A stretch of DNA of 49,639 nt from Candidatus Thalassarchaeaceae archaeon (GTDB lineage Archaea; Thermoplasmatota; Poseidoniia; MGIII; CG-Epi1), in NCBI GenBank assembly GCA_963578705.1, contig CAUZDT010000003.1, forward strand, positions 1 to 49,639, read 5' to 3'. The notes beneath the pieces were generated by a model. It ran no database searches and was not told where the DNA came from. It saw only the letters and a list, made by a program, of their open reading frames with translations. The translations under genes and the position numbers were made by a program. The stretch's first letter is position 1. Each line of letters begins with the position of its first letter. Positions 1 to 49,639 of this stretch are shown in pieces.

Positions 1-326
1 GCTGGCAGGTGACTATGGTTGACGGGGAACAGTTCAATGTCAGTGGCTACTACGAACTCCAGCAGGAAGCGGTCGCGGCGCAGGCACCGGTCTTCGCAGC
101 TGGCGGCGCACTGGTGGGAGCAGCCAGCTTCCCCGCGCTGGCCGCCCTTGCGGGAGTCGCGACCACCGCCCGCACACTGGCGCTGAAGCGCGAGCAGCTG
201 CTCGCGCTTCTGGCGCTGCTGGGGCTGCTGCTTGGGAGTTTGCTGGGGCTGGAACTGCTGGCGGTGATGCTGGCGGGCGTGGTGCTGGTGGCGTGGACCA
301 TCCGGCCGCTCTCCCCCGGAAATTGA
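1..326 (+). CDS. C-terminal part of a membrane protein (5' end outside window)
   Basis: Frame is open from the window edge to TGA at 324-326; ends in several Leu/Ala-rich hydrophobic segments. Confidence 0.6.
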   Translation, partial: WQVTMVDGEQFNVSGYYELQQEAVAAQAPVFAAGGALVGAASFPALAALAGVATTARTLALKREQLLALLALLGLLLGSLLGLELLAVMLAGVVLVAWTIRPLSPGN

Positions 327-376
327 GCACCGCGAGCGGCAATCCTTAAAGCGCTCCCTTCGTGGACCGCCCGCGT

Positions 377-453
377 GGGCCGGTAGATCAGTCTGGAAGA
401 TCGCCTCCTTGGCATGGAGGAGGGCGCGAGTTCAAATCTCGCTCGGTCCACCA
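377..453 (+). tRNA. tRNA-Ala(GGC)
   Basis: Cloverleaf GGGCCGG...TCGGTCC-A-CCA with G3:U70 pair; anticodon arm CCTCC-TTGGCAT-GGAGG; T loop TTCAAAT; TTAAA box upstream at ~346. Confidence 0.97.
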
Positions 454-466
454 TGCGCGGTGCAAC

Positions 467-1213
467 ATGGAATTCTCGTCATCCCAGGTTGAATCGACGT
501 TGCTGAAGGCGGGCGCGCTGCTCGCCATCATGCTCGCCACAGGCTGGATGGCGCGGCGCGGCGTGCGAGTCAACTACACGCGCAAGCTGAACCACGTCGC
601 GATATTCTTCCTGCCGGTGGCGATTGACCGGCAGCTGGACGTCGCGACCTTCGCCGACATCGAATACCTGCTCACCAGCTCCGCCATCGTGACGCTCTCG
701 CTACTGGTTTTTTGGGAGCCGATTCGCAGCCGCATCCCGCCCTACCAACTGATGTTCGAAGCGTTCGACCGGCCCGAGGACCGGCCGTTCACGCTGGTCT
801 GGATTTTCAGCCAGTTCGTCGCCGGCTTCATGGTGATGCTGCCGGCAATCTGGTATTTCGGCGAAATCGGCCTTGCGGGGCTGATTCTCATCCCGCTGCT
901 GATTAACGCCGTCGGCGACGGCCTCGCGGAGCCGATTGGCGTGCGCTGGGGCCGGCACGAATACCGCACGCGCGCGCTCGGCACCGACCGCACCTACGTC
1001 CGCACGCTCGAAGGCAGCGCGTTCATCCTCGCGACCGGGCTCGTGATTATTGCGCTGCACGCGTCGCAATTCAGCGCCCCGCAATTCGCGCTCGCGCTCG
1101 CCATCGTCCCGCTGGCGATGACGCTCGCCGAGGCGTTCTCGCCGCACACCTGGGACACCCCCTTCCTGATGGCTGCCGGGTATGGCGGGCTGCTGCTGGT
1201 GATGCAGTTCTGA
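467..1213 (+). CDS. Polyprenol (phytol/dolichol) kinase-like membrane protein, CTP-dependent family
   Basis: Motifs RKLNH, GDGLAEPIG, RTLEGS; multiple TM helices; start moved to ATG 467 because the longer ORF overlaps tRNA-Ala. Confidence 0.75.
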   Translation: MEFSSSQVESTLLKAGALLAIMLATGWMARRGVRVNYTRKLNHVAIFFLPVAIDRQLDVATFADIEYLLTSSAIVTLSLLVFWEPIRSRIPPYQLMFEAFDRPEDRPFTLVWIFSQFVAGFMVMLPAIWYFGEIGLAGLILIPLLINAVGDGLAEPIGVRWGRHEYRTRALGTDRTYVRTLEGSAFILATGLVIIALHASQFSAPQFALALAIVPLAMTLAEAFSPHTWDTPFLMAAGYGGLLLVMQF

Positions 1214-1223
1214 TGGCAAAAAA

Positions 1224-1310
1224 TGGCGCGAGGAGGGGGATTTGAACCCCCGTGGGACAAGCCCATCGGATTAGCAATCCGACGCAATGGCCAGGCTATG
1301 CGATCCTCGC
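1224..1310 (-). tRNA. tRNA-Ser(GCT)
   Basis: Reverse complement GCGAGGA...TCCTCGC-G-CCA; anticodon arm TCGGA-TTGCTAA-TCCGA; long variable arm; T loop TTCAAAT. Confidence 0.97.
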
Positions 1311-1425
1311 GCATCGTTCGCGACGCTGCGCCGGTTAAAGAGCCTGCGGCGGCGTTCCCCCCTCACTGCCCGCGCCGCTCGCCGATCACGGCGAGCGGCT
1401 AAAACCGGCCGCTGCTGCGGGGGGC

Positions 1426-1986
1426 ATGGAGCTGGGGCTGGTAACCTCCAACGCGGGCAAGGTGCGCGAGCTGGCGGCGGCGCTGGAGCCGGTGGGCCAC
1501 ACGGTCGCGCAGCGCGCGCTGGAGTATCCTGAAGTGCAGGCGCCGACGCTCGCGGCGGTGGTCGAGTTCGGGCTCGAGTGGCTGGCGCAGCGCCATTCCG
1601 GGCAGGCGTTACTCATCGACGATGCGGGGCTCTTCGTCGACGCGCTGGGCGGCTTCCCCGGCGTCTACAGCCGCTACGCGTACGACACCATCGGCCCGAC
1701 CGGCGTGCTGGCGCTGCTCGGCGACGGGGAGGCGCGCAGCGCCGAGTTCCGCTGCGTGCTGGGTCTGCTGCTGCCCGACGGCGGCCGCCGACAGTTTCGC
1801 GGCAGCTGCCGCGGCCGCATCGCGCGGGAGCCGCGCGGCGACGGGGGGTTCGGCTACGACCCGGTCTTCGTCCCCGCAGGCGACGTGCGGACTTTCGCCG
1901 AGCTGCCGCTAGCGGAGAAGAATGCGCTGAGCCACCGCGGTCGCGCGCTGGCGGCGCTGGTCGTGTTTCTGGGCGACGGCGGCTAG
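1426..1986 (+). CDS. rdgB: Non-canonical purine NTP pyrophosphatase (RdgB/HAM1)
   Basis: TSNAGK, DDAGL, GFPGVYSR, GFGYDPVF and KNALSHRGRA motifs. Confidence 0.95.
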   Translation: MELGLVTSNAGKVRELAAALEPVGHTVAQRALEYPEVQAPTLAAVVEFGLEWLAQRHSGQALLIDDAGLFVDALGGFPGVYSRYAYDTIGPTGVLALLGDGEARSAEFRCVLGLLLPDGGRRQFRGSCRGRIAREPRGDGGFGYDPVFVPAGDVRTFAELPLAEKNALSHRGRALAALVVFLGDGG

Positions 1987-2345
1987 CCGGGCCGGTAGGC
2001 GCAGCGCGTATCGCCTTCCTCGGCGACGGTGACCTCGACCAGCCCCGGCAGTTGTTCCGCGAGCCGCTCGAAGACCCAGCGCGCCAGCACTTCGGTCGTC
2101 GGGTTTTCCAGCCCCGCGACGTCGTTGAGGCAATTATGGTCAATCAGGCTGCCGACCCCCGCTTCGTAGGCGGCATCGACGTCGTAGTAGTCGGCGACCC
2201 ACTGCTGCTCGTTATCGGTGTCGCCCTCGATGGCGAGCGTGACCGTGAAGCGGTGGCCGTGCAGCCGGTGGCAGGGGTGCTCGGCGGGCAACCGCGGCAG
2301 CCGTCGCGCCGCCTCGACGGTATAGTCGCGCTCGATGCGAAACAC
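1983..2345 (-). CDS. queD: 6-carboxytetrahydropterin synthase (QueD/PTPS family)
   Basis: CxRLHGH motif, LIDHNCLND..GLENPTTE; GTG start inferred at 2345. Confidence 0.85.
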   Translation of the reverse strand: MFRIERDYTVEAARRLPRLPAEHPCHRLHGHRFTVTLAIEGDTDNEQQWVADYYDVDAAYEAGVGSLIDHNCLNDVAGLENPTTEVLARWVFERLAEQLPGLVEVTVAEEGDTRCAYRPG

Positions 2346-2416
2346 GGTCGGGCAGCCGCGCGGGGATAAGAGCGCTGGCGCCCGTGGCTGATTTATATCG
2401 GGAGGGATGCGCCACC

Positions 2417-4411
2417 GTGAAGCACGTCCTCGTCGCCGTCGCGTGGCCATACGCCAACGGGCCGTTACACTTGGGCCACATGGCAGGTTGCTACCTGCCG
2501 GCCGACATCTTCGCGCGCTACCACCGGCTGAAGGGTAACCGGGTGCTGATGGTCAGCGGCAGCGACATGCACGGCACCCCCATCATGGTCACCGCGCAGC
2601 AGGAAGGCGCCAAACCGGAGGATGTCGCGCTGCGCTATCATGAAATCAACTCGCGCTCCATCGAGCAGATGGGGATTTCGTTTGACCTGTTCACCCATAC
2701 TCACACCCCCGAACATCAGGTGGTGGTGCACGAAATCATCGGGCGGCTCGACGAGGCGGGCTTCATCGAGCCGCGCACCACCACTGCGCCGTATGACCCG
2801 AAGGCGGGGCAGTTCCTGCCCGACCGCTACGTCGAGGGCACCTGCCCCCACTGCAAGTCGACCGGCGCGCGGGGCGACCAGTGCGACGAATGCGGTAAGA
2901 CGCTCGACGCGGATGAACTCATCGACCCGCACCCGAAGCTGAACCCCGAAGTTGCCCTAGAGTTCCGCGAGACCGAGCATCTCTTCTTCCGGCTCTCGGC
3001 GTTCCGCGAGCAGCTGCTCGAGTGGCTCTCCGAGGGCAAAGACCACTGGAAGTCGAACGTGCTCAACTTCACCCGCAACTGGCTCGAGGAAGGCCTTGTG
3101 GATCGCGCCGTGACGCGCGACCTAGAGTGGGGCATCCCGGTTCCGCGCGATGGCTACGAAAGCAAACGCATCTACGTCTGGTTCGAGGCGGTGATGGGCT
3201 ACTACTCGGCGTCGCGCCACTGGGCGCAGCTGCAGGACGAACCAGAGGAGTGGCGCAAGTGGTGGGACGACCCTGAGGCGGAGCACCGCTACTTCATGGC
3301 CAAGGACAACATCCCGTTCCACACCATCATCTGGCCGGCGATGCTGCTCGGCTGCGGAATGCAATTACCGCACGACGTCCCGGCCAATGAATACCTGCTT
3401 CTGGACTCGGCGCAGTTCTCCAAGTCGCGCCGCCACGCGGTCTGGATTCCCGACTATCTCGAGCGCTACGACTCGGAGGCGCTGCGCTACTACCTGGCGG
3501 CAGTCATGCCCGAGCAGAAGGACGCCAATTTTTCCTGGGAGGATTATGTCACGCGCGTCAATACCGAACTCATTGGCAACCTGGGCAACCTGCTGCACCG
3601 CGTCGTCTCCTTCGCGCAGAAGAACTTCCCCGATGGGCTCCACACCGACGAATGCGCGCTGCCGGAGCTGCGCGATCGCGTCGCGACCGCGCACGCGAAA
3701 ATGGACGCGGCGCTCGCGGCGTGCAAGTTCAAGCGCGGGCTGGCGGCGATGCTCGAGCTGTCGCAGGCGACCAACGCAGCGCTCAACGCAGCGGCACCGT
3801 GGAAGCTGCTGAAGCAGGACCGCGCCGCGTGCGAGGAGCAACTGGTCGGCTTCCTGAACGTCTGCCGCTCGCTCTCAATCATGATGACGCCCTTCCTGCC
3901 CCGGACGGGTGAGACCGCCTGGCGCTACCTTGGCCTGCCGGGAACGCCGCAGGCCGCAGGCTGGGAGGCGGCGCTGGACGGCGAGACTGATTTTACCCTG
4001 CAGCGGCCCGAACCGCTGTTTGCAAAACTGGACCTGAATCGGGTCCTGGAGAAAGAAATGCCCCAAAACGAGCTACCAGAGCTAAAGCCAGAAATCAGCT
4101 TCGACGACTTCAAGAAGCTGGACATCCGCGTCGGCACCGTGACCGGCGTCGAGAAACACCCGGACGCCGACAAACTATGGCTGTTGGAGGTTGATTTCGG
4201 CGGACCCACACGCCGGCTGGTGACCGGCTTGCGCGGCATCTACGCGGCCGACGAGCTGCAGGGGCGGCAGATTGCGGTGCTCGTCAACCTGCAACGCGCC
4301 AAGTTCCGCGGCGTCGAGTCGGAAGGGATGCTACTCGCTGCCGAGAGCGGTAAGCTGGTGAGCCTGCTCCAGCCTGACCAGCAAGTGGAGAACGGCAGCA
4401 GAATTCACTGA
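2417..4411 (+). CDS. metG: Methionine--tRNA ligase with C-terminal tRNA-binding (Trbp111-like) domain
   Basis: PYANGPLHLGH, Zn-knuckle CPHC...CDEC, FSKS, C-terminal FKKLDIRVG...SEGMLLAA; GTG start inferred downstream of TTTATAT box. Confidence 0.97.
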   Translation: MKHVLVAVAWPYANGPLHLGHMAGCYLPADIFARYHRLKGNRVLMVSGSDMHGTPIMVTAQQEGAKPEDVALRYHEINSRSIEQMGISFDLFTHTHTPEHQVVVHEIIGRLDEAGFIEPRTTTAPYDPKAGQFLPDRYVEGTCPHCKSTGARGDQCDECGKTLDADELIDPHPKLNPEVALEFRETEHLFFRLSAFREQLLEWLSEGKDHWKSNVLNFTRNWLEEGLVDRAVTRDLEWGIPVPRDGYESKRIYVWFEAVMGYYSASRHWAQLQDEPEEWRKWWDDPEAEHRYFMAKDNIPFHTIIWPAMLLGCGMQLPHDVPANEYLLLDSAQFSKSRRHAVWIPDYLERYDSEALRYYLAAVMPEQKDANFSWEDYVTRVNTELIGNLGNLLHRVVSFAQKNFPDGLHTDECALPELRDRVATAHAKMDAALAACKFKRGLAAMLELSQATNAALNAAAPWKLLKQDRAACEEQLVGFLNVCRSLSIMMTPFLPRTGETAWRYLGLPGTPQAAGWEAALDGETDFTLQRPEPLFAKLDLNRVLEKEMPQNELPELKPEISFDDFKKLDIRVGTVTGVEKHPDADKLWLLEVDFGGPTRRLVTGLRGIYAADELQGRQIAVLVNLQRAKFRGVESEGMLLAAESGKLVSLLQPDQQVENGSRIH

Positions 4412-4498
4412 TGACAGATATTTAAAAGAAACAGTGCCGGTGAATGCATCGGGCGGCTACAGCGAAATCCCTTAAGCCGCCCCACTTCCCGGCGTGTG

Positions 4499-4574
4499 GG
4501 GCCCGTAGCCTAGCTGGAAAGGCGCCGGCCTTCTAAGCCGGAGACCCGGGGTTCGAATCCCCGCGGGCCCGCCA
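4499..4574 (+). tRNA. tRNA-Arg(TCT)
   Basis: GGGCCCG...CGGGCCC-G-CCA; anticodon arm CCGGC-CTTCTAA-GCCGG; T loop TTCGAAT. Confidence 0.97.
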
Positions 4575-4617
4575 TGCCCCGCCGCACGGCCGATGGCCGT
4601 GCGGGTGAGCCCGCCAC

Positions 4618-5556
4618 TCACTCGCCGAAGAACTCCGCGGCATCAACATTGCCGCCGGTCAGGATGACGCCGACACGCTGCGCGTCGCTCGCGAAGCCGG
4701 GCGAGAGCGTCGCCGCGAAGCCGATGGCGCCGCTCGGCTCGACCAGCAGCCTCAGTTCGTCCCGCAGCAGCCGCATCGCCCGCCGCACACCGTCGTCGTC
4801 GACGGTGATGATGGCGGCAAGGTGGTCACGCAGGATGGGCCAGGTCAGCTCGCCCAAGCTGGAGAGCAGGCCGTCGCAGATGGTGTCGGGTCCGGTTTGC
4901 GGGATGAACTTCCTGGCGGCCAGCGACCGCGCTGCGTCGTCGGCGCCAGCCGGTTCGGCGCCGTAGAGTGCGACCGCGGGCGCGGTGCCCCGCACGGCGA
5001 TGCAGGTGCCCGAGAGCAGCCCGCCGCCGCCGATCGGCGTGATGATGGCGTCGAGCTCGGCCTGCGCCAGCAGCTCCAGCGCGGCGGTCCCCTGCCCGGC
5101 AATCACGCGCGCGTCGTCGTAGGGGTGCACCAGCACTGCGCCAGTCTCGCGCTGCACTTCCGCCAGCGCGCTTTCGCGCGCCGCTAGCGTCGGCTCGCAG
5201 AGCGTGATTTGGGCGTCGTAGCTCTCGACCACGCGCAGCTTGAGCGGCATCACGTTCCGGGGCATTACGATATGCGCCGCGATGCCGCGCATCTGCGCCG
5301 CGAGCGCCAGTGCCTGCGCGTGGTTGCCGCTGCTGTGGGTGCAGACGCCGCGCGTCGCTTCGGAGTCGGAGAGCGACGCGACCGCATTCCACGCACCGCG
5401 GAACTTGAACGCCCCCACTTTCTGCAGATTTTCGCACTTGAAGACGAGCTGGCGGCCCGCCAGCTCGTCCAGCGCACCGGAAGTCCGAACCGGCGTCCGC
5501 AGCGCCACGCCATCGATTCGTGCAGCGGCAGCGTGGACGTCGGCGAGCGTGACCAT
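4618..5556 (-). CDS. PLP-dependent serine/threonine dehydratase (serine racemase-like)
   Basis: KCENLQKVGAFKFRGA (PLP Lys), SSGNHAQ, PIGGGGLLSG, TGGNVD; no ACT domain. Confidence 0.9.
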   Translation of the reverse strand: MVTLADVHAAAARIDGVALRTPVRTSGALDELAGRQLVFKCENLQKVGAFKFRGAWNAVASLSDSEATRGVCTHSSGNHAQALALAAQMRGIAAHIVMPRNVMPLKLRVVESYDAQITLCEPTLAARESALAEVQRETGAVLVHPYDDARVIAGQGTAALELLAQAELDAIITPIGGGGLLSGTCIAVRGTAPAVALYGAEPAGADDAARSLAARKFIPQTGPDTICDGLLSSLGELTWPILRDHLAAIITVDDDGVRRAMRLLRDELRLLVEPSGAIGFAATLSPGFASDAQRVGVILTGGNVDAAEFFGE

Positions 5557-5620
5557 CGTGCTCCCAGCCCGCGCAGGGATTATATCAGGCCACCCGTTTT
5601 TCCCGGTTGGAGTAGACGCC

Positions 5621-5728
5621 ATGGATTGGGAAACCGGTTCTGAAGGTCCGCTACTGGTAAGCGCCCGGGTGACCCATATCCGCGGCGCGCTGCGGGTTGA
5701 GCGCGTGCTGTCGCGCGACGCTCATTAA
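5621..5728 (+). CDS. Putative small protein, 35 aa (MDWETGSEGPLLVSARVTHIRGALRVERVLSRDAH)
   Basis: ATG preceded by GGAG and a TTATAT box at ~5580; fills the gap between the dehydratase and SDR genes. Confidence 0.35.
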   Translation: MDWETGSEGPLLVSARVTHIRGALRVERVLSRDAH

Positions 5729-5748
5729 CTCCCCCTGAATGGGCCAGC

Positions 5749-6554
5749 GTGGGCGAATCCCCTTTCCGTGACGACCTGTTCGACGGTGCGCGCGTGCTCG
5801 TGACGGGCGGCGGCACCGGGATGGGGTTGGCGTTCGCCACCGCCTTCGTGGCGCACGGCGCGCAGGTCGCCATCGCGTCGCGCAACGACGAGCATCTCGC
5901 GGCGGGCGCCACCGCCATCGCCGCAGCGACGGGCACCGAAGCGCTGACGCACGTAGTCGACGTCCGTGACGGCGAGAGCGTGGCGGCGCTCGCCGCCACG
6001 CTCGAATCAGAATGGGGTGCGCTCGATATACTGGTCAACAACGCCGCCGGAAATTTCTTCGCGCCGGTGGCCGAGATGAGCGAAAACGCCTGGCGCGCGG
6101 TCGTCGACATCGTGCTCGACGGCACCTTCCGCGTTTCGCGCGCGTGCCACCCGCTGCTCTGCAAGGGGCGCGACGCCAGCGTCGTGAACGTCGTCGCTAA
6201 CTACGCCTGGGGCGCCGCTTCCTTCGTCGCGCACTCCGGCGCCGCCAAGGCGGGGGTGCTGAACCTGTCGCGGTCGCTGGCGCTCGAGTGGGCTCCGGGC
6301 ATCCGCGTAAACGCGCTCTGCCCTGGCGTCGTGCCGACCGAAGGCGCGAAAGCCAACCTGTTCCCGGCGCCCGAAATGGAGCAGATGATTACCGATACTA
6401 TCCCGAAGGGGCGGCTCGCGACCGCCGACGAGATGGCGCTGCAGGTGCTCTGGCTCGCTGCTAGCGACTATATCACGGGCGAATGCCTCGTCGCTGACGG
6501 GGGGCAGTGGCTGGCGGGCAACCCGTTCTACACGCTCGGGAAGCAGCTCGCCGA

Positions 6555-6558
<4 letters not shown>
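5749..6558 (+). CDS. SDR oxidoreductase, 2,4-dienoyl-CoA reductase-like
   Basis: TGGGTGMG, NNAAGNF, HSGAAKAG, ITGECLVADGGQWL. Confidence 0.88.
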
Positions 6559-8357
<1,799 letters not shown>

Positions 8358-8358
8358 T

Positions 8359-10674
8359 TCAGTTCCTCAGCGGTTTCCCCGTCGTGAGCATGTGTTCAAT
8401 CCGCGCCAGTGTCGGCGGCAGGCGCACCAGCGTCATGAACGCCTCGCGCTCCAAATCAAGGATATCGGAATCGTCCAGCTCCTCGGTCGGGTCGGTATCG
8501 CCACCGCTCAGTACGATAGCCAGCTGCCCCGCGACGACCTCGTCGTGCGGCGTCGCCTTGCCCGCGCGGCGCAAATCGGCGACCGCCATCTCGAGCCCCG
8601 CGCGGCCTGACGCCCCCGGCAGGCGATGCGTCGCCATTTCCGGCGGCTCGTAGCCGTCGACCATTTCCAGACAGCGCGCCTTGGCGTCGACCAGCACGCG
8701 GTCACGGTTCATCGTGATTCCGTCGCCGTCGCGCAGGATTTGCATGTCGCGCGCCTCGAACGCGCTCGTCGCCACCTTGGCGGTGCCGACGTTCTCGAAT
8801 ATCTTCGTTACCGGCGCCATCGGTCCATGCGGCCCTGCCGCGGCCCAGCGGCGCAGCATCTCCTTGCAGCCGCCCCATGCAGGGACCAGTCCCACGCCGA
8901 CCTCGACCAGTCCCGTGTAGGTCTCGGAGTGCGCCTGGATGGCGTCGCACGCCAGCAGCACCTCGCAGCCGCCGCCGATGGCGAGCCCGCTCGGCGCGCC
9001 GACGACCGGGAAGCTGGAGTGCTTGAGTGTCATGAATGCGAGTTGCCCGCCGCTAATCATCTTGCCGATTTCGTCCCACGCGCCGACGTTGGCGACGAAG
9101 AGCGCCAGCCCGATATTGGCGCCAGCCGAGAAGTGCTCGCCGTCGTTGCCGACCACCAGACCCACGAAGTCGCCCCCCTCCACAAGCTCCACGGCCTCGG
9201 CGACCATTTCCAGCCCGAGTGGGTCAATCGCGTTCAGCTTGCTGTGGAATTCGAGCAGCGCGATTCCGTCGCCCGCGTCCCATAGCGAAGCCGACACGTT
9301 GCTCGCCAGTGGTTTGTCCGCCCGGCGCAGGTCGGCGACGCGCAGAACGCCCGCGTCGCGCGGGATCGCGATGTAGCTGCCGTCGGCCAGTAGCTGTGTC
9401 TCGCCGTCGTAGAGCGGCTTGCCGTGCGCCAGCAATGGCGGCACTGCAGAGCCATCAGCAGCCAGCCGCTCGCAGAGCCACTCCACACCGAGCTCGTCGA
9501 GCATCTCGAACGGCCCGCGCTTCCAGCCATAGCCGAGCCGCATCGCCGCATCAACGTCGGCGGGCGCGGCGGCGATTTCGGGGAGCAGCGACGCGGTGTA
9601 GGCGAGCGTCTGTGACAGCACTTTACACGCAAACTCACCGCCGCGGTCGGGATATTCCACAAGCGTGCGCAGCCCCCGCTTCGCCGCCTTGGGCGACTCC
9701 AGGGAAGGGCGGCGGTCGGCGCGCGCGTATTTGCCCGTCTTCAGGCTGCGCGCCTCTTTCACTTTCTTCCCGCCGTCGCGGTTGAGCCGGTAGAAGCCGC
9801 CCTTCCCCTTGCGGCCGGTATAGCCGGCCGTAATCATCCCGGAGATGGTGGCGGCGATGCCGTTAGCTTCGGCTTCGGCGACGACGCGCCGGTAATCGTC
9901 CTCGGCGGGCAGCGTCGCCAGCATGCTCTCGGCGATGTGCGGCACTAAATCCAGCCCCACAAGGTCGAGCAGTCCGAACACCGCGGTCTTCGGCACGCCT
10001 ATCGGGCGACCCATGACGGCGTCCGTCTCTTCGACGGTCAGCCCCATTTCAATCGCGGCGTTGATGGCGCACTGCATCCAGTAGACGCCGATGCGGTTGC
10101 CGATGAATCCCGGCGTGTCATTGCAGACGACGACGCCCTTGCCGAGCCGCCGATCGGCGAAGTCCCGAAAGGCGGCGAGCCGCTCCGGCTCCATCGTCGG
10201 TGACGGGACGATTTCGAGCAGACGCAAGTAGCGCGGCGGGTTGAAGAAATGGGTTACCAGGAAGTCGCGTTCGAAGCGCTCCCCCATCCCCGCGACGAGT
10301 TGCGCGCGTGGGATGGTTGAAGTGTTGGAGCTGATAATGCTCCCCGGCTTGCGCACTTTTTCGAGCTGGCGGAAGACATTCCGCTTTATATTCAGGTCTT
10401 CGAGAACTACCTCGACAGTCCAGTCCGCCTCGGTGACGCGGCCGAGATGGTCCTCCAGGTTGCCGGGCCGGATGCGCTCGGCAAAATCTGCATGCATCAG
10501 CGGCGCCGGCTTCGCCTTGCGCAGCCGCGCTATCGCGCCGCGCGCCAATGCGTCGCGGTCCGCGTCACCATCCGGGACGATGTCGAGCAATTCCACGCTC
10601 ACACCAGCGTTCGCCAGGTGCGCCGCGATGCCGGTGCCCATGACACCCGAGCCGATGACCGCTGCGCGCTCCAT
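8359..10674 (-). CDS. 3-hydroxyacyl-CoA dehydrogenase / enoyl-CoA hydratase bifunctional protein (FadN-like)
   Basis: GSGVMG Rossmann motif, SNTST, HFFNPPRY, crotonase motifs FSAGAN and GGGCE; ATG overlaps thiolase stop (TGATG). Confidence 0.93.
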   Translation of the reverse strand: MERAAVIGSGVMGTGIAAHLANAGVSVELLDIVPDGDADRDALARGAIARLRKAKPAPLMHADFAERIRPGNLEDHLGRVTEADWTVEVVLEDLNIKRNVFRQLEKVRKPGSIISSNTSTIPRAQLVAGMGERFERDFLVTHFFNPPRYLRLLEIVPSPTMEPERLAAFRDFADRRLGKGVVVCNDTPGFIGNRIGVYWMQCAINAAIEMGLTVEETDAVMGRPIGVPKTAVFGLLDLVGLDLVPHIAESMLATLPAEDDYRRVVAEAEANGIAATISGMITAGYTGRKGKGGFYRLNRDGGKKVKEARSLKTGKYARADRRPSLESPKAAKRGLRTLVEYPDRGGEFACKVLSQTLAYTASLLPEIAAAPADVDAAMRLGYGWKRGPFEMLDELGVEWLCERLAADGSAVPPLLAHGKPLYDGETQLLADGSYIAIPRDAGVLRVADLRRADKPLASNVSASLWDAGDGIALLEFHSKLNAIDPLGLEMVAEAVELVEGGDFVGLVVGNDGEHFSAGANIGLALFVANVGAWDEIGKMISGGQLAFMTLKHSSFPVVGAPSGLAIGGGCEVLLACDAIQAHSETYTGLVEVGVGLVPAWGGCKEMLRRWAAAGPHGPMAPVTKIFENVGTAKVATSAFEARDMQILRDGDGITMNRDRVLVDAKARCLEMVDGYEPPEMATHRLPGASGRAGLEMAVADLRRAGKATPHDEVVAGQLAIVLSGGDTDPTEELDDSDILDLEREAFMTLVRLPPTLARIEHMLTTGKPLRN

Positions 10675-11810
10675 CACGCCGCCTCGAGCACCGTCGCGAT
10701 GCCCTGCCCGCCGCCGATGCACATCGTTGCCAGTGCGTAGCGGCCGCCCTCGCGCTGGAGCAGTGCCGCCGCCTTGCCGGTAATGCGCGCGCCACTGGCA
10801 CCGAGCGGGTGGCCTAGCGCAATCGCGCCGCCGTCCAGGTTCACCTTGGCGTGCGACAGCCCCAGTTTGTCCAGCACCGCGAGGGATTGCGCCGCGAACG
10901 CCTCGTTGAGCTCGACCAGGTCTATTTGCCCCAGCTCGAGCCCGGCGCGATCGAGTGCTTTGCGGATCGCCTCGACAGGGCCGATTCCCATGATTTCGGG
11001 CGCGCAGCCCGAGACGGCGGTGGCGCGGATGCGCGCCATGACCGGCAGTTTGTGGCGCTTGGCGTATTCGGCTGAAGTCACCAGCACTGCCGCAGCGCCG
11101 TCGGTCAGCGGCGACGAAGTGCCGGCCGTCACACTGCCTGCGGCGTCGAAGGCGGGCTTCAGCGCCGCCAGATTCTCGGCGGTAGTATCGGGACGCGGGC
11201 AGCCGTCGGCGGCGACCGGGCCGCCGCCGTTCTCGATGGGCACAATTTCAGCCTCGAAACTGCCGTCGCCCGCGGCGCGCAGTGCGCGCAGCTGCGACTC
11301 GAGCGCAAACGCCTCCTGCGCTTTGCGCGAAATATCGTATTTGCGCGCCAGATTCTCGGCGGTCAGTCCCATATTGATGTAGACTTCGGGTGCGCGCTCG
11401 TAAAGCCCGGGGTGCGGCAGCGGGTTGAACCCCATCATCGGCACCCGTGACATCGACTCGACACCGCCACAGACGAACGCCTCGCCCGCACCGGTCGCGA
11501 TGGCGCCGACCGCCATGTGGATCGCCTGCATCGACGACCCGCAGAAGCGGTTCACCGTCGTCCCCGCCACCGATGGCGGCAGGTCCGCAAGGAAGCCGAC
11601 GATGCGCGCCACGTTGAGGCCCTGCTCGCCTTCCGGGAACGCGCAGCCGATAATCAGGTCTTCCAGCCCGGCGGGGTCGGCGCCAGTTTGCTCGAGCAGT
11701 CTGCGCACCACCTGTGCCATCAGTTCGTCGGGCCGCACCTTCGCCAGCGCACCCTTGCGCGCTGGGGTGAAGGGCGAACGCGCGTAGCCTGCAATTACTG
11801 CCTCGCTCAT
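10674..11810 (-). CDS. fadA: Acetyl-CoA C-acyltransferase (thiolase)
   Basis: NRFCGSS, NEAFA, GHPLGASG, MCIGGGQG. Confidence 0.95.
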   Translation of the reverse strand: MSEAVIAGYARSPFTPARKGALAKVRPDELMAQVVRRLLEQTGADPAGLEDLIIGCAFPEGEQGLNVARIVGFLADLPPSVAGTTVNRFCGSSMQAIHMAVGAIATGAGEAFVCGGVESMSRVPMMGFNPLPHPGLYERAPEVYINMGLTAENLARKYDISRKAQEAFALESQLRALRAAGDGSFEAEIVPIENGGGPVAADGCPRPDTTAENLAALKPAFDAAGSVTAGTSSPLTDGAAAVLVTSAEYAKRHKLPVMARIRATAVSGCAPEIMGIGPVEAIRKALDRAGLELGQIDLVELNEAFAAQSLAVLDKLGLSHAKVNLDGGAIALGHPLGASGARITGKAAALLQREGGRYALATMCIGGGQGIATVLEAA

Positions 11811-11829
11811 CAGTGCCCATTCTTCCCTG

Positions 11830-11864
11830 TATATAATAGTTTAATAAAATAAAACATTTATATA
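11830..11864. promoter_or_regulatory. Back-to-back TATA boxes in an AT-rich palindrome (divergent fadA / TrmB promoter)
   Basis: TATATAATAGTTTAAT-AAA-ATAAAACATTTATATA, 13 of 16 arm positions complementary, about 20 nt from both start codons. Confidence 0.7.
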
Positions 11865-11885
11865 GAAGAACCTTTTCTTGGGGAC

Positions 11886-12632
11886 GTGGACACCACACCA
11901 CAAAGTCCGGATACTGTGCTCCACACGCTGGGGCTTTCCGAGGGCGAGGCGGAGGTGTACCGACTGCTGCTCCGAGCCGGTGAAGCCAGCGTCGGGGACA
12001 TCAGTCGCGGTTGTGCCTTCTCGCGCGCCCGGATTTACGGCATCCTGGACAACCTCGCCGCGCGGGGCGCAGCGCACCAGGTCTCGGCGCACCCCCGCAC
12101 CTACGCGCCCGAGAACCCGCGCCGGCTGGCCGAGCTGCGGCTGCGCGAAGTCGAGGCGGCCTGCGCCGCTGCCGAGGAGACGCTGATTCCGCTCTACGAA
12201 ATGCAGGAGCGCAGCTACACCGAGTCGGTGACGGTGCGCGACATGGGCGTTTTCCAGCAGGTCGAGGAGATGTGCCTGCGCGCGACCGAGAGCATCGACG
12301 GCATCGCCGCCTTCCTGCCCTCCGCCATCCCTGACTCGCTCTGCCGTGCGCTTGCGAGTGCCGCGCGCGCCGGCGTCCGGGTGCGGCTGCTCTTCCCGCT
12401 GGGCGAGGCGCCGCTCGATCTGGCGCGGCTCCCCGGTATGTACGAAATCCGCCGTGCCGCGACCCCCGCTGCGGGAATGTTCATCATCGATCAGGCCGAG
12501 CTGTTGATTGGCGGGCTCGAGAAGCCGGAGTCGGCGACGCACCTGCTCGGGCTCTGGCTGCACCACGAGGAACTGGCGCGGCTCTCGGGACAGATTTTCG
12601 AGACACTTTTCGCGGCAGGCGAGCCGCTGTAA
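11886..12632 (+). CDS. TrmB-family transcriptional regulator
   Basis: N-terminal LGLSEGEAEVYRLLL...SRARIYGILDNL winged HTH; C-terminal ARAGVRVRLL...MFIIDQAELL effector domain. Confidence 0.88.
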   Translation: MDTTPQSPDTVLHTLGLSEGEAEVYRLLLRAGEASVGDISRGCAFSRARIYGILDNLAARGAAHQVSAHPRTYAPENPRRLAELRLREVEAACAAAEETLIPLYEMQERSYTESVTVRDMGVFQQVEEMCLRATESIDGIAAFLPSAIPDSLCRALASAARAGVRVRLLFPLGEAPLDLARLPGMYEIRRAATPAAGMFIIDQAELLIGGLEKPESATHLLGLWLHHEELARLSGQIFETLFAAGEPL

Positions 12633-12652
12633 ACAGGTCGCCGCGATGGAAG

Positions 12653-12730
12653 TGGTGGGCCCGCCCAGATTTGAACTGGAGTACCGGCGTCCCGAACGCC
12701 GAAGGATGGACCAAACTACCCTACGGGCCC
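12653..12730 (-). tRNA. tRNA-Pro(CGG)
   Basis: Reverse complement GGGCCCG...CGGGCCC-A-CCA; anticodon arm CGGCG-TTCGGGA-CGCCG. Confidence 0.96.
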
Positions 12731-12849
12731 CGCCGGCGGCGCCACGCAGGGTGCGCTAAAAAGGTCGCGGAACGGTTTTCAGACGCGTGCTGAAACGTAT
12801 TTAAGCTTTATATAGCTGAATTAAATAGGCGCCTCTCAGGGGTTTTACC

Positions 12850-13404
12850 ATGGCAGAAATAACAGTAGTCAACGTCGTGGCCAGCGCCTCGATTGGTAAG
12901 GAATTGATGTTGCAGGACATCGCCTTCCAGCTCGAAGGTGCCGAATATGACCAGGACCGGTTCCCGGGGCTGATTTACAAGCTTAAAGAGCCCAAGACGG
13001 CGGTGCTCATCTTCCGCAGCGGGAAGGTAGTCTGCACCGGTGCACGCTCGATTCCGAACGTGCATGTCGCCATCAACAAGGTGGTAGCCAAGCTGCGCAA
13101 GCTTAAGATGCCAGTCCATGACGAGCCGGACATCGTTATCCAGAACATCGTCGCCACTACCAATCTGGAGTCAACGCTCAACCTGATTCAGATTGCGATG
13201 TCGCTCGGCTTCGAAAATGTCGAATACGAGCCCGAGGCGTTCCCGGGGCTGGTCTACCGTATGGCTGACCCGAAGGTCGTGCTGCTGCTCTTCGGCAGCG
13301 GTAAGATGGTCTGTGTCGGCGCGCGAGAGGTCAACGACATCAAGAACGCCGTCCGCAACATCAAGCACGAGCTCCGTACTGCCGGACTGCTGCGAGAGGA
13401 CTAG
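12850..13404 (+). CDS. tbp: TATA-box-binding protein
   Basis: Two direct repeats NVVAS...FPGLIY...IFRSGKVVCTGA and NIVAT...FPGLVY...LFGSGKMVCVGA. Confidence 0.98.
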   Translation: MAEITVVNVVASASIGKELMLQDIAFQLEGAEYDQDRFPGLIYKLKEPKTAVLIFRSGKVVCTGARSIPNVHVAINKVVAKLRKLKMPVHDEPDIVIQNIVATTNLESTLNLIQIAMSLGFENVEYEPEAFPGLVYRMADPKVVLLLFGSGKMVCVGAREVNDIKNAVRNIKHELRTAGLLRED

Positions 13405-13427
13405 CTCCCCGTCCGCGGAGTGCAACC

Positions 13428-13823
13428 ATGACCACCAGCATCCAGGAAATTCGGTCGCTCAAGGTAGGACGCTACATCCTCGTCGATGACGCCCCGTGCC
13501 GGATCGTCGAGTACATCATCTCCAAGCCCGGCAAGCACGGTGAAGCCAAGGCGCGCATCGTCGCAGTCGGAATCTTCGACGGCACCAAGCGGTCGCTGGT
13601 CCACCCCGTCAAGCACAAGCTGCACGTGCCGCAGGTGGACAACCGCAAGGGGCAGGTGCTGGCGCACATGGGTGCTGAGGTGCAATTCATGGACCTGGAG
13701 ACCTGGGAGACCTTTACCATCCCGATGGCCGACATCCCCGAGGAGTTCCAAGGCAGCCTCGAGCCCGGCAGCGAAATCCGTTTCCTGCAGGCGATGGGGC
13801 GGCGGCTGGTCACGCGTGCCTGA
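13428..13823 (+). CDS. eif5a: Translation factor aIF-5A
   Basis: Hypusination motif SKPGKHGEAK; QFMDLETWET. Confidence 0.97.
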   Translation: MTTSIQEIRSLKVGRYILVDDAPCRIVEYIISKPGKHGEAKARIVAVGIFDGTKRSLVHPVKHKLHVPQVDNRKGQVLAHMGAEVQFMDLETWETFTIPMADIPEEFQGSLEPGSEIRFLQAMGRRLVTRA

Positions 13824-14685
13824 GTTTTTTGCCGACGCTGAAGCGGCCTTCGATGACGCGCGTTTTGTAATCTGGGGCTACCCCTTCGACGGCACCGCCT
13901 GCTTTCGCAAGGGCACCGTTGATGGTCCCGAGGCGATTCGATTCCACAGCCACAACTTCGAGTCATGGCTCAACGATCTTGGCCTCGACCTGCGCGACGT
14001 TCCGGCCCACGACTGGGGCGACGTCGAGGCGGTCGCCGACCAGGCGGCCAACAACAGCGCCATCGAGGAAATCGTCGGCCGCATCGGCGCTGCCGGCAAG
14101 TTCCCGGTCGGCCTCGGCGGCGAGCATTCGCTCACCCCTCCGGCGGTCGCCGCGCTGAAGCGCCACTACCCGGAGTTGGGAGTCATTATCCTCGACGCGC
14201 ACCTCGACTACCGCGACGGCTATCAGGGCGCGAAGTGGTCGCACGCCGCGACGACGCGCCGCGTCTCCGAAATCGTCGGCCCCGAACGCGTCCGCCCCCT
14301 CGGCATCCGCTCGCTTTCGCGCGAGGAGCTGCACGCGGCGCGCGAGGATGGCCTCAGTTACGTCGAGGCGGGCTGGAGCGAGCTGCGCGAGCACCTCTCT
14401 GACATGGTCGAGGCGCTCGACGGGCCGCTCTACTTGAGCCTTGACATGGACGCGATTGACCCCGCCTTCGCCCCCGGCGTCGGCACCCCCGAGCCGTTCG
14501 GCATGACGCCCCACGAGGTGTTGCAGGTGCTCAACTTCCTGAGCGACCGGCTAGTCGGCTTCGACTGTGTCGAGACCTGCCCGCCCGCTGACAACGGCAA
14601 CACCGCCGCGCTAGCGGCACGGTTGGTGCGCCACACCATCGGCGCCGTCGCGAAGGCGCAGCCGCGCGACACCGCTACGCCCTAG
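13816..14685 (+). CDS. speB: Agmatinase (ureohydrolase family)
   Basis: GGEHSLT, DAHLD, SLDMDAIDPAFAPGVGTPEP; GTG start overlapping the end of aIF-5A. Confidence 0.92.
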   Translation: MPEFFADAEAAFDDARFVIWGYPFDGTACFRKGTVDGPEAIRFHSHNFESWLNDLGLDLRDVPAHDWGDVEAVADQAANNSAIEEIVGRIGAAGKFPVGLGGEHSLTPPAVAALKRHYPELGVIILDAHLDYRDGYQGAKWSHAATTRRVSEIVGPERVRPLGIRSLSREELHAAREDGLSYVEAGWSELREHLSDMVEALDGPLYLSLDMDAIDPAFAPGVGTPEPFGMTPHEVLQVLNFLSDRLVGFDCVETCPPADNGNTAALAARLVRHTIGAVAKAQPRDTATP

Positions 14686-15290
14686 TATTCAACTGGTTCC
14701 GGGTCGAGCGAGCGCCAGAGGTACCACGCTGCGACTGACCGCCATGGCCGCCATACCGCGCCGATTTCGCGCAGCTGCGCCACTTCGAGCGCTTCGCCGT
14801 AGGCGAGCCGCATCCCCGCCACTATCCCGAGGTCGTCCAGCGGCAGCACGTCGGGCCGCAGCAGGTGGAAAATAAGGAACATCTCCGCCGTCCAGCACCC
14901 CACCCCGCGCAATCGGCAGAGCTGCGCAATCGCCGCCTCGTCGTCGAGCGGGACCCAGTCAATGTCCCACACCTCCCGGTCCCGCGCCAGCTCATGGATG
15001 TATTCCGTCTTGCGCTGCGAAAGCCCCGCCGGCCGCAGCTGCTCCACGCCGCGCGCCAGCACCGCCTCGACCGTCACCGCCCCGTCGCAAATCGCCTCGA
15101 GCCGGCCCCAGACGATCTGCGCCGCCCTGACTGAAATATGCTGCCCCGCAATCGCGCGCGCGAGCGTGAAGAACGGCTCCGCGCGCGGCTCGAGCCGCTC
15201 CCCCGGGAAGCTGTCGATAATCGCCGCCAGTACCGGGTCGCCCGCGCGCAGTTCGTCGCAGGCGCGTCCCCACCTCTCCGGCTCGTCCAT
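14682..15290 (-). CDS. alkA: DNA-3-methyladenine glycosylase (AlkA, HhH-GPD)
   Basis: LRGVGCWTAEMFLIF, LPLDDLG, WRPWRSVAAWYLW. Confidence 0.92.
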   Translation of the reverse strand: MDEPERWGRACDELRAGDPVLAAIIDSFPGERLEPRAEPFFTLARAIAGQHISVRAAQIVWGRLEAICDGAVTVEAVLARGVEQLRPAGLSQRKTEYIHELARDREVWDIDWVPLDDEAAIAQLCRLRGVGCWTAEMFLIFHLLRPDVLPLDDLGIVAGMRLAYGEALEVAQLREIGAVWRPWRSVAAWYLWRSLDPEPVEY

Positions 15291-15339
15291 GCCCCGGCAG
15301 CGACGCGCGGCTAAAATACCCCCGACCTTCGGCCGCAGG

Positions 15340-15427
15340 GCGCGGGTCGCATAGTCTGGCCAATCGCGGAAGGCTCAAGACCTTCTCCCTCAGGGGTTCG
15401 CAGGTTCGAATCCTGCCCCGCGCACCA
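15340..15427 (+). tRNA. tRNA-Leu(CAA)
   Basis: GCGCGGG...CCCGCGC-A-CCA; anticodon arm GAAGG-CTCAAGA-CCTTC; long variable arm. Confidence 0.97.
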
Positions 15428-15428
15428 T

Positions 15429-15457
15429 TGTTCCACCGACCGCAGGGAGGTGGAACA
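15429..15457. terminator. 9-bp hairpin after tRNA-Leu, followed by an AT-rich tract
   Basis: TGTTCCACC...GGTGGAACA between the convergent tRNA-Leu and ferredoxin genes. Confidence 0.4.
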
Positions 15458-15505
15458 CCGAGAAGCAGAGGTTACATATTCTTTTAAATATATATTGTCG
15501 ATAAA

Positions 15506-15844
15506 TCAGAATTTCATCCGGCACCGCTCGACGACCTCTCCGTGGTGCAGGTGCTGTTCGACGATTTCTGGCACGTCGCGCTCCGGGTCGGCGATGCGAT
15601 ACCATGTTCCTTCCGGGTAGACCACGCAGGAGATGCCGTTCTCGCAGAAGTCGAGGCAGCCCGACTTCTGGACTCGCACCCCTGTAAGGCCCGCCTCGCG
15701 CGCCGCCGCTTTCATCTGTTTCAGCACCGCCAGGCTCCCGCGCCCGGAGCAGCAGGGCCGTGCGGCGTCGGGCGGCCGCTCGTGCCCGCAGATGAAGACG
15801 TGCCGCTCGTATCCCGGCTGCTCGCGGTCTTTCGGGTCGGTTAC
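15506..15844 (-). CDS. Thioredoxin-like [2Fe-2S] ferredoxin (start codon non-canonical or uncertain)
   Basis: In-frame RHVFICGHER...RPCC (upstream of the ORF-track start) plus KSGCLDFCENG..VVYPEGTWY; all four Cys ligands need the extended frame. Confidence 0.85.
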   Translation of the reverse strand, partial: VTDPKDREQPGYERHVFICGHERPPDAARPCCSGRGSLAVLKQMKAAAREAGLTGVRVQKSGCLDFCENGISCVVYPEGTWYRIADPERDVPEIVEQHLHHGEVVERCRMKF

Positions 15845-16383
15845 CGTGGTACCATCTCCAGCCAGCGCTGGTGCAGCCGCCGGTCGCCGGTCAGCTCAGG
15901 GTGGAACGTGAGCGCCATGTGTGGGGGCTGCACAGCGCCCACGATATTTCCGTTGTGCCACGCTATCGGGGTGCAGCCATTATCAGTGGAAGTGATGGCG
16001 GGCGCCCGGATGAAGATGCCCGGGAACGGCTCGCCCGCATCCAGCTCGACCTCCCCCTCGAACGACTCCTGCTGCCGCCCATAGGCATTGCGGTCCAGCT
16101 CCATCGCCATCCGGCCGAGCGTCCCCCCCTCGCCGCGGCCGAGCAGGATGGCGCCGGCGCAGGTCCCCAGGATGGGGCGCTCCCACGCCAGCAGCGGCTC
16201 CCACAGCCCGGCGTTTTGTAGCAGGTGCCGCAGCGTGGTTGACTCGCCGCCCGGCATCACCAGCCCGTCCACTTTTACCAGTTCTGCGGGCGTCCTTACC
16301 CCCTCCACGCGAGCGCCGCACGCCGCCAGCGCCCGGCAGTGCTCGCTGACCGCTCCCTGCAGTGCCAGTACCCCGACTTTCAT
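15841..16383 (-). CDS. pdxT: Pyridoxal 5'-phosphate synthase glutaminase subunit
   Basis: GVLALQG, PGGESTT, GTCAG, RNAYGRQ..SF, FIRAP, FHPEL. Confidence 0.96.
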   Translation of the reverse strand: MKVGVLALQGAVSEHCRALAACGARVEGVRTPAELVKVDGLVMPGGESTTLRHLLQNAGLWEPLLAWERPILGTCAGAILLGRGEGGTLGRMAMELDRNAYGRQQESFEGEVELDAGEPFPGIFIRAPAITSTDNGCTPIAWHNGNIVGAVQPPHMALTFHPELTGDRRLHQRWLEMVPR

Positions 16384-16526
16384 CGTCGGTGCAGCCCTGC
16401 CCCACCTATATCGCTTAGCCTGTTTTCGGGCCGGGCGAACACTTTATATGAACGGGGCAACGTGACAGGAACCCTTCAGTGGGTATCCTGCCCGCTGAGA
16501 CAAGGACTCAACCCAAGGTGTGTTAT

Positions 16527-19500
16527 ATGCAAGAAACCGCTACAGAGAGCTCTCTCGCCTGGACTGCAAGGCTCGTTGCTTTTGCAGTTGCCGTGATAAT
16601 GGTCACCAGCACATTCGTGATGCTGGCGCCCTATGCCGCGGCCAAGACTGGCGGCCCAGATGCCGGCAGTTACAACTTCACCGACAGTACGGAATCGGAC
16701 GGAAAGGTATCGTATAGCTGGATTGATATTACCAGTAGCGGAACCGCTGCTGGCATTACCAGTGATACCATCTCCAATTCGTTCGACCTCGGTTTTTCGG
16801 TTACCTTCTATGGTGAGGACTCCGACGAGTTCTGGATAGGCGGCGATAATGGCTGGCTTTCACTGGACAAACCCTCCCAGAGTTACGCCTGGATTGCGTA
16901 CCAGATGCCATACGGCACTATCGCGGGAACGATGCTCTCGGCCTACTGGCACGACTGGATAATCTGCAACTTCGGGGGGAACTATGGAAAGGTACCCGAC
17001 GCGGAGATTTACTACGAGGTTCAGGGTACTGCGCCCGACCGCCAGCTAGTCGTCACTTTCTACAAGTTGTCCGACTGGTACGAATGTTACTACGGCACCG
17101 ACTACACTGACACGACTACCTTCCAGATCATCGTCAAGGAGAATGGGGATGTCATCTACCAGTACGAGGATGCTGTTTTCGAACAATATTATTCCTTCGC
17201 ACCACAAAGGGATGTCACTGTCGGTATCCAGGGTGACGGTAGCACTGGCCTGACCTACGACTACGGTGTCGCGGGTGGCTCTGGTGGCTCTGATGATTCC
17301 TACAACAACATGGCTATCCTGTTCTACCCCCCTCCGCCGCCCGACAACGAGCTGCGGCTCGATAATTCCTATGTGCCTTCCCCGCTCTCGCTGGCGGAAC
17401 AGAACACCTTCACTACCGAGGTCAATAATCGGGGTGCCAATACCCAGACCAACGTGGACATCAACGCCAAGGTATTCTCGACCAAGGTCAACACGGTACT
17501 TGATGCAACCTTCGACGATGATGAAGATGGCTTCGTCTCCAGCTCTTCTCTGGGCCCCGACCTCTGGACCCGGGATGTCCAGGACAGTCAGGGTTCGCAT
17601 GCAAGCAATTACAACTATGGTGATGACCACTTCAACAACGGCGATACCAGCGACCGCTCCATGTCATCCGGCCGTAAGGAAGGTTCAATAGGCGGTATGT
17701 TCGACGACAGTGCCCGCGTCCATCACGATGGGACAAACCTCTATGTTGCTGACAGGCTGCATGGGCAGGTATGGAAGTTTGACAGTGACAACGTTGCGAC
17801 AGTCCTTCTTACCGGCCTTGTCAACCCGCTGGACGTAACCGCCGACGAGGACGGTAACGTCTACGTGCTGGGCCGCTGCTCTGGCACTAGCTACCTCTGG
17901 TGCACCAATACCTGGGTCAAGAAGTTCGGCAGTGACGGGACCCTTCTCGCCAGCGGCGGTTCCGATATTAAGTACGGGATGGCGCTTACCTACTACGACG
18001 GTCAGGTATTCGCGCTACAGGTCTACTACACGGCCGCGACTACCAAGGTAGTCATACTGGACGCGTCTGACCTCACGACCGATGGCTCTTTCACGTACGG
18101 TAACGGCAAGTCGCGTTACTACTACTGGGAAGATTTGGATGTGGATGACGACACCGGTGACATCTGGATGATATGGCGCCATTACTCCCAGTCAACGCTG
18201 CGGAAGTATACACGCGGTACCGATGGTTCCTACAGCGCCACCACATACACTGATTGCCAGTTCCCCGGTCCGGGGTATCTGTACTACTCGAGCAGTATCG
18301 ACGTCTTCGACGGCGCCGTCTACACCTCGGGATACTACTACTCCAGCTTCTATGGTGGACTGAAGAAGATATCGACCACCAGCTGCACTTGGACAACCGT
18401 GATGTCGCAGTATGGCGGCGGCTGGAACACCTATGTGGGTTCGATTGCTATGACCTCTACCCACGTGTACGTCAGCAGTTTGTACACCTACCGTGAGTAC
18501 TACATCTACAACGCGAACGACAAGATTGGCTACTACGACCTTTCGGACGGTGAGCTTGTCGCGACGTTTGGCCCGAGCGATGCGATGCTGAGCCACCTCA
18601 TCAGCCCCTCGTTTGACACCTCGACGGCGGTCGGCGTGACCCTCAAGTTCAAGGTTTCCTATTGGTTCTTCTACCGGTACGAGGGTGCCATTTTTGAAGC
18701 TTCAACCGACGGTGGTACCACCTGGACCTACGTCGAGGAGGACAAGTTCATCAAGGGCGGTTATGTCACCGGCATCAACGGCAATATATATGACTACATG
18801 AACACGCCTACCGACATCGTCGCCAAGCAGGCCTGGACCTACTACCGGACCGGCGGCGGCTACGACCCCAGCTGCCGGCAGGCGTGCGGCTGGCAGGACG
18901 TAGAGGTTGACCTGAAGGAGTACGCCGGCTACCCGGACGTCAAGGTACGCTGGACGGTGGGCTACAACCAGTACTGGTACAGCTACGCGTGGCTGTACTA
19001 CAACAGCTACTTCCGCCTCGACGATGTGCAGGTCGACCTGATTGATATCGACGAGACCTTCGTCGACGAGACCAAGATAGTTGACTCGATAAGCTACAAG
19101 GAGGTAGTCCCGGTCAGCTTCACGCCGTTCCAGCCCTCTGATAACGGCCTCGGGGCCGGTGACACGGTGGGCGTCTCGATTACCATCATCAACGACTTCG
19201 GTGATGAGGACCTCTCCAACAACCGCTATGTTACCTTCCGCGAGGTCAAGTTCGTCGTCTTCAAGGATAACTTCAACGACTGCGACGCCAGTGACTGGCT
19301 ATTCGGGGTCGATTACTCCGGCGGCTCTGAATGGAGCGCGGCTTCGGTTGACTCCAAATCCCCAGCCTGCTCGCTTGACAGCGGTCGCAAGATGGACCAG
19401 GTCTATCCCGGCGACCCATGGGCCTCCACCGGCAATATCAACCTGAACCTGCCGGTCGAAGCTGAGTTGACCTTCGAGCACTCCTACTACTTCTACTACA

Positions 19501-22500
19501 CGTACGATGGCTTGGTAGTCGAAATCTCGGAAGACGCTGGTGACAGCTGGAGCCCGATTGCACCGGTTGACGGCTATGGCAACGCGATTTACAATTACGC
19601 CTACTACCAGAATCCACTGCGTGGCCAGCAAGGGTTCACCTACTACGGCAGCGCAGGCAGCAGCTTCAGCTACTCCCCCTCACCCGCACCGTGGGAGAAG
19701 GAGACCTTCGACCTGACCCCCTACGTGGGACAGGATGATGTCCGCCTCCGCTGGCACCTCGGCTGGTCCTCCGTCTCCTTCGGCTATCCGACCTACGGCT
19801 ATTCCAACGCGTTCTACCGACTGGACGACATCTACATCACCGGCCTGGTCTTCAACGACAACGTCGCGGTGTCCGCTATTGACATAGTCGACCCCATCCC
19901 GGTTGACAGCACGCCGACTATGGCAACCACTGCGCTCAACGCGGGCATCAACTCCCAGATTTCCGGCAAGACCAAGGTCAAGATGACTATCGGTACTGAA
20001 GCTGTTACCAACGTATTTGCCGAGGACCACGAAAGCTACACCTCCACGAGCAACCCCTGGAGCGCGAGCTACGGTCAGGAGTCCGGCTCACCCTACGGCT
20101 CGAACTACCCCTGGGGCGATAACCCCGGTTTCGTCTTCCCCGCTAGTGACGCCAGTTCCGGCAACAATGCCTGGGGCCCTGACCCGGCCAGTGGCGAGTT
20201 CGAGATGTACTACGGCGGCGGCGAGGGTATGCTGGTCAGCGATTCGTATGACCTTACCTCGGCGCCCAGCGACGCTATGATGGTCATGACCCACCGCTAC
20301 AACTGGGACCTCTATAGTGGCTACCCGACCTACAACGGTGGCCTAGTGGAGATATCCACCGACGACGGTGATAGCTGGAATACCATCGCTCCCGTAGGCG
20401 GTTATCCGGGCACCATGTACAACTACGCCGGCTACGGCAACCCGCTCTACGGCAAGGCCGGCTTCGTCGGCTGTTCTTCCTGTCCCGGCGATGGGGCTGC
20501 CGAAGCTGACGAAGACGAGTGGATAGATTCCACCTTCGACATGGCCGACTACCTCGAAGATACGGTCAAGTTCCGCTTCCACTTTGGTATCTACCATTAC
20601 AAGTGGCCCGGCGAGGGCGAGCACTGGTATATTGACGACCTGAACATAGTTGGTACTGACTTGGCTGACATAGTCTACCAGGACATCATCGAGGTATCAG
20701 GCGCAGGGACCGGCGGGGCCTTTGCCAGCGGCGAGTCCAAGGACATGGAGTGGACCTACCACTTCATCACTCCCGGCCAGTACAAGCTGCGGGTCGAGAT
20801 CTGGATTGACGGCTACGTAGATGAAAACGGCGACTCCGCCACGGACGAGTTCCCCTCTGACAACATGCGTGAGACCTCGCGCGAGACCATGTTCACCGTA
20901 GCATACACTGGTGCTGAGGCCGCAAAAGAGTGTAACGACTGCCTCTACAATGGCATCGGCGACCTCTATGAGGACGGTTGGTCAACCGCCCTCGTGCAAG
21001 GCAAGGCCGAGTGGACCACTCAGGCCTCCACGGTCAAGGCTGGCAACTATGCCTGGTGGGGCGGCGACGACATCTATGGCACTGCCTACGAAGGCGATGA
21101 TACCTGGCTCAGGTCACCCTCCCTTGACTTGGAGCAGGCGGTTTCGGCCAAGATGGTCTTCCAGCACCAGTATGCCTACTACGCGTACGTTAGTACCTAC
21201 AGCTCCACCTTCTATGATGGTGGCAACGTTGCCACCTCAACCACTGGCTCTGGCAGTGGGTCTTGGAGCCCAATCAGTATGTCCTCGGGCGACCTGTATG
21301 GCGGCGTAGTCTGGGACTACCCCTACTACGGCAATCCAGTCCGTGGACAGATGTCGTTCGTATCCTCCTCCCCCGGCTGGGTCGAATCGCAGGCGCGGCT
21401 GGACGCGTACACCGGTACCGGCATGGACGACGTCACAGTTGGCTTCCACATGGGTGGCACCTTCGTCAACTGGGATCCGACTTGGTTTGTTGACGAAGTC
21501 GGCATCTATGCGCTCGGCTTCGACGTCAAGCAGACCTCCTCCAACATGCCCTGGAAGCTGGAGCTGGGCGAGAGTACGACCATCACTACCAGCTTCAAGA
21601 ACGTGGGGCTGGGCGACCTGGGCCCTGATGGCTCGGTCACCGGCACTGATGTCTACGCCTACGTTACCGACATGGATGGCAATACCGTCTGGAGCGATGC
21701 CGCCTACTCCATCTCCAATCTGGCGATGGCGGCAGAGACGGGCGTCTTCAGCATAACCTTCCCGGGCCTTAGCACTGCCGGCATGTATACTGTCGGCGTC
21801 AAGCTGACAGAGCCCGGCACCAGCAACACGCTGAAGGACCTGTTCAAGTCCAACAACGGTGCCAGCCACATGCTGCTGGTGGGAACCGAGCAGGACCTCG
21901 GCACCCCGATGCTGACCGGTGGCGAGAACTGGGCTGCCGCGACCGACGAACCCGCTGCTGTAAGCGACGGCGCTCTGAGTGTGAGTTGGGATGAGACCGA
22001 TGTAATCACCCAGGATACTGCGGTATCCATCCTTGGACAGGCCAACGGCTTCAGCCCCGGCTACGTCGAGGTGGTGCTGGGTACTACCATCACCTGGAGC
22101 AACAATGACGCCATCTCCCACACAGTCACTGACGTGGACGGCGACTTCGACTCGGGCACCATCACAACTGGCGGTAGCTTCTCGCTGACCTTCAACGAGG
22201 TCGGGACGTTCAGCTACTACTGCAGCTTGCACCAGCAAATGACGGGGCAGGTTGTGGTTGTCGCGGCGGCGGTCGCGACCGAGCAGGCGCGCACCAACTA
22301 CATGCCAGTCTGGAGTGACGATAGCTATCTGGTCTTCTGGGCTAACTACGACATGAGCGCCGGCAACGAGATTACTGTCTCGGCGCAGCGCCAGGGCTTC
22401 AGTTTTGAGAGCAGTGAGACCATAACGCTGTGGGGTCCCAACGGCTTCAATATCTACGACGGCCGTGAGCACGAAAAGGTGGGCAACTCGCTGACCGGCA

Positions 22501-23783
22501 ATTCGGATGGCGAGTATGTGCCCTACTACATCCACCTCGACAGTAAGAAGGTGAGTCTGAACTACAACCCGGTTGCGGGCAACCCGTATTCCTTCGTCTT
22601 CCAGGCTAAGGGACCGCTGGGCAGCGCCTCGATTGGCGGTATCAAGGTGGTCCGGACGCTCGACACTGGTTTCTTCGTTGAGAAGAGTGACCAGGCCAAG
22701 CGTACCTACACCATCTACCCCTCACTGGGCGTTGAGTTCACCTATTACGCCAAGAACATCGGGACGCTGGACAACGTGCTGCAGATAACCCCCAACCTGG
22801 ACACGGGCGACATTGGTTACAGCGCTGACGACTGGTCCATCTACCGCACAGTGACTGACGAAGCTGGTGCACCGGTGGCGACCACTAACGACGGCGAGAC
22901 TACCAACATCCCGATTCCGGCCAACGGGCAGGTGACCATCACCATCGCCATCTGGGCGCCTGAGTTCGACTGGACGGCCAACGAGCCGCGGGGCGGTCGC
23001 AGCCTGACCTTCAAGATGAACGTGTATGACGCCGGTTCCGACTGTGCTGCCGGTTCGCAGTGCAACACTTGGAACATGCCTTACTCGGCGTTCCTGGACA
23101 TCCCCAAGCCGGAGTTCGCACTGACAGACATCTCGGTAGATCGGATTGCGGTATTGGAGGGTGATAACGACGGCGTCACCGTCCGGGTTATGGCCGAGAA
23201 CCACGGTAACTATGCCCCCAACGCGTTCATCGCGTTCTACGTCCTTAACCAGGGCGAGGGGAGTATACCCTATGAGTTCCCGGACGGCATCAAGCGGGTG
23301 ACGCGCATCGGTGCGACTGAAATCCCGCGTATGGCACCCAAGGCCGTGCTCGAGAAACAGAAGGAGGTAGACTCCTCGGTCCGTACCTACTACGAGGCAG
23401 AGATAACCTGGATTGACCCATTCATCCCCGAAGCGGGAGCCAGCAAGGGTTCAGGCGGCGAATATTGGGACGTAACCGTGTTCGCCATCATTAACCCGGT
23501 GGTAATGGAGACTCAGGACATCGAGGCCTACCCCGACTACACCGACAAGGCCGCTTGCGAAGACGCAGGCTACTTCTGGCACCTCAAGGAGAGCCGCTGC
23601 GGCAAGCACAAGCACGAGGAAGCAGGTGACCTGCAGGACGACAACGTCATTAGCGGCACCGTATCGATCGTGCGTGCCTCCGACACCACCCCCTCTTTCG
23701 CACTTGGTCTGCTCGGGCTGAGCTTGGCGGCGCTACTGGCGTCGCTCGGTGTAGCCCTGCGCCGTCGCGAAGAAGACGCATAA
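16527..23783 (+). CDS. Giant Tyr-rich secreted surface protein (~2,420 aa): NIDO-like N-terminus, beta-propeller-like region, repeated jelly-roll modules, cupredoxin domain, C-terminal anchor
   Basis: Signal peptide ending AAA; repeated (S)xDxGxxW...Y...W...F-DL...VxxRW/F modules; H-C-H-M cupredoxin motif; tail PSF-hydrophobic-RRR; ATG 16527 follows AGGTG. Confidence 0.85.
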   Translation: MQETATESSLAWTARLVAFAVAVIMVTSTFVMLAPYAAAKTGGPDAGSYNFTDSTESDGKVSYSWIDITSSGTAAGITSDTISNSFDLGFSVTFYGEDSDEFWIGGDNGWLSLDKPSQSYAWIAYQMPYGTIAGTMLSAYWHDWIICNFGGNYGKVPDAEIYYEVQGTAPDRQLVVTFYKLSDWYECYYGTDYTDTTTFQIIVKENGDVIYQYEDAVFEQYYSFAPQRDVTVGIQGDGSTGLTYDYGVAGGSGGSDDSYNNMAILFYPPPPPDNELRLDNSYVPSPLSLAEQNTFTTEVNNRGANTQTNVDINAKVFSTKVNTVLDATFDDDEDGFVSSSSLGPDLWTRDVQDSQGSHASNYNYGDDHFNNGDTSDRSMSSGRKEGSIGGMFDDSARVHHDGTNLYVADRLHGQVWKFDSDNVATVLLTGLVNPLDVTADEDGNVYVLGRCSGTSYLWCTNTWVKKFGSDGTLLASGGSDIKYGMALTYYDGQVFALQVYYTAATTKVVILDASDLTTDGSFTYGNGKSRYYYWEDLDVDDDTGDIWMIWRHYSQSTLRKYTRGTDGSYSATTYTDCQFPGPGYLYYSSSIDVFDGAVYTSGYYYSSFYGGLKKISTTSCTWTTVMSQYGGGWNTYVGSIAMTSTHVYVSSLYTYREYYIYNANDKIGYYDLSDGELVATFGPSDAMLSHLISPSFDTSTAVGVTLKFKVSYWFFYRYEGAIFEASTDGGTTWTYVEEDKFIKGGYVTGINGNIYDYMNTPTDIVAKQAWTYYRTGGGYDPSCRQACGWQDVEVDLKEYAGYPDVKVRWTVGYNQYWYSYAWLYYNSYFRLDDVQVDLIDIDETFVDETKIVDSISYKEVVPVSFTPFQPSDNGLGAGDTVGVSITIINDFGDEDLSNNRYVTFREVKFVVFKDNFNDCDASDWLFGVDYSGGSEWSAASVDSKSPACSLDSGRKMDQVYPGDPWASTGNINLNLPVEAELTFEHSYYFYYTYDGLVVEISEDAGDSWSPIAPVDGYGNAIYNYAYYQNPLRGQQGFTYYGSAGSSFSYSPSPAPWEKETFDLTPYVGQDDVRLRWHLGWSSVSFGYPTYGYSNAFYRLDDIYITGLVFNDNVAVSAIDIVDPIPVDSTPTMATTALNAGINSQISGKTKVKMTIGTEAVTNVFAEDHESYTSTSNPWSASYGQESGSPYGSNYPWGDNPGFVFPASDASSGNNAWGPDPASGEFEMYYGGGEGMLVSDSYDLTSAPSDAMMVMTHRYNWDLYSGYPTYNGGLVEISTDDGDSWNTIAPVGGYPGTMYNYAGYGNPLYGKAGFVGCSSCPGDGAAEADEDEWIDSTFDMADYLEDTVKFRFHFGIYHYKWPGEGEHWYIDDLNIVGTDLADIVYQDIIEVSGAGTGGAFASGESKDMEWTYHFITPGQYKLRVEIWIDGYVDENGDSATDEFPSDNMRETSRETMFTVAYTGAEAAKECNDCLYNGIGDLYEDGWSTALVQGKAEWTTQASTVKAGNYAWWGGDDIYGTAYEGDDTWLRSPSLDLEQAVSAKMVFQHQYAYYAYVSTYSSTFYDGGNVATSTTGSGSGSWSPISMSSGDLYGGVVWDYPYYGNPVRGQMSFVSSSPGWVESQARLDAYTGTGMDDVTVGFHMGGTFVNWDPTWFVDEVGIYALGFDVKQTSSNMPWKLELGESTTITTSFKNVGLGDLGPDGSVTGTDVYAYVTDMDGNTVWSDAAYSISNLAMAAETGVFSITFPGLSTAGMYTVGVKLTEPGTSNTLKDLFKSNNGASHMLLVGTEQDLGTPMLTGGENWAAATDEPAAVSDGALSVSWDETDVITQDTAVSILGQANGFSPGYVEVVLGTTITWSNNDAISHTVTDVDGDFDSGTITTGGSFSLTFNEVGTFSYYCSLHQQMTGQVVVVAAAVATEQARTNYMPVWSDDSYLVFWANYDMSAGNEITVSAQRQGFSFESSETITLWGPNGFNIYDGREHEKVGNSLTGNSDGEYVPYYIHLDSKKVSLNYNPVAGNPYSFVFQAKGPLGSASIGGIKVVRTLDTGFFVEKSDQAKRTYTIYPSLGVEFTYYAKNIGTLDNVLQITPNLDTGDIGYSADDWSIYRTVTDEAGAPVATTNDGETTNIPIPANGQVTITIAIWAPEFDWTANEPRGGRSLTFKMNVYDAGSDCAAGSQCNTWNMPYSAFLDIPKPEFALTDISVDRIAVLEGDNDGVTVRVMAENHGNYAPNAFIAFYVLNQGEGSIPYEFPDGIKRVTRIGATEIPRMAPKAVLEKQKEVDSSVRTYYEAEITWIDPFIPEAGASKGSGGEYWDVTVFAIINPVVMETQDIEAYPDYTDKAACEDAGYFWHLKESRCGKHKHEEAGDLQDDNVISGTVSIVRASDTTPSFALGLLGLSLAALLASLGVALRRREEDA

Positions 23784-23787
23784 ACAG

Positions 23788-23824
23788 GCGCTCCGAGCGC
23801 TACGGGGGGCCTCCCGGAGGCCCC
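23788..23824. terminator. Two GC-rich hairpins downstream of the giant surface-protein gene
   Basis: GCGCTC-C-GAGCGC and GGGGCCTCC-C-GGAGGCCCC. Confidence 0.45.
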
Positions 23825-23874
23825 AACCCATGCCCTAGCGTGAGCCTTAACCGGCGGTGTGCTCGCCCCTGACG

Positions 23875-24747
23875 ATGAGCGTGCTCTCCCTGCTGCTGTT
23901 GTTGCTGGCAGCGGCGGTGCTGGTTGGCGGACTGCGCGCCTGGATGTACGCGGCGCAGGCGCTGGTGCTGGCCAACTTCGCACTCTTCGCGGCGTGGTGG
24001 CTGGCGGGTGCGCCGGTGGCAACCTGGCTCGAGCTGGGGTTCCGCCCCGGCTACCTGGCGCAGCCGGGGTTGGCGTGGGCGACGCTGCTTACCGCGCTGT
24101 TCCTGCACGCGGGGCCGCTGCACCTGCTGATGAACATGCTGGTGCTACTGCTGCTCGGCGCGCCGTTCGAGGAGCGTATCGGCACGCGGCGGCTACTCAT
24201 CGTCTTCTTCGCGGGCGGCCTGCTTGCGTCGCTCGTAAGCGGCCTGCTTGCGCTCTGGCAGGGCGAGGGCGGCATCCACATCGGTGCTTCTGGGGCGGTA
24301 TTCGCAGTCATGGGCGCCTTCGCGCTGCTCTATCCACGCGACGAAATCCCGATGTTGCTGGGGCCGCTGTTCCTGCCGCGGGTGCCGGTGATACTAGCGG
24401 CGCTGGTCTTCATGGGCGGCGAGACTGCCTATGTGGCGGCCGGCATCAGCGACGGCGTCGGCCATACGGCGCACGCCGCCGGCTTCATCGCCGGAGTATT
24501 CATGGCGCCGCTATTGCGGCCACAACCGCACACCGTCGCGGCGATGCCGGGGCTGGAGCATTTGCTGGCGCTGGAGGGCGCTGACGATGAGTTACGGCAC
24601 GCGATGGAAGCCGATGAACCGGAGCTGCGCGCGGCATGGCTGGAACGCTTCTGCGAGCGTGCGCGTTGCCCGGAGTGTGGAGCTGCCGTGAGCGCTACGG
24701 AGGACTGCGCGACCTGCCGTCCAGTCCTCTCTCAGGGATTGACGTAG
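23875..24747 (+). CDS. Rhomboid intramembrane serine protease with C-terminal Zn ribbon
   Basis: FLHAGPLHLLMNM, catalytic GASG, GHTAHAAGF; C-terminal CPECG...CATC. Confidence 0.92.
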   Translation: MSVLSLLLLLLAAAVLVGGLRAWMYAAQALVLANFALFAAWWLAGAPVATWLELGFRPGYLAQPGLAWATLLTALFLHAGPLHLLMNMLVLLLLGAPFEERIGTRRLLIVFFAGGLLASLVSGLLALWQGEGGIHIGASGAVFAVMGAFALLYPRDEIPMLLGPLFLPRVPVILAALVFMGGETAYVAAGISDGVGHTAHAAGFIAGVFMAPLLRPQPHTVAAMPGLEHLLALEGADDELRHAMEADEPELRAAWLERFCERARCPECGAAVSATEDCATCRPVLSQGLT

Positions 24748-26066
24748 AGCGTGTCGTAGAAAAGGATCATGAAGATGGTCGCGACGACGCAGGTAATCAC
24801 CATCACCGGCAGTCCCACCCGCATCCATTCGCCAGTCGTAATTTTGTGTCCGCCGCGCTCGCTGATTGAGACGGCCATCACGTTGGCGCTCGACCCGATG
24901 GGGGTCGCGTTGCCGCCGAAGCCGCACCCCATTGCCAGCGCCCAGAAGAGCGGTGTGGTGTTAATGTCGCCCTCGCTCAGCTCGCCCAGCTTGTGGATGA
25001 CCGGAATCATCGCGGCGGCGAAGGGAATATTGTCGATAATCGCCGACGCGATGGCCGAGACCCAGATGACCGCGACCGCCAGCATCAGCGGGTCCTCCGC
25101 GAAGGTGTCGAAAATCCAGCTCGCCAGCGCAGTGAGGTGGCCTACCCCTTCTAGGCCACCGACCATTGCGAACAGCCCGGCAAAGAAGAGCAGCGCCGGC
25201 CACTCTACCCTCTCGACCACATCGGGCAGGTCGGGCAGCGAAAGCGCAATCGCTAGCCCGGCACCGCCGAGGGCGATGGCCGAAATCTCCAGCTCGAGGT
25301 GGATTATCTCGTGTACCGAAAATGTCACAATCGTGAGTGCCAGCGCCGCCAGAGTGCGGTTCATCATCGACAGGTCCTTTACGGTGGCCCATTCGTCCTC
25401 CAGCAGCACCTCCTCCACATGCTCGGGCTTGGTTTCAATCCAGTCGCGGTAGTAGTAGCGCATGTACCCCATCGTCGCGACCCACGCCACCACCGTCAGC
25501 GGTGTCAGGTGCTCGATGAAGCTGTTGAAGGTGAAGCCGGTCGAGGCGGCAATCATGACGTTGGGCGGGTCGCCGACCAGCGTCGCGACGCCCCCCGTGT
25601 TCGACAGGATGGCCTCGGTAATCAGCAGCGGGATGGCACTGATTTGCAGCTTGTTGCAAATCTTGATGGTAACCGGTGCAATCAGGATAATCGCGGTGAC
25701 GTTGTCGATTACCACCGATATCAGCGTCGTGAAAGTTCCAAGGTAGACCACCAGCATCCACGGGTCGCCCTTCGAGAGCTTGGTCGCCTTGATGGCGATG
25801 AACTCGAAGAAGCCGCTGATTTCGAGCATCCCGGCGAAAATCATCATCCCCATCAGCAGCCCGATGACGTTGAACTCAATCGCGGCGAACAGGTTGCCTT
25901 CGCACTCGCCGTCAGTGCACCAGTCGAGCGTGCCGGTCAGCTTGCCAACAGCGAGCATCGCCACCGCCCCCATCCAGGCGGCGGTCGTGCGGTGCACGAA
26001 CTCGCCCAGGATGAGCACGAATGCTATAATGAAAATCAGTAGTATCAGCGCCGCTGCCAGAGTCAT
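24732..26066 (-). CDS. ArsB/NhaD (P-protein-like) ion transporter
   Basis: DNVTAI, SNTGGVATLVGDPPN, IDNIPF, GGNATPIGSSANV; about 12 TM helices. Confidence 0.9.
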   Translation of the reverse strand: MTLAAALILLIFIIAFVLILGEFVHRTTAAWMGAVAMLAVGKLTGTLDWCTDGECEGNLFAAIEFNVIGLLMGMMIFAGMLEISGFFEFIAIKATKLSKGDPWMLVVYLGTFTTLISVVIDNVTAIILIAPVTIKICNKLQISAIPLLITEAILSNTGGVATLVGDPPNVMIAASTGFTFNSFIEHLTPLTVVAWVATMGYMRYYYRDWIETKPEHVEEVLLEDEWATVKDLSMMNRTLAALALTIVTFSVHEIIHLELEISAIALGGAGLAIALSLPDLPDVVERVEWPALLFFAGLFAMVGGLEGVGHLTALASWIFDTFAEDPLMLAVAVIWVSAIASAIIDNIPFAAAMIPVIHKLGELSEGDINTTPLFWALAMGCGFGGNATPIGSSANVMAVSISERGGHKITTGEWMRVGLPVMVITCVVATIFMILFYDTLYVNP

Positions 26067-26097
26067 CGTCGTGGTGATTAAGCTGGCAGATAAAAGC

Positions 26098-28389
26098 CTA
26101 GGCCAGTCGCTCGGCGAGCGGCGTTTCCCACGCCGTGCGTAGCGCCGCCGGCGCGAGCGACAGTAGCGTTTCGCCCTCGCGGGTCACGCACAGTTCGCCG
26201 GCGGGCGCACCGAGCCGCACCGCGTGGTCGAAGCGCGCCGTAAAGCTGGCTTCGCAGCTCGGGGCGACCTGCACTAGCCAGCGCCCCGGGGTCTCGCTGA
26301 ATAGAGCCAGCATCGCGTCCAGCTCCGGCGGCAGCTCGACCGCTGCGCCCTGCCCCGAAAGGCACATCTCGGCCAGCGCCACCGCCAGGCCACCCGCCGA
26401 GAGGTCGTGGCACGCGACTACTTCGCCCGTCCCGATGGCCACGATGAGTGCTTCCATGCGCGGGACCAGCGTCGCGAAGTCGACCCGCGGCAGCGCACCC
26501 TCGGCACAGCCGAAGGTGCGCGAAACCAGACTGGCGCCCATTTCCGTTCCTGTCGGGCCGACGAGCCACAACTCGCCCTGCGGCTTGAGGTCGCTGGTGA
26601 CGCAGTTGCGGATATCCTCGACGATGCCGACTCCCATCAGTACTGGCGTCGGCGGAATAGCGCCTTGCGGGGTTTCGTTGTAGAAGCTGACGTTGCCCGA
26701 GACATACGGTACCCCCAGCGCCAGCGCGCCCTCCGCGAGGGCTTCGCACGCGGCGCGGAACTGGCCCATGATTTCAGGCTTCTGGGGATTACCGAAGCAG
26801 AGGCAGTCGGCGAGCGAGTCAATCCGCGCGCCGACTGCGGCGAGATTGCCGCACACCTCGGCAATCGCCAGCAGCGTCCCCGCGCGGGGGTCAGCTTCCA
26901 TCAGCCAAGGGCTGATGTCGCTGGTCAGCGCCAGCCCACGCCAACTTCCCGGGACGGGTTTCAGCACCGCGGCGTCGCCCGGTCCTTCGTGGCCTACGGG
27001 GCCTTGCAACGGGTTCAGCGCAGTCGCGCCGCGCACCTGGTGGTCGTACTGACGAATAACCCACTCGCGCGACCCCATTTCGGGGGTCGCGAGCAGCGCG
27101 AGCAGCAGCGTGCCGAGGTCGGCAGGCCGTTTCAGCTCGACCGCTGCAGCTGCTGGTGGCTTCGGCTCGAGCGACGGCCGCCGGTAGGCGGGGCCGCCGG
27201 TCGTGAATTCCAGGTCGAGGTCGAGCACGGTCGTCCCGTGCCAGTCGACGCGCGTCCGCTTCTGCGGGACGACCTCGCCAATTTCAATAGCCTCGACATC
27301 CCACGCCGCGCAGCGTTCGAGCACCGCCGCGACCTTGTCGGGGCGTACGGTGAACATCATGCGCTCCTGCGATTCGGAGACCCAGATTTCCCACGGCGCC
27401 ATACCCGGCTGCTTGAGCGGCACCCGCTCCAGGTCGACGCGCGCGCCGCAGCCGCCGTCGAGCGCCAGCTCGCCGACGACGCACGAGAGTCCGCCGCCGC
27501 CAAGGTCCTTCATCCCGGTCAGCAGCCCGTCGCGGTTCAGCTCGAGGCAGAGGTGTATCAGCGGCTCCTTGGTAATCGGGTCGCCCAGCTGCACCGCGCC
27601 GATATCGCTCTCGGAGCCCGCTTCTAGCTCGCGCGACGCGAAGGTGACGCCGTGGATACCGTCGCGTCCCGTGCGGCCGCCGGCGAGGATGTAGATGTCG
27701 CCCGCCCCGCCAGCGCGGCTGTGAATCAGCTCGCTCTTTGGCATGATACCGATGCAGCCGACGTTCACCAGTGGGTTGCCGGTGTAGGCGGGGTGGAACG
27801 CCACCTGCCCTGCCACGGTCGGGATGCCGACACGGTTGCCGTAATCGCGGATGCCCGCTACGACGCCCTCCATCAGGTAGCGCGGGTGCTTGACGCCGTC
27901 GGGCAATTCGCTACGCGGGGTGTCCAGCTCCCCGAAAAACAGCGGGTCGACCAGCGCAATCGGCTGCGCCCCCATGCAGACCACGTCGCGCAGGATGCCG
28001 CCGATGCCGGTCGCCGCGCCGCCGTACGGGTCGAGCGCCGAGGGGTGGTTGTGCGATTCGAGCCCGACGGCGTAATAGTGGTCGTCGTCGAACTCCATAA
28101 TCCCCGCGTCCTCCCGCACGGCGACCTTGCGCGGCACGTCGAGGCCAAAGACGGTCTCCTCGAGCACGGGGCGCGACGACTTGTAGCTGCAGTGCTCCGA
28201 CCACGCCTGGTCAATCGCCTGCAGTTCAACGTCGGTCGGCACCCGCCCTTCGTCGCGAAAGTGGTCGCGTACCTTCTCCAGCTCCGTCACCGAGAGCCCC
28301 AGTCCCAGAGCCTCGCCCGTCGCCTCGAGGTCGCCGTCGAGCGGCACCGCGAACGCCTGTTCTGCGCCCGCTAGCGGCTGTAACCTCAT
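26098..28389 (-). CDS. purL: Phosphoribosylformylglycinamidine synthase subunit PurL
   Basis: WSEHCSYKSS, ESHNHPS, GAATGIGGILRD, DLGGGGL, SESQERM, SGNVSFYN. Confidence 0.97.
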   Translation of the reverse strand: MRLQPLAGAEQAFAVPLDGDLEATGEALGLGLSVTELEKVRDHFRDEGRVPTDVELQAIDQAWSEHCSYKSSRPVLEETVFGLDVPRKVAVREDAGIMEFDDDHYYAVGLESHNHPSALDPYGGAATGIGGILRDVVCMGAQPIALVDPLFFGELDTPRSELPDGVKHPRYLMEGVVAGIRDYGNRVGIPTVAGQVAFHPAYTGNPLVNVGCIGIMPKSELIHSRAGGAGDIYILAGGRTGRDGIHGVTFASRELEAGSESDIGAVQLGDPITKEPLIHLCLELNRDGLLTGMKDLGGGGLSCVVGELALDGGCGARVDLERVPLKQPGMAPWEIWVSESQERMMFTVRPDKVAAVLERCAAWDVEAIEIGEVVPQKRTRVDWHGTTVLDLDLEFTTGGPAYRRPSLEPKPPAAAAVELKRPADLGTLLLALLATPEMGSREWVIRQYDHQVRGATALNPLQGPVGHEGPGDAAVLKPVPGSWRGLALTSDISPWLMEADPRAGTLLAIAEVCGNLAAVGARIDSLADCLCFGNPQKPEIMGQFRAACEALAEGALALGVPYVSGNVSFYNETPQGAIPPTPVLMGVGIVEDIRNCVTSDLKPQGELWLVGPTGTEMGASLVSRTFGCAEGALPRVDFATLVPRMEALIVAIGTGEVVACHDLSAGGLAVALAEMCLSGQGAAVELPPELDAMLALFSETPGRWLVQVAPSCEASFTARFDHAVRLGAPAGELCVTREGETLLSLAPAALRTAWETPLAERLA

Positions 28390-28628
28390 TCCGCCACCAT
28401 GATGGAGTAATCGTGCACCACGGGATTGGCAAGCAGACGCCGGCACATGCGCTCCGCCTCGGCCAGCGCCTTGGCCTCGGGAAGCTCGAGCGAGACGCGG
28501 TAGCAGCGCGCCGACGCGACCGCCCCGACGGAGTCGAAGCCGAGCAATCCCAGTGCTTTCTGGACGTTGGCGCCCTCGGGGTCAGCCATCCCTGGCTTGA
28601 GTCCGACACGTATCTCAATCTCGGTCAT
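28386..28628 (-). CDS. purS: Phosphoribosylformylglycinamidine synthase subunit PurS
   Basis: LKPGMADPEG, LLANPVVHDY; overlaps the purL start. Confidence 0.95.
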   Translation of the reverse strand: MTEIEIRVGLKPGMADPEGANVQKALGLLGFDSVGAVASARCYRVSLELPEAKALAEAERMCRRLLANPVVHDYSIMVAE

Positions 28629-28662
28629 TGCGCCCCCATCGCAGGTGGATAAAAAGCGGAAC

Positions 28663-29166
28663 TCAGGCTTCCCGTGTTCGCATCCAGCCCGCCCCCGCGC
28701 CGAGCAACAGGAAGAGCAGCAGGATTCCGTCGTCGCTGCCGTGCGCCAGCGGCTTCGCCACCATCAGGTACTCAATGCCGAACGCCGCGCCCAGCATGGC
28801 GGTCGTCGTAATCCAGAGCGTCGGGTCGCCCATAGTGCCGCCCCCGTCGGCGATTGCGCGCAGCCGCGGCACAACCGCCATTGGGATAACCGCAACCATC
28901 ACCAGTAGCAGTATGAGTGAGTTGTCAATCCACGCCTCGCCGAAGTTATGCTCGTCCCCGTTGAGAACAAGATAGAGGCCGAATATCAGCGCCAGCCCGC
29001 CGCCGCCGGTCGCCATCGACGCCATCGCGCGCGCCATCGATGCCAGCTCGCGGCGCGTCTCGCCCTCGGCGCGCTCCATGCGCAGCATCGCGACCGCGGC
29101 CGCAATTAGCCCGCTGAAAAGCGTAATCGCGCCGATGATATGCAGGTAGAGAACTATTTCGGACAT
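28663..29166 (-). CDS. 4-TM membrane protein (DUF2269-like)
   Basis: LHIIGAI N-terminus, GLYL, W-I, YLMVAKP pattern. Confidence 0.65.
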   Translation of the reverse strand: MSEIVLYLHIIGAITLFSGLIAAAVAMLRMERAEGETRRELASMARAMASMATGGGGLALIFGLYLVLNGDEHNFGEAWIDNSLILLLVMVAVIPMAVVPRLRAIADGGGTMGDPTLWITTTAMLGAAFGIEYLMVAKPLAHGSDDGILLLFLLLGAGAGWMRTREA

Positions 29167-29187
29167 GGGGCCGCAGGCGAGGGCTGG

Positions 29188-29658
29188 CTAAAACAGGAGC
29201 GGCAGTAGCAGCAGTATGGCGGCTGCCAGGATGCCGGCGGCGATATCGTCGAGCATCACCCCGTCGCCGCCCCCGATTTTCTCTAGCCGCGAGACTGGCC
29301 ACGGCTTCAGGATGTCGAAAGCGCGGAACAGGACGAACAGCGCCAGCAAATCCACCGTATCGGGGACGCCAGCGGCGAGCCAGATGATGGCGGCGCCGAG
29401 CAGGTAGCCCGCCACCTCGTCCAGCACGAAGCGGCCGGGGTCCTCGCCCCACTCCTGTTCAGCCCATTCGGCGAGGTTGCGGCCCAGCGGGTAGAGCAGT
29501 AGCGCGACCGCCAGCAGCGCGTAGCCGCCCTGCGCCCCGCCATAGGCCATGGCACCCCACGCTAGCACCGCCGCGCCAGCGCTGCCGGCGGTCCCGGGAC
29601 CGTAAGGCGCCCGCCCCAGCCCGAGACCAGTCGCCGCGAGTTCACGCCAGTCAACCAT
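29188..29658 (-). CDS. pgpA: Phosphatidylglycerophosphatase A
   Basis: GLGRAPYGPGTAGS, DPGRFVLDEVAG, FRAFDILKPWP, GVMLDDIAAG. Confidence 0.93.
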   Translation of the reverse strand: MVDWRELAATGLGLGRAPYGPGTAGSAGAAVLAWGAMAYGGAQGGYALLAVALLLYPLGRNLAEWAEQEWGEDPGRFVLDEVAGYLLGAAIIWLAAGVPDTVDLLALFVLFRAFDILKPWPVSRLEKIGGGDGVMLDDIAAGILAAAILLLLPLLF

Positions 29659-29686
29659 TATTTTCTACTGACGACTCCTATATAAA

Positions 29687-30310
29687 TCATACTTCCGACG
29701 CGTTCCGCCAGAAATGGACCAGCCGCTGCACCACCGTGAGATTCCCCAGTAGTGCCAGCAGCGCCAGCGTGCCGGTCGCCCAGAGCGCCGGGTCGCCGGC
29801 CAGTTCGCCCCCCGCAAGGCCGAGTGCCAGCAGGATGATGCGCTCCGGCCGCTCAACCAGCCCGACCGCCTGCTGGCTGATACCGAGGCGCTCCGCCGCT
29901 GCACGCGCGTAGGAAGTGAGCAGCGCGCCGATGAGCGCCGCCAGCGCCCACGCCTCGCCCGAAATTCCGGGCGCCTGCGGTAGTGGCACCAGCCAGCCGC
30001 CGAGCAGCAGCGCGCCGAAGAGCAGGCTGTCCGAATAGCGATCGGTCAGCGCGTCGAGGAAGCCGCCGCGCACCGACGTCTGCCCGGCGGAGCGCGCCAG
30101 CAGTCCGTCGCCGCCGTCGGCCAGCCCCGCCAGCAGCAGCAACGCCACACCGGGAAGGATGGCGGCGGCGTGCAGTTGCCACGCCGCCGCCATGGTCAGC
30201 GCCAGTCCCAGGAAGGTGAGGTTGTTGGGGCGGATGCCGATGCGGCCCATGAAAACACCCAGCGGGCGCAGCAGCTCGTTACTATGCTTCTTCAGTATGT
30301 CGCTAAGCAC
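29687..30310 (-). CDS. CDP-alcohol phosphatidyltransferase (archaetidylglycerophosphate or inositol-phosphate synthase-like)
   Basis: PNNLT, DGGDGLLAR...GGFLDALTDRYSD, SYARA, ERPER. Confidence 0.9.
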   Translation of the reverse strand: MLSDILKKHSNELLRPLGVFMGRIGIRPNNLTFLGLALTMAAAWQLHAAAILPGVALLLLAGLADGGDGLLARSAGQTSVRGGFLDALTDRYSDSLLFGALLLGGWLVPLPQAPGISGEAWALAALIGALLTSYARAAAERLGISQQAVGLVERPERIILLALGLAGGELAGDPALWATGTLALLALLGNLTVVQRLVHFWRNASEV

Positions 30311-30397
30311 GCTTTGTGAGAGTTACTTGTGGCTATTCAACCTTGTGCCCCCAGCCACCGGTGCTGCTTTTAGTCCCGCCCCTGCTTTCAGGGCGCC

Positions 30398-31360
30398 ATG
30401 GTCGCCCGTGACATCCTGCAACAGCAGCTTCCCCATACTTTGGTGGAGACCAATTACGAGGACCAGGGTGAGCTCTACCGCGGCAAGGTGCGCGACAACT
30501 ACATCAAGGAAGAGACCATCACGATGGTCACTACCGACCGTATCTCCGCTTTCGACTGTGTGCTGGGAACAGTCCCCTTCAAGGGACAGGCGCTGGTCGA
30601 GATGGCCGACTGGTGGTTCGGCGAGACGGCGGACATAGTCGCCAACCACGTTCTCCGCAGGCCGCACCCCAACGTCTGGACCGTTCGCCGATGCGACCCC
30701 ATCCAGGTCGAGATGGTCGTGCGAGGCTACCTGACTGGCATCACCCCCACCTCAATCTGGACCGCCTACGAGAAGGGCGACCGCAATTTCTGCGGCAACG
30801 AGCTGCCGGACGGGATGCGCAAACACGAGAAATTGCCGGAGCCAATCATCACCCCCTCGACCAAGGCGGCGCAGGGCGACCACGATGAGTCGGTCGCCCC
30901 GGAGGAGCTCTTCCGCCGCGGGGCGGTCGACCCCGGGCTCTACCAAGAGTTGGCGAAAATCTCGATGAAGCTCTACCGCCGTGGCGTCAAGCGCGCCGCA
31001 GAGCGCGGCATGATTTTCGTCGATACCAAGTACGAGTTCGGCATCTCCAGCGGCAAGATTATGCTGATGGACGAGGTCAATACGCCCGACTCCAGCCGCT
31101 ACTGGATGGCGGACGACTACGAAAAGCGCTTCGAGAAAGGAGAAGAGCCACGCAAGTTCGACAAGGAATACGTCCGCACCTGGCTCGCGGAGCAGGGTTT
31201 CCGGGGCAAGGGCAAGCCGCCCGCGCTGACCGACGACTTGCGAGTGGAGGCGGCCGCGCGCTATATCGAAGTGGCTGAAACCTTCACGGGCGAGGAGATG
31301 CCGCTGGAATTGGGACCGGCCGGCGGCGTAATTTACCAGGTGCTCAACCCGTTTATCTAG
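30398..31360 (+). CDS. purC: SAICAR synthase
   Basis: YRGKVRD, DRISAFD, EMVVRGY, TPSTKA, DTKYEFG, DEVNTPDSSRYW. Confidence 0.97.
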   Translation: MVARDILQQQLPHTLVETNYEDQGELYRGKVRDNYIKEETITMVTTDRISAFDCVLGTVPFKGQALVEMADWWFGETADIVANHVLRRPHPNVWTVRRCDPIQVEMVVRGYLTGITPTSIWTAYEKGDRNFCGNELPDGMRKHEKLPEPIITPSTKAAQGDHDESVAPEELFRRGAVDPGLYQELAKISMKLYRRGVKRAAERGMIFVDTKYEFGISSGKIMLMDEVNTPDSSRYWMADDYEKRFEKGEEPRKFDKEYVRTWLAEQGFRGKGKPPALTDDLRVEAAARYIEVAETFTGEEMPLELGPAGGVIYQVLNPFI

Positions 31361-31383
31361 TTCTCGACGATTCTTATTTAAAA

Positions 31384-31427
31384 CAAACTTTTCCGGTCGC
31401 TTCGCTCCCGCAAAATTTTGACCAAAA
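31384..31427. repeat. REP/MITE-like imperfect palindrome downstream of purC
   Basis: CAAACTTTT-CCGGTCGC-TTC-GCTCCCGC-AAAATTTTG-ACCAAAA. Confidence 0.4.
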
Positions 31428-31497
31428 TAGGGCATAATGCACGAATAATTGTGCGGGGCTGATTTTATATCTGAGCATTGGACGTCACCTCGCCCCC

Positions 31498-32385
31498 ATG
31501 GCGCAGAAGAAGAGGCAGCAGCGCAAGCCGAAGACCGAGATACAACGTTCGGAAGAGCAGTTCCAGCGTTTTGTCGACCGCCGTAACGAATACAACAGTG
31601 AGGCGCGCATGCTACGCGACGAGCGCGACGCTATCCATGACCAGCGCGGAAAGGTGATGCAGAAAATCCTGGCCATGCGCGACGAGATGAAGGCGCATTC
31701 GCAGGCGAAGCAGCGTAGCATGCAGTCACGCAATAAGTTGCGTGACCAGGCACGCAAGCTGATTGCCGCCAAGCAGGCGCGGCGCAAGGATGGCAAGGGC
31801 GACAAGGGGCTGCACGGTACGGTCGAGGCGCTGATGTCCGAAATCATGGCGTCCGAGCGGCGGCTCGAGACGACCGAGATGACGATTGCCAAGGAGCGTG
31901 CGCTGCTCGAGCGGATTTCCATCCTGCGTCGCAGCCTGGGCGAGCAGCAGTCGTCGCTTGAGGAGCAGGAGCACCTGCACGCCGAGGTGGGCGAGCTGGA
32001 CCAGTCGATTGACGAGCGGTTCAGCGAGGCAGACCAGCACCACCTGGAAGTGGTGCGGCTGGCGAAGCTCAATTCGAAGCTTTACGACAAGATGACCGAG
32101 CTGATGAAGGAGGCGGCGCACCTCTCTGGCGAATCAGACAAGAAGCATCAGGTGTTCGTTGACGTCCGCAAGCGCGCCGACCACCAGCACGAGCGCGCGA
32201 TGGAGATGCTTGACCAGCTGCGGACCCACCGGAATGTGGCGCGCGAGGAACAGCAGGCGCGCTGGAAGGTGGTGCGCGACCGCCGCAAGGAGGTCAAGGA
32301 GGCGCTCTACGATGACAAGAAACTGGCCGAGGCGGCCGACGACGCCATCAGGGAACTGATGTTGGGCGGCAAGATTTCGCTCTGA
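31498..32385 (+). CDS. Archaeal coiled-coil protein (COG1340-like)
   Basis: Heptad-rich, charged, helix-type composition; RRNEYNSEA...ERDAIH, AD..H repeats and C-terminal GKISL typical of this family. Confidence 0.7.
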   Translation: MAQKKRQQRKPKTEIQRSEEQFQRFVDRRNEYNSEARMLRDERDAIHDQRGKVMQKILAMRDEMKAHSQAKQRSMQSRNKLRDQARKLIAAKQARRKDGKGDKGLHGTVEALMSEIMASERRLETTEMTIAKERALLERISILRRSLGEQQSSLEEQEHLHAEVGELDQSIDERFSEADQHHLEVVRLAKLNSKLYDKMTELMKEAAHLSGESDKKHQVFVDVRKRADHQHERAMEMLDQLRTHRNVAREEQQARWKVVRDRRKEVKEALYDDKKLAEAADDAIRELMLGGKISL

Positions 32386-33110
32386 TGGACGCCATCGTCC
32401 TGGCGGGCGGCTTCGCGCGCCGCATGGGGGAGCTGGTGCGCCACATTCCAAAGCAGTTGCTCCCAGTCGCCGGCGAGCCGCTACTGGCGCACGTACTGCG
32501 CTCGCTCGAGGCAGTTGCGCCCGACCGCGTGCTGCTGGCGGTCAACGCCGCTTTTGCCAGCCAATTTGACGTGTTCATCGCCAGCTACGACGGCCCGCTG
32601 ACGCTGGAATTGGCGGTCGAGCAGGCGCGCGCCGAAGGCGAGAAGCCCGGCGCCCTCGGCGCGCTGGGGCAGCTGGTGGCGGAGCATCGCCTGGCGGGGC
32701 CGCTATTCATCGTCGGCGGCGACAACCTGTTCGATTTCGACCTCGCCCGCATGGCCGCGCTGAACCAACGCACGGGCGACGACGTTATCGGGCTCTACGA
32801 CGTTGGCGATACCGGGCTGGCGCAGCTCTACGGCATCGCGGCGCTCGAGGATGGCATTATCGTCGATTTCGTCGAGAAACCGGCGGAGCCGCGCTCGACG
32901 CTGGCGGCGACCGCTTGCTGGTTGCTCTCTCCCGGCGGGGTGCGGGCGCTCGCCGCCTACCTTGCGGCAGGCGGCGAGCGCGACGCGCTGGGCCATTTCC
33001 TGCCGTGGCGCATCGGTCGCGCGACGGTGCGCGGCATCGCGTATAGTGGGACCTGGTTCGACATCGGCGACCCCGAATCGTACGCGGTGGCGTGCGCCCA
33101 TTTCGGCTGA
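32385..33110 (+). CDS. Sugar-phosphate nucleotidyltransferase (NTP_transferase family)
   Basis: AIVLAGGFARR, PKQLLPVAG, GGDNLF, FVEKP, WFDIG; TGATG coupling to upstream gene. Confidence 0.9.
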   Translation: MDAIVLAGGFARRMGELVRHIPKQLLPVAGEPLLAHVLRSLEAVAPDRVLLAVNAAFASQFDVFIASYDGPLTLELAVEQARAEGEKPGALGALGQLVAEHRLAGPLFIVGGDNLFDFDLARMAALNQRTGDDVIGLYDVGDTGLAQLYGIAALEDGIIVDFVEKPAEPRSTLAATACWLLSPGGVRALAAYLAAGGERDALGHFLPWRIGRATVRGIAYSGTWFDIGDPESYAVACAHFG

Positions 33111-33143
33111 AGAGCCTTTTTTAGCAGCGGGGGGTCGCGCGGG

Positions 33144-34685
33144 TTGATGATTCCGGCCAGCGAAGTGCTCGCTATCGGGTCGCTGCTGCTGCTCGCGGTG
33201 GGTTACCGGCTCTCAAGCGGCCCGCACCGCATGGCGGGCCGCAGACTGCCGGCTGCCGCAGGCCCTCGGCTCTGCATGGTTGGCTGGCTGGCGTTGGGGG
33301 GCTTCTGGTGGAGCGAGGTCGAGCACTACATCCTGATTCGCGACCCGGTCAACGCGCTCTTTTGTGCCATGGCGCTGCCGTTCTTCGGCTACCTGGCGTA
33401 CCACCATTGGCTCACCATCGAGTGGCGCCGCGAATACCCGGCGCTGCGCTGGCTGGTGGCGATGACCGTCGTCGCTGGCGGTATCTACTTCCTGGTCGAG
33501 CGGGTGCCGTTTCTCGCCGGCTGGCTCATCCAGGTCGTGGCGGAGCAGTCGGTCTGGCTGCTTGACGTGGCGGGCGTCCCGACCACGCTCGGGCCGCTCG
33601 ACTACGGTGAAGGGTCGCGCTGGTACCGCCTCGGCTCGGCGCACCAGGAAGTGAGTGTCCCCGTCGAGGCGGCGTGGCGCGACCCGATGTCGCCCGCAGT
33701 CAGCATCGTGCTGGCGTGCACTGCGCTGCAGAGCATGATAATATTCGTCGGCGGCGTGCTCTGCACCAGCGCGCCGCGCCAGCGCCGCGTCTACGCCTTC
33801 CTGGCGACGGTGCCGACCATCTACTTGCTCAACCTGATTCGCAACGCGGTGGTCATCTGGCTCACCTACGAGCACGTCTGGGGTGATGACACCTTTTACT
33901 ACGCGCACGCCTGGATTGGCAAGGGCGGCAGCCTCGTTGCGCTGGTCGCGCTGGCGTACATAGTCTTCCACTACCTGCCGGAGATGCAGGACGCTATCCT
34001 GGGAGTGATGGACCTGCCGTGGCGCGAACCGCCGGCGGGGATGCGCACGCCGCCTTTCGCCGCCGGGACGCCCGGCTGGATCACCATCGCCTTCGTGACA
34101 GGGCTGGTACTGGCGCCGTTCGGTGCCGCCGCTGGCACCCCGTCGGAGCTGCCGCTCGACGCCGCGGCCTGGGCGGCTGCAGCGCTGCTGGCGCTGGGCG
34201 CCGGGCTGCTCTGGTTCCACCGCGACCCGCCGCGCCCCGTCGGCGTCGGCGTCGTCAGCCCCGCCGACGGCACGGTGCTCTCGGTCGACGAGCACGACGA
34301 CCACGTGCGGCTCTCGATTTTCATGTCACCCTTCAACGTGCACGTCAACCGCGCGCCGATTGCCGGCCGCGTTACGGCGCAGCAGCGCACCGGGGCGGGC
34401 TTCAGTCCCGCCTACAGCGCCGCCGCCGACGGCAACCTGCAGGTGCGCACCGAGCTCGAAACGGCCGTTGGACCGGTGGCGGTGACGCAAGTGGCGGGCG
34501 CGCTAGCGCGGCGCATCACCAGCTATCTCTCCGAAGGGCAGCAACTGACGAAGGGCGAGCGGATTGGCATAATCCACCTCGGCTCGCGCGTTGACCTCGA
34601 GCTGCCGCTGGGAGCCGAGATGATCGTGCAGTCGGGGCAGAAGCTGTGGGCGGGGCAGACGGTGGCTCGCCTGACGGGGTCGTGA
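33144..34685 (+). CDS. artA-pssD: Archaeosortase A fused to phosphatidylserine/archaetidylserine decarboxylase proenzyme
   Basis: N part: multi-TM with IVLACTALQS (Cys, 33717), LNLIRN (Arg, 33840), YAHAWI (His, 33906). C part: FHRDPPR, VSPADG, IFMSPFNVHVNRAP, QVAGALARRI, GERIG..LGSRVD (pyruvoyl Ser, 34584). No stop between the parts. Confidence 0.9.
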   Translation: MMIPASEVLAIGSLLLLAVGYRLSSGPHRMAGRRLPAAAGPRLCMVGWLALGGFWWSEVEHYILIRDPVNALFCAMALPFFGYLAYHHWLTIEWRREYPALRWLVAMTVVAGGIYFLVERVPFLAGWLIQVVAEQSVWLLDVAGVPTTLGPLDYGEGSRWYRLGSAHQEVSVPVEAAWRDPMSPAVSIVLACTALQSMIIFVGGVLCTSAPRQRRVYAFLATVPTIYLLNLIRNAVVIWLTYEHVWGDDTFYYAHAWIGKGGSLVALVALAYIVFHYLPEMQDAILGVMDLPWREPPAGMRTPPFAAGTPGWITIAFVTGLVLAPFGAAAGTPSELPLDAAAWAAAALLALGAGLLWFHRDPPRPVGVGVVSPADGTVLSVDEHDDHVRLSIFMSPFNVHVNRAPIAGRVTAQQRTGAGFSPAYSAAADGNLQVRTELETAVGPVAVTQVAGALARRITSYLSEGQQLTKGERIGIIHLGSRVDLELPLGAEMIVQSGQKLWAGQTVARLTGS

Positions 34686-35458
34686 TGCTGCGCCAGCTCT
34701 TCCGGCCGCTGTTCAAGATTTCAGTCGGCGACCTCGCGACGCTCGCCAACGCCGCCTGTGGGCTGCTGGCGATTACCTACTTCCTCGACGGGACGCGAGA
34801 TGCAATCCTGATCGGGATGCTGCTGCTCGTCGTCGGGGCGTTTTTCGACAGCATCGACGGGATGCTGGTTCGCAAATACGGGTCGAGCCACCGCTTCGGG
34901 CCGCTGCTCGACTCGCTGGCCGATGTCATTAGCTTCTGCCTCGCACCGGCGCTGCTGGTCTACACGCTCTGGTATGACCTCGAGCGCGGGCCGGCGCTCT
35001 CGCTCGCGGGCGTGGACCTGCCGAACCTGCTGGCGCTCGCGGGCGCGCTGCTGGTGGGGCTGCTGGGAGTGCTGCGGCTGGCGCGCTTCACCCACGACCG
35101 CGAGGAGCAGTTGCACCACTTCTCGGGGATGCCGACGCCAGCGATGCTGGTGCTGGTGCTAATTGTCTGCCTGCGCTGGTCGTCGCTCTCGGGTGACGCG
35201 GCAACGTGGCCGCCCGCGCTGCTCGGGCTGGCAGCCTTCCTGATGGTCACGACGCTGCCGTTCCTGAAGGCGCGCGGTCAGGTCATGCTGCCGGTCTTCG
35301 GTGCGGTGCTGCTGCTGCAGTTCGCCATCCTGGCGGCGTGGCAGGACCACGCGGCGTGGCTCCCGCTCTGGACCGCGGCGGCGCTGCTCGACGGTGGCTA
35401 CATCTTCGGTAGCCCGCTCTGGGTGCTGCGCAACGACCCCGAATGGCGTCGTGGTTAG
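34685..35458 (+). CDS. pssA: CDP-archaeol/diacylglycerol--serine O-phosphatidyltransferase (archaetidylserine synthase)
   Basis: TLANAACG, DSIDGMLVR...FGPLLDSLADVISFCLAPA, LRLARF, FSGMPTPA; TGATG overlap with upstream gene. Confidence 0.9.
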   Translation: MLRQLFRPLFKISVGDLATLANAACGLLAITYFLDGTRDAILIGMLLLVVGAFFDSIDGMLVRKYGSSHRFGPLLDSLADVISFCLAPALLVYTLWYDLERGPALSLAGVDLPNLLALAGALLVGLLGVLRLARFTHDREEQLHHFSGMPTPAMLVLVLIVCLRWSSLSGDAATWPPALLGLAAFLMVTTLPFLKARGQVMLPVFGAVLLLQFAILAAWQDHAAWLPLWTAAALLDGGYIFGSPLWVLRNDPEWRRG

Positions 35459-35464
35459 CCGCGG

Positions 35465-38400
35465 TTAGCGGCGACGCCGCCGCAAGGCGACGCCACCGAG
35501 CAGCATGAGCGCGGCCAGCAGCGAGGGCGCCGGCAGTCCGCCCCCCCCGTCATCGGTCGGCGGCGGGGCGTCCGACTCACTCACGGTCACGGTCACCGTC
35601 AGTTGTTGCGCAGTTCCCGGCTCGCCAACGACCTCCGCCGTCAGCGTGAAGGCGTAGCTGCCACCCGCGGCCAGTTTATGGTTGTTAATCACCAGTGCGC
35701 CCCAGTCCATCTGCCCTCCGGGCGCCAGCTGCAGCGGGTAGTCGGCCGTGTCGGGGTCGAGTCGCACATACCAGCGGTTGCCGCCGCCGTCGGTGAAGCC
35801 TACCTGCCAGTCGGTCGACCCCGACGGGAGCGTCAGCTCCAGACCGATTTCGGCGTCGCCGTTGCCGTTGTTGGTAACGCGGAAACCGTAGGCGCCGGTC
35901 TGGATTTCGCCCTGCTCAACCGCGGCCTCCAGCGCCCGCTGTGAGAGGCAGTCGCCTGACGGCATCGTGAAGCAGAGCTCGAGTGAGTGCGTCTCGGTAA
36001 CCGGCACCTCGACCTCGAGCGTCAGCGTCCGCCGCTGGTCGGTCTGGCCGTCGTCGGCGGTGGCGATGACGCCCAGCCGGTATTCGCCCAGCGCAGCGCC
36101 AGTCGGGACCGCGACGGTCACGGCGATAGTGGTTTCCTGCTCGGGGTCGAGCGTGACCTCGGCCGGCGCGGCCGACGCCCAGTCGGCGGCCGCGTCACCA
36201 AAGCTGATGGTGAACGTATCGGCCGAGTTACCGCGGTTCTCGAGCGAGAAGTTGAAGCTGGCACTTTCGCCCGGCCCGACCGACACGCGCGTCGGCTCGT
36301 CGGTCACGAGCCGGAATTGCAGTTCGTGCTGCCGTCCGACGACGTCGATGGTCAGCGCCTGCTCGTCGCTGGCGCTGTCGTCGCCCTGCGAGGTGGCGCG
36401 CACGCCTAGGTCGTAGCGGTCGTCGAGCACGTCGTCGGGCACCGCGAGGCTGCCGTCAATCTCGATGGATTCACCCGCCGCGAGGCTCACCTGCGAGGCG
36501 GCGAAGCTGACCCATTCGGGGTGGTCGCCGACCGCTTCGAGGTTGAAGGTATCGCTGGCGTCACCGTCGTTGGTCACGGTCACGCTGAAGTCAGCTGATT
36601 TTCCCGCCACCAGTTCAATGTATTGCGGCTCCAGCTCGAGGCTGACGCCATACTGGGTGGGGTCGTCGGTGACGACCGCAGTCAGTTCCTGCGTGACGGT
36701 GATGTCGCCCGCGCGGACCTCGAGCACCAGCTGGTATTCGCCATTTTCCGCATTTTCGGGTAGCGCGACGTCGACATCGACGTCGCGCTCCGCGCCCGTC
36801 TTGAGCGTAGCGGCGTTAATATGCAGCTCGCCCCAGTCGGCTGCCGCGCCCGAGAGTGAGAGAGTCAGCTTGTCGCGGCCGGTTGCGTCGTTGCGCAGCG
36901 TCACCTTGAAAGTGAGTGTCTGCCCCGGCTCGCCTTCCTTGCTGTCGCTGACCGTCGAGACCGCCGGGGCGTGGAGCATGACTGCCTCAAAATCCGCCTC
37001 GCGCCGGTCGTTCTTCGTATTCTCGTCGCCCGCCAGCTCGGTCTCGACGCCGATGACGTATTCGCCGGTCGGCCCGCCATCCTCCCAGCTCCACGTTAGC
37101 TCGACCTCGTCGCCCGCGGCGAGGAAGCCAACCGTTTGCGTGTCACTCCAGATGACGTCGCCGTCCAGCAGCGCCTGCGCGCGGACGGTGAAGCTGGACT
37201 GGTCCTCGGAGCCGTAGTTGCGGATAGTGCTGCTGAACTCGACCGTCGTGTTCTCGTCGCCCTCCGACGGGACGTCCAACAGCCGCGTGCCGACGTCGTG
37301 CGCCGCCGCGGCGGTGAAGAGCCAGCCGAGCACCCGCTCGACGATATCGGAGCGCTCGCGTTCGTCGTCGAGGAAAGCGAAGGTAAAGGGGCTCAGCACC
37401 AGCTGGTAGTCGCCTTCGTAGCGCAGCGTCAGGTTGTAGCCCGACGACGCGCCGAAAACCCAGTTGTCGCCGCCCGACTCGAGGTCATCGCTGAAGAGGA
37501 CCCCACTCGCGTCCTGCAACTCGACATCGTCAACGTACCATCCCTCGTATTGGCTGGCACTCGCATCACTTCCAAAGCGGAACTTGAATGTTACCTCCTC
37601 ATTTGCGTACTCGCTAAGACTGAACGAGGTAGATACCCAGCCGTCCGAGCTGCCAGTGTAGCCTGGTTCGTTATCCAGACCAATTACCGAGTCATCTGGA
37701 TACTCCTCGGTCGGGTTGATGACCTCCCAAGTCTCGCCTCTATCAGTGGAGATCTGCACATTGCCTCCGTCGTAGCCGTTCTCGGTCGAATACCAGTTCT
37801 GGAAGCTGAGCTGCCCGCTCTCGCCCAGTTCGTAGGACTCGCGCGTCAGCAATACCTCGTCCCAGTTATCATCATACTCGCCGGTGTCCTTGTCACCGTC
37901 ACCGGCCCAGAGGGCATGTGTCGGGCTGCTCGCCTCGCGTTCCGGGTCACCAGTGGCGCTCGAGTTGTCGGAGATGTGCCACCAGCTCCCTGCGTCGGCG
38001 TAGATACCACCGGTTGCGATTGAACGCGGAATAACCCAGTCGGAGTAGGAGCTGGAGTAGATGGTGCGGTCGGAGCTGCTGAATTCCGCCCCGTCGAATA
38101 TATCGTCGTCGCTGACGCCAATCAGCGGGTCGGGCGTCTCGCGGTCGTTGTCGATGCGCGCGACCATCAGGTAATCGTATTCGAAGTCGCCCGGGCCGCG
38201 GTTGCCGTCGCTGCTGTTGAGTGCGGTGAGGTAGTTCGAACCGAGCAGCCAGAGGCCGCGGTCGCCAGCGTCTAGGTAGCCCGCGACGGTGTCGCGCCAC
38301 GCCTCAAGGTCCCGCTGGTGGTGCTCGCCCTGCGTCCAGATCACGATGTCATACTGCGTTAGCAGCTCGACCGCCGGGTACGGAGCCAGCTCGCCATAGT

Positions 38401-41400
38401 CGCCGGTTGAGCTGTCGTAGGGGAGCGTGTGTACGTCGTAGCCCCGCGCCTCGCCCTCGCCGAAGTAGTCCTGCAGTGCCAGCTTGAGACGTTGGTCAAT
38501 TTCATCGGTCTGGTAGTAGTGGTTGTAGCCGTTGTTATGCCCGAAGTTGGCGTCGACCAGCAACACGCTGTCGCCCTCCGCGCCCTCGCGGTAGTCGGCG
38601 GTGCCAGTTATCTCCTCCGAGTCGCGAGCTGCGGAATCGTCTTGGCTGGTGACACGGACGGTGAAGTCGCGGCTGGCGCCGGTCGGCTCCTGTGTTGGGG
38701 CGATGACCGTGACCGTGAAGTCGGTCGAGCCGCCCGCCGCGATGTAGATGACCTCGTTGAGCGGAATCGCATACCAGCCGTCGCCGCTGCCGGCAGCGGC
38801 GACGTCGTAGTAGCCGCCCTCGTCGCCCTCGTTGGTGGCGGTGAAGTTGAAGAAGGTCGCTTCGCCCGAGAGGACATCCTTGACCGCCTCCTCGACCGCT
38901 AGCGCGACCGCCCAGGCGGATTCACGAATGTCGATGACCTGCTCCTCGCCGTCGTTCCCGGGCCGCTCGTCGTCGTCGAGCAGGCTCTGCGCACGAATGG
39001 TGTAGCTGCCGTTGTCGCCCCCTTGCCAGGTCCAGTCGAGCGTCGTGTTCTCGTCCGAGTCAAGCTGCGCGATGGTGCGGGTCTGGTTGTAGACTTCGTT
39101 GCCGTCGCTGTCGCGCGTGACCGTCGCGCGCACGTCGATATTCGTCTGGTCGTTGGCGCCGAAGTTGAAGATATCTGCGCTGAAGTCGACCGCCTCGCCC
39201 GGCCCCGCCTCGTCGGGCGCGTCGATATCGCGCACGCCAACATCGTCCTGCAACTGTGGTAGGCTGAAGACGGTGAAATCGTCGATGTAGAGCCCCTCCA
39301 GCTGCGACCAGGTGTCGGAGGTGAAGCGCAGCCGCAGCGTCACTTCGTCGCTGTAGTCCGAAAGGTCGCTCTCGAGGTAGAGCCAGCCGTCGCTGTCCGC
39401 CTCGTCGTAGTCGCGCGAGTAGTCTCCGTCGTCGTTCGGGCCGCTCTCGAGCAGCTCCCACTTGCCAGAGACGTTGATTTCAAGGTAGTAATCGTCGCCG
39501 GGCCCGTCGACCGCGAACCACGCCAGCAGCGCGACGCCCTTCTCGGAGCCGTCGCCAAGGTCAATCGTCGGCGACTCGAGCGAATCGTTCAGCCCGGCAC
39601 TGTAAGTTCCACTGTCCCGGTCGCCCAGCCACCAGGCGTGGCTGCCGGAGACCGCGCGGCCGTCGTCCAGCGACCATTCGCTGCTCTCGCCCGAGAAGTT
39701 CCAGTTGCCGTCTCCCGATTCGAGGTTGTCGCTGAAGAGGCTGCCGCTGCTGTCGCTAACTTCGACGTCGTCAAGGTACCAGCCTTCGTAGGTGTTGACC
39801 GACACGTCGGTCCCGAAGCGGAAGCGGAAGCGGACGTCCTCGCCCGAGAAGTTGGCGAGGTTGAAGGTCGCCTGCTGCCAGCCGCTCGAGGAGGCGGTGA
39901 AGCCCGGCTCGTTATCGAGGGCGACAATTGCGTCGTCGGGATAGCCGCCTTCGGGGTGGATGACGGTCCACGACTCACCGTCGTCGCTCGTGAGCTGGAC
40001 GTTGCCACCGTCCCAGCTCGTTTCGGTCGAATACCAGTGCTGGATTACCAACTCCCCGTCGCCGCCGAGCGATATCTCGTCGGCGGTGTAGACCGAGTAA
40101 TCCCAGTTGTCGCGATATTCCCCGTTGCCCTTGGTCTCGTCGCCAATCCAGAGCGAGTGGGTCGGACTGTTCGCCTCGCGGTTGGTGTCGGTGCTGTTAT
40201 CGACCAGGTGCCACGCGTTGGAAATGGGGCGGTAATCGCTCCAGCCATTGCGCCCCGACTCGAAGCTGTCGCGGAACTCGATGTCGACCGCGCGCAATTT
40301 CCCCTCAGCTACATCGTCGCTGGCGTCCTCGTCTGCCTGCTCGAGTTCAGCGCGGAAAGTGAAGGTGCCGTATTCATCGGAGGTCCAGTCCCATTCGAGG
40401 GTGGTGTTCTCGCCCGGCCCCAGCGTCACTTCCTGCGTGTCGCCATCCCAGAGTTCCTCGTCGCCCTCGAAGACCAGCGCGCGTACGTCGCGAGTCAGCG
40501 TTACATCGCCGGGGTTGGTGACCCGCACGGCGAGGGTCCGCTCCTCGTCGGGCTCGCCCAGTCGCGGCGTCACGCGGGCGGCCTCGAGCGCGAGGTTGTG
40601 CAGCACGTAGGTGTCAACCGTGATGCTGCGCTTGTCGTTGCTGCGCTTCTCGTCGGTCGAAATGTATGCCTCTGCTTCGATATCGTAGACGTAGTCCTCG
40701 TCGTCGGGGATGTTCCAGTTGAAAGTCACGGTCGCGGTCGCGCCCGCCGCCAGCGACGCGATGGTCTTCGAATCGGTGTGGTCGTTGGCGCTGGTGTTGC
40801 GACAGTCGATGTCGAGGTTCACCTGCACGTTGGTCTCGTCCTCACCGCCGCGGTTGCGCACGGTGACGTTGATGACCTGCGTCGCGCCGGGCTCGACGGT
40901 AGCACCATCGGACGGCGAGTTGAATTTGTTCAGCGCGACATCATGGTCCAGCTCCTCGAGCAGGTATTCGACGATGCGGTCGGCCAAGTCGCCCCGGTCG
41001 CCAGCGCTAGCGATGTAGGCGAACTCGAAGGCGAGGAACACCAGCCCGTAATCCTCTTCGGTGCGCAGCGCCGACCAGAGGGTGCCGCTGGTGGTGTTGA
41101 ATATTCCGTAAAAGTCGCTGCGCGGCGCGAGGTCGTCGCCGTAGTCGTAGAAGAGCGTGTCGTTGGTGCCATAGTCCGCCCCGGCGGTGACGGGGTCATC
41201 CTCGACGCCTACGACCGGGTTGGCGGTGCCGTTGTCGTGGTCAACGTAGCCCACGCCGAGGTAGTCGTATTCCCAGGTGCCTTCGGAACGCGAGCCGGTA
41301 GCACTGTTGAGGTCCCAGAGGATGTCATGTCCCGTAACCCAGGCCGCACCCCCGTCGTCGAGGTATTCGCCCAGGGCGTCCTGGTCGTTGGCCGTAAAGG

Positions 41401-42007
41401 TAGTGGAGAGGTCTGCCCCGACAAACCAGACCACGAGGCCGTAGTTGGCGAGTGTGTCGGCGTCGGGACCGTCGCTGCCGCTGTCGACCCGCAGCAGGTC
41501 GTAGGCGATATCGAGCGTATCGAGCGCGTCGGTGTAGTAGCCGTCCACGTCGGTCCGCGTGCCGCCGTTGTTGTCGCCGCCATCGTCGTCAATCACGACA
41601 ATCGACGGATATGCAACCGTGATGGATTCGGTGCGCTGGTTGTTGTTCTCGTTGGATTCCTGCACGTTGTCTTCTTCGTCGACGATAACGGTGATATTGT
41701 GGGTGCCGCCAACCGCGTCCCACTCGGCGCTCGCGTCAGCCGACTGGCCGCCCGGAATCGTAATGGAATCCTGCCCGATGTAGTTGGAATCCCAGTAGAA
41801 GCTGACGTTTGTCGTCACCGACTGTAGCCCGGTCGCGCCGCCGTCGTTGGTCACCTCGGCGCTAATCATGATTTCGTCGCCGCCGGTGGGGGAATCGTTG
41901 CTGAAGCTGATATCATCGACCGTCAGGTCGGGGTCGTTCTCGTCGGCCAGCACGGGTGGCAGCAGCATCAGGAGTGCCAGCAGGAGGGTTACGGGCTTGC
42001 GGGACAT
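35465..42007 (-). CDS. Giant acidic secreted surface protein (~2,180 aa): CARDB/Ig-like repeats, two Rossmann-like domains, jelly-roll modules, C-terminal anchor
   Basis: Signal peptide MSRKPVTLLL...VLA; DLTVDDISFS...ESNENNN CARDB pattern; repeated TNxGxxxD Ig modules; tail GGGGLPAPS-hydrophobic-RRRRR. Confidence 0.88.
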   Translation of the reverse strand: MSRKPVTLLLALLMLLPPVLADENDPDLTVDDISFSNDSPTGGDEIMISAEVTNDGGATGLQSVTTNVSFYWDSNYIGQDSITIPGGQSADASAEWDAVGGTHNITVIVDEEDNVQESNENNNQRTESITVAYPSIVVIDDDGGDNNGGTRTDVDGYYTDALDTLDIAYDLLRVDSGSDGPDADTLANYGLVVWFVGADLSTTFTANDQDALGEYLDDGGAAWVTGHDILWDLNSATGSRSEGTWEYDYLGVGYVDHDNGTANPVVGVEDDPVTAGADYGTNDTLFYDYGDDLAPRSDFYGIFNTTSGTLWSALRTEEDYGLVFLAFEFAYIASAGDRGDLADRIVEYLLEELDHDVALNKFNSPSDGATVEPGATQVINVTVRNRGGEDETNVQVNLDIDCRNTSANDHTDSKTIASLAAGATATVTFNWNIPDDEDYVYDIEAEAYISTDEKRSNDKRSITVDTYVLHNLALEAARVTPRLGEPDEERTLAVRVTNPGDVTLTRDVRALVFEGDEELWDGDTQEVTLGPGENTTLEWDWTSDEYGTFTFRAELEQADEDASDDVAEGKLRAVDIEFRDSFESGRNGWSDYRPISNAWHLVDNSTDTNREANSPTHSLWIGDETKGNGEYRDNWDYSVYTADEISLGGDGELVIQHWYSTETSWDGGNVQLTSDDGESWTVIHPEGGYPDDAIVALDNEPGFTASSSGWQQATFNLANFSGEDVRFRFRFGTDVSVNTYEGWYLDDVEVSDSSGSLFSDNLESGDGNWNFSGESSEWSLDDGRAVSGSHAWWLGDRDSGTYSAGLNDSLESPTIDLGDGSEKGVALLAWFAVDGPGDDYYLEINVSGKWELLESGPNDDGDYSRDYDEADSDGWLYLESDLSDYSDEVTLRLRFTSDTWSQLEGLYIDDFTVFSLPQLQDDVGVRDIDAPDEAGPGEAVDFSADIFNFGANDQTNIDVRATVTRDSDGNEVYNQTRTIAQLDSDENTTLDWTWQGGDNGSYTIRAQSLLDDDERPGNDGEEQVIDIRESAWAVALAVEEAVKDVLSGEATFFNFTATNEGDEGGYYDVAAAGSGDGWYAIPLNEVIYIAAGGSTDFTVTVIAPTQEPTGASRDFTVRVTSQDDSAARDSEEITGTADYREGAEGDSVLLVDANFGHNNGYNHYYQTDEIDQRLKLALQDYFGEGEARGYDVHTLPYDSSTGDYGELAPYPAVELLTQYDIVIWTQGEHHQRDLEAWRDTVAGYLDAGDRGLWLLGSNYLTALNSSDGNRGPGDFEYDYLMVARIDNDRETPDPLIGVSDDDIFDGAEFSSSDRTIYSSSYSDWVIPRSIATGGIYADAGSWWHISDNSSATGDPEREASSPTHALWAGDGDKDTGEYDDNWDEVLLTRESYELGESGQLSFQNWYSTENGYDGGNVQISTDRGETWEVINPTEEYPDDSVIGLDNEPGYTGSSDGWVSTSFSLSEYANEEVTFKFRFGSDASASQYEGWYVDDVELQDASGVLFSDDLESGGDNWVFGASSGYNLTLRYEGDYQLVLSPFTFAFLDDERERSDIVERVLGWLFTAAAAHDVGTRLLDVPSEGDENTTVEFSSTIRNYGSEDQSSFTVRAQALLDGDVIWSDTQTVGFLAAGDEVELTWSWEDGGPTGEYVIGVETELAGDENTKNDRREADFEAVMLHAPAVSTVSDSKEGEPGQTLTFKVTLRNDATGRDKLTLSLSGAAADWGELHINAATLKTGAERDVDVDVALPENAENGEYQLVLEVRAGDITVTQELTAVVTDDPTQYGVSLELEPQYIELVAGKSADFSVTVTNDGDASDTFNLEAVGDHPEWVSFAASQVSLAAGESIEIDGSLAVPDDVLDDRYDLGVRATSQGDDSASDEQALTIDVVGRQHELQFRLVTDEPTRVSVGPGESASFNFSLENRGNSADTFTISFGDAAADWASAAPAEVTLDPEQETTIAVTVAVPTGAALGEYRLGVIATADDGQTDQRRTLTLEVEVPVTETHSLELCFTMPSGDCLSQRALEAAVEQGEIQTGAYGFRVTNNGNGDAEIGLELTLPSGSTDWQVGFTDGGGNRWYVRLDPDTADYPLQLAPGGQMDWGALVINNHKLAAGGSYAFTLTAEVVGEPGTAQQLTVTVTVSESDAPPPTDDGGGGLPAPSLLAALMLLGGVALRRRRR

Positions 42008-42046
42008 GCTTCGGGGTGGGGATTCCCGCACGGTATAAAGCTGCCC

Positions 42047-42511
42047 TCAGCCGCGCCGCCAGCGCTGCAACCGCAGCACCGGCTCGTCGGGGTGCGGTTC
42101 GGCCGCGCCAGCGACCCACCCGTCGGGGATGGGGGGGAAGAGCACGCTCTCCTCGACCGGCACCACGTCGGGCACCAGCACCAGGTCGATGCAGTCGGCG
42201 ACGCCCAGCGCTTCGGCGTAGAGCCGCGCACCGCCGATGAAGAACAGCTCCCCATCGGTGGCCGCCAGCGCCTTCGCGAGCGTCGCGAAGCACTCCACGC
42301 CGTCGAGCGGGTACGAGGTGAGCACCAGGTTGCGCCGCCCGGGGAGCGGCTTGCGCGGCAGCGATTCCCAGGTGCGGCGCCCCATGATTATCGTGTGACC
42401 AAGCGTCAGCCGCTTGAACCGCCGCAGGTCGCCTGAATAATGCCACGGGATCCCGCCGTCGCGGCCGATGACCCAATCGGGCGAGACCGCCGCCAGGATG
42501 GTCCCACTCAC
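42047..42511 (-). CDS. folA: Dihydrofolate reductase
   Basis: VIGRDGGIPW..SGDLRRFK, IMGRRTWESL..KPLPGRRNLVLT, IGGARLY; GTG overlaps the thyA stop. Confidence 0.93.
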   Translation of the reverse strand: MSGTILAAVSPDWVIGRDGGIPWHYSGDLRRFKRLTLGHTIIMGRRTWESLPRKPLPGRRNLVLTSYPLDGVECFATLAKALAATDGELFFIGGARLYAEALGVADCIDLVLVPDVVPVEESVLFPPIPDGWVAGAAEPHPDEPVLRLQRWRRG

Positions 42512-43386
42512 ACCGCGACCTTGAAGGAAATCGCCGGCTGCGGGTCGTAGCCGTTGAGCTGGAACGCGGAGAGGATGGTCTCGAGGTCGGCGTCGCAAAG
42601 CGCCAGCACGTCGCCCAGCGTTTTGAGGTCGGGGCTGATAGCGAGCCGCGGCAGCTGCCGCGGCTCGCGCTGCAACTGCTCGTGCAAGCCGGGAATGTGG
42701 TTGTATTCGGCCATCGAGCCGTCCGGCTTGGCAGTATAGATGTGCGCGTCAACCAGCGAATGACCGAAGGTGCCGGCCCGCATCCCCGCCAGATGCGCGA
42801 AGAGCGAGAGCAGGAAGGCGTAGCCGGCGATGTTGTACGGCACTCCCAGGGCAACGTCGCAGCTGCGCTGCGTGAGGTGCAGGCAGAGGCGCGGCTCGCC
42901 GTCCGGGGAATACTGGACGTTGAAGATGAACATCAGGTGGCAGGGCGGCAGCTGGCTCTGCTGCGCGTTGCCGGGCGCCCAGGCCGAGATTACCATGCGG
43001 CGACTCGCGGGGTTTTCGCGCAGCGTCCGCAGCACGTAGCGCACCTGGTCGTTGAACCCCGTCTCCCCTTCGGCGGGGACCGGGAAATGGCGCCAGAAAT
43101 TACCGTAGGCGCTCGGCACAAAACCCTCCGCGTCGGCCCACGGGTCCCAGAACTTGCAGCCATGCTTCTGGAGCAGCCCGATGTGCCGGTCGCCCGAGAG
43201 GAACCAGAGATTCTCGACGACGATATTCTTCCACGAAATCTCCTTAGTCGTCAACAGCGGGAACCCTTCCGCTAGGTCGATGGCGTAGTTGACGTTGAAG
43301 GCTGAGATGGTGTCGACGCCGGTCCGGTTCTGCTTACGCGTTCCGCGATCGAGGACCTCCTCAACCAGCTCTAGGTACTGCTTCAC
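42508..43386 (-). CDS. thyA: Thymidylate synthase ThyA
   Basis: NRTGV, FPLLTTK, SRR, LPPCH, QRSCDV..GVPYN, DAHIY, C-terminal VAV. Confidence 0.96.
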   Translation of the reverse strand: MKQYLELVEEVLDRGTRKQNRTGVDTISAFNVNYAIDLAEGFPLLTTKEISWKNIVVENLWFLSGDRHIGLLQKHGCKFWDPWADAEGFVPSAYGNFWRHFPVPAEGETGFNDQVRYVLRTLRENPASRRMVISAWAPGNAQQSQLPPCHLMFIFNVQYSPDGEPRLCLHLTQRSCDVALGVPYNIAGYAFLLSLFAHLAGMRAGTFGHSLVDAHIYTAKPDGSMAEYNHIPGLHEQLQREPRQLPRLAISPDLKTLGDVLALCDADLETILSAFQLNGYDPQPAISFKVAV

Positions 43387-43464
43387 GCCGGCCTATTTCG
43401 CCGTGGGGTTAAGGTGTTGGGGCAAATTCGAAACTGATAAATAGATATCAAGGCAGGGGGCAGT

Positions 43465-43593
43465 ATGCCCTTCAGAATCGTAGATCACGAGAGCGGTAAA
43501 ATCATACTTGAGTCGCCCCACGTTTCGGACCTGATTGAGTATATTGACAAGCACGCCGAGAATTACGAGGTCAAGGACCTCACGATTTCCTGA
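43465..43593 (+). CDS. Putative small protein, 42 aa (MPFRIVDHESGKIILESPHVSDLIEYIDKHAENYEVKDLTIS)
   Basis: ATG preceded by AGGGGG and an AT-rich ATAAATAGATA box; protein-like composition; fits between thyA and the aglB stop without overlap. Confidence 0.6.
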   Translation: MPFRIVDHESGKIILESPHVSDLIEYIDKHAENYEVKDLTIS

Positions 43594-43613
43594 AACGGTT
43601 CCCGAACGGTAGT

Positions 43614-46600
43614 TCAGCGCCGCAGCCTGAGTGTGAAATAGGCGATAGTCAGCAGCAACGTCGCGACCACGAAAGCCATCATCCACGGGAAGTCCTCCGC
43701 CTCTTCCGCGGCCGCCTCGACTGTCAGCGATAGCGGCTTCGCGTTGTTGGTCTCGTCCTGCTCGCTGAAGAGCTCCTCCGGGTCGACCTCGACACGGAAG
43801 CTGTGGATGCCTTCGCTGGCGACCCAGGTCGCCTCGACCATCGACTCGCCTTCGCCGTCGAAGGCGGCGCTGGTCATCTCAAACAGCTCGTCGTCAAGGT
43901 AGAAGCCGACCTGCGGGAATTGCTCGCCCGAGCCGGCGACGGTGTTGGCGACGGTCGCCTGTAGCGTCACCTCGGTCCCGGGCTCGATGTTGTCGGGTGC
44001 CCAGGTCACTTCGCTGATGCTGAAGTCGGGCGGCGGCCGCTCTGTTGGCGTCACTTCCAGCGCGAAATCGAAGCTGACGTCGTCGTAGAGCTCCTGCCCC
44101 TCCCAGAAGAAGCGGACGTTGAAGTTGCGGTAGACGCCGGGAATAACACCATCGTCCGGCGCGATGTCAAGCACCAGCTCGCGGCTCTCGCCCGGCGGTA
44201 CTTCCACGTCAGGCGCCCGGAATATGGCTGTCCAGTTCTCCCCGTCGCCCGTCACCTCGGTCTGGAAGGTTGTGGTGCGGTGGCCGGTCCCGGTGAAGTT
44301 GAAGGTGAAGTTCACAGCCTGCCCGACGGCGGTTGGCGCCGTGAGCCGGTCGACCGTGACATCGGCGCCACGTAGCAGCTGCCGCTCCAGCTTGAGGGTG
44401 GTCGCGCTGCCGTCGTCGGCCAGCGCCAGCGCGATGGCCTCGTCGAGCACGAAGATGCGGTCTGGCGAGCCGTCGAGGACTTCCAGCAGTGCCGTGAGGT
44501 TGTATTCGCCCGGTGGCAGGATGGTTGTGACTACCCCGTCCGCAGGCGCGAGGTGCAGCAGCAGCTCGTCGCCGGCGCGGAAGCGCACGTCATCGAAGTC
44601 CACCAGGCTGCCGTCGTCGCTGGCGACGAAGTGCCATTCGTATTCTACCCCGCGCTCGAGTGACAGGTTGTAGTCGCGCGAGCCGTTGAAGTCCAGCGAT
44701 TCAATTAGCGTGTAGGCGGTGCCGTTGCCGGAGAAGGCGCGCAGCAGGTAGCCGTCCGGTTTGAGGTAAATCAGGAAGTTGCCATTGGCGTCAGTCTCCA
44801 GCGATTCCAGCACCGACTCGCCGGCACCCTGCCGGAGTTCGACCGTCGCGCCCGTCAGCAGCTCGTCGCCGTCCGGGGTCCCGTCGAAGTTGCGGTCGTA
44901 GAAGACGCTGCCCTGGAAGCGCGCCTTCCAAGTCGCGGGGTAGTCGAAGAACTGGTGGCCGTCGCCGGGGCGCAGCCGCAGCGTACGCTCGAGGTAGAAC
45001 TGGTCGCCGCCGCCGTTGAGGTGGTCGTCGACGCTGACGTCGTAGCGTGCCGGGACCATCTCTGGCAGCTCGATGGTGCCGTTGGCGTCGCTGGTCCACG
45101 TTTGCGACCAGCCCCCTTCGCGGCTGAAGGTCGCTTCGACCCCCACCAGCGGCTGCGGTATCCCGTCGGCGTCGCGGTAGGTCAGGTTGAGTGTCAGCGG
45201 CAGTGTTTCGGGAATCATGTCGACGTTGAAGTAGGAGCTGCCGGCAACCTCGACCGGCGCGTTGTAGGGCTGGAATCCCGGCAGGACAATCTCGAGCTGG
45301 TAACTGCCCGGCTGCAGGTCGAACGGTCCGTAGTCGCCGTCGACGCCGTTGCTGCTGGCAATCGCAGTTCCCAGCTCAGAAATGAACATCAGCGTCACGT
45401 CTTCGTCGACCAGTTCGCCGGTCGGCTCCGAAATCAGCGCGCCGTTGATGAAGTGCCCCTGCGCCAGCGCCAGGTCGTGGAGCAGCACTGGCATCGTCAG
45501 GTCGAGCGTCGAAAGGTGACTGTAGTGCGAGCCGGCGTTCGCGCCCTCGAAAGTGACCCAGTATTCGCCCGGCGGGAGCCAGCCGTGGTAGCCGCTGAAG
45601 CGGGTCGAAATCAGCCGCGTCACATCATACGGCGCGCTAGTGCTGGTGAAGAGCACTTTGCCCTCCCTCAGCTCGCCCTGATGGAGCGCGCCGCCCGAGA
45701 CCTGTAGTAGCAGCTCGGTCGCCACCTCGCCCAGCGCGACGGGCGCGCTACCTAGCTCTACAGCGAGCTGGCCGCTGGCGGCGTAGAGTTCCCCCTCCAG
45801 GTCGAGCGTCACCACATAGTAGTAGTCGTGCGGCGGCAGCGTAGCGATGAACTTTCCGTCGGGGCCTGTGCTGAAGTTGAGGTGGTAGCTTTCGGGCCGA
45901 TCGGCGGGGGTGAACGAGATCTGCGCGGATGCCAGTGGTTCGCCGGTGTGGACGACGGTCCCGGTTACCAGAACTGGCGTTCGCAGTAGCTGGAACTGCA
46001 GCTCGCCGGGGTCGAAGTGATCGTAGCGTTCGTCATCGGGCAGCAGCGACTCGTAGCCAGTGAGGTGGATAGCAGGACGGTAGTTCCCGGCGGGCAATGG
46101 CAGCATGGCCCCCATCTCGTCGGTCCAGGCATGGAGCAGGCCGGAAGGTGCCTCGAGCGAGAAGACGCCGCCCACCGGTAGCTCCTCGCCCAGGTGCTCC
46201 TCGGTCAGGATTACGAACAGCTCGTGCCCTACCGAGAGTGGCAAGTCGGCCTCAAGGGTGCCATACTCGAGCTGCATGCGCTTGAGCCCCGCCAGTATTC
46301 CCTCGGCTTCGGCGAAGTAGGCGTAAGCAGTATAGTCTCCCGGTGGCAACAACGCTTCGAAGTCGCCTCGTGGGCCACTCATCAATGTCAGCCGACCGTT
46401 GGCCGAATCCAGCCATACCTCGGCGCCACCGACATCGCGCTCGTTCGACCCCGGCTCGAATACCCCATCCCCATCCAGATCCTCGAAGAGTTTGCCGGTG
46501 ATGGTCCCGGCCGGCTGCATAATTGCCATCAGCTCCTCTGCGCTACCGGGCTCAACGCGCGCCAGCCAGGCCGCGTCCGCGTCAGTGTGCAGTGCGTAGA

Positions 46601-49600
46601 AGTCATAGGTGCCGTCGGGCAGGATGGTTGTGAAGTGTCCCTGCGCATCAGTCTCTACCTCCTCCGAATGGAGCTGCCCCAGATGGGTAATAGAGATCTG
46701 TGTCTCCGGAACCGGGTCGCCACGCCAAGTGAGGGTGCCGCTGACGCGCGCGCCGGTGGTGAGTGTAGTGTTATGGTGGCTCTCCTTGCCTGCGGCGAGG
46801 CTGAAGGTAGCGGTGTTGTTGGACCAGTCACTGAATTGGTCATCCTCCTCCAACCGCAGCGTATAGTTGCCCGGCAGCAGATTGTCGAAGCGGAAGCCAG
46901 TCTGCGCCTCGCGCCGCAGTAAGGTAGAGTTAGTATGGTCAAAGAGCGTAATCGTAAGTGGCTGCGGCGTCAGCTCGATGGAGCGGCCGAGCAGCCCCAG
47001 TACCGTGGAACCGATGACCGCGCCGTCAATCTCCAGCGACTGGTCTGCCCGCAGGCCGGCGTCGCCCTCGTAGTTCGCCAGCTCCAGTTCGTGGCCGTTC
47101 AGGTCGGCCGTGACGCGGTATTCGCCCGGCGCGATAGCGTCGAAGGCGAAGCTGCCGTCGGCGCCGCTGTCTACGCTGAACTCGCGCCCCGTTACAGTCT
47201 GGGTTGCTGTAACTGGAATCCCGGCAATCGGTTCGCGTTCGCCGGCGTCCCAGTAGAGTTCGCCGCTGAGGCTGGCCGCCTCGACCTCGATGTCGACGCG
47301 GATTTCTGGCTGCGTGGCGCGGGTCGCCTGCGCCTCCGAAATCAGGATGCCATTTTCGCTGGCGAGGATGTTATTGGAAGTAAGGCGCAGCCACTCGATA
47401 TCGGAGCCGAACTCGCCCATCGAGACTGTCAGTGTGTGGTTGCCGGCCGGCGCGACAATGCTGTAGCGCCCCTGCGCGTCGGTGGTCACCGAGTCGTGCG
47501 GCGTGCTGTATTCGTCGAGGAGCGTGACGGTCGCGTTCGGGACCGGCGCCCCCTCCTCGGTCTGGACGACGCCGTTGATGGTCGCGCCGTCGTAGTATTT
47601 CAGGATGCGCAGGCCGTTGTTGGCGTACGCCAGCTTGAAGTGTTTCAGCCCCCAGCCGGGGAGCGGCGGCAGGCTGGTGTCGTCGCCGATTTCGCCGCTG
47701 ATGCCGGGGATGCCGTCGCTCGCCTCACGGCCGATGTCGGGCCCGGACCAACCGATGAAGGCGCGGTAGAACATGCTGTCGAGGAAGCGCTGCTTGTATT
47801 CCAGCGTCTGCGAAGTCACGCTCAGGCTGGGGTCGTTCCGCAGCAGCTCGTCCGCCTCTTCGTAACTCACGGTCTGGCCGTTGGAGAGCATCAGGCTCAC
47901 CGCGACGAAGTCGTTCAGCTCGTAGTCCGCCAGCGTCACCGGCGCGTAGAGGATGCCGGTGTTTTCGGCCGAGTAGGGCATCAGCCGCGTGTCAGCGCCG
48001 AAGTAGCGTATCGAGTGGCCGGTCGCCTGCTCGATGTCGTAGATTGCGTCAGCCAGCTCGGCAAGGCTAGCGGACGCCAGGATGGGCCGTCCGGCGCGAA
48101 TCGCCGCGTTGCGCTTGTTGATATCCTCGCCCTCCGGCACCTGTTCGCCGGGGTTGGCGATGATGCGTTCGAGCGCCGTGACGTTATCCTCGGAATAATA
48201 GGCAAGCATGATTTCGCGAATTCCCGGCGAGAAGCGGTCGCTCTCGCGGTCCACTTCGGGCTCGACGAGGCGGTAGAGCAGCAGCGCCATCGCGTCCTGC
48301 TCTCCCTGGGCGGTGATGAAATTGCCCGCCAGCTGGTAACCGAACTGGAAGTTGTCCGCCACGGTCGGGTGTTCGCCGATATCAATCGCCCAGAAGCCGT
48401 AGTCCCACCAGGAGATGAAGCCGGGCCGCTTTTCCTGCGGTAATTCGGTGTCCTGCTCCGCCAGCCATTCCAGCCCGTCTATCCAGTAGCTGGCGGGGAA
48501 AGAGGGGCCGGTGACGCCCATGTACCAGAGCTGGCTGGTCGCCGTGCGGTTATACATGCCGGTAACGCCGTCCGGGTAGAGCGAGGCGTTGTTGCGCTGG
48601 TCATACTCGTACTCGTCAGGCCGTAGCAGCGAGTAGCGCAGGAAATCGTAGACGCCGGTGTCGTGGTCCTTCTTGTCCTCGTAGGGGACCGCGGCGTCGT
48701 AGCCGTAGAAGGCGTTGGGCAGCAGCAGCATCCCGACCACGACAAACGCGATGGCGGGCCGCTTGATTTCGAAGGCGCGGCGCAGGCCGCTGAGCCGGTC
48801 GCGCAGGCTGTACTGGTCTTCGCCAGCCGCCATGTGGCCGATGGAGAGCATCAGCGCCAGCAGCAGGATTCCGACGAGGAAGCCGGCCAGCAGGCCGACG
48901 GTGAAGATGGTCAGGAAGCCGACCAGCAGCGACCCGAGCGCGAGGAACAGGATGGTCGGCCCATGGCGCCCCCAGTAGTGGCGCCACGCCTCGAGGACGT
49001 CGCCGAAGCCAGCGCGCTCAATCAGCAGCCAGGTGACCCAGCCCGAGAGCAGCGCCATCACAGGAGTGGCGTTGAAGATGAAACGAATCGCGGACTGCGC
49101 CATGTAGAGCGCGACGGCCGCCCAGATCAGGATGAAGAGGTAGTCTTTCTTCCAGAGCCGGTTGGCGAAAAGCTGCCACGCCATCCAGATGAGTCCGAAG
49201 AAACCGAACCAGACCGAGACGAGGCCGAAAGAGAATACGAAGTTCGCGAAGGTCGGTGGTTGCGCCTCGGCAATCGTGTCGAATAGCTTGGTCCGTACGA
49301 AGTAGCCCTGCCCGCTGAAGAGTAGGAAGCCAAGGTCGACGAAGACGTAAGTGAGCAGCAGGTACCCGATGGCGGCGACCGCCGCGGTGCCGCCCAGCAC
49401 CAGCAGCCACGGCAGGTCGCGCGTCGGCACCAGCAGTGCCGAGGCGCCGATGAAGGCGAGCAGGATGTAGGCGGGCGCGTCCCACCACGGGCTGATGAAG
49501 CCCATGGTTGAGTAATACGGAAAAGAGAGCAGGACCGGTAGTGAAAGCGTCACCACCCCCAGTATTGCTGCGGTAAGGCTGTCAACCCTCCGGAATGCAT

Positions 49601-49639
49601 TGATAACCATCTGGGAAACCAGGTAGATGGCGATAATCA
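43614..49639 (-). CDS. aglB: AglB/STT3 oligosaccharyltransferase with very large C-terminal extracellular extension (5' end outside window)
   Basis: TIAE motif, SWWDYG, ADNFQ; then repeated carboxypeptidase-regulatory/SdrD-B-like modules, CARDB and a terminal TM-RLRR; frame open to the window edge. Confidence 0.92.
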   Translation of the reverse strand, partial: IIAIYLVSQMVINAFRRVDSLTAAILGVVTLSLPVLLSFPYYSTMGFISPWWDAPAYILLAFIGASALLVPTRDLPWLLVLGGTAAVAAIGYLLLTYVFVDLGFLLFSGQGYFVRTKLFDTIAEAQPPTFANFVFSFGLVSVWFGFFGLIWMAWQLFANRLWKKDYLFILIWAAVALYMAQSAIRFIFNATPVMALLSGWVTWLLIERAGFGDVLEAWRHYWGRHGPTILFLALGSLLVGFLTIFTVGLLAGFLVGILLLALMLSIGHMAAGEDQYSLRDRLSGLRRAFEIKRPAIAFVVVGMLLLPNAFYGYDAAVPYEDKKDHDTGVYDFLRYSLLRPDEYEYDQRNNASLYPDGVTGMYNRTATSQLWYMGVTGPSFPASYWIDGLEWLAEQDTELPQEKRPGFISWWDYGFWAIDIGEHPTVADNFQFGYQLAGNFITAQGEQDAMALLLYRLVEPEVDRESDRFSPGIREIMLAYYSEDNVTALERIIANPGEQVPEGEDINKRNAAIRAGRPILASASLAELADAIYDIEQATGHSIRYFGADTRLMPYSAENTGILYAPVTLADYELNDFVAVSLMLSNGQTVSYEEADELLRNDPSLSVTSQTLEYKQRFLDSMFYRAFIGWSGPDIGREASDGIPGISGEIGDDTSLPPLPGWGLKHFKLAYANNGLRILKYYDGATINGVVQTEEGAPVPNATVTLLDEYSTPHDSVTTDAQGRYSIVAPAGNHTLTVSMGEFGSDIEWLRLTSNNILASENGILISEAQATRATQPEIRVDIEVEAASLSGELYWDAGEREPIAGIPVTATQTVTGREFSVDSGADGSFAFDAIAPGEYRVTADLNGHELELANYEGDAGLRADQSLEIDGAVIGSTVLGLLGRSIELTPQPLTITLFDHTNSTLLRREAQTGFRFDNLLPGNYTLRLEEDDQFSDWSNNTATFSLAAGKESHHNTTLTTGARVSGTLTWRGDPVPETQISITHLGQLHSEEVETDAQGHFTTILPDGTYDFYALHTDADAAWLARVEPGSAEELMAIMQPAGTITGKLFEDLDGDGVFEPGSNERDVGGAEVWLDSANGRLTLMSGPRGDFEALLPPGDYTAYAYFAEAEGILAGLKRMQLEYGTLEADLPLSVGHELFVILTEEHLGEELPVGGVFSLEAPSGLLHAWTDEMGAMLPLPAGNYRPAIHLTGYESLLPDDERYDHFDPGELQFQLLRTPVLVTGTVVHTGEPLASAQISFTPADRPESYHLNFSTGPDGKFIATLPPHDYYYVVTLDLEGELYAASGQLAVELGSAPVALGEVATELLLQVSGGALHQGELREGKVLFTSTSAPYDVTRLISTRFSGYHGWLPPGEYWVTFEGANAGSHYSHLSTLDLTMPVLLHDLALAQGHFINGALISEPTGELVDEDVTLMFISELGTAIASSNGVDGDYGPFDLQPGSYQLEIVLPGFQPYNAPVEVAGSSYFNVDMIPETLPLTLNLTYRDADGIPQPLVGVEATFSREGGWSQTWTSDANGTIELPEMVPARYDVSVDDHLNGGGDQFYLERTLRLRPGDGHQFFDYPATWKARFQGSVFYDRNFDGTPDGDELLTGATVELRQGAGESVLESLETDANGNFLIYLKPDGYLLRAFSGNGTAYTLIESLDFNGSRDYNLSLERGVEYEWHFVASDDGSLVDFDDVRFRAGDELLLHLAPADGVVTTILPPGEYNLTALLEVLDGSPDRIFVLDEAIALALADDGSATTLKLERQLLRGADVTVDRLTAPTAVGQAVNFTFNFTGTGHRTTTFQTEVTGDGENWTAIFRAPDVEVPPGESRELVLDIAPDDGVIPGVYRNFNVRFFWEGQELYDDVSFDFALEVTPTERPPPDFSISEVTWAPDNIEPGTEVTLQATVANTVAGSGEQFPQVGFYLDDELFEMTSAAFDGEGESMVEATWVASEGIHSFRVEVDPEELFSEQDETNNAKPLSLTVEAAAEEAEDFPWMMAFVVATLLLTIAYFTLRLRR

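Follow-up and report, generated by a model that had tools for sequence, protein, structure and literature searches.

An archaeosortase A-PssD gene fusion overlapped by pssA in a marine Thermoplasmatota genome

The analysis of the window, a 49,639-nt stretch of contig CAUZDT010000003.1 from a Candidatus Thalassarchaeaceae assembly (GCA_963578705.1), has revealed a single gene in which an archaeosortase A (ArtA) domain and a decarboxylase domain (PssD) are joined in one frame, with pssA as the overlapping next gene. The reading preferred here, to which a probability of roughly 0.7 was assigned, is that this gene encodes a bifunctional ArtA-PssD membrane protein derived from an operon, whose benefit would be stoichiometry and the synthesis of archaetidylethanolamine (AE) beside the sortase and not a closed channel. 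It builds on the architecture, conservation, origin, second origin and substrate-like tails that were observed. The features of the locus are the following (residues of the fusion are counted from the ATG at 33147).

31498..33110, forward strand: conserved upstream pair, DUF7121 (31498-32385) and a sugar-1-phosphate nucleotidylyltransferase-like gene (32385-33110), from Pfam matches.
33147..34685, forward strand: artA-pssD fusion gene, 512 aa from the ATG, TGA at 34683-34685 (ORF, two family matches, full-length relatives).
33147..34022, forward strand: archaeosortase A domain, aa 1-292 (TIGR04125, TIGR04178, AF2 model).
33717..33719, forward strand: codon of Cys191, putative ArtA active-site cysteine (IVLACTALQS), invariant in 64/64 fused sequences of both lineages.
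33840..33842, forward strand: codon of Arg232 (NxxRN motif), invariant in 64/64 fused sequences.
33906..33908, forward strand: codon of His254 (AHAW), invariant in 64/64 fused sequences.
34023..34073, forward strand: junction or linker, aa 293-309 (alignment with the unfused forms of sister family f2, genus g3 and GW3).
34074..34217, forward strand: PssD transmembrane hairpin, aa 310-357, helices 310-327 and 337-357 (AF2 secondary structure).
34218..34682, forward strand: PSD catalytic beta-domain, aa 358-512, with SPADG at 371-375 and VHVNR at 398-402 (PF02666, invariant columns).
34584..34586, forward strand: codon of Ser480, predicted self-cleavage and pyruvoyl-forming serine (between G479 and S480), invariant in 64 sequences.
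34685..35458, forward strand: pssA, archaetidylserine synthase-like CDP-alcohol phosphatidyltransferase, 257 aa (PF01066).
35465..42031, reverse strand: 2188-aa acidic surface protein, convergent to pssA, candidate ArtA substrate (ORF, tail pattern).

The fusion ORF extends over 33144..34685 of the forward strand, with 513 aa if it starts at the TTG at 33144 and 512 aa from the ATG located 3 nt further on, and it is uninterrupted, as the first-pass annotation had described. That annotation had also named a check in advance, two non-overlapping HMM matches on one protein, and these were obtained with TIGR04125 at aa 42-291 and the PSD models at aa 336-508 (E-values of the fusion ORF, 1.5e-42 and 3.9e-33). 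The ORF is no chance frame of GC-rich DNA. In a profile search of the host genome, which is 93.6% complete, the sole artA match and the sole pssD match both fell on this gene.

The N-terminal half, previously proposed to be an archaeosortase, matched TIGR04125 (exosort_PGF_TRM) with 145.9 bits over a cut-off of 75 (140.4 bits in the genome-wide search) and TIGR04178 with 63.6 bits (cut-off 23, aa 186-279). The AF2 model includes helices at 4-22, 38-56, 76-93, 98-119, 121-141, 193-205, 211-241 and 246-276, together with an acidic loop that contains beta structure (142-192) and, at 278-288, an amphipathic helix. The catalytic Cys, Arg and His motifs initially recognized in this half were all present and invariant in an alignment of 64 fused sequences from both fusion lineages. 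Cys191 is the putative counterpart of the ArtA active-site cysteine, which is Cys-173 in Haloferax volcanii according to the main text of PMC7157517. A sequence search of the PDB with the fusion yielded no matches at E <= 0.01; a PDB fold search gave nothing credible for the ArtA part and, for the C-terminal domain, a best match to the PSD-like decarboxylase PsiD (8x4q, E 1.4e-3).

The C-terminal half matched PF02666 with 115.2 bits (cut-off 22) at aa 355-508, covering profile positions 5-197 of 198. NCBIfam PSD models scored under their cut-offs (NF003683, 192.9 vs 244; NF003685, 163.1 vs 183; NF038088, 'protein sorting system archaetidylserine decarboxylase', 155.1 vs 240; TIGR00164, 135.3 vs 230), and the PssD half was therefore filed as a PF02666 family member without assignment to a single equivalog. 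The decarboxylase motifs pointed out beforehand (the His of NVHVNR and the LG/SRV self-cleavage site) were recovered in the alignment, where Ser480 and His399 of VHVNR are invariant and Gly479 is present in at least 90% of the 64 fused sequences. Ser480 is presumably the pyruvoyl-forming residue by the PSD self-cleavage mechanism, and His399 is taken to be the conserved His of PSD enzymes; residues 480-512 correspond to the 33-aa alpha chain that had been predicted. In the linker between both halves, the ArtA juxtamembrane motif DLPxRxxP comes to its end and is joined to FAxGxPxW, the former N-terminus of PssD, with near-invariant positions D289, P291, R293, P296, P303, G307 and P309 in the same alignment. 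The hairpin that follows aligns to the N-terminal TM region of stand-alone PssD from f2, g3 and GW3.

The TGA of the fusion (34683-34685) and the ATG of pssA overlap by one A at 34685 (TGATG), as had been annotated. The pssA product matched PF01066 (49.8 bits, cut-off 22) and scored under the cut-offs of the NCBIfam PssA models (NF038087, the best, 94.9 vs 240; TIGR00473, 91.3 vs 107; NF038086, 68.6 vs 200). Its translation shows a DxxDGxxxR...GxxxDxxxD stretch, which we take to be the PssA-family (PF01066) motif. The proposed synteny was maintained in related genomes, with pssA downstream of the fusion in 11/11 full loci of genera g1 and g2 examined, and the DUF7121 and nucleotidylyltransferase-like pair was located directly 5' of artA in 14/14 loci of the family, including the split g3. 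Domain content, motifs and the pssA overlap support the original view of a one-locus protein anchoring module. Coverage by the one metatranscriptome compared, X18, was limited to positions 35382-35600.

Relatives of the fusion were found in at least 120 database clusters (512-581 aa, coverage 98-100%), and 119 of the 120 relatives listed carry PF09721 and PF02666. Conservation in related genomes, another check named in advance, was confirmed by an intact fused frame in 7/9 genomes of genus g1 and 27/32 of genus g2, and within the order a further 34 genomes have the frame without internal stops. Sequencing runs were compared as assembled Logan contigs and not as raw reads. Contigs from three other studies spanned 33965-34365 with 0 gaps and with no indel or joint, which provides support from assembled contigs for the junction (33950-34100), a region also singled out in advance. 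One 1555-nt contig from another study was identical across 33557-35111, and a strain variant among the junction-crossing contigs differed at 40/401 positions with 0 gaps. An artefact of assembly, binning or gene calling, in which a sequencing error wrongly joined two genes in one MAG, might be suggested by the fragmentation of the host assembly (82 contigs) and by the long chance ORFs of high-GC DNA, such as a 363-aa antisense ORF at 33213-34304. However, the same uninterrupted frame in the 34 other genomes and the gap-free crossing of the junction in three studies, strain variant included, reduce the probability of such an artefact to practically nothing.

The origin of the gene was traced in unfused relatives. 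In the sister family f2, artA, pssD and pssA are separate overlapping frames, the artA/pssD pair overlaps by ATGA, and the PssD N-terminus aligns to the fused linker. This alignment indicates that the fusion is derived from the artA-pssD-pssA operon type, which is also found unfused in the Thermoplasmatota relatives L015, L016 and L025-L027; a 1-nt change suffices to convert the f2 operon into a fusion. In L025 and L026, artA and pssD lie in the same frame and are parted by a single TGA and a spacer. Read-through or recoding of this in-frame TGA was considered and rejected, the spacer and a TTG start being located after it.

A second fusion of 444-447 aa, 35% identical, was found in other Thermoplasmata MAGs (P0125, L022, L024), with matches to TIGR04125 (104.7 bits) and to PSD models. 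In the second-lineage genomes G059 and G060 the fusion is the sole PF02666 match, and pssA is unlinked from it, so the ArtA-PssD link is the only one common to both lineages. A scan of genome and metagenome contigs with P0125 as single query gave no related loci; alignment-based scans recovered L022 and L023-L030. In AU tests on concatenated ArtA and PssD (19 rows), with clade groups named after the first tree was seen, one clade of all fusions was rejected (p-AU 0.00028, and 0.022 when g3 was added as a chimeric row with ArtA from G012 and PssD from G010, both of one genus). The test on ArtA alone (40 of 82 rows, LG+G4) did not reject a single fusion clade (p-AU 0.088). The concatenated analysis indicates that the same two domains were fused separately in the second lineage. 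The reverse process was also detected. In genus g3, of the same family as the fusion, artA stands alone and pssD retains, as a scar, only the first helix of ArtA, which makes it a clear example of a secondary split via duplication and complementary deletion. The fusion is thus dispensable, as g3 split it again. In the P0125 cluster, 4/8 members are frameshifted at the junction, the one-nucleotide frameshift being a back-translation from two peptide tails and not read from DNA. The Rosetta-stone argument of the first-pass annotation has gained strength over its initial form through retention in two genera, descent from an operon and a second, separate fusion.

Candidate substrates were searched by their C-terminal tails. 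The pattern [LI]P[GA][FPL]x-apolar-RRR was matched by 22/7725 frames of the genome and by none of the shuffled tails, and the seven tail-bearing candidates tested all (7/7) carry extracellular (surface)-type domains. The signal motif varies among candidates (PGF, PGP, PAP, PAL), and the PGF-CTERM model TIGR04126 gave no match above cut-off in the genome (best 19.7 bits vs 24.5). One of the 22 candidates adjoins pssA; it is the 2188-aa protein, with CARDB, InhA-like MAM and Ig-like domains and a C-terminal LPAPS-apolar-RRRRR tail coded at approximately 35468-35536.

In the proposed mechanism, the ArtA domain would cut the C-terminal signal '[LI]P[GA][FP]x - apolar helix - RRR' off secreted surface proteins, and the acyl-enzyme would then be resolved by the amine of AE to give a lipid-anchored protein. 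The PSD domain would self-cleave between Gly479 and Ser480 into ArtA-PssD-beta (479 aa) and the 33-aa alpha chain, and the PssD half would turn archaetidylserine, supplied by PssA from the translationally overlapping next gene, into AE. As regards its history, an artA-pssD-pssA operon with stop/start overlap would have lost the artA/pssD boundary, and the gain for the cell would be a fixed 1:1 stoichiometry with AE synthesis placed beside the sortase. AE is inferred to be the anchor nucleophile after the model of Abdul-Halim et al. 2020, and both enzyme activities, the topology and the selective benefit are likewise deduced parts of this explanation.

The topology was predicted from loop charge bias over the 64 sequences (L1, L3, L6 and L8 rich in K/R; L2, L5, L7 and L9 acidic or uncharged) and from AF2 secondary structure (pLDDT 86.1, pTM 0.79); a Kyte-Doolittle TM scan missed helices and was discarded in favor of the latter. 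The prediction puts the PSD domain on the cytoplasmic side and the ArtA Cys, Arg and His within the outer-leaflet half of the membrane, an arrangement that demands an interfacial or re-entrant helix 121-141. With active sites facing opposite sides of the membrane, AE must cross the bilayer between them, a step for which the predicted topology does not account. Co-localization and fixed stoichiometry are therefore likelier than direct channelling, and the substrate channelling initially suggested finds no support in this arrangement. The earlier extension to an ArtA-PssD-PssA complex is not favored either, pssA being unlinked in the second fusion lineage. A complex prediction between ArtA (aa 1-292) and PssD (aa 305-512) as separate chains, made without controls, scored 0.05, the mark to be reached being 0.32, and speaks neither for nor against binding.

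Neutral operon collapse, in which ATGA-overlapping neighbours merged by a small indel and two independent enzymes were tethered by chance, is an unlikely explanation. Its sole effect would be co-expression, and nothing would follow about ArtA-PssD contact in other archaea. The single nucleotide that separates the f2 operon from a fusion, the one TGA plus spacer of L025 and L026, the fission tolerated in g3, the frameshifted junctions of the P0125 cluster and the placement of the active sites on opposite faces all agree with it. By contrast, it leaves unexplained why the frame stayed intact down to 56-59% identity in 27/32 genomes of g2 and in at least 120 clusters of the databases, why the linker motif is conserved, and why the same partners fused again in a distant lineage, in which pssA is no neighbour of the fusion. 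Since two separate fusions were kept over deep divergence, the ArtA-PssD link would be the selected one, PssA not being always linked.

The fusion is the only PF02666 match of the host genome, as it is in G059 and G060, and consequently all AE made by the PssD route comes from it. This could mean that the PssD half mainly makes AE for the bulk membrane, the ArtA half being irrelevant or a mere membrane or localization scaffold, but we consider this very improbable. It does not explain why ArtA was the partner twice over, nor the invariant ArtA catalytic residues and the 22 substrate-like tails, and pssA and pssD deletions block ArtA processing in H. volcanii (PMC7157517, main text). The same fact bears on the former claim that the ethanolamine lipid is made specifically for anchoring, which could not be upheld: with a single PssD in the genome, use of the lipid for anchoring cannot be distinguished from its use in the bulk membrane. 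A bolder possibility, and a rather doubtful one, is that in these small-genome marine archaea the fusion is a self-contained anchor-lipid machine and AE scramblase, that the cell's sole AE is made at the sortase and mainly anchors about 20 surface proteins, and that the two independent fusions report a physical ArtA-PssD complex elsewhere. In that case AE would have to be seen primarily as the precursor of a protein anchor instead of a bulk lipid, it would pass the bilayer along the ArtA/PssD transmembrane interface, and a non-covalent ArtA-PssD complex would also occur in haloarchaea and methanogens.

Under the preferred reading of a bifunctional, operon-derived ArtA-PssD protein, expression, structure determination and the in-vitro reconstitution of cleavage and lipidation could all be carried out on one polypeptide. 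Archaeosortase-type anchoring, its signal broadened to PGF/PGP/PAP, would also be extended to the abundant, uncultured Thermoplasmatota of the sea, where each 1.2-Mb genome would encode some 20 large adhesin-like proteins that rely on the fusion. Fusion sequences are already in the databases, named 'archaeosortase A' or 'phosphatidylserine decarboxylase', and the novelty is that of the description only. A full-text literature search, including main-text passages of PMC7157517, PMC9385802, PMC6098224 and PMC8305020, retrieved no description of a natural ArtA-PssD fusion; the first-pass statement that none had been described stands within those texts, although the sequences were public.

The closest known system is that of H. 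volcanii, where ArtA processing and lipidation require HvPssA and HvPssD, ArtA tolerates an msfGFP tag at its C-terminus, and the Cys thioester was proposed to be resolved by AE, with its amine as the nucleophile (PMC7157517, main text). The chemical nature of the anchor is still a model in that text, which also left open whether ArtA needs PssA and PssD for their lipid product or for protein contact. Both systems share the same three families, and the tripartite PGF-type C-terminal signals of the H. volcanii substrates (PMC7157517, main text) have putative counterparts on the candidate substrates of the present genome, but here ArtA and PssD form one polypeptide overlapped by pssA, and the signal varies and scores under the TIGR04126 cut-off. 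The artA-pssA link was first noted by Haft et al. 2012, as cited in PMC7157517, and the main text of the latter reports artA-pssD-pssA synteny in Methanosarcina. The gene order is the same as in the present locus; however, the Methanosarcina genes are separate (834, 744 and 627 bp), whereas the artA/pssD boundary is gone here. The rhombosortase/GlyGly-CTERM system likewise pairs a sorting enzyme with reaction of a glycerophosphoethanolamine-containing moiety, the analogy behind the AE-nucleophile model (PMC7157517, main text), although rhombosortase belongs to a non-homologous bacterial protease family.

PssD has also been found fused to phospholipid N-methyltransferase-like domains (P0229, P0239, P0264; PmtA/OlsG-like N-terminus plus PSD). 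By their family names, PmtA-type enzymes methylate phosphatidylethanolamine, and in these proteins, as in the ArtA fusion, PssD would be joined to the consumer of its product; unlike ArtA, the methyltransferase-like partner has no protein-sorting role and is a soluble or peripheral domain located, as PssD is, on the cytoplasmic side. The eukaryotic GPI transamidase carries out a Cys-protease-type transamidation of a C-terminal signal onto the ethanolamine-phosphate amine of a lipid anchor, but it is a multi-subunit enzyme unrelated in sequence to archaeosortase, and its anchor lipid is provided by separate enzymes.

The gene under study is a single frame with two possible first codons; residues are numbered from the ATG unless the 513-aa reading is indicated.

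33144..34685, + strand: artA-pssD fusion ORF, 513 aa from a TTG or 512 aa from the adjoining ATG at 33147

Two matches that do not overlap were found on this protein, in agreement with the first-pass annotation, which had described an archaeosortase A (ArtA) joined to a phosphatidyl/archaetidylserine decarboxylase (PssD). In NCBIfam, archaeosortase A (TIGR04125) matched aa 42-291 of the 513-aa reading with 145.9 bits (cut-off 75), the exosortase/archaeosortase signature TIGR04178 matched aa 186-279 (63.6 bits, cut-off 23), and a series of phosphatidyl/archaetidylserine decarboxylase models matched aa 336-508; the Pfam model PF02666 scored 115.2 bits against a cut-off of 22. The stop codon (TGA, 34683-34685) overlaps the ATG of the following gene by one base, as had also been noted. 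The following gene encodes a CDP-alcohol phosphatidyltransferase whose best matches are archaetidylserine synthase (PssA) models. Because none of the NCBIfam decarboxylase and PssA models reached its curated cut-off on the fusion or on the neighbouring gene, both lipid enzymes are assigned at the Pfam family level only. The genome of the window (1.19 Mb, 82 contigs, 93.6% complete) contained one TIGR04125 and one PF02666 match, both within the fusion ORF.

In an alignment of 64 fused sequences from two fusion lineages, Cys191 (IVLACTALQS), Arg232 (NxxRN), His254 and Lys259 were invariant in the ArtA part, and RDP 359-361, SPADG 371-375, VHVNR 398-402 and Ser480-Arg-Val in the PssD part, with Gly479 kept in at least 90% of the sequences. 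Self-cleavage at the predicted site Gly479|Ser480 would give the alpha chain of 33 aa that had been anticipated and a beta chain of 479 aa holding the entire ArtA domain. An AlphaFold2 model built on the same alignment (mean pLDDT 86.1, pTM 0.79) contained the following elements.

aa 4-22, 38-56, 76-93, 98-119 and 121-141: helices
aa 142-192: beta-containing loop
aa 193-205, 211-241 and 246-276: helices
aa 278-288: amphipathic helix
aa 310-327 and 337-357: helical hairpin
aa 358-512: beta domain

The closest PDB folds to the beta domain in a fold search were PSD-like PsiD decarboxylases. Loop charge alternated cleanly across the 64 sequences, loops L1, L3, L6 and L8 being K/R-rich and L2, L5 (the large loop), L7 and L9 acidic or uncharged. 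Read by the positive-inside rule, these charges would place the large loop and the helix ends bearing Cys191, Arg232 and His254 outside, and the linker and the decarboxylase domain inside, a predicted topology that requires helix 121-141 not to span the membrane completely.

A word-indexed search of 5.8 billion proteins retrieved 185 matches to the fusion protein. The 120 matches listed were all 512-581 aa long, with 55-97% identity and 98-100% query coverage, and 119 of them carried precomputed PF09721 and PF02666 domains. Where names were given, they were 'archaeosortase A' (MAGs labelled Poseidoniales, Marine Group III or Thermoplasmatota) or 'phosphatidylserine decarboxylase' (JGI). P0068, a full-length fusion of 551 aa at 56% identity, is assigned by NCBI to a 'Candidatus Marinimicrobia bacterium' MAG as a hypothetical protein; this assignment probably reflects a binning error, as all other named homologs are archaeal. 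The persistence of the fusion in related genomes was examined in a survey of all 45 genomes available for the order, which showed an intact frame in 7 of 9 genomes of the window's genus and 27 of 32 of a second genus of the family.

Fusion frames in the genomes of the order
g1 (genus of the window), 9 genomes: 7 full uninterrupted frames, the other 2 in pieces
g2 (same family), 32 genomes: 27 full uninterrupted frames, 2 partial, 3 without match (70-76% complete)
g3 (same family), 2 genomes: artA and pssD split
g4 (sister family f2), 2 genomes: operon with separate frames

Two of the three pieces from the broken g1 cases lie at the first bases of a contig. Coverage of the junction was examined in Logan contigs, not raw reads, from three studies other than the possible source samples. 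One contig of 1555 nt (run X5) was identical to the window over 33557-35111, and contigs of runs X3 and X4 spanned 33965-34365 without gaps, one variant differing at 40 of 401 nt; neither an indel nor a joint was reported for these contigs. A second PssD-like piece, besides the fusion, was present in two g2 genomes (G017:C2:49729-50091 and G047:C112:29-574), with 45-46% identity and in short frames (179 and 222 aa); a paralogue, a gene remnant and contamination are the candidate explanations, contamination in G047 being 5%.

When ArtA, PssD and PssA were mapped onto stop-to-stop frames in all fetched loci, the fused frame followed by an overlapping pssA was found in g1 and g2, and three separate overlapping frames, artA, pssD and pssA, in family f2. 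A separate three-gene cluster was likewise present in three other Thermoplasmatota MAG loci (L025, L026 and L027); in G029, from another family of the class, artA and pssD lie about 0.9 Mb apart. In the f2 locus L015 the artA stop and the pssD start overlap as ATGA, and the fused linker (...FAAGTPGWITI...), about 10 residues past the conserved ArtA motif LPEMQDxILGxxDLPxR, aligns with the N-terminus of the L015 PssD (MRPLLARGTPPWITI...). Because of this overlap and alignment, the fusion is read from the sequences as a lost operon boundary between artA and pssD. The two genes share one frame in two 'Mix_sand' Thermoplasmatota MAGs, where a single TGA (L025 5388-5390, L026 5985-5987) and a short spacer stand between artA and pssD. 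The pssD of these MAGs starts at a TTG of its own, and these forms are one stop codon short of a fusion. The f2 ArtA (L015 2864-4372, - strand; L016 200-1666, + strand) has an internal insert, visible in P0123 as two TIGR04125 stretches, and its C-terminal tail, about 100 aa long, acidic and of low complexity, overlaps the pssD start.

31498-33110, + strand: DUF7121 gene and sugar-1-phosphate nucleotidylyltransferase-like gene, mutually overlapping, preceding artA

This pair was found upstream of artA in 14 of 14 family loci (L004-L014, L017, L019 and the window), the split g3 included. The best NCBIfam models for the nucleotidylyltransferase-like gene were Arch_glmU and AglF-like, both far under cut-off, and surface-protein glycosylation or head-group activation are candidate roles for the pair.

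In g3, artA is a 308-aa frame in the conserved upstream context and the pssD-pssA pair is located elsewhere. The first 30 or so residues of the stand-alone PssD (L018 1871-2719, genome G010) match the fusion at its extreme N-terminal end and first helix (E 3e-8), and the remainder is 60% identical to residues 308-548 of a g2 fusion, which comprise its linker and PssD part. This PssD is a scar left when internal deletion split the gene. Within the concatenated tree, g3 is nested in the g2 clade (support 100/99), and the simplest reading is that the fusion predates g3 and was duplicated, one copy losing PssD and the other the ArtA core.

In an exhaustive HMMER search, 1.84 billion cluster representatives yielded 4612 matches; among the best 150, domain HMMs built here detected both domains in three only.

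P0121: window-type fusion, 59% identical
P0200: fragment with both domains
P0125: 444 aa, 37% identical, TIGR04125 104.7 bits at aa 13-248, PSD models at aa 264-443

Two MAGs labelled Thermoplasmata/Thermoplasmatota encode relatives of P0125 as ORFs of 447 aa, located directly after EF-1alpha and ribosomal protein S10 genes and without adjacent pssA; in both genomes the fusion is the sole PF02666 match, and a different contig carries a pssA-like gene. The ArtA tree joined window-type fusions and g3 as sister to the f2 operon forms (99) and placed the P0125 group elsewhere, on a long branch. A single clade of all fusions had an AU-test p of 0.088 with ArtA alone (40 of 82 rows, LG+G4), 0.00028 with concatenated ArtA and PssD (19 rows, 543 columns) and 0.022 when g3 was added, values obtained with groups named after the first tree was seen, with long branches and no mixture model. 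Trees cannot distinguish gains from losses, and two fusions plus one fission are the most economical account, not a proven one. Four of the eight members of the P0125 cluster (P0274-P0277, 92-93% identity) stop at the ArtA/PssD junction in an out-of-frame tail of 16 residues, which by back-translation from the peptides is encodable by the same nucleotides one base out of frame; this frameshift reflects a true polymorphism or else a homopolymer error.

The curated PGF-CTERM model gave no match over cut-off in the genome of the window (best 19.7 vs 24.5 bits). A tail pattern made up, in order, of [LIVFM]P[AG][PFL]x, an apolar stretch of 12-22 residues and a basic end was found in 22 of the 7725 stop-to-stop frames with 80 aa or more, with the motifs PGF, PGP, PAP and PAL, and in none of the shuffled versions of the same tails. 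All seven candidate substrates scanned had extracellular-type CARDB, PKD, Big/Ig-like, NEW3 or InhA-like MAM domains, one of them being encoded beside pssA.

35465-42031, convergent to pssA: candidate substrate of 2188 aa
16479-23783, + strand: ORF of 2434 aa
43614-49610, - strand: surface protein of 1998 aa
377-450, + strand: tRNA gene
1227-1310, - strand: tRNA gene
4499-4571, + strand: tRNA gene

The 2434-aa ORF lies in the only lower-GC stretch of the window (0.57-0.60 vs about 0.65) and is almost devoid of Pfam signal apart from a weak Copper-bind match; its C-terminus (...PSFALGLLGLSLAALLASLGVALRRREEDA) is a tripartite-like tail with an extra acidic end. The protein may be an additional substrate, or else a surface protein acquired recently. 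The 1998-aa protein, with CarboxypepD_reg, SdrD_B and CARDB domains, ends in a TM helix and RLRR without a P[GA][FP] motif, and joins the other two, so that the window holds three giant surface proteins. The three tRNA genes were the only Rfam matches in the window.

According to Abdul-Halim et al. (2020, PMC7157517), HvPssA and HvPssD are needed for ArtA-dependent cleavage and lipidation in H. volcanii, archaetidylethanolamine (AE) is proposed to resolve the Cys thioester, and two routes, lipid or protein contact, are left for this dependence. Starting from the observed architecture, conservation, substrate-like tails, origin and recurrence, a mechanism may be proposed in which the fusion would act as both sortase and decarboxylase, PssA would supply archaetidylserine to it, and the covalent joint would fix stoichiometry and place AE synthesis at the sortase. 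The substrate channelling suggested in the first-pass annotation is not favoured, and a closed channel is judged unlikely, since the active sites are predicted to lie at opposite membrane faces. In this mechanism AE would need to move across the membrane from one site to the other.

Full-text literature searches found no account of ArtA and PssD as one polypeptide, of a double origin of this fusion or of the fission scar, and the fusion sequences have been public for years under single-domain names. Among other extensions of these families, the archaeosortase A homologs P0136, P0185 and P0205 (578-604 aa) are extended at the N-terminus by about 300 aa that contain pentapeptide repeats. The ArtA/PssA/PssD system and its gene cluster are already known, and the artA-pssD-pssA order given for Methanosarcina by Abdul-Halim et al. 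(2020) is that of the separate clusters in f2, L025, L026 and L027. A parallel case is provided by P0229, P0239 and P0264 (439-448 aa), in which an N-terminal PmtA/OlsG-like lipid N-methyltransferase domain is joined to PssD, so that PssD is again joined to a consumer of its own product.
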